Assembly: GCA_038823825.1 (NCBI GenBank)
Contig: JAWBCC010000003.1
Coordinates: forward strand, 1-32,000
Length of the DNA stretch: 32,000 bases
DNA from: Candidatus Hadarchaeales archaeon
Lineage (GTDB): Archaea > Hadarchaeota > Hadarchaeia > Hadarchaeales > Hadarchaeaceae
Direction: 5' to 3'
Shown here: positions 1-32,000 of the stretch, piece after piece
How positions within the stretch are numbered: the stretch's first letter is position 1
How the letters are laid out: the number at the start of each line of letters is the position of its first letter
Program-made: the position numbers and the translations under genes
Notes under the pieces: generated by a model
What the model was told of the DNA's origin: nothing
The model's input: the letters and a program-made list of their open reading frames with translations, nothing else
Databases searched by the model: none

Positions 1-2
1 TT

Positions 3-3000
3 TCCGAGAACAGGTGGGAAAATGTTTCGAGTTTTCCCGCAACAGTAACAAACGCGAACGATAGACTTGCTTTCGACGGTACGTATTTGTATATGATTAG
101 AGGAGCGACCGATAGCAGTTTCTGGAGATATTCAGTCAAAACGATTCCGGCTTATTCCCTTAAATGGCAGCAAACAATTCCTCTGACGCTCTATGAGTCT
201 CCTGAACAGACATACGCCCAGCCGTACTCTCTTTCTCTTCTCGCAGGTGGGGTAACAAGTCTTGACAATATAAAATTCGCAGATGATAAACCCGCCAGCT
301 TCTCTCAAAGAAGATACATCTATGTTTATGAAAACAAAGGTAGAGGAACGGAAAATACAACGAGTACGAGTTTTGTTGATCTCGAGAATGCCAGAGTAAG
401 TGTTTCTGTCACCGATAATTCATACCTCATCATAAACTTCCACGCCGCTCACAATAGCTCAATGGCCGGCGACAAGGTTGAATTCAGGATAATGGTCGGA
501 ACCTACGTGGTTGCCTACGGTCACGGCGAGATGGGGGTTGCATCTCAGGATACAACGATATCGTTGACTAGGGCCTGGCGCGTGCCCCCCGGAAACTACA
601 CTGTCAGGGCACAATGGAGACGGGCTTCCGGGAGTGGAACACTCTGGTGTTGGGAGAGAAACATAACCGTCTGGGTAGTTCCGGAGAATGCTTTCCGAGT
701 ATTCTCAAACAGAGAGTGGTCAACAGTTTATGCCTCGGACTCGTTCTCTGATCTCTCCGGAATGGTCGCTCAGATTTCTGTATCTGAGGATTCTTACCTC
801 TTTATGAATTTCCATGCATCCTTCGACCATGCAGGAGCAGGAGGGAAAGTTGAGTTCAAACTGATGGTGGACGAAGAAAATGTCGCTTACGCATACGGAA
901 TGACCGCAACGGCTGGTCAAGATCTAATGGTCTCCTTAACCAGAGCTTACCAAGTCTCTCGGGGGACACACACAGTAAAAGTACAATGGAGGAGGGCAAG
1001 CGGTACCGGTACTGTGGCTTGTTGGGAGAGGAGTCTGAATGTTGTTGTCATTCCGGTTCGTGCATTGAGTGTATGGAGTAACAGAAATACCGAGACAAGT
1101 TCGACCTCCGGTTCAACCTGGGTTTCTCTTCCCGGAGCTTCTCTTTCATTCTCGACTCCAAGGGAATCAACTTTAGCCGTACAGTTCCACGCAAGCTTTA
1201 ACGTAAACGCTTCCGGGAACAAGCCAGAGTTCAGAATAATACTTGATGGTGACGAGAGCAACCCGTTGGCGATCGGATATGGATATATGGCTACGACCAG
1301 TCAGGATACCACTATCAGGCTTGTCGCAATGTCACGCGTGAGCGCAGGTGCTCACACGATTGCGGTTCAGTGGAGAGTTGCTTCGGGAACTGGAACCGCC
1401 TATTGTTGGGAGAAAAGCATAAACGCTGTGGCTCTTGAGAATCTCTTCGATTTTGAATTGCTTGGAGAAATCTCCAACATCCCGTTAGCCGACCGTTACA
1501 CGCTAGAAATGAAGTACAGGCTCTCAAGCGATTCCGACGGTTTTGTCGTATATGTGAAAAGCCCGCAGCCTCTTGTGACAGATAACACGGTTGCTCTTTG
1601 GCGCTTCGATGAGGGGAGTGGAGTTCAAGTCTTAGAGAGTAGCGGAAATGGACAGACGGGTTTGATATACGGTGTGAATGTTGGTGTACTCTGGTCAAGT
1701 GATTCCGTATTCGGGTACAGCTTAAACTTTACCGGCTTGGGAGGTTATGTCTTGGTTCCACACTCTTCCATCCTTGCTCCACCAGCGGGTTTCTCTCAAC
1801 TAACGGTTTCAGCTTGGATAAAAGTGCGCGAAGTGAGCGGTCATCATACAATCGTCACTAAACGCAGTTATGTCTGGGAGCCGACGAATGGATGGCAAAT
1901 GTATGTCGAGCCAGCTACGGATCCTGGTAAAGCAAAATTCTGCGTGATACTGAAATCAACTGGAGAAGGCTATTATGGTGTGGCGATTGACAATGCTGTG
2001 AATTTAAATGAATGGACTCATGTAGCATTTACTTACGATAATAACGGAGTCATCCGAGTTTATATCAATGGAGTTGACAGGACGTCAGAAGATTCATGGA
2101 ATTCGAGAGGAGGCGCTGGCAATGTTTTGAGCGCTCCAGACAATCTCTTCATCGGTTGTATAAACGGAACTTCCGAGTGGTTCATTGGATGGATAGATGA
2201 GGTGCGTATAGAGAACCGCGTTCTCACATCAGAAGAAATGGCTATCGAAGCTAGTCTAGAGCGGTTGTGGAGAAAAGTTGGAGAGCTCAGGGGCACTGAC
2301 TGGCAAAGCTTTACAAGGGTAGTCCCAGCAAATTCAGTTGAGAACGGAAGGATTTTGTTCAGGATAGTGGATATAGATCCGTTTTCCAAATCGCAGTCTG
2401 TTGACTTAGATATTGACTACATAAGAGTCTCCGGGTACCGCCTCTGGGAAAATCTAAAATTGAGAATTTATGGTTGTTCAATGAATGACGCCGAAAAAGT
2501 TTTCGTATACGTGTGGAATGGCAGAGAATGGGAAATCATTGGAACACTTCCGCAAGGCTCTCCCGGTTGGCTAACAGCCAATATTCCTTACCTGTATGCG
2601 GTCGGAACATCAGACCTCAAGATTCTCTACAAGTCCGAGGATGACAACGATGAAACGATGACAAAGGTTTGCTTAGACTATGTGGGCATAGGTGAAGGAA
2701 GTTCTTATTCGACTTCTGTCGAAGCATACATTCTGCTCAGTCTGGACGGCGAAAATTGGCAGGAATACGGCCCGTTCACAACTTTCCCTGTCGATCTTTC
2801 CTCTCTTCCACCGGCGAGATTTGTCAGATATCGGCTCAAACTTTTCTCGGATAGAGAAAATATGACGCCCATCGTGAGGAATGTGGAAATAAAAGTTGCT
2901 GCCTATACTGCCGACGAGAACATAGCGTGGGGAGGAATATTCTTCAATTCCTTCAGTGAAGATTATCTCTCACCCAACGGGATCGTCCTGCGGAAATCTG

Positions 3001-6000
3001 ATGGATCAAGAGCGAATGCGGTTCTTGCGACTGAGAACATAACAATCAGGATTAGAGCCTTCAGAGGGGATCTTACAGCTGTGAAGCTCCACGTGATAAC
3101 AGACTCGGGTGAAAACGTTTGGGAAATGAGTAGAACTCCTTCTGGTGCTTATGATTTCTGGACTAAAACCTTCCAGATGCGAGCAAACGAGAACTGGTCA
3201 TACTTCTTTGAGATCCGGGATGGGGACACCGTTGGATATTATGCCGATGACTCACTGAAGGATGGTGGTTCGGGGAGGAAATACGATTCTGAACAGGAAG
3301 CGAGATCGAATGCTTTCAGAATTCACGCACAGGCGCTTCCAACAGATCCGCAGGGAATGGTTATATACGAAGTGATGGTTGACAGGTTTTACGACGGCGA
3401 TCCTTCGAATAATAATCCATCCCAAAGCCCAGGACTTTACGATCCAAGGAGAGAAAATGGTAACTGGAAGTACTACTGGGGAGGAGATCTAAAAGGACTT
3501 ATCCAGAAACTTGACTATATCGCCGGAATGGGAGTTTCGGCAATCTGGATAACTCCGATTGTGAACAATATAGATAGAGCGAGCGAATATGACAACAGCA
3601 CCGGTTATCATGGCTACTGGGCAAAGGACTTCAAACAAATAGAGGAGCACTTTGGGACTTGGCAGGACGTTTATGATCTCGTCTCTGAGGCGAGAAAGAG
3701 GAACATCAGAATCATAATGGATTGGGCGCCAAATCACACGAGTCCGGCTTACTGGGGAGAGAATGGAGCTCTTTACGATAATGGAGTCTTCTGGACGGAT
3801 TATAGGAGAGAGTGGTTCACAGACGCTTTCTGGGCAAGGGAAAATTCAACTGTCAGCACAACCAGCACAACTTTTGTAGATCTTTCCGGCATGGCTTTGG
3901 ATGTTTTTATACATGAGAACTCGTATCTTCTTATAAACTTCCACGCCGCCCATAACATCAACACATGGGGAAAGGCAGAATTTCTCTTGCTCGTTGGAGA
4001 TACGGAGGTGGCAAAGGGTTACAGTCATATGGGACTGGGTGATGGGCAAGACACAACAGTTTCTCTCACACGAGCCTATTTCGTAACGCCCGGCAAATAC
4101 ACAGTTAAAGCGCAGTGGAGACTGGCGGAAGGCACAGGTACCGTCTACTGTTGGGAGAGAAGTCTTTCGGTTATGGTCGTGCCAGCATATTGGATAGTAA
4201 GAGACAATAGGGCGACGGACTGGGTCACAACAACCTCTACCTCCTTTGTTGATATACCCAACATGGCGTCGACAGTAACCGTCACAGAAAATTCATATCT
4301 GCTCGTAAATTTCCACATCTCACACAATGTTGATCACTCGAGTGGCGACGGAAAGGCGGAATTTCAGATCCAAGTTGGGACTGAAAACATTGCGATGGGT
4401 TACAGCAATTCGCCCTGGAAGCAGGACTTAACTCTATCTTTGACGGCTATTCGATTTGTAACGCCAGGAACGTACACGGTTAAAGCTAGGTGGAGATCAG
4501 TAAACGGGTATACCCTTGGTGCTTGGGAGAGAAGCCTCAACGTCGTTGCTATTCCCACTAGAGCTCTTAAAGTCGAGAATATAAGAAGCACAACTCTGAC
4601 ATCTACCACTAGCTCAACTTGGACGTCGCTCCCCAATGCATCCCTTTCCATATCTGTGCCTGAGAATGTAGTCTTAGCAATCAACTTCCACGCCGGATTT
4701 AACAACAATACTTCAGGAGCCAAGCCGCAGTTCATGCTCCGGGTCGATGGAAATCCTGTCGGTGTGGGATACAGCCGGATGGCTATGGCTAGCCAGGACA
4801 CCACTTTCAGGTTAGTCGCAGCAATCCCTGTTTCCGCCGGAAGTCATACGATCGACGTTCAGTGGCGTATTGAAAATGGTATAGGAATCGCATATTGTTG
4901 GGAAAGAAGTTTGAACGTTGTTGCCGTCACGAGAAACTTTAACGAGTTCACATGGAGCTGGGAGAATATCTTCAGACACAATGGAGATATAGACATGCAA
5001 GCCCAGGACGACAGGTGGAACATCCGTTACAGAAATCTGTTACAACTCGCGGATCTTAACCAGCTTAACCCGAGAGTGGACAACTATTTGAAAGAAGCCC
5101 TTAAGCTCTTCCTCGACGCCGGAATCGGGGGTCTAAGGATTGATGCGGCAAAGCATATGGATCCTGGATGGCTAAAGACTCTAGCGGACTTTGTCTATTC
5201 GGGCTGGGAGAACATATATATTATGCATGAATCGGTCGTCGAATTCTGGGATGAAACATATTGGGATGTTTGTCAATTCGATAACAACTACGGCATGCAC
5301 ATGATAAACACAGCATTGGCGTTCATAATCCGAGACGTTTTCGGCTGGAAATCTAGAAACATGTATGAGCTAGAATACTATGTCAACAAGCAATTCTCTT
5401 TCCCAGCCTCGGATATCCTTTGGAATCAAAAGGTCGTCAACGCTGTCGCCTGCCACGACTGGAGTAGATTCCGCTCGATGAACAAAAGCATGAGGGATTC
5501 AGAACTTGCGATAGGTTTTGTTCTCACTCTTCCTGGAATTCCGCTGGTATACTACGGCGAGGAGCAGTATATGTACAACGACAACATCAATCCGAATAAC
5601 GAGATAGGGGGAGACCCATATAACCGCGGAATGATGGTGGCATTCGACAACACTACCACGTACTATCGGCTGGTTAGAAAGCTCGCTGATCTTCGCAAAC
5701 TTAATCCGGCCTTAAGGTATGGAATAATTTCGACGAAATATGTGAGCGAAAATGTTTATGTTTTCCAACGAAAGTTCTTCAACGACGTAGTACTGGTTGC
5801 AATTAACCTTGGAGGAACAGACGTAAACCTCACGAACATCAGCGTAGAAATGCCAGACGACACGTATTCCGATTACTTAGGAGGTATTCTGGGCAACGGA
5901 AGAACGATAACCGTGCAGGGGGGCGTCATCTCATCTCTCACTTTGCCAGCAAGCTCGATGGGCGTCTGGTATTGCTTAACCGAAAACAACGAACCATGGC

Positions 6001-7178
6001 TTGGAGCGATAGATCCCGTTATGGGAAGGGCTGGAAACAAAGTAAGGGTGAGCGGTAAAGGTTTCGGCAAAACGCAGGGGCAGGTGATATTTGACAACGG
6101 AACTCAGAGATGGTATGCAACGATTATCGAATGGGCAGACGATCATGTTTACTTCCAAGTTCCGTCAGGCGTGGTTGTTCCCATTAACAAGCAGCATGTT
6201 GAAGTTTTCGTCAAGAGGGCCGACGGAAAGGAGAGCAATCGGATTCTATTCCAGTACTTAAAAGATAAGCTGGTCCTTGTTGTTCACAGGCTCGATAACA
6301 CGAAGGGCACAGAGCTGGAAACAACGATGGGCGAATTCCTCTTCATTACCGGTAGCGTGGCTGAGTACTCCAACTGGAGCGACAGGAGCGAGAATGCGGT
6401 TGGTCCGATGCTTTGTCCATATTGGGATAATTGGTTTGTTGTGACCGCAGTCCCGCGATCTACGTACATTGAGTTCAAGTTCATAAAGGCCAGACTCGGT
6501 GAAAGTGGAAGTTGGGAGAGCGGAAGCAACCACACATTTACGAGTCCTGAGAATGGCGTGCTATACAGACGCTCGCGGCCCGGTGGAGGGGCTAGTGGAT
6601 TCTCATTACCTCCAGGTAAGGAGTCCGGGGTGCAGAGCTTTACCCTGACCTCATCCGAGAATGTCAAGACTGAAAACGAAAACGTACCACCACTCTCACA
6701 GACCCAACCCTCAGAAAACGAAGTCACAGAAAACGAAGCTACATCATCCCCCGCGATATCGATAAGCAGCTCTGACTCTGGAGTTCTATCGTGGTTCATT
6801 CCAGAGAATGTGGAAGTTGCACGATACGAGGTAATGATTGACGATGATCCATCTTTCTCATCTCCAATAATCATTTCCGTTGTTGGTAACTCGCTTGACG
6901 TTCTAGCTCTTGGACTAGAAGGAGGACAGTACTTCTGGAGAGTTAGGGCGATTCTATCCGACGGCACAGAAATTTTGAGTGAAGTCGGAATGTTTGAGAT
7001 AAAAGCTTCTACCAAGACATCGCAGAAGCCGCTCTGGATACTACCGACCGGAATCGTGTTTGCGGCTCTGATTTCAGTGTTCATGCTCAAAGTTTTCATG
7101 AGAAAAAGAAATGGACGCTTTTTGCGTTACAGGCTCCATTCGATCCGCAAAAGTTTTGATGAAAAAATAAAAGCTTGA
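3..7178 (+). CDS. Giant membrane-anchored multidomain GH13 protein. It has a complete CGTase-like A-B-C-D(IPT)-E(CBM20) core, a LamG-like module and six copies of an unassigned ~124-aa module. Probably 5'-truncated by the window edge.
   Basis: One uninterrupted ORF. The frame is open from nt 3, with no stop before the TTG at 87, and the upstream residues ..DRLAFDGTY read as protein. GH13 regions: I IIMDWAPNHTS (3711-3743), II GGLRIDAAKH (~5127-5159), III YIMHES (~5217-5237), IV AVACHDWSRF (~5442-5471). Other matches: YWGGDLKGL..GVSAIWITP; IPT-like PWLGAIDPVMGRAGNKVRVSGKGFG; CBM20-like GSVAEYSNW..IEFKFIK..WESGSNHTFTSP. The C-terminus has a hydrophobic helix followed by a basic tail. Confidence 0.9.
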   Translation, partial: SENRWENVSSFPATVTNANDRLAFDGTYLYMIRGATDSSFWRYSVKTIPAYSLKWQQTIPLTLYESPEQTYAQPYSLSLLAGGVTSLDNIKFADDKPASFSQRRYIYVYENKGRGTENTTSTSFVDLENARVSVSVTDNSYLIINFHAAHNSSMAGDKVEFRIMVGTYVVAYGHGEMGVASQDTTISLTRAWRVPPGNYTVRAQWRRASGSGTLWCWERNITVWVVPENAFRVFSNREWSTVYASDSFSDLSGMVAQISVSEDSYLFMNFHASFDHAGAGGKVEFKLMVDEENVAYAYGMTATAGQDLMVSLTRAYQVSRGTHTVKVQWRRASGTGTVACWERSLNVVVIPVRALSVWSNRNTETSSTSGSTWVSLPGASLSFSTPRESTLAVQFHASFNVNASGNKPEFRIILDGDESNPLAIGYGYMATTSQDTTIRLVAMSRVSAGAHTIAVQWRVASGTGTAYCWEKSINAVALENLFDFELLGEISNIPLADRYTLEMKYRLSSDSDGFVVYVKSPQPLVTDNTVALWRFDEGSGVQVLESSGNGQTGLIYGVNVGVLWSSDSVFGYSLNFTGLGGYVLVPHSSILAPPAGFSQLTVSAWIKVREVSGHHTIVTKRSYVWEPTNGWQMYVEPATDPGKAKFCVILKSTGEGYYGVAIDNAVNLNEWTHVAFTYDNNGVIRVYINGVDRTSEDSWNSRGGAGNVLSAPDNLFIGCINGTSEWFIGWIDEVRIENRVLTSEEMAIEASLERLWRKVGELRGTDWQSFTRVVPANSVENGRILFRIVDIDPFSKSQSVDLDIDYIRVSGYRLWENLKLRIYGCSMNDAEKVFVYVWNGREWEIIGTLPQGSPGWLTANIPYLYAVGTSDLKILYKSEDDNDETMTKVCLDYVGIGEGSSYSTSVEAYILLSLDGENWQEYGPFTTFPVDLSSLPPARFVRYRLKLFSDRENMTPIVRNVEIKVAAYTADENIAWGGIFFNSFSEDYLSPNGIVLRKSDGSRANAVLATENITIRIRAFRGDLTAVKLHVITDSGENVWEMSRTPSGAYDFWTKTFQMRANENWSYFFEIRDGDTVGYYADDSLKDGGSGRKYDSEQEARSNAFRIHAQALPTDPQGMVIYEVMVDRFYDGDPSNNNPSQSPGLYDPRRENGNWKYYWGGDLKGLIQKLDYIAGMGVSAIWITPIVNNIDRASEYDNSTGYHGYWAKDFKQIEEHFGTWQDVYDLVSEARKRNIRIIMDWAPNHTSPAYWGENGALYDNGVFWTDYRREWFTDAFWARENSTVSTTSTTFVDLSGMALDVFIHENSYLLINFHAAHNINTWGKAEFLLLVGDTEVAKGYSHMGLGDGQDTTVSLTRAYFVTPGKYTVKAQWRLAEGTGTVYCWERSLSVMVVPAYWIVRDNRATDWVTTTSTSFVDIPNMASTVTVTENSYLLVNFHISHNVDHSSGDGKAEFQIQVGTENIAMGYSNSPWKQDLTLSLTAIRFVTPGTYTVKARWRSVNGYTLGAWERSLNVVAIPTRALKVENIRSTTLTSTTSSTWTSLPNASLSISVPENVVLAINFHAGFNNNTSGAKPQFMLRVDGNPVGVGYSRMAMASQDTTFRLVAAIPVSAGSHTIDVQWRIENGIGIAYCWERSLNVVAVTRNFNEFTWSWENIFRHNGDIDMQAQDDRWNIRYRNLLQLADLNQLNPRVDNYLKEALKLFLDAGIGGLRIDAAKHMDPGWLKTLADFVYSGWENIYIMHESVVEFWDETYWDVCQFDNNYGMHMINTALAFIIRDVFGWKSRNMYELEYYVNKQFSFPASDILWNQKVVNAVACHDWSRFRSMNKSMRDSELAIGFVLTLPGIPLVYYGEEQYMYNDNINPNNEIGGDPYNRGMMVAFDNTTTYYRLVRKLADLRKLNPALRYGIISTKYVSENVYVFQRKFFNDVVLVAINLGGTDVNLTNISVEMPDDTYSDYLGGILGNGRTITVQGGVISSLTLPASSMGVWYCLTENNEPWLGAIDPVMGRAGNKVRVSGKGFGKTQGQVIFDNGTQRWYATIIEWADDHVYFQVPSGVVVPINKQHVEVFVKRADGKESNRILFQYLKDKLVLVVHRLDNTKGTELETTMGEFLFITGSVAEYSNWSDRSENAVGPMLCPYWDNWFVVTAVPRSTYIEFKFIKARLGESGSWESGSNHTFTSPENGVLYRRSRPGGGASGFSLPPGKESGVQSFTLTSSENVKTENENVPPLSQTQPSENEVTENEATSSPAISISSSDSGVLSWFIPENVEVARYEVMIDDDPSFSSPIIISVVGNSLDVLALGLEGGQYFWRVRAILSDGTEILSEVGMFEIKASTKTSQKPLWILPTGIVFAALISVFMLKVFMRKRNGRFLRYRLHSIRKSFDEKIKA
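357..1436 (+). repeat. Protein-level repeat block 1: three tandem copies (~124 aa each) of an unassigned beta-rich module
   Basis: Copies are anchored at aa 96, 220 and 345 ([FW]VDL/SLP). Each contains SYLxINFHA, K.EF, QD.T..L(T/V), G.(Y/H)T(V/I)..QWR and G(T/S)GT..CWE(R/K)S. Confidence 0.8.
1581..2240 (+). other. LamG / concanavalin-like lectin module (Laminin_G_3-like) within the giant protein
   Basis: DNTVALWRFDEGSG..GYSLNFTG..GYVLVP..FSQLTVSAWIK..EWTHVAFTYD..IRVYINGV..LFIGC..WIDEVRIENRVLTSEEM matches the pattern typical of LamG_3 domains. Confidence 0.6.
3351..5975 (+). other. GH13 catalytic domain (A/B/C) of CGTase type, interrupted by repeat block 2
   Basis: Collinear by eye with Bacillus circulans 251 CGTase from VIYEVMVDRFYDGD through region IV and domain C. 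About 370 extra residues lie between the equivalents of CGTase residues ~169 and ~174. Confidence 0.8.
3858..4928 (+). repeat. Protein-level repeat block 2: three further copies of the same ~124-aa module, collinear with block 1 (1~4, 2~5, 3~6)
   Basis: Anchors are at aa 1263, 1387 and 1512, with the same period as block 1. Copy-specific signatures are shared pairwise with block 1. Confidence 0.8.
5994..6566 (+). other. IPT/TIG-like domain followed by CBM20-type starch-binding domain (CGTase domains D and E)
   Basis: By-eye alignment to CGTase domains D/E. The tail motif IEFKF.K....W(E)(S/G)GSNHTFT(S/A)P is conserved. Confidence 0.75.
7029..7100 (+). other. C-terminal transmembrane anchor of the giant protein
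   Basis: PLWILPTGIVFAALISVFMLKVF is followed by MRKRNGRFLRYRLHSIRK. There is no PGF-CTERM-type PGF motif. Confidence 0.6.
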
Positions 7179-7234
7179 AAACTGGGAGATCCGAAATTAA
7201 AAGTCTTTTAAGAACAAATTTCAAATCAAAATGC

Positions 7235-7242
7235 TTAAATAT
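7235..7242 (+). promoter_or_regulatory. TATA-like box TTAAATAT upstream of the histone gene
   Basis: Lies in an AT-rich intergenic region. GGAGG at 7280-7284 sits 10 nt before ATG 7295, so this gene appears to have a leader. Confidence 0.4.
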
Positions 7243-7294
7243 CGTAGAAACCAAATAAAACAACTGAAAGATGGAGAAAGGAGGGATTTATTGG

Positions 7295-7498
7295 ATGGAA
7301 CTTCCGCTTGCGACGCTTGAGCGTCTAATTAAGAAGGCAGGAGCGAAAAGAGTGAGCGAGAGCGCAGCCATAGCACTTGGCGAAATCTTGGAAGAAAAAG
7401 CGATGGAGATCTCCAGAGAAGCAATAAAACTGGCGGAGCACGCTGGCCGAAGAACTGTTAGGGATATCGACATAAGACTGGCTGCGAAAAGGTCTTAA
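7295..7498 (+). CDS. Archaeal histone (HMf family), 67 aa
   Basis: MELPLATLERLIKKAGAKRVSESAAIALGEILEEKAMEISREAIKLAEHAGRRTVRDIDIRLAAKR closely parallels HMfB. A Shine-Dalgarno GGAGG precedes ATG 7295, which is preferred over the ORF-track start at 7271. Confidence 0.9.
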   Translation: MELPLATLERLIKKAGAKRVSESAAIALGEILEEKAMEISREAIKLAEHAGRRTVRDIDIRLAAKRS

Positions 7499-7502
7499 AT
7501 AT
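7495..7502 (+). promoter_or_regulatory. TATA-like box TTAAATAT overlapping the histone stop codon, upstream of the aminopeptidase gene
   Basis: Same octamer as at 7235 and 14436. The box centre plus ~26 nt falls at about 7525, next to GTG 7526. Confidence 0.35.
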
Positions 7503-7516
7503 CCCCTTCTCCCCTT

Positions 7517-8467
7517 TTGTCTGGTGTGGTTTTGCGTTTGAAAGGGGCGGAGATAGCGATAAAGACGTGTTTGGGGGTCAGGAAGGGCGAAAAGGTTCTC
7601 GTTGTTGCGGATCCGCCGAAGCTCGAAATAGCTCTAGCTCTTTTTGAGGAGGCGCTGAAGGTCGGAGCTCAAGCGAACATCATGCTCATGAAGACTTTGA
7701 CGAGACATGGTGAGGAGCCTCCAGAGATGGTCGCTAGAGCGATGCGGATGGCCGACGTCGTCATCGCACCGACCACCTATTCGATTACGCACACGCAGGC
7801 GAGGTTACAGGCCACTCTTGCAGGAGTGAGGATCGCAACAATGCCAGGGATAACAGAAGATATGATGAGAAGGGGGGCAATGCTGGCAGACTACCTAGAA
7901 GTAGAGAAAAAAACCAAGAAGGTTGCTGGGATTTTGAACAAGGGGTCGAGAGTTAGGATTACCTCAAAAGCTGGAACAGATCTAACTTTCGATATATCTG
8001 GGAGGAAGGCGAAAGCAGACACAGGTATTATCCGGAAACGCGGAGACTTTGGAAATCTGCCAGCTGGAGAAGCATTTATAGCTCCGGTTGAAGGTAGTGG
8101 ACAAGGGAAGGCGGTTATAGATGGTTTGATCTCGTCCTGCGGGCGGAGACGGACGGTTATCACGTTTGTTAACGGAATTGCTGTCAAGATAGAAGGAAAC
8201 GACAAACTTTTCAAGATTGTTTCCAAAGTTGGAAAAAATGCTCGAAATCTCGCCGAATTCGGCATCGGAACGAACAAGATGGCTAGATTTTCCGGGAGCG
8301 TGCTGGAGGAAGAGAAGATTGTTGGAACATGTCACATAGCCCTCGGAGATAATTCGACTTTTGGAGGAAATGTCAGAGCAGGCGTTCATATCGATTGTGT
8401 AATGCTTAAACCGACCGTCGAGGTTGACGGAAGAGTAATTCTCCAGGACGGTCGTCTGCTGGTGTAG
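7517..8467 (+). CDS. M29-family (AmpS / aminopeptidase T-like) aminopeptidase
   Basis: Matches GEKVLVV, NLPAGEAFIAP, GTCHIALGDN and HIDCV, which are typical of thermophilic metalloprotease M29. The start is uncertain (TTG 7517, GTG 7526 or TTG 7532). Confidence 0.6.
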   Translation: MSGVVLRLKGAEIAIKTCLGVRKGEKVLVVADPPKLEIALALFEEALKVGAQANIMLMKTLTRHGEEPPEMVARAMRMADVVIAPTTYSITHTQARLQATLAGVRIATMPGITEDMMRRGAMLADYLEVEKKTKKVAGILNKGSRVRITSKAGTDLTFDISGRKAKADTGIIRKRGDFGNLPAGEAFIAPVEGSGQGKAVIDGLISSCGRRRTVITFVNGIAVKIEGNDKLFKIVSKVGKNARNLAEFGIGTNKMARFSGSVLEEEKIVGTCHIALGDNSTFGGNVRAGVHIDCVMLKPTVEVDGRVILQDGRLLV

Positions 8468-8470
8468 GTC

Positions 8471-10264
8471 TCACTCAACGGTGACGGATTTCGCGAGAGA
8501 TCTCGGTCTGTCTGGATCTTGTCCGCGTCTGACCGTTATCTCGTACGCAAGGAGTTGGAGCGGAACGATGTAAACGGGAGGTGTGAAAATTTCATTGATT
8601 TTTGGCATTTTTATAACAACATCCGCATCGCCTTTTTCATCGGAAATCATAATCACCCTTGCGCCCCTTGCTCTGACCTCTTCAACGTTTCCCATTATTC
8701 GCCTTCTCATCTCGCCTGGTGGAGCGACGGCTATAACGGGTGTTCCTCTCTCGATGAGGGCAAGAGTTCCGTGCTTGAGTTCCCCAGCGGGCATAGCTTC
8801 AGCGTGTATGTAGGTGATCTCCTTTAGTTTGAGCGCTCCCTCCATGGCTATCGGATAACCGATTCCCCTTCCAATCACGTATATGTGCTGCGTATCCTTC
8901 AACTCCTCGGAAAGTCTTTTTGTCACTCCACTGGATTCTTTCAAGACGTTTTCCACCGTTTTGGGAAGAGCGAAAAGTTCTCGCCTTAATTCCGCGTATT
9001 CTTTGGCGGAGATTTTATCCATTTTTCTCGCAATCTTCAAGGAGAGCATGAGAAGAAAAGCGACTTGGGCAGCGAAAGTTTTCGTCGCGACGACGCTGAC
9101 TTCAGGTCCAGCGTGTGTCATGCAGACGATTTCGCTTTCACGGGTTATCGAGCTCCCGACGACGTTTGTCAGGCAGGCGATTTTTGCTCCTTGCGCCTTA
9201 GCAACCCTCACGGCCTTCAGAGTGTCTGCGGTCTCCCCTGATTGCGTTATGGCGAGGACGAGGGATTTCTCGTCAGTACGGCAACTCTCCGGAAATTCTG
9301 AGGAGATAATGGTGTCCACTGACAAGCCTGCGAGTTTTGCTAGGACGTACCTTCCAACTAGAGCAGCGTGATAGGATGTTCCACATGCAACGATGTATCT
9401 GTTCCTCGCGTCGATGAGCGCGTCCGCCAGTCTGTCAATCTCTTTTTCGGAGCTTCTGAGCGTCTCTTTTATCGCCTTGGGCTGTTCGTAAATCTCCTTG
9501 ATCGTGAAATGTGGGAAGCCTTCCTTTTCGGCGGATTCGATAGACCAGCGAACCAGGAAGGGCTTTCTCACAATTGTTCGATCCGCCGCGATTTCGGTTA
9601 TTCTAAAACCACTCTCATGTAGTACGACCATTTCTCCGTCCTCGATTACAACAACGCGTCTAGTGAAAGGCAGAAGAGCCGGGATGTCCGAGGCGAGGAA
9701 CATTCCGTTCTTTCCTACGCCAACGATCAGCGGGCTTTCCTTTCTAACCCCTATTAGCTTATCCGGTTCTGTGCTGCTCAGAATTCCGAGCGCATAGCTA
9801 CCCTCAAGTCTCTTCACGGCTTTTTTCACGCTTTCTTCCAGCGGGTTTCCCTTTTTTAAGTAAAACGAGATCAGGTTTGGTATAACTTCAGTGTCAGTAT
9901 CGGAGCGAAACTTGAAATCTCTCTCCAAGAGGAAATCTTTGAGCTCAAGATAGTTCTCGATTATGCCGTTGTGAACAACTGCAACGATTCCGTTTGAGTC
10001 TATGTGCGGATGGGCGTTTCGCTGTGATGGTTCGCCATGTGTGGCCCATCTTGTGTGAGCTAAACCGATCTTTCCGGGCATGGATGCAAAATTTAACTTT
10101 TTGTCGATTTCTGCAATTTTACCGCTATCCTTCTTCACATAGAAAGAGCCGTCAAAAGTGACCATTCCGGCGGAGTCATATCCCCTGTACTCCAGTCTTT
10201 TTAAGGCCTCCAGCAATATAGGTGCAGCGTTCGATTTTCCTATGTAACCGACTATTCCACACAT
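8471..10264 (-). CDS. glmS: Glutamine--fructose-6-phosphate aminotransferase (isomerizing)
   Basis: N-terminal MCGIVGY with catalytic Cys2, two SIS domains, and the C-terminal KSVTVE. The start is moved to ATG 10264 so that Cys follows Met. Confidence 0.95.
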   Translation of the reverse strand: MCGIVGYIGKSNAAPILLEALKRLEYRGYDSAGMVTFDGSFYVKKDSGKIAEIDKKLNFASMPGKIGLAHTRWATHGEPSQRNAHPHIDSNGIVAVVHNGIIENYLELKDFLLERDFKFRSDTDTEVIPNLISFYLKKGNPLEESVKKAVKRLEGSYALGILSSTEPDKLIGVRKESPLIVGVGKNGMFLASDIPALLPFTRRVVVIEDGEMVVLHESGFRITEIAADRTIVRKPFLVRWSIESAEKEGFPHFTIKEIYEQPKAIKETLRSSEKEIDRLADALIDARNRYIVACGTSYHAALVGRYVLAKLAGLSVDTIISSEFPESCRTDEKSLVLAITQSGETADTLKAVRVAKAQGAKIACLTNVVGSSITRESEIVCMTHAGPEVSVVATKTFAAQVAFLLMLSLKIARKMDKISAKEYAELRRELFALPKTVENVLKESSGVTKRLSEELKDTQHIYVIGRGIGYPIAMEGALKLKEITYIHAEAMPAGELKHGTLALIERGTPVIAVAPPGEMRRRIMGNVEEVRARGARVIMISDEKGDADVVIKMPKINEIFTPPVYIVPLQLLAYEITVRRGQDPDRPRSLAKSVTVE

Positions 10265-10287
10265 CTTGAAAAATTTCTTTTTCACCA

Positions 10288-10296
10288 CTTATTAAG
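10288..10296 (-). promoter_or_regulatory. TATA-like box (CTTAATAAG on the minus strand) about 26 nt upstream of the glmS ATG
   Basis: The position relative to ATG 10264 is consistent with a leaderless or near-leaderless transcript. Confidence 0.3.
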
Positions 10297-10393
10297 GATT
10301 GGTAAATTTTCAAACTCAGCGGGAAATGATGAAATGGGCTTTTTAGCAAACTCGGGCAACATTTTGTCCGGTTATTTACAGGAAAAGCAAAGC

Positions 10394-10783
10394 TTAGGCT
10401 TCCATCATTCGGATGAGTTCCAGCGTGCGTCTTTCTATTCTGTCTTTGGTTTCCTCTTCAGTTGCGGCTCCGGTCAGGAGAAGCCGGTAATCCTGCAAGT
10501 CTTCGATAAGGAGATCTACAACATCGATGTCTAGCAGACCGGCATGAATGGTGATTTTTAGGGTAAAGAAAGCCTTGAATATCGCATCTCTTCCTTTTTT
10601 CCAGCATTTCCAAGCCGCGGGCTGTTTTACGCCCAACCTTTTAGAAATCTCCTCGAAGGTCAGCTCTGGGTTACGAGATTTCAAGAGAAGTGCTCTAAAT
10701 GTGCGTTTTTTGAGGTATGAGCGTTTGAGAAGCTCCCGGACGAAAAGACTTTCCTCGACTCCAGCACTTGATCTCTTTTTCAA
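10394..10783 (-). CDS. Small HTH protein, Tfx / sigma-70 region 4 / LuxR-like (129 aa)
   Basis: LKKRTFRALLLKSRNPELTFEEISKRLGVKQPAAWKCWKKGRDAIFKA follows the Tfx-type pattern. TTG start is preceded by GGGAGA. Third gene of the operon. Confidence 0.5.
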   Translation of the reverse strand: MKKRSSAGVEESLFVRELLKRSYLKKRTFRALLLKSRNPELTFEEISKRLGVKQPAAWKCWKKGRDAIFKAFFTLKITIHAGLLDIDVVDLLIEDLQDYRLLLTGAATEEETKDRIERRTLELIRMMEA

Positions 10784-10822
10784 GGTTCTCCCATTTTAAT
10801 TCCAATTTTTGGAAGTAAAAAG

Positions 10823-11719
10823 CTATCTCTTTCGTAAGAATATCTTAGCGAGTCTTTCTCGCAGAGTCTCTCGGTTTGCCATCCTCACTATCTGCGCATT
10901 GATTGGACTGCTCCAAATCGCGGCTAGCCGAAGAGCCTTGCTTGCAGCAGCGAGAATCTGCCTAGGAACACCCTTGCTAACCTTGTAGATCTCTTGAAAA
11001 CCGTCGGCCGTTATGGGTCCACTCATAAAATCTCGCTCTTCTCTAGAGCAATAGCGCATTCTGGCTATTAGGAGTTCTCTGACTTCCGGCAGGGTGAGAG
11101 GGCGAAGTTTCATACGAAAATAAACTCTATCTTTGAGAGCAGGGATTTTTTCCAAAAAATTCTCCATTCTTTTTTCTTCTCCGTTTAAAAGAAGCGAAAT
11201 TCCTGGCAAATCAGCCAAAACTCGGAAAAATTCGCCCAATTCTTTAAAATTTGCCGTGCTTTCCGGGACATCGTCGACGATTATCGCCAGCTTCTCCTTC
11301 TGTTCAATCCCCCATTTTCTAAGAACTTCGAACATTTTGACGGAATCCATATTGGAGTCAAGTTCCAAGCCCAAGATTATCGCTCGGAGGAATTCTTCCG
11401 CAGATCGATATGCGGCTCCGTGAATCATGACAGGAATCACTTGTCTTGCTGGATCTTGGAAAACCACGTTTTCCTCCCGCAGAGCGGCTGTTAGGAATTT
11501 ACACACTGCGGTTTTTCCCATCCCTAAACCGCCGGTCAAAACGGCCACTCGTCCCTCCATAAGAACCTCCTTCAATTTTATCAGCTCTTCGCGTTGTGAC
11601 GGGACAAAAGCCTCCGGCGCGGGAAGATCTGGAGTAAATGGGTCTCTTTCCAGCCCCCACACGTGAAGATAAATTTCAAGTCTGTAGTCCTTTCCGAGCT
11701 TCTCCTGCCAGATCGTCAT
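10823..11719 (-). CDS. AAA+ ATPase, ExeA/AAA_22- and Orc1/Cdc6-like, 298 aa, without a winged-helix domain
   Basis: N-terminal WGLERDPFTP (ExeA-like 'fGL..PF'). Walker A GGLGMGKT, Walker B LAIIVDDV, lid motif SKGVPRQILAAASKALRLAA. ATG 11719 overlaps the upstream stop as ATGA, so the ORF-track start at 11794 is rejected. Confidence 0.7.
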   Translation of the reverse strand: MTIWQEKLGKDYRLEIYLHVWGLERDPFTPDLPAPEAFVPSQREELIKLKEVLMEGRVAVLTGGLGMGKTAVCKFLTAALREENVVFQDPARQVIPVMIHGAAYRSAEEFLRAIILGLELDSNMDSVKMFEVLRKWGIEQKEKLAIIVDDVPESTANFKELGEFFRVLADLPGISLLLNGEEKRMENFLEKIPALKDRVYFRMKLRPLTLPEVRELLIARMRYCSREERDFMSGPITADGFQEIYKVSKGVPRQILAAASKALRLAAIWSSPINAQIVRMANRETLRERLAKIFLRKR

Positions 11720-12423
11720 TCGACCACTTTTATCTTTATTTCGTAACCTAACTCTGTTTTTTGTAGATATCCGAGCGCTTCCATCCTTTCGCAAAATGTT
11801 CTGACTACGGGTTCTGGTGACTTTGACTGAACCACAAGCTCTTTTAGAGAAAACTTATTTAAAACGAGCGCCGCCGAAAGAATTTCGCCAAAAGCTACTC
11901 TTTGAGCAATACCTGACGGAGAAAGGTCATTTAGAATTTTTTTCCTAGTTATTTTTTCCTGTTCTTCGATTTTTTCTTCTAAAATCTCTTTTTTCTCAGA
12001 AACTTCTTTAAATTCCGAGCATTTTCGACAAACCGTCATTAAATTTCCTTCAATTATGCCGAGTCCGGGGTCCTTCTCTTTCAGTGCGAGATCTTCGGAA
12101 CTTCCACAAATCCTGCAGCGGTATCCATCTCGCACGAAAATTGCTCGCTTTACGAGCTCGTGATCGTTCTTACAATGCGTGAAAACAAAATCGAGGAAAG
12201 CTCTGAGTCCTTTTTCGTAATCGGTTTCAGAAGAAACAGGAGAAATTTGTGCTTCTTTTCTCATTAAGCGGGTTATTTCACTCGCTGGAATCCTTCTGTG
12301 ACCTCCTCCAATTCTCACAATTTTTATTTTTCCCTCCCTTTCCCACCTTCTTATCGTGTTCGGGTGAACTCCCAAGAGAGATGAAGCTTCTCCTATTTTG
12401 TACAATTTCTCACTAAAGTTCAT
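11716..12423 (-). CDS. Composite DNA-binding protein: excisionase/MerR-type HTH, degenerate HNH-like zinc ribbon, coiled coil and C-terminal winged-helix-like region (235 aa)
   Basis: YKIGEASSLLGVHPNTIRRWEREGKIKIVRIGGGHRRI matches the HTH_17/excisionase pattern. RDGYRCRICG..LALKEKDP..GNLMTVCRKCSEFK keeps CxxC..CxxC and the Asn but lacks both HNH histidines. Contains a Glu/Lys-rich helix. Confidence 0.6.
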   Translation of the reverse strand: MNFSEKLYKIGEASSLLGVHPNTIRRWEREGKIKIVRIGGGHRRIPASEITRLMRKEAQISPVSSETDYEKGLRAFLDFVFTHCKNDHELVKRAIFVRDGYRCRICGSSEDLALKEKDPGLGIIEGNLMTVCRKCSEFKEVSEKKEILEEKIEEQEKITRKKILNDLSPSGIAQRVAFGEILSAALVLNKFSLKELVVQSKSPEPVVRTFCERMEALGYLQKTELGYEIKIKVVE

Positions 12424-12446
12424 CAAAATTTATTTACGAAATCTAA

Positions 12447-12455
12447 CTATTTAAG
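12447..12455 (-). promoter_or_regulatory. TATA-like box (CTTAAATAG on the minus strand) about 26 nt upstream of ATG 12423
   Basis: Position only. It implies a leaderless operon transcript. Confidence 0.35.
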
Positions 12456-12474
12456 ACTTTTTCTAACAATGTGG

Positions 12475-12488
12475 TTAAATTTTGGCAA
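12475..12488 (+). promoter_or_regulatory. Orphan copy of the 14-nt motif TTAAATTTTGGCAA (promoter-like or operator)
   Basis: Differs by 1 nt from the copy at 12566-12579. No annotated gene lies downstream before the second copy. Confidence 0.3.
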
Positions 12489-12565
12489 GTTTGATAGAAT
12501 GTGACATGAGGTCAGAGCCCCGAAGAAATCATCAAATCTAACCGAATTCAACAAAACCACAATTG

Positions 12566-12579
12566 TTAAATTTTGTCAA
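12566..12579 (+). promoter_or_regulatory. TTAAATTTTGTCAA: TATA-like box about 26 nt upstream of the PHP gene ATG
   Basis: The box centre plus ~26 nt falls at about 12597, and the ATG is at 12598. Confidence 0.4.
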
Positions 12580-12597
12580 ATCTTAAGTTAGAGAACA

Positions 12598-13287
12598 ATG
12601 AAAGCAGATCTGCACGTGCATACAGAATTCTCCGATGGCAGGGATCCGCCAGAGGTAATGATAGAAGCGGCAGAGGCTCGCGGCCTAAAGCTTTTAGCTA
12701 TAACGGATCATGGACCAGCCCTACACGTTGGCATGAAAGAAAACGAGATCTCTGGCTACCTCTCCACACTTGAAAATCTAAGGGAGAATGCGAAGCTGAA
12801 ACTGCTTGTCGGAATAGAGGCCAACGTCTTAAACGAGTCTGGTGATATAGACATTGAGGAAGAAACCAGGGAAAAATTGGATATTTTAGTTCTCGGCATA
12901 CACAGGCTATGGTTTGTTTCTGATCCAAGGGAAATGGCTCTTGCCTATTTGAGGTCCCTCGTGAACGCAATCAAGAAGCACAAAATCGATGTGGTTGCTC
13001 ACCCATTTCAATTTCACGGAGATCTTTCAAGATTTTTGACGATAGACGAAATCAGAGAGCTTCTCGAGGTAGCCGCCAATTGCGGAACAGCCATCGAGGT
13101 CAATGAGAAATACAGGGCGCCAGGAGAGGATTTCTATCGTGCTTGTCTTGAGAATGGAGTCATGCTGAGTGTAGGGACGGATTCTCACCGCGCCGAAAGC
13201 GTTGGGAGGCTTGACTGGGTTTCAGGAATGCTCGAGAAAATAGGGGTATCAGAAGGAGATCTTTTATACACCCGTTTTCTCCGTTAA
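12598..13287 (+). CDS. PHP-family metal-dependent phosphoesterase (histidinol-phosphatase-like, COG1387-type)
   Basis: N-terminal MKADLHVHTEFSDG..ITDHGP, followed by further His/Asp motifs (GIH, AHP, GTDSH). Confidence 0.75.
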   Translation: MKADLHVHTEFSDGRDPPEVMIEAAEARGLKLLAITDHGPALHVGMKENEISGYLSTLENLRENAKLKLLVGIEANVLNESGDIDIEEETREKLDILVLGIHRLWFVSDPREMALAYLRSLVNAIKKHKIDVVAHPFQFHGDLSRFLTIDEIRELLEVAANCGTAIEVNEKYRAPGEDFYRACLENGVMLSVGTDSHRAESVGRLDWVSGMLEKIGVSEGDLLYTRFLR

Positions 13288-13334
13288 GTTACTCTTGAAA
13301 GGTAATCTATCACCTCAGCGGAGTTTACAAAATG

Positions 13335-14345
13335 TCAACATATTCTGGGTATGGGGTCTCCAACTGGCGCATTGAGTATTCTATGCCCTCCAACTGTGGT
13401 TCTAACGAGAACTCTCCCTGGATGCTCGCCAACAACTTCTCCGATTATCTTTGCTTCTTTCCCGTGGAGAGTTTTTCTAATCGCCGCCAAAACTTCTTCA
13501 GCCCTATCCCTGTCTACACCGATGAGAACCTTGCCCTCGTTTGTCAAGGTGAGAAAATCGATGCCCAAGGTTTCGCAAAGGGCTCTCACTGGCTCTTTCA
13601 CTGGGATTTCTTCCTCCCATATCACTATCCCTACCCCAGATTTCGAGGCCATCTCGTTTAGAGCAGACGCCAAACCACCTCTTGTCGGATCCTTCATAGC
13701 TGAAATACCCCCGACAGCAAGCGCCGCTTCAACAACATCCCAGACCGGCGCCACGTCAGACCTTAAATCTTCAAATTCGAAGTTGTTTCTCTCCGCCAAA
13801 ATGGTCGCTCCGTGATCCCCTACCGTTCCGCTCAGGATTATCATCTGTCCAGGTTTGAGCATGGAATCCGTCTTAACAGAATCTGCGATACCGACTCCTG
13901 TTGTCGTAATGACTATTCCATCCAGGCTTCCCTTTTCCATCACTTTGAAATCTCCAGTCACGATAGGTACGCCAACCTCTTTCGCCGTTTCGTTCATGGA
14001 CTTGCAGATTTTTCTGAAATCATCAATCCTGAAACCTTCTTCAACGACGACTGCTGATGCGATTGCGAGAGGTCTCCCACCCATGACGGCAAGGTCGTTT
14101 ACCGTTCCGCTCACAGCCAGTCTACCTATGTCTCCACCAGGGAAGAAGATCGGCTTGACCGTGTGAGAATCCGTCGTGAAGACGAGGGTTTTGTCCTCAA
14201 TGTCGACAGTAGCTCCGTCATCCATCTCGTCAAGCCCAACTCTACCGGCTCTCTTGAGCTCAAAGTCTTTCAGAACGGTTTCCATCAGAAGCCTCATCAT
14301 TGCCGTTCCGCCGCCACCATGCTCGAGTCTTATCCTTTCATCCAT
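13335..14345 (-). CDS. hypE: Hydrogenase maturation protein HypE (carbamoyl dehydratase)
   Basis: PurM-like fold motifs and the diagnostic C-terminal PRIC. ATG 14345 (MDERIRLEHGGGG) is preferred over the TTG one codon upstream. Confidence 0.95.
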   Translation of the reverse strand: MDERIRLEHGGGGTAMMRLLMETVLKDFELKRAGRVGLDEMDDGATVDIEDKTLVFTTDSHTVKPIFFPGGDIGRLAVSGTVNDLAVMGGRPLAIASAVVVEEGFRIDDFRKICKSMNETAKEVGVPIVTGDFKVMEKGSLDGIVITTTGVGIADSVKTDSMLKPGQMIILSGTVGDHGATILAERNNFEFEDLRSDVAPVWDVVEAALAVGGISAMKDPTRGGLASALNEMASKSGVGIVIWEEEIPVKEPVRALCETLGIDFLTLTNEGKVLIGVDRDRAEEVLAAIRKTLHGKEAKIIGEVVGEHPGRVLVRTTVGGHRILNAPVGDPIPRIC

Positions 14346-14435
14346 CAATTCTAACCTTTCAGCCCCAAGACTAAAAACTACATTCTATCAGAGGTTGCTC
14401 CATAGTTAAACTCCGTGGCGACCGAAGGAGAGAAG

Positions 14436-14443
14436 TTAAATAT
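14436..14443 (+). promoter_or_regulatory. TATA-like box TTAAATAT about 27 nt upstream of hypF ATG 14470
   Basis: Third copy of the same octamer. It supports ATG 14470 rather than TTG 14443 as the hypF start. Confidence 0.4.
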
Positions 14444-14469
14444 TGCTCGGAGTTGCTTTATTCAAAGGG

Positions 14470-16776
14470 ATGCGAACGGAAGCCCGCGCTGAAATTTTTG
14501 TGAGAGGACTCGTTCAGGGTGTGGGTTTCAGACCCTTCTGTCACCGTCTAGCCTCCAAACTCGGACTCGCCGGCACTGTGAGAAATCTTGGGGATGCCGG
14601 TGTCCATCTAATTTTGGAGGGTGAAAAGGGAAAAATCGAGGAATTTCTCGAAACAATGTTCCATGACCACCCTCCTCTAGCCAAGATCTTGGAGGTTGAA
14701 GTCAGGCTGTCGAAAGCACGCGGAGAATTCAAAGAGTTCATCGTTTCGAAAAGTGAGCCTTCTTCATTCGGAAAAATCTCTCTAGTCCCTCCAGACATCA
14801 CGATATGTGAAAAATGTCTATCCGAAATCGAAAATCCATCCGACAGGAGATACAGATATCCGTTCACGACATGCGTTGACTGTGGTCCGAGATTTACGAT
14901 AATCGAAAGCCTCCCTTACGATAGGGAAGGGACTTCTATGAAAGATTTTCCCCTTTGTTCGGACTGCTCGCTGGAGTATCACAATCCGGAAGACAGGAGA
15001 TATAGGGCGGAGCCCACCTGTTGCCCAAAATGCGGTCCAAAAGTTTTTCTTTTAAACTCTGATGGTCGTCCGATATCTGCTGGAGATCCTCTTCTGGAAA
15101 CCGCGAAACTTCTCGACGAAGGATTCATAGTCGCGATAAAGGGGATCGGCGGGACGCATGTGGCTGCAAAGACAACAGACGACGATGTTCTTATTAGACT
15201 GAGGAAAAACTTCTGCAGACCTCAACAACCATTCGCCGTAATGAGTCTAAATCTCGAAAGAATCAGAACGTTTGCGGAGGTGGATCAAAAAGCGGAGAGT
15301 CTTCTGGCTTCAGTTCAACGACCGATTGTTCTGCTCAAGAAAAAAAGAGATTTTCCGCTCTCGGACCTCGTTTCTCCAGGGCTTGACACGATTGGTGTGA
15401 TGCTCCCTTACAGCGGGATCCACCACCTCATCCTCTCTGAAGGTAAGGACCCAGCATACATAATGACGAGTGCGAACCTTCCCGGTCTTCCAATGGTAAT
15501 CGATAACAGCGAAGCTCTCTCTGCCCTGCGTGGACTTGTTGACTATTTCCTCCTCCATGACCGCCGCATAGTTAACAGATGCGATGATTCTGTTGTGAGG
15601 TTCACGGCCGATGGTTACGTTTTCATCAGGAGGTCGCGGGGTTATGCTCCGCTCCCACTCGAGATGAAGTTTAGATTTGGGAAGGGCATAGCCGCTCTAG
15701 GCGGAGATCTTTGCGTAACCGGAGCGGTCACGAAAGATGGCAAATGCTTCCTCACTCAGCACATTGGTGACGTGAGCAAATTCGAAACTCTCCTTTACTT
15801 GCGTGCTGCCGTCCACAGGCTGATCGACCTTCTGAAAATAGAGAAAATAGACGTCGTAGTCTGCGACATGCATCCGGCTTACTCGACGACCGGGGAAGCC
15901 AAAAGGCTCGCAGATGAAACAGGAGCGGAAATCGTGCAGGTCCAGCACCATCATGCCCATCTTGCAGGTCTTGCCGCCGAGTATGGTCTCGATGAACTCT
16001 TGGGAATTGCAGCGGATGGAGCAGGTTACGGGCTTGATGGAACAATCTGGGGAGGAGAGGTTCTTCTCATTCAAAAAGAAAGATTTGAGAAGATCGGTGG
16101 TCTGAAGGCTTGCTCGATGCCGGGCGGAGATCTTGCCACGATATACCCGGCCAGAATGGTGGCAGGAATCCTCTGGGATGCTTTGTCGAAGGAAGAGCTT
16201 CGTGAGATTCTCGTAGAGTTCTGTCTTCAAGGCTTCCCGAGAGGGGAGAAGGAAATCGAGGTGTTGCTTGCCCAGCTAAACCGCAAAGTCAACGTTCCTC
16301 TCACTTCGAGTCTTGGGAGACTTCTCGACGCATCGTCCTGCCTGCTTGGAATCTGTTCAGCAAGAACTTATGAGGGCGAACCAGCGATGAAGCTGGAAGC
16401 TTTGGCCTCCGCCGGAGATCCTTCACGCTTTCGTCCAGAAATCGAGAGAAGCGGAAACTTTGTAGACCAGGCTTCTCTCCTTCTTCAGGTTGTTGAGGCA
16501 CTGAGGGCGGGAGTGAAAAAATCGGATATCGCAGCCGGTGTTCAGGCTTCGGTCGCTCGAGCTCTTGCGGAAATCGCCGTGGAAAAGGCGGAGGAATTAG
16601 GAATCAAAACAGTTGGCGTTTCGGGTGGCGTGTTTTACAACGACGCTATTGCAAGAACTGTCAAAGAGGTCGTAGAAAGAAGGGGTCTTAGGTTTCTGAT
16701 TTCCAGACAGATCCCTTTGGGAGACGGTGGGATTTCTGCGGGTCAGGCAGTTGTTGCTTCCTTCCTTACCTCATGA
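14470..16776 (+). CDS. hypF: Carbamoyltransferase HypF
   Basis: Acylphosphatase domain (VRGLVQGVGFRPF), two zinc-finger motifs (CEKC..CVDCGPRFTI, CSDC..CCPKCGP), and YrdC-like and Kae1-like domains. Confidence 0.95.
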   Translation: MRTEARAEIFVRGLVQGVGFRPFCHRLASKLGLAGTVRNLGDAGVHLILEGEKGKIEEFLETMFHDHPPLAKILEVEVRLSKARGEFKEFIVSKSEPSSFGKISLVPPDITICEKCLSEIENPSDRRYRYPFTTCVDCGPRFTIIESLPYDREGTSMKDFPLCSDCSLEYHNPEDRRYRAEPTCCPKCGPKVFLLNSDGRPISAGDPLLETAKLLDEGFIVAIKGIGGTHVAAKTTDDDVLIRLRKNFCRPQQPFAVMSLNLERIRTFAEVDQKAESLLASVQRPIVLLKKKRDFPLSDLVSPGLDTIGVMLPYSGIHHLILSEGKDPAYIMTSANLPGLPMVIDNSEALSALRGLVDYFLLHDRRIVNRCDDSVVRFTADGYVFIRRSRGYAPLPLEMKFRFGKGIAALGGDLCVTGAVTKDGKCFLTQHIGDVSKFETLLYLRAAVHRLIDLLKIEKIDVVVCDMHPAYSTTGEAKRLADETGAEIVQVQHHHAHLAGLAAEYGLDELLGIAADGAGYGLDGTIWGGEVLLIQKERFEKIGGLKACSMPGGDLATIYPARMVAGILWDALSKEELREILVEFCLQGFPRGEKEIEVLLAQLNRKVNVPLTSSLGRLLDASSCLLGICSARTYEGEPAMKLEALASAGDPSRFRPEIERSGNFVDQASLLLQVVEALRAGVKKSDIAAGVQASVARALAEIAVEKAEELGIKTVGVSGGVFYNDAIARTVKEVVERRGLRFLISRQIPLGDGGISAGQAVVASFLTS

Positions 16777-17170
16777 ACGGAATGAGCTTAAGCTGCTTGA
16801 CGCCTCTCATCGATTCTATTCTCGAGGCAAGCTTATTGATGTCTTTAACTTTTCCGCACACAAGGAGAACTTCAAGGCAGTTTCTCTCGTCGATGTGCAA
16901 GTGTAAACTTGATGCGATTGAGCTTTTTGATTCGTGCTGGATATCCGTCAGCTCATCGGAAATCCCCTTGACTTCATGATCGTAAAGGAATGCTAGGACG
17001 CCAACGATTTCTCCCTCCAGTTCTTTTCTCAATTTCTGTTCTATGAGAAAACTCCTGAGCGCGTCCCTTATCGCCTCAGACCTGCTCGCATACTTGCTTT
17101 TCTCTAGGAATTCGTCCAACTCCTTCAAGAGATCTGACGGAATAGTCAGGCTGATTCGTTCTAGGTTCAT
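16766..17170 (-). CDS. nikR: Nickel-responsive regulator NikR (RHH plus ACT-like nickel-binding domain)
   Basis: RISLTIPSDLLKELD..RSEAIRDALR forms the RHH. LHLHIDERNCLEV matches the E. coli NikR H87/H89/C95 segment HVHINHDDCLEI. The 3' end overlaps hypF by 11 nt (convergent). Confidence 0.9.
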   Translation of the reverse strand: MNLERISLTIPSDLLKELDEFLEKSKYASRSEAIRDALRSFLIEQKLRKELEGEIVGVLAFLYDHEVKGISDELTDIQHESKSSIASSLHLHIDERNCLEVLLVCGKVKDINKLASRIESMRGVKQLKLIPFMR

Positions 17171-17271
17171 TCATCTTATAAGTCTCTTTGGTTTCTTTTC
17201 ATCTTTATGGCGGTTCGGCTTGAAGGAACTTGCCTGAATGTTTGGAGTATAATCTGAATTTGAATATTACC

Positions 17272-17646
17272 CTAAATGTTTGAAGAGGATTCATTGTTGT
17301 CCGAAAACCCCCAAAGACGAGATTCGCAGATGATTTTTCCTCCTCGGAGCATTATCTCCTTTCCACTATCTCCATCATCGAAAATGATCCAAGTAGTCTG
17401 TGGTGTTACCTCGGAAATTTTCTTCAAAGCGTTCATCAGTTTTGCCAGTTCTGCATCGCTTCTCACTCTCGTGAAACCCCAGCGTGCCTCACCTGGCTCC
17501 AAGCCCTCAATGATGTCCGATTTTCTCCAGAGTTTTATCCTGTCCCAGAAACTCTTCTCTTCGTTGTACTCCTCCTTTATTTTCGCGATTCTCTGAATGT
17601 CTTCTTCGTCGAGCGGATCAAGCGACAAATAGTGTATCAACCTCAT
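17272..17646 (-). CDS. Hypothetical protein, 124 aa
   Basis: The ORF has coding-like composition. The palindromic TATA-like TTTATAAA at 17673-17680 is centred ~27 nt upstream of a predicted TSS about 4 nt before the ATG at 17646. I recognise no family. Confidence 0.5.
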   Translation of the reverse strand: MRLIHYLSLDPLDEEDIQRIAKIKEEYNEEKSFWDRIKLWRKSDIIEGLEPGEARWGFTRVRSDAELAKLMNALKKISEVTPQTTWIIFDDGDSGKEIMLRGGKIICESRLWGFSDNNESSSNI

Positions 17647-17738
17647 TCAGCAGATTTTTGGTTTTAAAGTGGTTTATAAAGCGGAACATCCAACGAAATT
17701 TCTGGTGCGATTCCTTTTCATAAAATGTGTAGGGAAAG

Positions 17739-17747
17739 ATTTTAAAG
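17739..17747 (+). promoter_or_regulatory. TATA-like box ATTTTAAAG about 26 nt upstream of ATG 17769
   Basis: Position only. It supports expression of the small desulforedoxin-like ORF as a leaderless mRNA. Confidence 0.35.
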
Positions 17748-17768
17748 ACAAAAAAAGACATAATCCCG

Positions 17769-17894
17769 ATGAAAAAAGGTGAGAAATACAAATGCCAGAA
17801 GTGCGGTCTGGTTGTCGTTATCGACAGCGCCTGCACGTGTACCGCCTGTGATCTGATCTGCTGCGGATTGCCGCTAAAGCCTGCCAAAAAGTAG
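17769..17894 (+). CDS. Desulforedoxin-like small metal-binding protein, 41 aa (not in the ORF track)
   Basis: MKKGEKYKCQKCGLVVVIDSACTCTACDLICCGLPLKPAKK. Compare D. gigas desulforedoxin ..[35 protein letters not shown].VV and the adjacent CCG are conserved. Confidence 0.65.
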   Translation: MKKGEKYKCQKCGLVVVIDSACTCTACDLICCGLPLKPAKK

Positions 17895-17925
17895 AACTTA
17901 TTTGACCCGCAGACAATGGGCTTTT

Positions 17926-18729
17926 GTGAAGTTTGGAGCTGTCTGCACGGTTAGCGGAGAATTTGCGGAGGTCAGCAACGTCGAGAAAGCCGCTAAGCTC
18001 AGCGAAGATGCAGGTTTAGACTCGTTCCTCGTCTGGGACCATTACATGCTCCCGCACACGAATAGAACGCTCGAGGCCTACACACTTCTTGCCTATCTGG
18101 CCGGAAAGACGGAGAGGATAAAGCTTGGAACCTGCGTGACTCCTCTTCCATTTCGCCACCCAGCAGTTCTCGCAAAAATCGTCTCTACTCTCGACGTCTT
18201 ATCTGGTGGTCGCGTCATAGTTGGAGTCGGAGCTGGCTGGCATAGACCAGAGTTCGAGGGGTACAGCAAGTGGGGAAGCGATGCGGAGAGAGTTGAAAGA
18301 ACGGAAGAAGCCTTGAAGATAATGATAAATCTCTGGACTAGACCAAGCGTAAGTTTTGAGGGAAAATATTACCAAGTCCACGGAGCGGTTCTGGAGCCAA
18401 AACCAATCCAGAAACCGTATCCACCCCTTTGGTTCGGGACTGTTGGAAGGCGGATGTTGAGACTGGCCATCAAATATGGAAGCGGATGGATCCCGATTGA
18501 CATCCCGCCATTGGAATACAGGGAAATCAGAGATTGGCTCGCCGCGCATGTGAGAAGCGGTTTCGTTTTTGCGAACGTCTGCTGGCCATCCTCAAGCAAG
18601 ACGGAGATGAAGGAAAAGGTTGAGATGTTTGCCAAGAGTGGTTGTGATTATTATTTTGAGGTGCTCGAACACCCAGTGGCGGAGAGGCAGATTCGGTGGA
18701 TGACGGAGATTGTCAGGGATTTTAGATAG
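17926..18729 (+). CDS. Luciferase-like (LLM class) flavin/F420-dependent oxidoreductase
   Basis: VKFGAV..AAKLSEDAGLDSFLVWDH..GGRVIVGVGAGW..EFEGYS matches LLM family motifs. GTG 17926 is preferred because it gives the family-typical (M)KFG N-terminus. TTG 17902 is the alternative. Confidence 0.7.
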   Translation: MKFGAVCTVSGEFAEVSNVEKAAKLSEDAGLDSFLVWDHYMLPHTNRTLEAYTLLAYLAGKTERIKLGTCVTPLPFRHPAVLAKIVSTLDVLSGGRVIVGVGAGWHRPEFEGYSKWGSDAERVERTEEALKIMINLWTRPSVSFEGKYYQVHGAVLEPKPIQKPYPPLWFGTVGRRMLRLAIKYGSGWIPIDIPPLEYREIRDWLAAHVRSGFVFANVCWPSSSKTEMKEKVEMFAKSGCDYYFEVLEHPVAERQIRWMTEIVRDFR

Positions 18730-18745
18730 TATGCACAGAAAAAAT

Positions 18746-18772
18746 ACCCACCGATCCCAACGCCATGCTCAC
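18746..18772 (-). other. Possible decayed fragment of the tRNA-Ser variable arm/T-arm (candidate relic att site)
   Basis: Minus-strand GAGCATGGCGTTGGGATCGGTGGGTA compared with tRNA GAGCGTGTGGCCCGTTGGGCCTCGTGGGTT. The blocks GAGC, TGGC, GTTGGG and GTGGGT are shared in order. Hand alignment only. Confidence 0.25.
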
Positions 18773-18819
18773 TATTACTTATATATTACTTACCTAACCA
18801 ACAAAATATTGGGATTGAA

Positions 18820-19278
18820 GTGACTCTAAACCATCTTGCTTGGCTCATTAATCTCATCGGAATGTCGCTGGATCAAATAAAATCGGAGTCAGACGAAGGT
18901 TTCGAGCATAGGCTTAAAATTCAAAAGGCGGTCTTTTTGCTGAAACATTTTGGTGTGAAGCCATTTACGTCTTACGATTTCAACCTCTATCTCCATGGAC
19001 CATATTCTCCTAAACTTGCAGAGGATTATTACAACATAAGCGAAACTACGAAACCTGCAGAAGTTAGGTTAGACGATGATAAAAAGAAGCTGCTTTATTG
19101 GTTCATCGATCATGATTGCAGGTGGCTTGAGGTTGCAACAAGCATAATATCACTAAATGAAAGATACGGAAAACTATCGAACGATGAAATCTATTCAATA
19201 CTGAGAGTGTCAAAGTCTTGGTTGGAGAAGGCAGAGTTTGAGAAGATTAAGCGGGAACTGGAAGAACACGGGCTTTAG
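18820..19278 (+). CDS. Panacea (SocA/DUF4065)-like putative antitoxin, 152 aa
   Basis: RLKIQKAVFLLKHFG....YDFNLYLHGPYSPKLAEDYY resembles the KLQKLLY...GP(V/Y).P..Y core of the Panacea domain. An 18-nt gap containing GAGGAAA precedes the downstream PIN gene. Confidence 0.4.
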   Translation: MTLNHLAWLINLIGMSLDQIKSESDEGFEHRLKIQKAVFLLKHFGVKPFTSYDFNLYLHGPYSPKLAEDYYNISETTKPAEVRLDDDKKKLLYWFIDHDCRWLEVATSIISLNERYGKLSNDEIYSILRVSKSWLEKAEFEKIKRELEEHGL

Positions 19279-19296
19279 TTTGATAGAGGAAATTCT

Positions 19297-19797
19297 ATGC
19301 CTGCTTATCATTTGGACACATCTTACCTTTTTCCGCTTTTATTACCGGATATCGAGGGGGATAAAGAAAAAATCCGGATCGCCCAGAAAAATGTCAAAAT
19401 ATTGCAACAGCAGAAAAATGAAGTTAGAGTATCTCAAGTGGCATTGGGAGAATTTTTTTCAGAAGTAATAGAGAAAATCAAGAAAAATATGAGTTTATCG
19501 CTCACCGATATTTGTCAGGAGTTTCTTCAATACGAACTTGAAATATACTGGCTTAAAAAAGAAGGAAACGAAATCGGCAGATTCATAAATTTCGTGAACG
19601 ATTTAAGGTCGAGAAAGGGCAATGGATGGGAAATAGATCCCATGGATTGTATGATAGTGGCATGTAGCATGGCCGACAGAGAAAGTTTCGGGCTGTTGAC
19701 ATTTGATAAAAACTTGATAGAGAGCAGGAGAATAAGTGAAATCGTGAAAAAGCATCCTGACATAAAAAAATTCAAAATCACAGATAACCTGGTTTAA
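19297..19797 (+). CDS. PIN-domain (VapC-like) ribonuclease, putative toxin, 166 aa
   Basis: Four acidic PIN positions occur in the expected order and context: D7 (YHLDTSY), E52 (ALGEFF), D114/D117 (IDPMDCMIVACS), D137 (LLTFDKNL). Confidence 0.65.
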   Translation: MPAYHLDTSYLFPLLLPDIEGDKEKIRIAQKNVKILQQQKNEVRVSQVALGEFFSEVIEKIKKNMSLSLTDICQEFLQYELEIYWLKKEGNEIGRFINFVNDLRSRKGNGWEIDPMDCMIVACSMADRESFGLLTFDKNLIESRRISEIVKKHPDIKKFKITDNLV

Positions 19798-20072
19798 TGA
19801 TTTTGCCCCTTTGATCATTCTCTCAACCATTTTCTGAATTCTTTTGACGTCTTCGTCTCTGAGGTCGAGAATTTTTCCTATGGCGCAGTCGATCTCATAT
19901 ATCTTAGGTTTGAGCTTTTTTTCGATTTGTTCCTTGGTCGAGCCCGTCGAAAAGTTTGGCTAATGTGTTAAGTTGTTTTTTTGCTTAACTTTCTTACATC
20001 AAGAATTGGCATTTTTCTGGCAACGGTTACTTTCTCATCTTTTTTCACGGTCGGCAGTTGCTGCTCTTCCAC
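19798..20072 (-). pseudogene. Possible decayed gene: three coding-like fragments in three frames between tRNA-Ser and the PIN gene
   Basis: The three minus-strand fragments are (GTG)EEQQLPTVKKDEKVTVARKMPILDVRKLSKKTT*, AKKQLNTLAKLFDGLDQGTNRKKAQT* and PNFSTGSTKEQIEKKLKPKIYEIDCAIGKILDLRDEDVKRIQKMVERMIKGAKSL. At least one frame switch lies at an A7 run. The last fragment has no start codon. Confidence 0.25.
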
Positions 20073-20092
20073 CTAAGTTCGTCGAGGACATG

Positions 20093-20177
20093 CGCCGGGG
20101 GTGGGATTTGAACCCACGAGGCCCAACGGGCCACACGCTCTCAAGGCGTGCGCCTTACCTGGCTTGGCTACCCCGGC
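20093..20177 (-). tRNA. tRNA-Ser (anticodon UGA), 85 nt, no encoded CCA
   Basis: Folded by hand. Acceptor GCCGGGG/CCCCGGC; 3-bp D stem GCC/GGC; anticodon stem CACGC/GCGTG with loop CUUGAGA; long variable arm GGCCC-GUU-GGGCC; T arm GTGGG-TTCAAAT-CCCAC; discriminator G. Confidence 0.95.
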
Positions 20178-20244
20178 TCATAAAAACATCGCTTAGCTAG
20201 ACAATAAAGGTTAAATGAAAGACAGAGGAAAGGTTCCTACCAAC

Positions 20245-20451
20245 TCATTTCAGAAATCCGAGCTCTTTGAGTTGTTTTATGATAATGTAGAGAACGCACG
20301 TGGTCGTTTTGACGTTTGATTCCCTTGCCAGCTCCTCCAAGATGTTCTTCACGGTGGGCGGAAGATACACCACTAGTTTCTGATTTTTAGGCTCTACAAA
20401 AATGTCCTCAAGCGGAATTGGATTTTTCAATGATTTCTTTTTTAGCTTCAC
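20245..20451 (-). CDS. Ribbon-helix-helix (CopG/Arc-like) DNA-binding protein, 68 aa
   Basis: KLVVYLPPTVKNILEELARESNVKTTTCVLYIIIKQLKELG fits a beta-alpha-alpha RHH layout. GTG start, with the palindromic TATA-like TTTAAATA (20475-20482) about 26 nt upstream. Confidence 0.5.
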   Translation of the reverse strand: MKLKKKSLKNPIPLEDIFVEPKNQKLVVYLPPTVKNILEELARESNVKTTTCVLYIIIKQLKELGFLK

Positions 20452-20497
20452 GAATACTCATCGTTTTCGCAAAATTTAAATACGAAACTGCTCCGCC

Positions 20498-20509
20498 AAT
20501 GTGCACATT
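20498..20509. promoter_or_regulatory. Perfect 12-bp palindrome AATGTGCACATT
   Basis: Read directly. It shares TGTG/CACA half-sites with the palindrome at 20534-20547. Confidence 0.5.
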
Positions 20510-20533
20510 TTTGGCAACGTTTTCGTGACAGAT

Positions 20534-20547
20534 TGTGTATATACACA
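20534..20547. promoter_or_regulatory. Perfect 14-bp palindrome TGTGTATATACACA containing a TATA core, about 30-35 nt upstream of ATG 20576
   Basis: Read directly. Candidate combined TATA box and operator for the beta-propeller gene. Confidence 0.5.
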
Positions 20548-20575
20548 GCAGTCAACAAACCTTAAACCGGTAAAA

Positions 20576-22492
20576 ATGGTCGAGGACTACCGAAAGTGGG
20601 AGAAACGGGTAAGAAATCTAAGCCCTGGAAGACACTTAAGATACACGCTTCTGGCCACAGTCGTCGTTGTTATGATAGTCGCCTTTATCGGCTCATACAG
20701 ATTTCTCCGATCCCCCGTCGTTAAAACAACATTCGGGTTGACCAAATTTTCTTCCGAGTCAGAGTTCCGCAGCTATCTCTTGAGCTCGAGCTGGCTGCTC
20801 AACTATCTCCCCAGAACGTTTACAGCCTCTTTTTCAGTCAGGGATGTCGGACTTGAAGGTGGACTAGCCGCGATACCAGAAAGAATATCGACGACGAACG
20901 TTCAGGTAGCCGGCATAGACGAGCCAGACATAGTGAAAACCGACGGCGTGAACATATATTTCTCACCACCCCCGTTGTTTTACGTCTGGTGGATTCCTGG
21001 TTTCCGCGCAGAGTTCCCAGAATTTCAATACCCGCAGACCCATATCGTCAGAGCTTTCCCCCCTGAAAACATCTCCGTCATATCGAAGATAGACAAAACA
21101 GGAGACATGCTCTTGGTTGACAATGTTCTTGTGATTTTCTCCGGAAGCGAAATCACAGGTTATGACGTGTCCAATCCCGACTCCCCGGTCGAGACCTGGA
21201 GCATTGAGGTTAATGGCTCGATTATCGCGGCAAGGCTTTACCGGGGAGTGATATATCTCGTTACGCAGACTTTTGTTTACCCAGATATCGATTTTCCATT
21301 GACTCTGATCAGATCAGAGAACGAGGCCGTCACCATAGGTGTCTCGGAAATCTATAGACCAGTGGAACGGATTCCAGTAGATGCTCTCTTCACCGCGGCG
21401 ACCTTGGACCCGATGCAGGGCAAGATAACAAATAAGCTTTCCTTCGTCGGTTCTTCTGGGACCTCCATCGTTTATATGTCCCAGAACGCTCTTTACATAA
21501 CTTACACGTACTACCCATCTCCGCTCGAGACGTACCATCGCTTCATCAAGGAAAAGTGTGGTGACATTCTTTCGAGCGACGACATGCTGAGAATAGATAA
21601 GCTGATAGCCTTGGAAATCAGCGAAGAGGCAAAACTTTTCGAGTTGGAAACAATTCTCGAGCCATACCTTAGGGAGATTTCCGCACGAGCGGAGAACTAC
21701 TTCGCAGAAAGGGCGAGAGATCTACAACTCACTGGAATAATCAAAGTGGATCTTGAAAGCTTTGGAATAGTGGCGCAAGGAAGGGTGCCGGGATATCCCC
21801 TCAATCAGTTCTCTCTCGACGAGTTCAACGGATATCTGCGCTTGGCTACGACCATAGAACCATTCATCTGGATGTTTGGCAGCGTGCAGAGTGCGAACGA
21901 CGTCTACATTCTGGATGGGGAACTTAAAGTAGTTGGATCAGTAAAAGATCTCGGTCTGACGGAGAGAATATACTCAGTTAGATTCATCGGAGAGAAAGGA
22001 TATATCGTCACCTTCAGGGAAACGGATCCATTCTACGTCCTAAATCTATCGGATCCAGCAAATCCACGACTTACAGGTGAGCTTAAAATTCCTGGCTATT
22101 CCTCCTACCTTCACCCGATAACGGAAAATCTCATCTTGGGCATCGGAAGGGAAAACTTGAATGTTAAAATCTCCCTCTTCGATGTTTCAGAGTCCTCGCA
22201 ACCAGTCGAGCTTGACAAAACGATTCTTGACGAATACTGGTCGGACGTTCTTGAGACTCACCACGCTTTTCTGCTCGATCCAGACCACAAGGTTTTCTTC
22301 CTCCCCGCAGGACAGAACGGATATGTCTTCTCATACGAAAACGCCAAAATCAGCCAGGTGTTGAAGACAGAAATTTCGGAAATCAGCAGGGCGGTTTATT
22401 TGGATGACTTTCTCTACCTAATAGGTTCGCGCGGCATAGTTGTCTTTGATGAAAACACGTGGCAAAAGGTCAGTGAGGTAGTGTTTGAGTAA
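20576..22492 (+). CDS. Secreted/membrane-anchored beta-propeller domain protein (COG4880 / Beta_propel family)
   Basis: NVQVAGIDEPDIVKTDGVNIY and ERIYSVRFIGEKGYIVTFRETDPFYVLNLSDPANPRLTGELKIPGYSSYLHPI are family hallmarks. An N-terminal TM helix (YTLLATVVVVMIVAFIGSY) follows ATG 20576. GTG 20501 is possible but less likely. Confidence 0.8.
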   Translation: MVEDYRKWEKRVRNLSPGRHLRYTLLATVVVVMIVAFIGSYRFLRSPVVKTTFGLTKFSSESEFRSYLLSSSWLLNYLPRTFTASFSVRDVGLEGGLAAIPERISTTNVQVAGIDEPDIVKTDGVNIYFSPPPLFYVWWIPGFRAEFPEFQYPQTHIVRAFPPENISVISKIDKTGDMLLVDNVLVIFSGSEITGYDVSNPDSPVETWSIEVNGSIIAARLYRGVIYLVTQTFVYPDIDFPLTLIRSENEAVTIGVSEIYRPVERIPVDALFTAATLDPMQGKITNKLSFVGSSGTSIVYMSQNALYITYTYYPSPLETYHRFIKEKCGDILSSDDMLRIDKLIALEISEEAKLFELETILEPYLREISARAENYFAERARDLQLTGIIKVDLESFGIVAQGRVPGYPLNQFSLDEFNGYLRLATTIEPFIWMFGSVQSANDVYILDGELKVVGSVKDLGLTERIYSVRFIGEKGYIVTFRETDPFYVLNLSDPANPRLTGELKIPGYSSYLHPITENLILGIGRENLNVKISLFDVSESSQPVELDKTILDEYWSDVLETHHAFLLDPDHKVFFLPAGQNGYVFSYENAKISQVLKTEISEISRAVYLDDFLYLIGSRGIVVFDENTWQKVSEVVFE

Positions 22493-22509
22493 CGTCGCTG
22501 TTCACAAGG

Positions 22510-22517
22510 TTTATAAG
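22510..22517 (+). promoter_or_regulatory. TATA-like box TTTATAAG upstream of carA
   Basis: The box centre plus ~26 nt falls at about 22540, just before TTG 22546. Confidence 0.3.
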
Positions 22518-22545
22518 CGAAGGCAAGAAAAGGATAGAAAGGGTC

Positions 22546-23682
22546 TTGGTTAAGAAGGCAATTCTGGCACTTGAAGACGGCACAGTAGTCAGAGGATTGG
22601 GTTTTGGAGCCTGCGGAGAGGCAATAGGTGAAATAGTTTTCAACACGGCAATGGTTGGCTACGTTGAGGCTCTCACTGACCCATCCTACAAAGGGCAAAT
22701 TCTGATGATGACGTATCCTCTCATAGGAAACTACGGTTATTCTCCAGAGTGGCACGAGTCGGATTCGATAAAAGCGGAAGGTTTTGTTGTCCGAGAAGCA
22801 TGCAAAACCCCAAGTCATCCGAAATCCATTATGACAATTTCAGAATTCCTCGAAAGGGAAGGAATTCCGGGCATTGAAGGTGTGGACACGAGAGCGCTAA
22901 CCCTGAAAATCCGCGAATACGGAACGATGAAAAGTGCTCTTGCGGTCTTCGAAGAAAAAGACGAACCAGATCCTCAGGAAATCCTAAAGAAGGCTAAGGA
23001 ACAACCGCATATAACGGAGAGGGATCTAGTTCCTCTGGTTAGCCGCAAGGAGAAAACAAGAATAGACGTGGGCGGAGATCTAGAAGTAGTTCTTATCGAC
23101 TGCGGCGTCAAGCAGAGTATAATCAATTCTCTCCTAAAGAGGAAGATAAATTTCACAATAGTCCCCTTCGATACACCGGCAGACGAAATCTTGGAGATGC
23201 GTCCAGACGGTGTCTTTCTTTCGAACGGTCCTGGAGACCCGGCAAGGGTGAAGGAAACGATAGAGACGGTGAAGAAACTTTTGGGCAGCTTACCACTCAT
23301 CGGAATATGTCTAGGTCATCAACTTCTCGCTCTGGCTTGTGGAGCAAAAACTTTCAAACTCAAATTCGGTCACAGGGGAATAAACCAACCAGTAAAAGAT
23401 TTAAAAACCGGAAGAGTTTTCATCAGCTCTCAAAACCACGGTTTCGCAGTTGACGAAAATTCTCTCGATGGAACAGGTCTACGTGTCACCCAACTAAACC
23501 CAAACGATTGGACGGTGGAAGGAATCGAGCACACGGAGATTCCGCTGTTTTCGGTTCAGTATCACCCAGAGGCTTCACCGGGTCCAAACGATACCCTATT
23601 TTTCTTCGATGAGGTAGCTAGGTTCATCAAGAGGTGGAAGGAATGCCAAAGCGTACAGACATCAGGAAAATTCTCGTCATAG
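22546..23682 (+). CDS. carA: Carbamoyl-phosphate synthase small (glutaminase) subunit
   Basis: [48 protein letters not shown], and GATase triad motifs ([12 protein letters not shown]). The 3' end overlaps carB by 40 nt. Confidence 0.95.
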
Positions 23683-26600
23683 GAAGTGGACCAATAGTAA
23701 TCGGTCAAGCTGCAGAATTCGATTATTCCGGTTCGCAGGCTTGTAAAGCTCTCAGAAGCCTAGGCTACGAGGTTGTACTAGTGAACTCGAATCCTGCAAC
23801 TATAATGACGGATCCGGAAATGGCTGACAAAATCTATATTGAGCCTCTCACACCAGAAATCGTTGCGGAGATCATAAAAAGAGAAAAGCCTGATGCTCTT
23901 CTGCCTACTCTTGGTGGCCAAACAGGACTCAATATAGCAGCAGAACTTTGGGAAAGGGGCATTCTACAGCAGGAAGGAGTGGAGCTTATCGGCGCGAAAG
24001 CAGAAGCCATAATGAAAGGCGAAGATAGAGAGCTCTTCAAACGCTCGATGGAAAAAATTGGTCTAAAATGTCCAGACGGTGAAACCGTTAATTCTGTTTC
24101 GCAGGCTCTGAGCGTTGCCAGACGTCTTGGTTATCCGGTTGTCGTGAGGCCAGCCTTCACGCTTGGAGGAACAGGTGGAGGAATAGCTTTTAACGACGAG
24201 GAACTCAGACGGATAGTTTCCAGAGGCTTGGAACTAAGCAGAATTCACCAGGTCATAATTGACGAGGCCCTTCTCGGCTGGAAGGAATACGAGTTTGAGG
24301 TGATGAGGGATCTAGCCGACAACGTCGTTATAGTCTGCTCGATCGAAAACTTTGATCCAATGGGTATACACACGGGAGACTCCATAACGGTTGCTCCAGC
24401 TCAGACTCTTTCAAATAGAGAATATCAGATTCTCAGAGATGCTTCGATTGCTGTCATTCGTGAGATCGGTGTGGAAACTGGAGGCTCAAACATTCAGTTT
24501 GCGGTTCATCCAGAAACCGGAGAATTTAGGGTCATAGAGATAAATCCAAGAGTTTCACGCAGTTCTGCTCTGGCTTCGAAAGCAACCGGATTTCCGATAG
24601 CAAAAATCGCAGCTAAACTGGCGGTCGGTTTAACCCTTGACGAAATCCCAAACGACATAACAAAGAAAACCCCCGCCTGTTTTGAACCCACGATAGACTA
24701 CGTCGTTGTAAAAATCCCCCGCTGGAACTTTGAGAAATTCCCAACTGCAGATGATACTCTCACTACTCAGATGAAGAGCGTCGGCGAGGTTATGGCCATT
24801 GGTAGAACTTTTGAGGAGAGTCTTCAAAAAGCGATAAGATCTCTTGAAATCGGAAGAATGGGAATATGCGCGGATGGCAGAAAGTCCTACACAGACGTAG
24901 ATATGCTCAAGCGTATGCTCCATTACTCGAGACCAAGAGGTGGAAACAACAGGATCTTCATGCTTTATGATGCTCTGAAATTGATGGATGTTGAAGAAGT
25001 CTACAAGCTTACCTACATAGATAAATGGTTCCTGCAGAAGCTGAAGAACATAGCAAAAATGGAGGAGGAGCTGAGCAAAAGAACAATCGAGACAATAGAC
25101 CCGCAGCTGCTAAGAGAAGCGAAAAGACTGGGTTTTTCAGACTATCAAATCGCCTATCTTCTCGGAACCGACGAAATGACGATCCGTAAGCTTAGAAAAA
25201 AATGGGGTATTTTACCTACCTTCAAGTTTGTCGACACTTGCGCAGCAGAATTCGACGCAGAAACGCCTTATTATTATTCAACATACGAAGACGGTGATGA
25301 TTCAAGAGTTAGCAAACGAAAGAAGGTTGTAATTCTCGGTTCCGGCCCGAACAGAATAGGACAGGGAATAGAGTTTGACTATTGTTGTGTCCATGGGGTA
25401 CTGGCTGCTAGGGAGGAAGGATACGAAACGATAATGATTAACTGCAATCCAGAGACGGTCAGCACAGACTATGACACATCAGACAAGCTCTATTTCGAAC
25501 CTTTGACTTTTGAGGACGTGATGAACATAGTAGAAAAGGAACAGCCCATTGGCGTAGTTTTACAGTTTGGTGGGCAGACTCCTCTCAACCTCGCCGTTAA
25601 ACTCGCAAACGCTGGTGTCCCAATTCTTGGCACGTCTTCAGAGAGCATAGACATCGCTGAAGATAGGGAGCGCTGCACACAGCTTCTTAAAAAGCTTGGA
25701 ATTCCACAGGCGCCATATGGTTGCGCAAAGTCTGTCGATGAAGCGGTAAAAATAGCAAATGAAATCGAATATCCCGTCCTTGTGAGACCATCCTATGTTC
25801 TTGGAGGGAGAGCCATGCAGATAGTTCACGATGAGAACGAACTGAGAAAATACTTCGAAGAAGCCGTTCTCGCATCCCCAGAGCATCCAGTTTTGGTAGA
25901 CAAGTTTCTCCAGGATGCGGTAGAGCTTGACATTGATGCCGTTTCGGATGGTGAAGAGGTTTTTATTCCCGAAATAATGGAGCACATCGAGGAAGCGGGC
26001 ATTCACTCTGGAGACAGCGCTTGCACGATTCCACCCAGAACGCTGGATCAAAAAACGATTGAGGTGGTCAGAGAATATGTGACCAAGATAGCTAAAGAAC
26101 TCAAGGTGGTAGGTCTCATCAATGTTCAAATGGCTGTTAAAGATGGGACTGTTTACGTTCTTGAGATAAATCCAAGGGCAAGCAGAACAGTACCGTTCGT
26201 AAGCAAGACCACAGGAATTCCCATGGCAAAAGTAGCTATGAAAGTGATGCTCGGCAAAAAACTTCGTGAGCTAGGAATTTCTGGAAGATTGAAACTAAAT
26301 CATTTTGCTGTCAAGGAATCTGTTTTTCCGTTCCAAAAGTTACCCGGTGTGGATCCGGTTTTAGGTCCCGAAATGAAATCTACCGGTGAAGTGATGGGAA
26401 TAGATGTAAACTGGGGAAGAGCATTCTTTAAAGCCGAGCTCGCCGCAGGAAACGCGCTACCCGCCTCAGGCACGGTTTTCCTAAGCGTGCGAAAAGGTGA
26501 ACAGGAAAAAATAATTCCTGTGGCCAAAAAATTTCAAGAGCTTGGATTTGAAATCGTGGCAACAGAGGGAACTGCAAACGCTTTGCGTGCCGCAGGCATA

Positions 26601-26882
26601 CCAGCAAAAGTTATTTTAAAAGTCTCGCAAGGCTCTCCAAACGTTCTCGATCTCATCAAGAGCAGAAAGGTGGACCTCATAATAAACATCCCGACAGTAG
26701 GAAGAGATCCGGCCAGAGATGGTTATCAAATCCGCAGAGCGGCAATAGATTTCGGGATTCCATACATCACAACGATAGAGGCTGCAACGGCCGCGGTTTT
26801 GGCAATTGAGGACATGAGAAAAGGAAAGATAACAATACAATCTCTCAACGAGTATCATGCAATGTCAAAAATCGTCGCTTGA
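23643..26882 (+). CDS. carB: Carbamoyl-phosphate synthase large subunit
   Basis: [33 protein letters not shown], duplicated ATP-grasp halves, and a C-terminal MGS-like domain. GAGGTG precedes ATG 23643. Confidence 0.97.
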
Positions 26883-27020
26883 ACACGTTAAACAGCATAC
26901 TTAATCTACCTGAGCTTGTTGGCGAGCTTTAGTGCAAACATCTGCGTCACTTGCTGAATGAAAACATTCCGGGACCCCCAAACAGAAAGTAGATTATCCG
27001 CAAACTTCTAGGATTTATCG

Positions 27021-28331
27021 ATGGAAGCAAGCTGGCTCTCTGACATTCTGCCCAAAAGTATACTTTCTCAGTTATCTGTGGTCAAACCAGCCATTCGAAG
27101 ATCCGTCTCTCTTTGTCTTCTCTGCAGAGGAGGACGCGGACTTTGTGGAAAGAAAAGTTGTCCAGTTCTGCTCAGAGTCCAATATTTGGCCAAAACTTCG
27201 CTGAGAATAACTTCGCCAGAGATTCACGGTTCATCTCCACCAGGCGTCTTCGTTGGCAGGATAGGTTACCCGAAAGTCTACGTCGGGCCGATGGTTCCGC
27301 CATTCACCGGCGATACGGCTATACTCGATACGCCGGAACGATGGCTCGGAAAGGAACTGCAGGAAATCGTAGATTACCGGTTTGCGCTTATAAGAGGAAA
27401 AGTCCGTGCCGATGTGCATTCAACCGAGAGCGAGTTCATCAGACAGATGCAAGAGCTCGCCATGGGTAAATCTCCAGCCGAATCTGAGGTGGTTCTTGAG
27501 AGGATTCCCAAAATGATTCTTACGCTGGGTAGCGACATTCAGCCATTTGGTCCTTCAGCCCCGATGAAAAATTTTCATCTTTGTTCGAACATTTACACCG
27601 ATTGGCGGATAGAAAAAGCTCACGCGGATAAAGATTTGCGGGCTGCCGAGGCCGTGATAGAACTTTATGAACGCGGAGTCATGGTAAGCGCTATCCAGAG
27701 AACCTTCAGTTTGGGAATGTTTGGTCTGAAATCGCAGAGAAAGCTCGTTCCGACTAGGTGGAGCATAACAGCTGTTGATTCAATAATCTCCCAGCATCTT
27801 ATCGAGAAAATAAAGGAGTTTCCGACTATAGACGAGTTCAGGGTCTATACTTTCTCTCATATGGACAACAGGTTTGCGGCTATTTTGATGCCAGAGAAGA
27901 AATGGAGCTTTGAATGGATTGAAGCCTGGTTCCCTGGAACAACATGGAATCCAGAAAAAATCGGCCGTCCAGCTGTGATGGGAGACTACGAAACCTATGA
28001 AGGTCGAACAACATATCCGGACATTGGCGGTTGTTATTATGCTTGCAGACTGGCGGTAGCCGAGAGTCTTGCAAATGAGAGAAGGCAAGCGTCGGCCCTC
28101 GTCATGCGCGAAATTCATCCGGGTTATCTTCTCCCAGTCGGCGTTTGGTTTGTAAGGGAATGTGTCAGAAAAATGCTCTCACAGCCACCAGCTGTTTTTG
28201 ACAATTTTGCGAGCGCCTTGCGTCATGCGATGAGCAGTCTCACGATTTCTTTGGACGACTGGGTGAGAGCAAGTTACCTACTGCGTCGCTCGCTGTTTCA
28301 GAAGAGAATTACGGAGTTTTTGAGAAAATGA
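27021..28331 (+). CDS. nreA: Nre-family archaeal DNA repair protein (NreA-like, DUF650/DUF651) with C-terminal PIP box
   Basis: N-terminal Cys cluster CLLCRGGRGLCGKKSCPV, length ~436 aa, and a C-terminal QKRITEFL that matches the PCNA-interacting consensus Qxx[LIM]xx[FY][FYLW]. Confidence 0.65.
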   Translation: MEASWLSDILPKSILSQLSVVKPAIRRSVSLCLLCRGGRGLCGKKSCPVLLRVQYLAKTSLRITSPEIHGSSPPGVFVGRIGYPKVYVGPMVPPFTGDTAILDTPERWLGKELQEIVDYRFALIRGKVRADVHSTESEFIRQMQELAMGKSPAESEVVLERIPKMILTLGSDIQPFGPSAPMKNFHLCSNIYTDWRIEKAHADKDLRAAEAVIELYERGVMVSAIQRTFSLGMFGLKSQRKLVPTRWSITAVDSIISQHLIEKIKEFPTIDEFRVYTFSHMDNRFAAILMPEKKWSFEWIEAWFPGTTWNPEKIGRPAVMGDYETYEGRTTYPDIGGCYYACRLAVAESLANERRQASALVMREIHPGYLLPVGVWFVRECVRKMLSQPPAVFDNFASALRHAMSSLTISLDDWVRASYLLRRSLFQKRITEFLRK

Positions 28332-29122
28332 CGGAATACTCGCTTGTGAAATGCCGGAAGGCGATTTCTCCAAGCAGACTTCCTGGCCTCGATTACGCAT
28401 TGAACCCCTATGTAGGCTGCGAGCATAGTTGTGCTTACTGCTATTCGCCGGCGGTTCTCCGGAGAGAAGATTACATAAGAAATTGGGGAAACTTCGTTTT
28501 CATCAAGGAAAACCTACCTAGCCTACTTGAGAAGGAAATAGCGAAAATTAAGCCCGGATTCATCGGCATTGGAACAGTATGTGATCCATACCAGCCGGTG
28601 GAGAAAAATGCGGGAATAACGCGGAAATCTCTGGAGATTTTGAAAGACGAAAAGTTCAATCTCTGCATTCAGACGAAGTCGGATCTTGTCCTTAGAGATG
28701 TCGATTTGTTGAATAGGAAAAGGGACGAGATAGGGGTGACGATTACCACGCTTGACAATGACTTGGCCAGAAAGATAGAACCGAGGGCGAGTCCACCAGA
28801 CGCGAGGGCCCAGATTCTTGAAGAGCTTTCCCATCGCCAAGTCAGGAGATGGTTGTTTTTGGGCCCAGTCATCCCGGGAGTGAACGATTCCGAGGAAAGC
28901 CTCTCAGCAGTGATCGAAGTTGCAAAGAAAACCGGCAGTCTGGTGATTTACGACAAGCTGAACCTGAAGCGGGGTGTTGAGGAGAGGCTCTCGAAGGTTT
29001 TGGGGAGTTCTGATTTTCTGAGCTTGCTTACCACCAACTGGTGGGAAAAGACTGCGAGAAAGATCGAGAGAATGTGCAAAGATCAGGGAATTCGTTGCGA
29101 ACCTGCTTTCACGCATGTTTAG
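28328..29122 (+). CDS. Radical SAM protein of the SplB / DNA-repair-photolyase-like group (COG1533-type)
   Basis: LNPYVGCEHSCAYCYSP carries the CxxxCxxC radical SAM cluster in the COG1533-typical context. Its ATG overlaps the nreA stop (ATGA). Confidence 0.7.
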   Translation: MTEYSLVKCRKAISPSRLPGLDYALNPYVGCEHSCAYCYSPAVLRREDYIRNWGNFVFIKENLPSLLEKEIAKIKPGFIGIGTVCDPYQPVEKNAGITRKSLEILKDEKFNLCIQTKSDLVLRDVDLLNRKRDEIGVTITTLDNDLARKIEPRASPPDARAQILEELSHRQVRRWLFLGPVIPGVNDSEESLSAVIEVAKKTGSLVIYDKLNLKRGVEERLSKVLGSSDFLSLLTTNWWEKTARKIERMCKDQGIRCEPAFTHV

Positions 29123-29156
29123 GCAAGGCTTTAGAAACCCAAAAAGAGAGAAGAAA

Positions 29157-29164
29157 GGGGTGGT
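29157..29164 (+). promoter_or_regulatory. Shine-Dalgarno-like GGGGTGGT upstream of the aroC reading frame
   Basis: Resembles GGAGGTGAT, the complement of the archaeal 16S 3' end. It lies 3-5 nt before CTG 29168. Confidence 0.4.
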
Positions 29165-29167
29165 TAG

Positions 29168-30268
29168 CTGGGCGGGAACACCTTTGGTAAGATTTTTAGA
29201 GTAACAACTTGGGGGGAAAGCCACGGTAGGGCTGTAGGAGTTGTTGTGGACGGTGTGCCTGCAGGTCTCCCTCTCTCGGAGGAGGATATCCAGAAAGAGC
29301 TTGACAGGAGGCGCCCAGGCACCTCCGAAGTGGTGAGCCCAAGAGTGGAGAGAGACAGAGTGGAGATTCTCTCAGGAGTTTTCCAGGGCAAGACGATAGG
29401 CACGCCGATCTCTATGCTCGTTTGGAACGAAGATGTGGATTCGGCTCCATATGAAGAAATAAAAACGAAACCGAGGCCCGGGCATGCAGATCTCACTTAC
29501 TGGTTGAAGTTCAGACACGTTGATTATCGCGGAGGTGGTAGGGCTTCTGCTAGGGAGACCGTTGGTAGGGTCGCAGCCGGAGCAATCGCAAAAAAGCTTC
29601 TTTCCCTCAAAGGTGTAAAGATCTTGGGCCATACGGTGGAGGCGGCAGGGATTTCTGTCAGAAGGCAACCAACTCTCGAGGAAATAATGGAAAACGTTGA
29701 GAAGAATCCGATGAGGTGTGCCGACTTGGAGGTCGGGAAAGAGATGATGGAAGCAGTATTGGCCGCTGCAAAGAGAGGGGATAGCACGGGTGGGATAGTC
29801 GAGATAATTGCGATCAACGTTCCACCCGGACTCGGCGAACCGGTCTTCGACAAGCTTGACGCTGAAATAGCTCACGCCATGATGTCGATAGGTGCCGTCA
29901 AAGCTGTGGAGATTGGTGAAGGAAAGAACTTTGCAAGAATGTTTGGCTCGGAAGCTAACGATCCGATCTTCGTGAAGGATGGAAAGATAGTGACGCTCAC
30001 AAACAAGGCTGGGGGAATTCTTGGTGGAATTTCGACTGGTATGCCTATAGTTGTCAGGCTGACAGTAAAGCCTCCAGCCTCGATCGCTTTACCACAACGA
30101 ACAGTAGATCTGGAAACTTTGGAGGAAACGGAAATCAGGCTGAAGGGTAGGTTCGATCCAAATCTTTGTCCCCGTGTGATTCCCGTGGCAGAGGCGATGA
30201 TGGCGATAGTCATAGTAGATCATATGATGAGAGTTGGAGAGATAACTCCTGTCAGGCTGGAGCTATGA
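29168..30268 (+). CDS. aroC: Chorismate synthase; conserved N-terminus begins at a non-canonical position (see findings)
   Basis: The in-frame translation from 29168 reads [34 protein letters not shown], matching the universal AroC N-terminus (E. coli [20 protein letters not shown]). The ORF-track start GTG 29246 would delete this motif. Confidence 0.85.
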
Positions 30269-31149
30269 CGAGCCTTTCCGGAGTTGGGTTTGCATGCGCA
30301 TCGGCAACCGTAGTCAACGCGATGAGCACGGGAAAGGGTGCAGCATTTGGCGTGGATCTTTGGCTTGAGGCCAGAGTAAAACTAAGTTCATCTTTCAGAG
30401 GTGTGAAAGGAAGAGTAGTTGGAATGAAGGAATCGCCGAGGCTTATTGAGCTTTGTGTCAAAGAAGTTTTGAAAAAATTTGGAGCGGACAATCTTGGAGC
30501 TAGAGTTATCACATATTCTGATATTCCCGTTGCGGTTGGACTCTCGAGCAGTAGTGCAGCAGCGAACGCGGCAGTCTTAGCAACCCTGATGGCTCTCGGT
30601 GAGAAACTCGAACCGCAGGAAGTTCTTGAAATAGGTGTGAAGGTAGCAATCGAATCAGGAGTGACAGTGACAGGAGCGTTTGATGATGCTGCAGCTTCCT
30701 TGCTCGCCTGCGGCGTTATCACCGATAACGAGGAAAGAAGAATTCTTAAAACCTTCGAGGTAGACCCATCGCTAAAAGTAGCCATCCACATTCCGCGGGG
30801 AAAGAAGCTTTACAGCGGTTCTTTGCGTGGAATGGATTTTTCCTCAATAGCGGAAGGTATAGAAAAGGTTCATCAAATGGCCTTAGAAGGTGAAATTTGG
30901 ACGGCAATGACGTTGAATGGAATTCTTTACGCCTCGGTTCTAAAGCACGATCTCGCCCCGACCTTTTTGGCTCTTTCATCGGGAGTTTCAGCCGCCGGTC
31001 TAACGGGTAAGGGTCCGGCCACGGTAGCTATAGGTACCCCTGAAAAAATAGCGGAAGTGGCTAAGAAATGGAAGAGTTTGGGAGGGAGAATTATAATAAC
31101 ATCGCCGGCCCGGAGGTGGATTTCGGATGAAATCGCAGGAAATCGCTGA
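30265..31149 (+). CDS. aroK: Archaeal-type shikimate kinase (GHMP kinase family)
   Basis: GHMP motif [18 protein letters not shown] 30265 overlaps the aroC stop (ATGA). The ORF-track start at 30166 lies inside aroC and is rejected. Confidence 0.85.
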
Positions 31150-31915
31150 TCTCAGAAAAAAGATCGATGAAATAGACAAGCAGATCCTAGAGCTTGTGAA
31201 ACGGAGGACCGAAATAGCAAAGGAGATTGCGGAAATAAAACAAAAGAAAAACTTACCTCTGACTGACACGGCGCGTGAGCTTGAGATAATCGCAAGGGCG
31301 AAAGAAACCGCAAAAAACCTCGGAATTGACTCGAGCTTCGCCGAAAGCCTGATCAGGCTTTTGATCGCCCACAGCTGGGAAAAAGAAAGAGAAAGACTCG
31401 AACCACCGGAGGTTTGGAGGATATTAGAAAAGAAATTTAAAGACTATCCAGCACAATTCAAAGTCGTAAGGCTGATGTTGCGATATGGACTCAGGGTAAA
31501 CGAGAATGGAGAGATTTGTTGTGGGCCAATGAAAGTCCCAGCAGTCCAGATAGCCAAAGAAGTCGGGGTGGACAGGCGCGTTGTCGAACAGGTTGCAGAG
31601 AGGATACTTTCTGACGATATGTTAAGAAAAATCTTTTCTGCCCTTGAACCTGTGGCTTATCTGCGCGGAGCAGCGAAGGCGATGGGCATGGGGGTTTTAG
31701 AGATAATCCCGGAGGATGCTACTAGGCCCGGCATCGTCAGGGATGTGGCCGAAAAAATCGCGAAATTTGGTATGAGCATAAGGCAAGTCGTAGCCGATGA
31801 TCCCAAACTTACTCCCCAGCCCAAGTTGACGATAATCACAGACCAACCTCTGCGTGCTGAAGTTTTGGAAGCCCTGCGGGAGCTTCCATACATAAGAAGC
31901 GTGATCATTTACTGA
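31127..31915 (+). CDS. Chorismate mutase (AroQ class) fused to a COG2150-like HTH plus ACT regulatory domain
   Basis: The N-terminal ~90 aa ([38 protein letters not shown]) fit the AroQ helical pattern. The C-terminal part carries GVDRRVVEQV and an ACT-like PGIVRDVAEKIAKFGMSIRQVVADDP. Confidence 0.7.
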   Translation: MKSQEIADLRKKIDEIDKQILELVKRRTEIAKEIAEIKQKKNLPLTDTARELEIIARAKETAKNLGIDSSFAESLIRLLIAHSWEKERERLEPPEVWRILEKKFKDYPAQFKVVRLMLRYGLRVNENGEICCGPMKVPAVQIAKEVGVDRRVVEQVAERILSDDMLRKIFSALEPVAYLRGAAKAMGMGVLEIIPEDATRPGIVRDVAEKIAKFGMSIRQVVADDPKLTPQPKLTIITDQPLRAEVLEALRELPYIRSVIIY

Positions 31916-31925
31916 AGTGGTGGTT

Positions 31926-32000
31926 ATGAGGCTGAAATTTGGAGACGTCGAACGGGAAGCCTCTGTGAGAAAAGCAGCGGATATGGCAGAAGTCATATTT
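31926..32000 (+). CDS. 5' end of an unidentified ORF (MRLKFGDVEREASVRKAADMAEVIF...), truncated by the window edge
   Basis: ATG 11 nt after the preceding stop, on the same strand. Only 25 codons are visible. Confidence 0.35.
   Translation, partial: MRLKFGDVEREASVRKAADMAEVIF

What the first reader, a model, noticed from the sequence alone, without database searches (positions are those of the whole stretch)
357..4928. Unassigned ~124-aa module present six times as two collinear triplets; the second triplet is inserted inside GH13 domain B
Copies begin near nt 357, 720 and 1095 (block 1) and near 3858, 4230 and 4600 (block 2). The period is 124-125 aa, with anchor residues at aa 96/220/345 and 1263/1387/1512. 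The shared signature is an S/T-rich lead-in, [FW]VDL or SLP, SYLxINFHA, K.EF, QD(T/L)T..L(T/V), G.(Y/H)T(V/I)..QWR and G(T/S)GT..CWE(R/K)S(L/I). Copy 1 is closest to copy 4 (SYL[IL]INFHAAHN). Copy 2 is closest to copy 5 (QDL..SLT, ERSLNVV.IP.RAL.V). Copy 3 is closest to copy 6 (STW.SLP.ASLS.S.P, QDTT.RLVA, VSAG.HTI.VQWR, AYCWE). This pairing indicates that a whole three-module block was duplicated. Block 2 lies between ..LYDNGVFWTDYRREWFTDAF and FRHNGDIDM. These segments align with B. circulans 251 CGTase ..RLYDNGTLLGGYTND and LFHHNGGTDF. The block is therefore a ~370-aa insertion in the middle of domain B, beside the active-site cleft. I do not recognise the module as any named CBM or domain family. 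A triple module grafted into the catalytic domain of an otherwise intact CGTase-like enzyme would be a new architecture.
Basis: partly seen in the sequence, partly recalled or inferred. Interest (0 to 1): 0.72.

Follow-up and report, generated by a model that had tools for sequence, protein, structure and literature searches.

The report
Single-chain lectin-like trimers in an amylase
A giant surface-anchored starch-active enzyme of an uncultivated archaeon (Hadarchaeota) carries two knobs, each made of three tandem lectin-like domains predicted to fold into a "three-in-one" trimer, and one knob is plugged into a loop beside the enzyme's substrate groove, a domain arrangement not found in the other enzymes of this family examined here.

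Summary
Six homologous modules of about 124 aa lie at nt 348-1469 and 3849-4970 in one ORF of more than 2,390 aa. The second triplet is a 370-386-aa insertion in domain B of an otherwise intact CGTase-like GH13 core. Independent assemblies and a second Hadarchaeota lineage (68-77% aa identity) have the same insertion.

The module is not orphan. No Pfam or NCBIfam model hits it directly, but it is a remote homologue of the TNF-like lectins BC2L-C-N and PLTL (hhalign 96.8%, E 2e-10; Foldseek TM about 0.7). It belongs to a large unannotated family of 12,074 cluster representatives. Single copies cap short stalks and phage tail proteins. Among multi-copy proteins, three is the dominant copy number.

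AlphaFold predicts the triplet as one compact body (pTM 0.81). Its best PDB matches are engineered single-chain trimers of adiponectin, C1q and APRIL/BAFF (TM about 0.6). I therefore read each triplet as a natural single-chain pseudo-trimer whose adjacent ends allow it to nest in a loop.

The likely role is ligand (glycan) capture next to donor subsite -6, analogous to CBM58 nested in SusG. Binding is inferred, not shown. I rate it a new variant of known kinds, with interest about 0.6.

The parts
348..719 (+). Module 1 (aa 88-211; aa numbering counts from the TTG at nt 87), TNF/C1q-like jelly roll, first protomer of pseudo-trimer 1
   Evidence: Six-copy alignment. AF2 model of this module: pLDDT 93.5, 8 strands. 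Foldseek best hits PLTL and BC2L-C-N, TM 0.65-0.72.
720..1094 (+). Module 2 (aa 212-336), second protomer of pseudo-trimer 1
1095..1469 (+). Module 3 (aa 337-461), third protomer of pseudo-trimer 1; sister of module 6
   Evidence: 55% identity to module 6. Clade {3,6,h6,b3} has bootstrap 1.0.
3348..3803 (+). GH13 domain A, N-terminal part (beta1-beta3, conserved region I DWAPNHTS at nt 3720-3743), and the start of domain B up to the Tyr167 equivalent (TDY)
   Evidence: Pfam Alpha-amylase stretch aa 1096-1223. HMMER alignment to 6wni and 1qho. MAFFT alignment. Motif coordinates.
3804..3848 (+). Lead-in arm of the insertion (RREWFTDAFWARENS) inside the domain-B loop that is already lengthened in the archaeal-type relatives
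   Evidence: The closest relatives have 12-16 residues at this place and the more distant CGTase-like relatives 4-5.
3849..4223 (+). Module 4 (aa 1255-1379), first protomer of the nested pseudo-trimer 2; sister of module 1
   Evidence: bootstrap 0.89 for {1,4}. The GH13-to-module 4 junction is reproduced in P0071, P0331 and L001.
4224..4595 (+). Module 5 (aa 1380-1503), second protomer of pseudo-trimer 2
4596..4970 (+). Module 6 (aa 1504-1628) with the return arm (TRNFNEFTWSWEN) leading back into domain B
Evidence: The module 6-to-GH13 junction is reproduced in L002.
4971..5573 (+). Rest of domain B and domain A. Holds the HNG(D) and RNLL subsite -6 and central-residue positions, the nucleophile Asp in GGLRIDAAKH (nt 5127-5159), the acid/base Glu in IMHES (5214-5240) and the third catalytic Asp in ACHDWSRF (5442-5471).
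   Evidence: HMMER alignments to CGTase and Novamyl. MAFFT alignment. Motif coordinates.
5742..6557 (+). Alpha-amylase C domain (nt 5742-5972) and CBM20 starch-binding domain (nt 6318-6557): the C-to-E end of the CGTase-type layout (domain D itself gets no Pfam hit here)
   Evidence: Pfam. Homologues carry PF01833 plus PF00686.
7032..7100 (+). C-terminal hydrophobic helix (LWILPTGIVFAALISVFMLKVFM) followed by a basic tail: a presumed membrane anchor that places the enzyme on the cell surface
   Evidence: Read directly from the sequence. This is inferred, not tested.

Best explanation
The six modules are divergent TNF/C1q-like jelly-roll domains and remote homologues of the trimeric bacterial lectins BC2L-C-N and PLTL. 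Each run of three modules folds on itself around a pseudo-threefold axis. This gives a single-chain pseudo-trimer, the natural counterpart of engineered single-chain adiponectin, C1q and TNF-ligand trimers.

The host protein is a multidomain enzyme of more than 2,390 aa from Hadarchaeota, probably anchored to the membrane by a C-terminal helix. Its order is Kelch repeats (upstream of the window), pseudo-trimer 1, LamG, N-domain, then a CGTase-like GH13 core with C domain and CBM20.

An ancestral triplet was duplicated as a block. One copy was nested in a domain-B loop that is already lengthened in the archaeal-type relatives, at about position 167 of the reference CGTase from Bacillus circulans 251 (BC251 numbering). 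That site lies between residues that form donor subsite -6.

In a closed C3 arrangement, the first N-terminus and the last C-terminus are as close as two consecutive modules. The knob can therefore sit in a loop without disturbing the barrel, and the catalytic Asp/Glu/Asp are intact.

By analogy with TNF-like lectins, which bind sugar in the grooves between protomers, and with CBM58 nested in SusG, the knobs most likely capture a glycan ligand. The nested knob would hold it next to the far donor end of the substrate groove.

Shown: repeats, insertion, fold, remote homology, predicted compact trimer, family-wide preference for triplets. Inferred: ligand binding, the ligand's identity, the surface location and the geometric argument.
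For: - **Fold.** The AF2 model of module 1 has pLDDT 93.5. Foldseek PDB top hits are PLTL and BC2L-C-N (E 3e-5 to 5e-4, TM 0.65-0.72), followed by C1q, cerebellin, Pgp3 and TNF ligands. BFVD hits are phage tail, collagen-like and C1q-domain proteins with TM up to 0.82.
- **Sequence homology.** The family profile against PDB sequences finds PLTL at E 5e-4 over the full length and BC2L-C-N at 0.05-0.08. hhalign of the six modules against PLTL plus the P0242 modules gives prob 96.8%, E 2.2e-10. P0242 links the two families: it matches Pfam PF21592 in 3 stretches (43 bits) and the module profile at 2.6e-32.
- **Pseudo-trimer.** The triplet model has pLDDT 86.6 and pTM 0.81 over 384 aa. Its six best PDB matches are single-chain trimers (4dou, 5kca, 5hkj, 5hzf and two chains of 4zch) with TMq 0.56-0.60 over 404-449 alignment columns. 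Single protomers give only TMq 0.27-0.29.
- **Independent of AF2.** In the exhaustive search (12,074 hits), 63 of the top 150 proteins have exactly 3 copies, and 77 of the 121 multi-copy proteins have a multiple of 3. P0194 and P0196 repeat with a 422-423-aa superperiod of three modules (57% and 28% identity, against 11-13% at one module). In P0192 and P0200 the modules are grouped in threes. All 70 small homologues from the first profile search have one module at the C-terminal end behind a 10-100-aa N-terminal extension (usually about 45-90 aa), as expected for chains that trimerise.
- **Nesting.**. The insertion is conserved in a second Hadarchaeota MAG at 55-78% module identity with saturated synonymous sites.
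- **Literature.** TNF-like lectins are trimers that bind sugar at protomer interfaces, with both termini at one end (PMC12914763). Subsite -6 is formed by Y167, G179, G180 and N193 (PMC2714454). CBM58 is inserted in SusG domain B, and 1-3 CBMs are inserted in the beta3/alpha3 loop of GH10 enzymes (PMC7848910).
Against: - The trimeric packing rests on a prediction. AlphaFold may reproduce trimers it has memorised, and I had no coordinates, so I could not measure the distance between the termini or the distance to the active site.
- Four-, five- and seven-copy proteins also exist in the family, so tandem modules need not always form intrachain trimers.
- No binding has been shown. The fucose-binding residues of PLTL are not conserved: Arg91 aligns with Asp, Arg117 with Ser/Glu/Asn, and Thr80 falls in an insertion.
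- The modules do not reach any Pfam threshold.
- The gene neighbourhood is housekeeping, with no sugar-uptake genes.
- I did not predict the GH13 core together with the insert.
Confidence: 0.62

Rival explanations
1. Steric gate. The nested knob does not bind anything. It acts as a bulky cap on the far donor end of the groove (subsites -6/-7) and changes product specificity, for example by abolishing cyclisation. This would resemble the way a small domain-B loop insertion makes Novamyl a maltogenic amylase. This reading can coexist with the binding model.
For: The insertion maps between subsite -6 residues (PMC2714454). The central aromatic residue Tyr/Phe195 is Leu here and Gly180 is Asp, which suggests that the enzyme has already left classical cyclising chemistry.
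Against: The same kind of triplet also sits far from any active site, at the N-terminal side of this protein. In other proteins it is joined end-on to peptidases, ChW repeats and secretion tails, which fits a self-contained binding module better. In a sister strain, the N-terminal triplet appears to have been overwritten with sequence from the nested one, so the two seem interchangeable.
Confidence: 0.2
2. Adhesion to a non-glycan target. The knobs bind protein or cell-envelope components (S-layer, another cell, a partner enzyme), as C1q/TNF heads and many phage receptor-binding tips do. They would serve to position the enzyme rather than bind substrate.
For: Structural neighbours include C1q, TNF ligands and phage tail tips. 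A PHROG 'minor tail protein' C-terminus matches small family members. The lectin sugar-binding residues are not conserved.
Against: The closest relatives by both sequence and structure are lectins. The host protein is otherwise built from carbohydrate-active and carbohydrate-binding parts: LamG, GH13 and CBM20. Nesting beside the substrate groove is hard to explain for an anchoring role.
Confidence: 0.12
3. Beads on a string. The six modules are independent beta-sandwich spacer or CBM-type domains, and the grouping in threes is a historical accident of duplication.
For: Family members with 2, 4, 5, 7, 8 and 11 copies exist. Only a prediction supports the packing.
Against: - pTM is 0.81 for the whole triplet, and TM is about 0.6 to single-chain trimers against about 0.28 to single protomers.
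- Three is by far the commonest multi-copy number, and the three-module superperiod recurs in unrelated proteins.
- All close structural relatives are obligate trimers.
- A linear string about 370 aa long would leave its two ends far apart, which fits poorly with insertion in a short loop.
Confidence: 0.05
4. Artefact. The insertion or the repeats come from misassembly of a metagenome, or the gene is a decaying pseudogene.
For: The related contigs are short and break inside the repeats. One related contig (L003) has a mosaic N-terminal triplet. The window protein lacks about 600-820 aa of LamG repeats that a sister MAG has.
Against: - The reading frame is uninterrupted for 7.1 kb.
- Both junctions of the insertion are reproduced in independent assemblies and in a lineage with only 68-77% identity.
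- The copies are only 44-57% identical at DNA level, too divergent to collapse.
- Synonymous sites are saturated while the proteins stay 55-85% identical.
Confidence: 0.01

Closest known systems
TNF-like lectins: BC2L-C N-terminal domain (Burkholderia cenocepacia; Pfam PF21592 Bc2l-C_N) and PLTL (Photorhabdus laumondii; PDB 9IB6-9IB9)
   Same: They share the jelly-roll fold (TM 0.65-0.78). Sequence homology is detectable. The shared motifs are an N-terminal (T/S)S..(F/Y)VD(L/I) and a C-terminal T(V/I)K.QW. The assembly is threefold.
   Different: Those lectins are homotrimers (PLTL a hexamer) of separate chains; here three diverged copies lie in one chain. The modules fall below the Pfam threshold. 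The fucose-binding Arg and Thr residues are replaced. Here the domain is part of, and nested inside, an enzyme.
Engineered single-chain trimers of C1q/TNF-family heads (adiponectin 4DOU, C1q 5HKJ/5HZF, APRIL-BAFF-BAFF 4ZCH, Cbln1 5KCA)
   Same: They are the best whole-triplet structural matches: three jelly rolls in one chain around a threefold axis (TMq 0.56-0.60).
   Different: They are man-made fusions of eukaryotic proteins joined by artificial linkers. Here the arrangement is natural, with about 15-residue native linkers that are predicted to form strands.
SusG of Bacteroides thetaiotaomicron (CBM58 inserted in GH13 domain B), and GH10 xylanases with 1-3 CBMs in the beta3/alpha3 loop
   Same: These are cell-surface glycoside hydrolases with a self-contained binding module nested in the beta3-to-alpha3 excursion of the barrel, which is domain B in GH13 (PMC7848910; PMC4173775).
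   Different: The inserted fold, its size (about 120 aa for CBM58 by my recollection, against about 370 aa here), the GH13 subfamily, the exact insertion point and the organism (archaeon) all differ. Starch binding is proven for CBM58 and unknown here.
Archaeal and bacterial CGTase-type GH13 enzymes (PDB 6WNI CGTase, Novamyl 1QHO, BC251 1CDG; Thermofilum pendens homologue P0080; metagenomic P0072-P0079)
   Same: The core is 36-60% identical. The four conserved regions, the catalytic triad, the C domain and CBM20 are present. Subsite -6 residues Y167, G179 and N193 are kept.
   Different: None of them has the domain-B triplet. Here Tyr/Phe195 is Leu and Gly180 is Asp. The protein is also more than three times longer, with Kelch, LamG and further modules and a C-terminal anchor.
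Phage tail-fibre and minor-tail C-terminal knobs, and small stalk-plus-head proteins of the same family
   Same: They carry the same module, which is presumably a trimeric receptor-binding head.
   Different: They have one module per chain, so the trimer is formed between chains.
Mollusc C1qDC proteins with three tandem gC1q domains (HcC1qDC6, PMC5519582)
   Same: These are natural proteins with three tandem C1q-type heads in one chain (title and abstract).
   Different: They are eukaryotic immune lectins of a different sequence family. No structure is reported in that record, and they are not nested in an enzyme.

Membership tests
Bc2l-C_N / TNF-like lectin (Pfam PF21592) | Match to the Pfam model above its gathering score | tested here: not met
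   None of the six modules gives a PF21592 hit, even at E <= 10. The family member P0242 does, at 43.2 bits against a cut-off of 27.
Bc2l-C_N / TNF-like lectin (Pfam PF21592) | Homology detectable by profile methods | tested here: met
   hhalign of A1 against PLTL plus the P0242 modules gives prob 96.8%, E 2.2e-10 over 87 columns. hmmsearch of the family profile against PDB sequences finds PLTL at E 5.3e-4 and BC2L-C-N at 0.05-0.08.
Bc2l-C_N / TNF-like lectin (Pfam PF21592) | TNF/C1q-type jelly-roll fold | tested here: met
   The AF2 model has pLDDT 93.5. Foldseek top hits are PLTL and BC2L-C-N, TM 0.65-0.72. This is at prediction level.
Bc2l-C_N / TNF-like lectin (Pfam PF21592) | Assembly of three protomers around a threefold axis | tested here: met
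   This is at prediction level only. The triplet has pTM 0.81, and its best matches are single-chain trimers at TM about 0.6. Here the assembly is within one chain, not between chains.
Bc2l-C_N / TNF-like lectin (Pfam PF21592) | Fucose-binding residues (PLTL Thr80, Ser89, Arg91, Arg117; PMC12914763) | tested here: not met
   Arg91 aligns with the invariant Asp68 and Arg117 with Ser/Glu/Asn. Thr80 lies in a PLTL-specific insertion. Ser89 aligns with Ser/Gly/Lys.
Bc2l-C_N / TNF-like lectin (Pfam PF21592) | Carbohydrate binding | not testable with these tools
   This needs glycan arrays, ITC or pull-downs with recombinant triplets.
GH13 CGTase-type enzymes (CAZy GH13_2-like) | Conserved regions I-IV with catalytic Asp, Glu and Asp | tested here: met
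   DWAPNH, GGLRIDAAKH, IMHES and ACHDWSRF align with the corresponding motifs of CGTase and Novamyl.
GH13 CGTase-type enzymes (CAZy GH13_2-like) | Domain order A/B-C-D-E with a CBM20 at the end | tested here: met
   Pfam finds Alpha-amylase, Alpha-amylase_C and CBM_20. The alignment with CGTases runs through residue 506. Homologues carry TIG plus CBM20. Domain D itself gets no Pfam hit in this protein.
GH13 CGTase-type enzymes (CAZy GH13_2-like) | Central aromatic residue (Tyr/Phe195) and a fully conserved subsite -6 (Y167, G179, G180, N193; PMC2714454) | tested here: not met
   Y167, G179 and N193 equivalents are present. Position 195 is Leu1652 and position 180 is Asp1634. The BC251 numbering was placed from my own recollection of that sequence plus the 1cdg coordinates.
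GH13 CGTase-type enzymes (CAZy GH13_2-like) | Cyclodextrin formation | not testable with these tools
   This needs an enzyme assay.
SusG-type GH13 with nested CBM58 | Accessory module inserted within domain B | tested here: met
   The precedent is described in PMC7848910.
SusG-type GH13 with nested CBM58 | The inserted module is a CBM58 | tested here: not met
   The inserted modules match no Pfam model, and their fold and homology point to TNF-like lectins.

The most novel reading that the evidence does not exclude
Natural single-chain trimers of TNF-like lectin domains form a large, so far unannotated class of ligand-binding knobs in prokaryotes and their viruses, effectively a new carbohydrate-binding module family. 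In Hadarchaeota, one such knob has been built into the catalytic domain of a GH13 enzyme. There it feeds or gates the donor end of the substrate groove and gives the enzyme a substrate or product specificity not seen in known CGTase-type enzymes.
Probability: 0.3. Interest if true: 0.78.

Novelty: new variant of a known kind. Interest (0 to 1): 0.6.

Why it matters
- **A large family now has a fold, relatives and a testable function.** The family has 12,074 representatives at the 50%-identity level and no Pfam or NCBIfam model. This work assigns it a TNF/C1q-like fold, links it to the BC2L-C-N/PLTL lectins, and suggests ligand binding at the grooves between modules.
- **Nature may have anticipated a protein-engineering trick.** Fusing three TNF/C1q-type protomers into one chain appears to have arisen repeatedly. 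That lets the three binding grooves diverge, and it makes the whole trimer portable as a single insertable cassette.
- **For GH13 enzymology, it is a new design to test.** It is a second, structurally unrelated case of an accessory module nested in domain B. This one is in an archaeal CGTase-type core, directly beside subsite -6, which controls transglycosylation and cyclisation. That makes it a candidate for new product specificity or for action on raw substrate at high temperature.
- **It hints at the ecology of Hadarchaeota.** It adds evidence that these uncultivated subsurface and hot-spring archaea invest in very large surface-bound polysaccharide-processing proteins.

Tried and rejected
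- **Direct family assignment failed.** Pfam at E <= 10 on all six modules and on both triplet regions, NCBIfam on both triplets, and PHROGs on modules 1, 4 and 6 gave nothing useful. The only hits were sub-threshold chance matches (Fn3-like, STIV_turret_2nd, phrog_25122).
- **The word-indexed profile search was incomplete.** One search found only small single-module proteins and missed P0087 and P0071, which hold near-identical modules. Its picture of 'only small proteins' was misleading, and the exhaustive search corrected it.
- **dN/dS could not be computed.** Between the window and L001/L002, synonymous sites are saturated. Only the qualitative conclusion of purifying selection stands.
- **The lag analysis of module identity was confounded.** My local HMM missed several modules in the many-copy proteins. 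I replaced it with sequence autocorrelation.
- **Assembly chimera or pseudogene was considered and rejected.** See the rival explanations.
- **A role within a starch-utilisation gene cluster was considered and rejected.** The neighbours are hypE/hypF, carA/carB, glmS, an aminopeptidase, Nre and similar genes.
- **Literature searches for CGTase residue names mostly found nothing.** The exception was PMC2714454.

Full report
**What is in the sequence**

A single reading frame is open from nt 3 to the stop at nt 7178. It enters from beyond the window's 5' end. I number residues from the TTG at nt 87.

Pfam finds these domains:
- Laminin_G_3, aa 552-717
- Alpha-amylase_N, aa 980-1056 (weak)
- Alpha-amylase, in two separated stretches starting at aa 1096
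- Alpha-amylase_C, aa 1886-1962
- CBM_20, aa 2078-2157

The last 50 residues hold a 23-residue hydrophobic helix followed by a basic tail, which I read as a membrane anchor. Near-identical partial proteins from MAGs labelled Hadarchaeales or Bathyarchaeia (P0071, P0331, P0087) show that Kelch-type repeats lie upstream of the window. The neighbouring genes are ordinary archaeal housekeeping genes: glmS, hypE/hypF, carA/carB and Nre.

Six modules of about 124 aa align end to end at nt 348-719, 720-1094, 1095-1469, 3849-4223, 4224-4595 and 4596-4970. There are 16 invariant positions and pairwise identity is 30-55%. The most distant pair still gives BLASTP E = 3e-16.

The two triplets align collinearly at 52% identity (E = 3e-112). 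Shifted by one module, identity drops to 44%. I built a tree that adds modules from three related proteins. Positions 1+4 group with bootstrap 0.89 and positions 3+6 with 1.0. Positions 2+5 reach only 0.42. A block duplication of a whole triplet is therefore the best reading, with one of the three pairings unresolved.

**The insertion in domain B holds**

HMMER alignments to solved CGTases and to Novamyl break into two stretches. These are contiguous in the solved enzymes (Novamyl 159|160; 6wni 188|193; 1cdg resumes at residue 167) but lie 381-386 aa apart here.

In a MAFFT alignment with 14 relatives, the others have 4-16 residues where this protein has 386. The closest relatives (P0072-P0079, about 60% identity, and Thermofilum pendens, 51%) already have a loop about 12 residues longer at this place, and the triplet sits inside that loop.

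The catalytic motifs are intact: DWAPNH, GGLRIDAAKH, IMHES and ACHDWSRF.

For residue positions I use the numbering of the reference CGTase from Bacillus circulans 251 (BC251), placed from my own recollection of that sequence plus the 1cdg coordinates. The insertion falls at about residue 167. That is between Tyr167 and Gly179, which together with Gly180 and Asn193 form donor subsite -6 (PMC2714454). Here Tyr167, Gly179 and Asn193 are kept, Gly180 is Asp, and the central aromatic residue 195 is Leu. Cyclodextrin formation therefore cannot be assumed.

**The insertion is not an artefact**

The GH13-to-module 4 junction recurs in P0071 and P0331 (98% identity). In a second Hadarchaeota MAG (CAZZKZ01, loci L001 and L002; 68-77% identity), both junctions and all three nested modules are present. 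Between the window and that MAG, synonymous sites are saturated. Non-synonymous divergence is 0.10 in the core and 0.17-0.42 in the modules. The modules are thus maintained by selection but evolve faster than the core.

**What the module is**

No Pfam, NCBIfam or (usefully) PHROG model hits the window's modules. AlphaFold gives an eight-stranded sandwich for module 1 with pLDDT 93.5.

Structural neighbours:
- The nearest solved structures are the TNF-like lectins PLTL and BC2L-C-N (TM 0.65-0.72).
- Next come C1q-family heads, chlamydial Pgp3, TNF ligands and phage tail-fibre tips.
- Among predicted viral structures, the neighbours are phage tail proteins, collagen-like proteins and C1q-domain proteins (TM up to 0.82).

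Sequence methods agree:
- A profile of the family finds PLTL at E = 5e-4 over its whole length.
- A three-module family member, P0242, passes the Pfam threshold for Bc2l-C_N (PF21592) in three stretches.
- hhalign of the six window modules against PLTL plus the P0242 modules gives 96.8% probability, E = 2e-10.

The module is therefore a remote, sub-threshold relative of a described lectin domain.

**Why three**

All close structural relatives are obligate trimers. In PLTL the sugar sits between adjacent protomers, and the N- and C-termini lie at one end of the trimer (PMC12914763).

An AlphaFold model of triplet 2 (384 aa) has pLDDT 86.6 and pTM 0.81, which implies a confident mutual arrangement of the three modules. 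Its six best PDB matches are single-chain trimers: adiponectin 4DOU, Cbln1 5KCA, C1q 5HKJ and 5HZF, and two chains of APRIL-BAFF-BAFF 4ZCH. They give TM 0.56-0.60 over 404-449 alignment columns. Single lectin protomers cover only a third of the model, with TMq 0.27-0.29.

Evidence that does not depend on AlphaFold comes from an exhaustive profile search of 1.84 billion representatives. It finds 12,074 family members (3,014 at E <= 1e-10).
- Among the 150 best, 63 have exactly three modules. Of the 121 multi-copy proteins, 77 have a multiple of three.
- P0194 and P0196 repeat with a 422-423-aa superperiod, which is three modules. Identity is 57% and 28% at that shift, against 11-13% at a one-module shift.
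- In P0192 and P0200 the modules are visibly grouped in threes.
- The 70 small homologues from the first profile search each have one module at the C-terminal end behind an N-terminal extension of about 10-100 aa, usually 45-90 aa. This is the layout of chains that trimerise with each other.
- Some of these match the C-terminus of a phage 'minor tail protein' PHROG.

Proteins with four, five or seven copies also exist. Tandem copies can therefore also be used in other ways, for example as successive inter-chain knobs on a fibre.

**How it most likely works**

I read each triplet as a natural single-chain pseudo-trimer. In a closed threefold arrangement, the chain's first N-terminus and last C-terminus are related like the ends of two consecutive modules, which are bridged here by about 15 residues. 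The whole knob can therefore be spliced into a surface loop. This is an inference, because I had no coordinates to measure.

The nested position itself argues against a linear string of three domains, and against inter-chain trimers.

By analogy with the lectins, ligand grooves would lie between modules. The Gln-Asp pair that is invariant in all six window modules aligns with the PLTL loop that carries the sugar-binding Ser89 and Arg91. The fucose-binding arginines themselves are replaced. Any ligand is thus probably not fucose.

Elsewhere, the triplet is joined end-on to peptidases, ChW repeats, PKD and LamG domains and secretion tails, as accessory binding modules are.

A related contig (L003) has an N-terminal triplet largely overwritten with sequence from the nested triplet. 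One junction shares only 13 identical bases. This looks like gene conversion and suggests that the two knobs are interchangeable. A chimeric assembly is not excluded.

The closest functional analogy is SusG, a surface GH13 amylase with CBM58 inserted in domain B. A second is the GH10 xylanases with one to three CBMs in the equivalent beta3/alpha3 loop (PMC7848910; PMC4173775). A purely steric, specificity-changing role beside subsite -6 is a serious, non-exclusive rival.

**Novelty and verdict**

Four things are new:
1. the assignment of a very large unannotated family to the TNF-like lectin fold;
2. the recognition that its tandem triplets are probably natural single-chain trimers;
3. the nesting of such a knob in the catalytic domain of a CGTase-type GH13, found here only in Hadarchaeota;
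4. the duplication of the knob as a block within one protein.

Three things are not new: the fold, trimeric lectins of this kind, engineered single-chain trimers (natural three-gC1q proteins also exist in molluscs, PMC5519582), and the principle of nesting a binding module in GH13 domain B.

I therefore rate it a new variant of known kinds, with interest about 0.6. The structural reading is well supported at prediction level. The binding function is inferred.

Noticed in passing
window 1-347: The giant ORF is open from nt 3, so its true start lies upstream of the window. The TTG at nt 87 is only the first start-like codon. The sister protein P0087 shows about 390 further residues of Kelch-type beta-propeller repeats upstream (Pfam PF13964 and PF24681, weak).
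   Followed up: partly
L003 nt 967-2639 (contig JAWBPX010000044.1 of GCA_038846365.1) compared with window 1-660, 4089-4924 and 1434-1673: In a sister MAG the N-terminal triplet is a mosaic: module 1, then the tail of module 4, module 5 and most of module 6, then the tail of module 3. DNA identity to the corresponding window segments is 98%, 92% and 97-100%. The first junction shares only 13 identical bases (TGTTGGGAGAGAA) between the two window copies. This looks like gene conversion between the two triplets. An assembly chimera is not excluded.
   Followed up: partly
window about nt 1659-1700 (aa 525-540, 'GLIYG|VNVGVLWSSDS'): Compared with P0087 plus P0331 from the sister MAG, the window protein lacks about 600-820 aa of additional LamG-type repeats between pseudo-trimer 1 and the LamG domain at aa 552-717. 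This could be a strain-level deletion between repeats or a collapsed assembly.
   Followed up: partly
window 5040-5042 (Leu1652) and 4986-4988 (Asp1634): The position of the CGTase central aromatic residue (BC251 Tyr195) is Leu, and subsite -6 Gly180 is Asp. The closest relatives have Trp, Phe or Gly at position 195. The enzyme may be a hydrolase or disproportionating enzyme rather than a cyclodextrin former.
   Followed up: partly
P0194 (2666 aa), P0196 (2451 aa), P0191 (3672 aa): Other giant proteins are built from the same module. P0194 and P0196 are almost entirely triplets repeated with a 422-423-aa period. P0191 is another giant protein, apparently anchored by a C-terminal hydrophobic segment; its organism was not determined. 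It has one triplet of the same 'NSYLLIDFHAA...CWERSLN' subtype set among many repeats that I did not identify, and no GH13 domain.
   Followed up: partly
window 6560-7031 (aa about 2160-2315): Between CBM20 and the anchor lie a Ser/Thr/Glu-rich linker and a domain of about 80 aa with only a weak DUF4962 match (E 0.002). It is unassigned.
   Followed up: no
window 2238-3023 (aa about 718-980) and 1470-1739 (aa about 462-551): About 350 aa of the giant protein between the assigned domains have no Pfam match. They are conserved in P0071 and L001 and may hold further undescribed modules.
   Followed up: no
window 20501-22492: A 663-aa protein with a full-length Beta_propel (PF09826) match sits among housekeeping genes (carA/carB, Nre, hypE/hypF). 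It has no obvious link to the amylase.
   Followed up: no
tool behaviour: The word-indexed profile search returned only small single-module proteins. It missed P0087 and P0071, which contain near-identical modules, and the exhaustive search found them as top hits. Negative results from the word-indexed search should not be read as absence.
   Followed up: yes

Follow-up and report, generated by a model that had tools for sequence, protein, structure and literature searches.

A conserved locus of Hadarchaeota with a phased repeat array, a candidate HTH adaptor and an Orc/Cdc6-like AAA+ ATPase

Introduction

What kind of system is encoded by three minus-strand genes that lie among glmS, PHP and hyp genes in a hadarchaeal genome, and how did they come to be there? 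Hadarchaeota, a phylum of archaea from the subsurface, have not been brought into culture, and their genomes measure about 1 Mb. The window, that is, the whole stretch of DNA that was analysed (32,000 nucleotides of contig JAWBCC010000003.1), had received a preliminary description in which the three genes were read as a horizontally acquired, AT-rich cassette, possibly a defence or abortive-infection module, a plasmid or virus replication/partition remnant, or a dedicated regulator. Here the composition, distribution, promoter repeats and protein domains of the locus are analysed, and each of these readings is weighed against the evidence.

Organization and base composition of the locus

The locus consists of the following features.

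10394-10783, minus strand: gene 3 (129 aa), small HTH protein of an orphan family; ORF confirmed
10823-11719, minus strand: gene 2 (298 aa), AAA+ ATPase; ORF confirmed
11716-11719, minus strand: ATGA stop/start overlap that couples genes 1 and 2
11716-12423, minus strand: gene 1 (235 aa), putative adaptor protein; ORF confirmed
12424-12597, no strand assigned: divergent intergenic region of 174 bp, 29.9% G+C, with the gene 1 and PHP promoters inside
12598-13287, plus strand: PHP phosphoesterase of PolX-PHP/YcdX type, conserved neighbour

The layout first described was found again in full: three minus-strand genes, the ATGA overlap, a 39-nt spacer and a TTG start of gene 3. A recount of positions 11881-12000 also returned the earlier value of 38/120 G+C. 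The block had been called AT-rich as a whole, and this is not the case, since the G+C content of the trio is 44.2% against 45.95% for the genome, at the 24th percentile of the genome's 2-kb windows. Low G+C is confined to gene 1 (40.0%, 2.6th percentile) and to the intergenic region. All three genes have dozens of homologues in conserved order, far beyond chance. The product of the divergent neighbour matches Pfam PHP (3.1e-17), PRK08392 (1.2e-42), PolX (3au2, 1e-13) and YcdX (3e-12); a functional link of this gene to the other three is uncertain.

Conservation across Hadarchaeota

The gene 2 ATPase is present in single copy in 58/66 Hadarchaeota genomes, in 23/26 high-quality genomes and in 34 of the 41 genomes of the order; gene 3 was found in 37/41 genomes. 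All 39 related loci recovered from genome contigs belong to Hadarchaeota and have a conserved gene order. The 4-nt ATGA overlap is kept in most of them and also in relatives from mobile-element contexts, and no transposase was found in the locus or in the 39 related loci. Normal composition and a conserved syntenic cluster had been named beforehand as the two outcomes that speak against an acquired cassette, and both are what was found, the trio being syntenic and single-copy across the phylum. Therefore, the acquired-cassette reading is not supported. Since a lineage-specific operon of three families is kept in nearly every genome of about 1 Mb, a basic DNA-related function is likely.

Conservation is not complete. 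In one family (f5) the gene 1-gene 2 pair is a presence/absence polymorphism: it is cleanly absent between lig and adk in genome G031, while G028, of the same genus, carries it. The pair is thus not universally essential.

Distant gene 1-gene 2 cassettes sit among VirB4/TraG-, T2SSE/F-, TFIIB- and ParG-like genes, surroundings that look like mobile-element contexts. Seen at deep evolutionary time, the earlier idea of a plasmid or virus replication/partition remnant survives in view of these distant relatives, and as a recent acquisition it has to be given up. Because the cassette type also occurs in plasmid-like or conjugative-element-like contexts, the chromosomal copy is probably an ancient domesticated module of the maintenance type.

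Phased direct repeats at the gene 1 promoter

The intergenic region carries a repeat array.

12437-12542, minus strand: repeat array of the gene 1 promoter, three GTTAGA copies flanking the TATA box

The copies, at 12542-12537, 12467-12462 and 12447-12442, flank the TATA box CTTAAATAG (12455-12447). They form the sole cluster of at least three GTTAGA within 120 nt in the 1.05-Mb genome, and a 1.03-Mb contig of a relative has the array cluster nowhere but at the gene 1 promoter and a local duplicate. Direct repeats phased at 10-11 bp flank the gene 1 TATA box in every lineage, with spacing peaks at 10, 20-22 and 30-35 nt; the arrays of relatives hold 3-9 phased copies. The array of the window is a weak one: it has three copies, where relatives have 5-9.

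The repeat motif co-varies with the HTH class of gene 1. Loci with a class A HTH (HPNTxRRW) carry 3-9 GTTAR per 200 nt (GTTAR background 0.1-0.4) with 0-2 DGACA, and the reverse holds for class B loci, with 2-6 DGACA and 0-2 GTTAR. The arrays of other families are built of GATAAAA (six copies, f5), GTAGG-N7-CCTAC (five copies, f2) or GTAGAC/GACAAC (f4), and a mobile-element copy of the cassette has an array of its own, ATGTNAAAA. Two loci, L041 and L050, share 78-83% DNA identity on either side and are non-homologous exactly over the array and the N-terminal HTH (with or without the HNH). Their ATPases are sisters in the ATPase tree (98/89), and the nearest relatives of the swapped segments differ from those of each one's ATPase. 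Array and HTH have been exchanged as one unit between close relatives, in a natural swap. Recombination has repeatedly swapped the specificity of the putative adaptor, HTH together with cognate array. The protein-DNA pairs predicted from this are a class A HTH on GTTAG repeats and a class B HTH on GACA repeats. In the case of BldC, head-to-tail multimers bind direct repeats whose number varies (PMC5859096). As far as sequence can tell, gene 1 appears to recognise the phased array in its own promoter.

The array might instead serve a regulator dedicated to genes nearby (PHP, hydrogenase-maturation genes of the hyp/hycI group, or DUF4367 genes), with the ATPase as signal-dependent co-regulator. 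It is consistent with this that PHP remains linked in nearly all families despite rearrangement (here it is transcribed divergently from gene 1, and in f2/f4 it comes immediately after gene 2), and that the usual f1 layout reads hycI<-PHP, then hypA->hypE->gene 1-gene 2-gene 3. Extra array copies stand beside DUF4367 genes in one genus, and in the window the PHP TATA box has one GTTAGA copy about 24 nt ahead of it. However, most f1 genomes have the array behind hypE and not at the promoters of hyp or PHP, and the f5 and mobile-element copies are without PHP or hyp neighbours. A joint swap of HTH and array would, moreover, break any external regulon, and regulation of the neighbours seems quite unlikely.

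Domains of gene 1

Three parts can be recognised in the gene 1 protein.

11719-11928, minus strand: C-terminal winged-helix-like domain, residues 166-235 (alignment, hhalign)
12004-12165, minus strand: dead HNH, residues about 87-140, sequence CRICGSSEDLALKEKDPGLGIIEGNLMTVCRKCSE (compared with intact relatives)
12256-12405, minus strand: class A HTH, residues 7-56, recognition helix HPNTIRRW (Pfam, TIGR01764)

That the N-terminus is an HTH of the MerR/excisionase type, as proposed earlier, is confirmed by Pfam (MerR 1.5e-11, HTH_17 5.5e-11) and by scores above the cut-offs of MerR (44.3 bits vs 28.2), HTH_17 (43 vs 27) and TIGR01764 (39.4 vs 28.8). Its best sequence match in the PDB is BldC (6ama/6amk, 1e-8), and against the BldC subfamily model NF033787 it stays below the cut-off (40.4 bits vs 77).

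The second part had been described as an HNH zinc ribbon with both catalytic histidines lost, and comparison with relatives bears this out. The ribbon CxxC..CxxC is kept (CRIC...CRKC), and the catalytic HH and the terminal His are gone: the window reads LALKEK...CRKCSE where relatives read VHHKDG...CQKCH, the intact form being CxxCG..VHHKDGTSRNDPDNLVTLCQKCH. The region matches IscB (1.4e-4) and a phrog HNH family (1.2e-5) weakly, and the window protein has no match to Pfam HNH (PF01844), which the gene 1 protein of relative L057 passes (24.0 bits vs 21.4). Among 38 gene 1 proteins the HNH is intact in 18 and deleted in 14. Its state varies by lineage (intact, dead or deleted), while the rest of the module is conserved; we propose that the HNH is ancestral and now dispensable. 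The Glu/Lys coiled coil that was said to follow corresponds in relatives to a variable linker rich in Pro, Lys and Glu.

The C-terminal domain is the sole gene 1 domain conserved in all lineages. N-termini of gene 1 are unrelated across families although the C-termini are homologous: against the f2/f4 analogues, hhalign gave a probability of 95% (E 2.9e-8) over the C-terminal 79 columns only. Those analogues match HTH_24, IclR and TrmB, and the winged-helix nature of the gene 1 C-terminus is suggested by these profile matches; at the domain level the winged-helix-like tail of the first description thus stands. A gene 1 form without HTH (L076) keeps the C-terminal domain, and a form of this kind is paired with an ATPase fused to zinc ribbons. 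The domain is presumed to be an ATPase-docking or DNA-binding part.

An HNH nuclease coupled to an ATPase could point to an anti-virus defence, abortive-infection or toxin-antitoxin module. The HNH is, after all, intact in nearly half of the gene 1 proteins, its region has weak matches to ZorE as well as IscB, the HTH matches PADLOC mad1 (5e-15), and one relative adjoins an MmeI-type R-M gene and an SNF2/PLD gene. However, the module otherwise persists where its nuclease is dead, as in the window, or deleted, as in other gene 1 proteins, and the composition is normal. PADLOC matched nothing but the HTH: the best hit of the ATPase, DndD (E 0.0016), is within noise, and gene 3 had none. Above all, a near-universal, single-copy, syntenic core locus is the opposite of the defence-island pattern. 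The distribution largely refutes a defence role, which had been among the first suggestions, and we regard it as extremely unlikely.

Gene 2, an AAA+ ATPase of Orc/Cdc6-like fold

The nucleotide-binding motifs of gene 2 are located as follows.

11270-11275, minus strand: Walker B (DD)
about 11510-11533, minus strand: Walker A

Gene 2 passes AAA_22 (34.0 bits vs the Pfam cut-off of 27), and its Walker A, Walker B, arginines and WGLxxDPF motif are all intact; both Walker motifs are invariant, as are three arginines. In f1 ATPases Walker B reads DD instead of DE, so that hydrolysis may be slow. The structural model (pLDDT 87, pTM 0.81) has an Orc/Cdc6-like fold that ends after the lid, at 298 aa, without a winged helix, and its top folds in Foldseek are Aeropyrum ORC2/ORC1, Sulfolobus Cdc6/Orc1, the MuB filament and TnsC. 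The preliminary assignment to ExeA/Orc-like AAA+ proteins with Walker motifs and lid but without a DNA-binding domain of their own agrees with both the AAA_22 match and the model. By sequence, gene 2 matches phrog_296 'DNA transposition protein' (2.6e-11) and has 2371 representative relatives at E<=1e-10, from which the Hadarchaeota clade is sharply set apart (12 clusters reach E<=1e-30, after which the values level off near 1e-20). The JGI annotation of this type is 'ExeA'.

The fold raises the possibility that genes 1 and 2 are a split accessory initiator or helicase loader acting at an iteron-bearing, AT-rich origin. Cases for comparison are Orc1/Cdc6-ORB origins, plasmid Rep-iteron origins and the captured oriC3/WhiP origin of Sulfolobus. 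Archaeal Orc/Cdc6 structures are indeed the best fold matches of gene 2, the repeats lie in a region of low G+C adjoining the genes, and relatives occur in plasmid-like contexts. But two true Orc1/Cdc6 genes are present elsewhere in the genome (contig C2; 469 and 290 bits), whereas the gene 2 region (C3:11366-11542) scores only 10.7 bits (E 0.094) on the Orc1/Cdc6 model TIGR02928, whose cut-off is 181.3. In genome G010 the two orc genes are at 752 and 803 kb and the module is at 832 kb; the cumulative GC skew, which is weak, has its minimum between the orc genes, at about 785-790 kb, and not at the module. The repeats overlap TATA box and start codon, as operators do, and no obvious unwinding element lies between the repeat sets. 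An origin function is therefore very unlikely.

Gene 3 and its presumed operator

Upstream of gene 3 lies a short palindrome.

10798-10816, no strand assigned: palindrome ACTTCC-N7-GGAAT, presumed gene 3 operator, between the TATA-like CTTTTTA and the gene 3 start

Gene 3 folds as a tri-helical HTH followed by three long helices. It matches only generic sigma-r4/AsnC/YlxM-type HTH sub-domains, without a full-length fold match (best E 0.3), and its 205 homologues are without any Pfam domain. The view that it is a small HTH protein is upheld, but its likeness to Tfx is not, as no Tfx model in Pfam or NCBIfam matches at E<=1. Gene 3 is carried by four of the five families examined; the comparison of its operator covered f1, f2 and f4 (the fourth is f5), and in all three [GA][CT]TTCC-N7-GGAA[AG][CT] stands between TATA and gene 3 start. 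With an A/T spacer the motif has one other match in the genome, inside a coding ORF. Gene 3 is present where genes 1 and 2 are absent. We propose that gene 3 encodes an HTH repressor that stands apart, under a promoter and palindromic operator of its own, and is no obligate partner of genes 1 and 2.

Proposed function of the module

Taken together, the above results incline us, with some reserve, to regard the locus as a vertically inherited, self-contained module of Hadarchaeota, composed of repeat array, adaptor and AAA+ ATPase, and not as a recent insertion. The N-terminal BldC/Xis-type HTH of gene 1 would bind the direct repeats phased at 10-11 bp, probably head-to-tail. As these repeats flank the TATA box and run to the gene 1 start codon, binding may keep the operon repressed and at the same time single out one locus. 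To partner with gene 2, gene 1 would use its C-terminal winged-helix domain. Gene 2 may act as an AAA+ switch like Orc/Cdc6, MuB and TnsC, having no sequence-specific DNA-binding domain. The products of genes 1 and 2 might then assemble into a nucleoprotein complex that depends on ATP and would amount to an ORC-like protein split in two, with the winged helix on one chain and the AAA+ part on the other.

A module whose sole specific site is its own promoter could also be simply an autoregulated regulator. If so, the locus would offer a case of BldC-style direct-repeat binding in archaea, and of stepwise HNH decay inside a conserved protein.

Comparison with known systems

The closest sequence family of gene 2 is ExeA/GspA (COG3267; XrtA/PEP-CTERM-associated ATPase TIGR03015); common to both are the AAA_22 core and, at the N-terminus, the [FW]GLxxxPF motif. 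However, gene 2 reaches only 37.2 bits on TIGR03015 (cut-off 324.5), and it is soluble, without a transmembrane or peptidoglycan-binding part and without GspB/secretin context. To our knowledge, no DNA role has been demonstrated for the ExeA family.

With MuB, TnsC and TniB, gene 2 has in common the AAA_22 family, the phrog_296 match and the fold (MuB filament 8xvb, TMt 0.70; TnsC 7rzy and 7m99); these proteins, too, have no domain for specific DNA binding and depend on a sequence-specific partner to direct them. In contrast to them, no transposase, TniQ or transposon ends lie nearby, and the locus is fixed.

BldC and Xis are single-domain proteins of about 50-70 aa, whereas gene 1 has HNH, linker and winged helix in addition, together with a coupled ATPase gene. 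The HTH of gene 1 passes TIGR01764, with BldC nearest in the PDB, and the head-to-tail binding of direct repeats by BldC (PMC5859096) fits the phased arrays found here.

The order array-adaptor-NTPase recalls type II/III partition cassettes, parC-parMR (with iterons flanking the promoter) and tubC-tubR-tubZ, in which phased direct repeats at the promoter accompany an adaptor and a co-transcribed NTPase; the order is that of tubC-tubR-tubZ, and the comparison with both cassettes is a lead from architecture only. The array would then be a centromere-like site, gene 1 its binding adaptor and gene 2 the NTPase of a DNA-maintenance system captured from a plasmid and fixed on the chromosome, and the ATPase would resemble MuB or ParA in being an ATP switch that sits on DNA until the adaptor releases it. 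Several observations agree with partition: phased repeats flank the core promoter, ahead of adaptor gene and NTPase gene in one coupled operon; there is one site per genome; site and HTH specificity swap as a unit, as expected for incompatibility-type determinants; relatives occur in conjugative-element-like contexts; filament-forming MuB and TnsC folds are among the top matches; and where module and orc1/cdc6 share a contig, which is the case in two genomes, 28 kb and 51 kb separate them. This proximity comes, however, from two related genomes (chance about 5-9% each) and may be synteny. Arrays at a promoter are explained by autoregulation alone, the pair is missing from some f5 genomes, and the locus is chromosomal. 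We also know of no AAA+ partition NTPase, those of the known cassettes having actin, tubulin or ParA folds. A partition-like role is accordingly rather unlikely. The stronger claim, a partition-type DNA-maintenance locus of a new class (centromere-like array, BldC-like/winged-helix adaptor and Orc/MuB-like ATP switch) that occurs on archaeal conjugative-type elements and is fixed across the phylum, we take to be unlikely. If the module were such a maintenance or partition device, an AAA+ motor would join the known ParA, actin and tubulin types.

For the vertically inherited array-adaptor-ATPase module favoured here, a further comparison is with archaeal Orc1/Cdc6. The AAA+ base and lid of gene 2 find their best structural match there (1w5t, E 6e-11, TMq 0.65), and the top Foldseek matches 1w5t, 1w5s, 2v1u, 2qby and 1fnn cover TMq 0.62-0.65. 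In gene 2 a pair of helices separates beta2 from beta3, which is also the arrangement of the initiator-specific motif, and a winged-helix or winged-helix-like domain and repeated DNA elements beside the gene are part of both systems. Unlike in Orc1/Cdc6, the putative winged helix resides on a separate, coupled protein, gene 1, which also bears the sequence-specific HTH. The module would thus be a compact natural case of an ORC-like ATPase whose DNA-recognition parts are carried by a separate modular adaptor.

Gene content, composition and distribution of the operon

The window belongs to a genome bin of the Hadarchaeota (Hadesarchaea) of 1.05 Mb with a G+C content of 45.95%. Three minus-strand ORFs lie exactly where the preliminary description had placed them, and the ATGA overlap of genes 1 and 2 at 11716-11719, the 39-nt spacer ahead of gene 3 and the hand count of 38 G+C in 120 nt were all borne out.

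Features of the locus (window positions)
10394-10783, minus strand: gene 3, small HTH protein, 129 aa, TTG start
10798-10816: palindrome ahead of gene 3, ACTTCCAAAAATTGGAAT
10823-11719, minus strand: gene 2, AAA+ ATPase, 298 aa
11716-12423, minus strand: gene 1, adaptor, 235 aa
12447-12442, 12467-12462 and 12542-12537, minus strand: array of three GTTAGA repeats, bracketing CTTAAATAG
12598-13287: PHP gene, PolX-PHP/YcdX type

It had also been proposed that the trio is an AT-rich block of horizontal origin. The G+C content of the trio is 44.2%, at the 24th percentile of all 2-kb windows of the genome; low values are limited to gene 1 (40.0%, 2.6th percentile of the genome) and the 174-bp intergenic region (29.9%). 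The ATPase is present in one copy per genome in 34 of the 41 genomes of the order, and across the phylum in 58 of 66 genomes (23 of 26 among the high-quality ones), while gene 3 was detected in 37 of the 41. All 39 loci from species-representative genomes are hadarchaeotal; the gene order 1-2-3 recurs among them, and the 4-nt overlap of genes 1 and 2 is kept in most. The composition is thus ordinary and the cluster conserved across the phylum, the two findings that the preliminary description had itself named as contrary to its proposal, and recent horizontal transfer or an AT-rich island is ruled out by the composition percentiles and the phylum-wide synteny. A defence module had been suggested as well. 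PADLOC was negative apart from a match to the HTH, and we consider a defence role extremely unlikely.

In an exhaustive profile search with the ATPase, 12 clusters were obtained at E<=1e-30, followed by a fall to a plateau near 1e-20 that represents a large generic ExeA-like family (2371 proteins at E<=1e-10). A literature search found no paper on this operon or on any HTH_17 + AAA_22 cassette.

Domain organization of gene 1

In an alignment of 21 orthologues and across 38 surveyed proteins, gene 1 falls into four parts, namely an invariant N-terminal HTH, an optional HNH region, a variable Pro/Lys/Glu-rich linker and, at the C-terminus, a conserved domain of about 80 aa. The HTH is of the MerR/HTH_17/excisionase type (Pfam 1.5e-11; TIGR01764 39.4 bits against a cut-off of 28.8), and the HNH region gives weak matches to IscB (1.4e-4) and to a phrog HNH family (1.2e-5). 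The HNH looks intact in 18 of the 38 proteins (CxxCG..VHHKDGTSRNDPDNLVTLCQKCH), is degenerate with retention of the zinc ribbon in six, including that of the window (LALKEK...CRKCSE), and is deleted in 14; at the related locus L057 it passes the Pfam HNH model (24.0 bits against 21.4). The combination of an HTH with a degenerate HNH ribbon, as originally read, is therefore correct, whereas the Glu/Lys coiled coil said to follow it is the variable linker, which is not conserved in the orthologue alignment. Between the two closest genomes synonymous sites are saturated, so that only dN could be used; it is 0.10 for the ATPase, 0.09 for the HTH and 0.28 for the HNH-like region.

In the hadarchaeotal families f2 and f4 the ATPase is preceded by a protein whose N-terminal HTH is unrelated and whose linker is acidic. 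Homology of this protein with gene 1 is confined to the C-terminal domain (hhalign probability 95%, E 2.9e-8, restricted to the last 79 columns), which matches winged-helix models such as HTH_24, IclR and TrmB. A metagenomic variant (L076:1052-2571; proteins P0059, P0060 and P0065) has an ATPase with two N-terminal CxxC zinc ribbons and, upstream of it, a partner of 134 aa made up of linker and C-terminal winged-helix domain only, with no HTH. Since the N-termini in f2/f4 are unrelated and an HTH-less variant exists, the C-terminal winged-helix domain appears to be the constant partner of the ATPase. The sequence-specific DNA-binding head of gene 1 would be interchangeable.

Repeat arrays upstream of gene 1

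Short direct repeats on the coding strand precede gene 1 in every lineage, where they flank the TATA box and reach the start codon, with spacing peaks at 10, 20-22 and 30-35 nt. Two types of gene 1 HTH can be told apart by the recognition-helix motif. Loci of class A (HPNTxRRW), in which an HNH or its remnant is always present, contain 3-9 GTTAR per 200 nt against a background of 0.1-0.4, together with 0-2 DGACA. Loci of class B (C[TN]KTIQRW or SVRTLQRR), which lack the HNH, contain 2-6 DGACA and 0-2 GTTAR. Further arrays are listed below.

Arrays of other lineages
Family f5: GATAAAA, six copies
Family f2: GTAGG-N7-CCTAC, five copies
Family f4: GTAGAC/GACAAC
Mobile-element copy: ATGTNAAAA, six to seven copies

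The window array is short, yet it is the sole such cluster in the 1.05-Mb genome. On the 1.03-Mb contig of a relative (G010:C1), clusters of at least five repeats are confined to two places, the promoter of gene 1 and a duplicate lying 1.1 kb upstream of it. A wider regulon of gene 1 or gene 3 was also sought, and the genome scans gave no further array or operator.

The relation between array and HTH can be seen in the related loci L041 and L050. DNA identity between them is 78-83% in the flanks, in the 3' part of gene 1 and in genes 2 and 3, but the array together with the HTH segment (with or without HNH) is non-homologous, and each swapped segment is nearest to loci with more distant ATPases. 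Because homology is lost in that segment alone while the two ATPases group as sisters (98/89), array and HTH have been exchanged as one unit. This joint exchange supports a cognate relationship between the site and its reader domain, and it implies that any other genomic targets of the gene 1 HTH are dispensable. Among solved structures BldC is closest to this HTH; it forms head-to-tail multimers on direct repeats, whose number varies (PMC5859096).

Several further features were observed in this region. At 12475-12488 and 12566-12579 of the window lie two copies of TTAAATTTTG[G/T]CAA, spaced by about 91 nt and each paired with a copy of GTTAGATTT; the second copy forms the TATA region of PHP, and the first has no downstream gene on that strand. 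These pairs resemble duplicated array-promoter units of relatives. In G010 (L120:13880-14845, corresponding to C1 ~833,880-834,845), a spacer of ~950 bp with 41-60% G+C and no convincing ORF separates hypE from gene 1 and is bounded by two near-identical array-plus-TATA promoter units. Rfam gave no match, and no tRNA was present, over 1.1 kb of ORF-less spacer in this genome. The spacer may represent the decayed remains of a DUF4367 gene, or it may encode an unannotated RNA with the second array promoter as its start. In one genus (L059:2651-5220; also L053, L054, L057 and L058) the gene 1 strand carries 2-3 tandem copies of the GTTAR array, ~1.2 kb apart, with DUF4367 genes on the opposite strand between them (at L059 two paralogues of 276-280 aa). 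Duplication and insertion are concentrated immediately upstream of gene 1, which makes this region a hotspot.

Gene 3

Gene 3 had been described as Tfx-like; no Tfx match was obtained in Pfam, NCBIfam or structure searches, and the only HTH matches (HTH_24, DUF134, sigma-70 r4) are sub-threshold. Its family has 205 members, and among the 120 listed none has a Pfam domain and most source names are 'hypothetical protein' or missing. In the model (pLDDT 91) three long helices follow a tri-helical HTH, and the structure search gave no match over the full length. In f1 (the type of the window genome), f2 and f4, a palindrome [GA][CT]TTCC-N7-GGAA[AG][CT] separates a TATA-like box from the start of gene 3, a typical position for an archaeal repressor operator. 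If the spacer is limited to A/T, the genome contains a single further match, within a coding ORF of 644 aa. Gene 3 is probably autoregulated. Its position and strand relative to genes 1 and 2 vary between families, and f5 genomes that lack genes 1 and 2 have it beside topoisomerase VI. Gene 3 is therefore an independent factor, which the module does not require as a subunit.

Genomic neighbourhood and mobile-element relatives

PHP stays within a few kb of the module despite rearrangements, being divergent from gene 1 in the window and directly downstream of gene 2 in f2/f4. It might be supposed from such proximity that the module regulates neighbouring genes, but because PHP forms an operon with the HycI protease gene, beside hypA-hypE, in most f1 genomes, the link may reflect shared synteny and not shared function; we regard the regulation of neighbouring genes as quite improbable. 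The layout hycI<-PHP / hypA->hypE directly upstream of the module is conserved at L050:2234-5087 and most other f1 loci, with a 4-nt spacing between the PolX-type PHP and the hydrogenase maturation protease gene. We know of no description of this association. Elsewhere in the window, 87-7178 encodes a 2363-aa ORF with alpha-amylase, laminin-G-like, CBM20 and amylase C-terminal domains.

The module is dispensable within a genus of f5: in G028 genes 1 and 2 are flanked by the genes for DNA ligase and adenylate kinase, and in G031 the pair is cleanly absent from this junction. The G031 junction (L132:3518-3748) holds a G+C-rich stretch of ~230 nt with no ORF, tRNA or Rfam match. The G028 ATPase groups (100/100) with metagenomic P0069 and P0070, whose loci have the same array-HTH_17-AAA_22 cassette with a 4-nt overlap, surrounded by VirB4/TraG-like, T2SSE, T2SSF, RNase H, TFIIB and ParG-like genes. 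It seems that the cassette also circulates in plasmid- or conjugative-element-like DNA, which favours an ancient capture as the source of the chromosomal copy. On another metagenomic contig (L078:2252-10861) the pair, preceded by AGGAAA-type repeats, lies beside genes for an Hjc-like resolvase, an AAA_22-MarR fusion (363 aa), an MmeI-type R-M protein (methyltransferase/endonuclease) and an SNF2/PLD helicase, a context that looks like a defence island or mobile element.

The gene 2 ATPase and comparison with known systems

Gene 2 matches AAA_22 above threshold, phrog_296 'DNA transposition protein' at 2.6e-11 and an XrtA/ExeA-type ATPase model at 2e-9, the last far under the model cut-off. Both Walker motifs and the arginines R198, R220 and R253 are invariant, with DD as the Walker B pair in f1 and DE in f2/f4 and generic ExeA proteins. 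The AlphaFold model (pLDDT 87, pTM 0.81) is closest to archaeal Orc/Cdc6, namely Aeropyrum ORC2 (1w5t; E 6e-11, TMq 0.65), ORC1-DNA (2v1u), Sulfolobus 2qby and Pyrobaculum 1fnn, and like the initiator-specific motif it has two helices between beta2 and beta3. It is also near the MuB-DNA filament (8xvb, TMt 0.70) and TnsC (7rzy, 7m99); a search of a viral structure library gave nothing beyond generic AAA+ proteins, among them RFC and clamp loaders.

Despite this fold, gene 2 is not a member of Orc1/Cdc6 (TIGR02928, 10.7 bits against a cut-off of 181). Two genuine Orc1/Cdc6 genes are located on another contig of the window genome, so a stand-in for a missing Orc is ruled out. An accessory initiator could still be imagined. 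In the two genomes with both on one contig, the distance between the module and the main orc1/cdc6 gene is 28 kb and 51 kb (G010:C1, orc genes at 752 and 803 kb, module at 832 kb; G025:C2, positions 266 and 318 kb). Against an origin at the module, the cumulative GC-skew minimum of G010, a weak signal, falls at ~785-790 kb, between the two orc genes and 45 kb from the module, and we consider such a role very unlikely.

A partition-like role of array, gene 1 and gene 2 is in our estimate unlikely. In its favour are an architecture that resembles tubC-tubR-tubZ, the restriction to one site in each genome, the swaps of specificity, the relatives in mobile-element contexts and the similarity of the gene 2 fold to MuB. 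Best supported by the comparative evidence is that genes 1 and 2 would constitute a self-contained, autoregulated adaptor-ATPase nucleoprotein module. Orc/Cdc6, MuB and TnsC are AAA+ proteins that load onto double-stranded DNA and are steered by sequence-specific partners. Genes 1 and 2 together may be in effect a split ORC-like protein with a replaceable DNA-recognition head.
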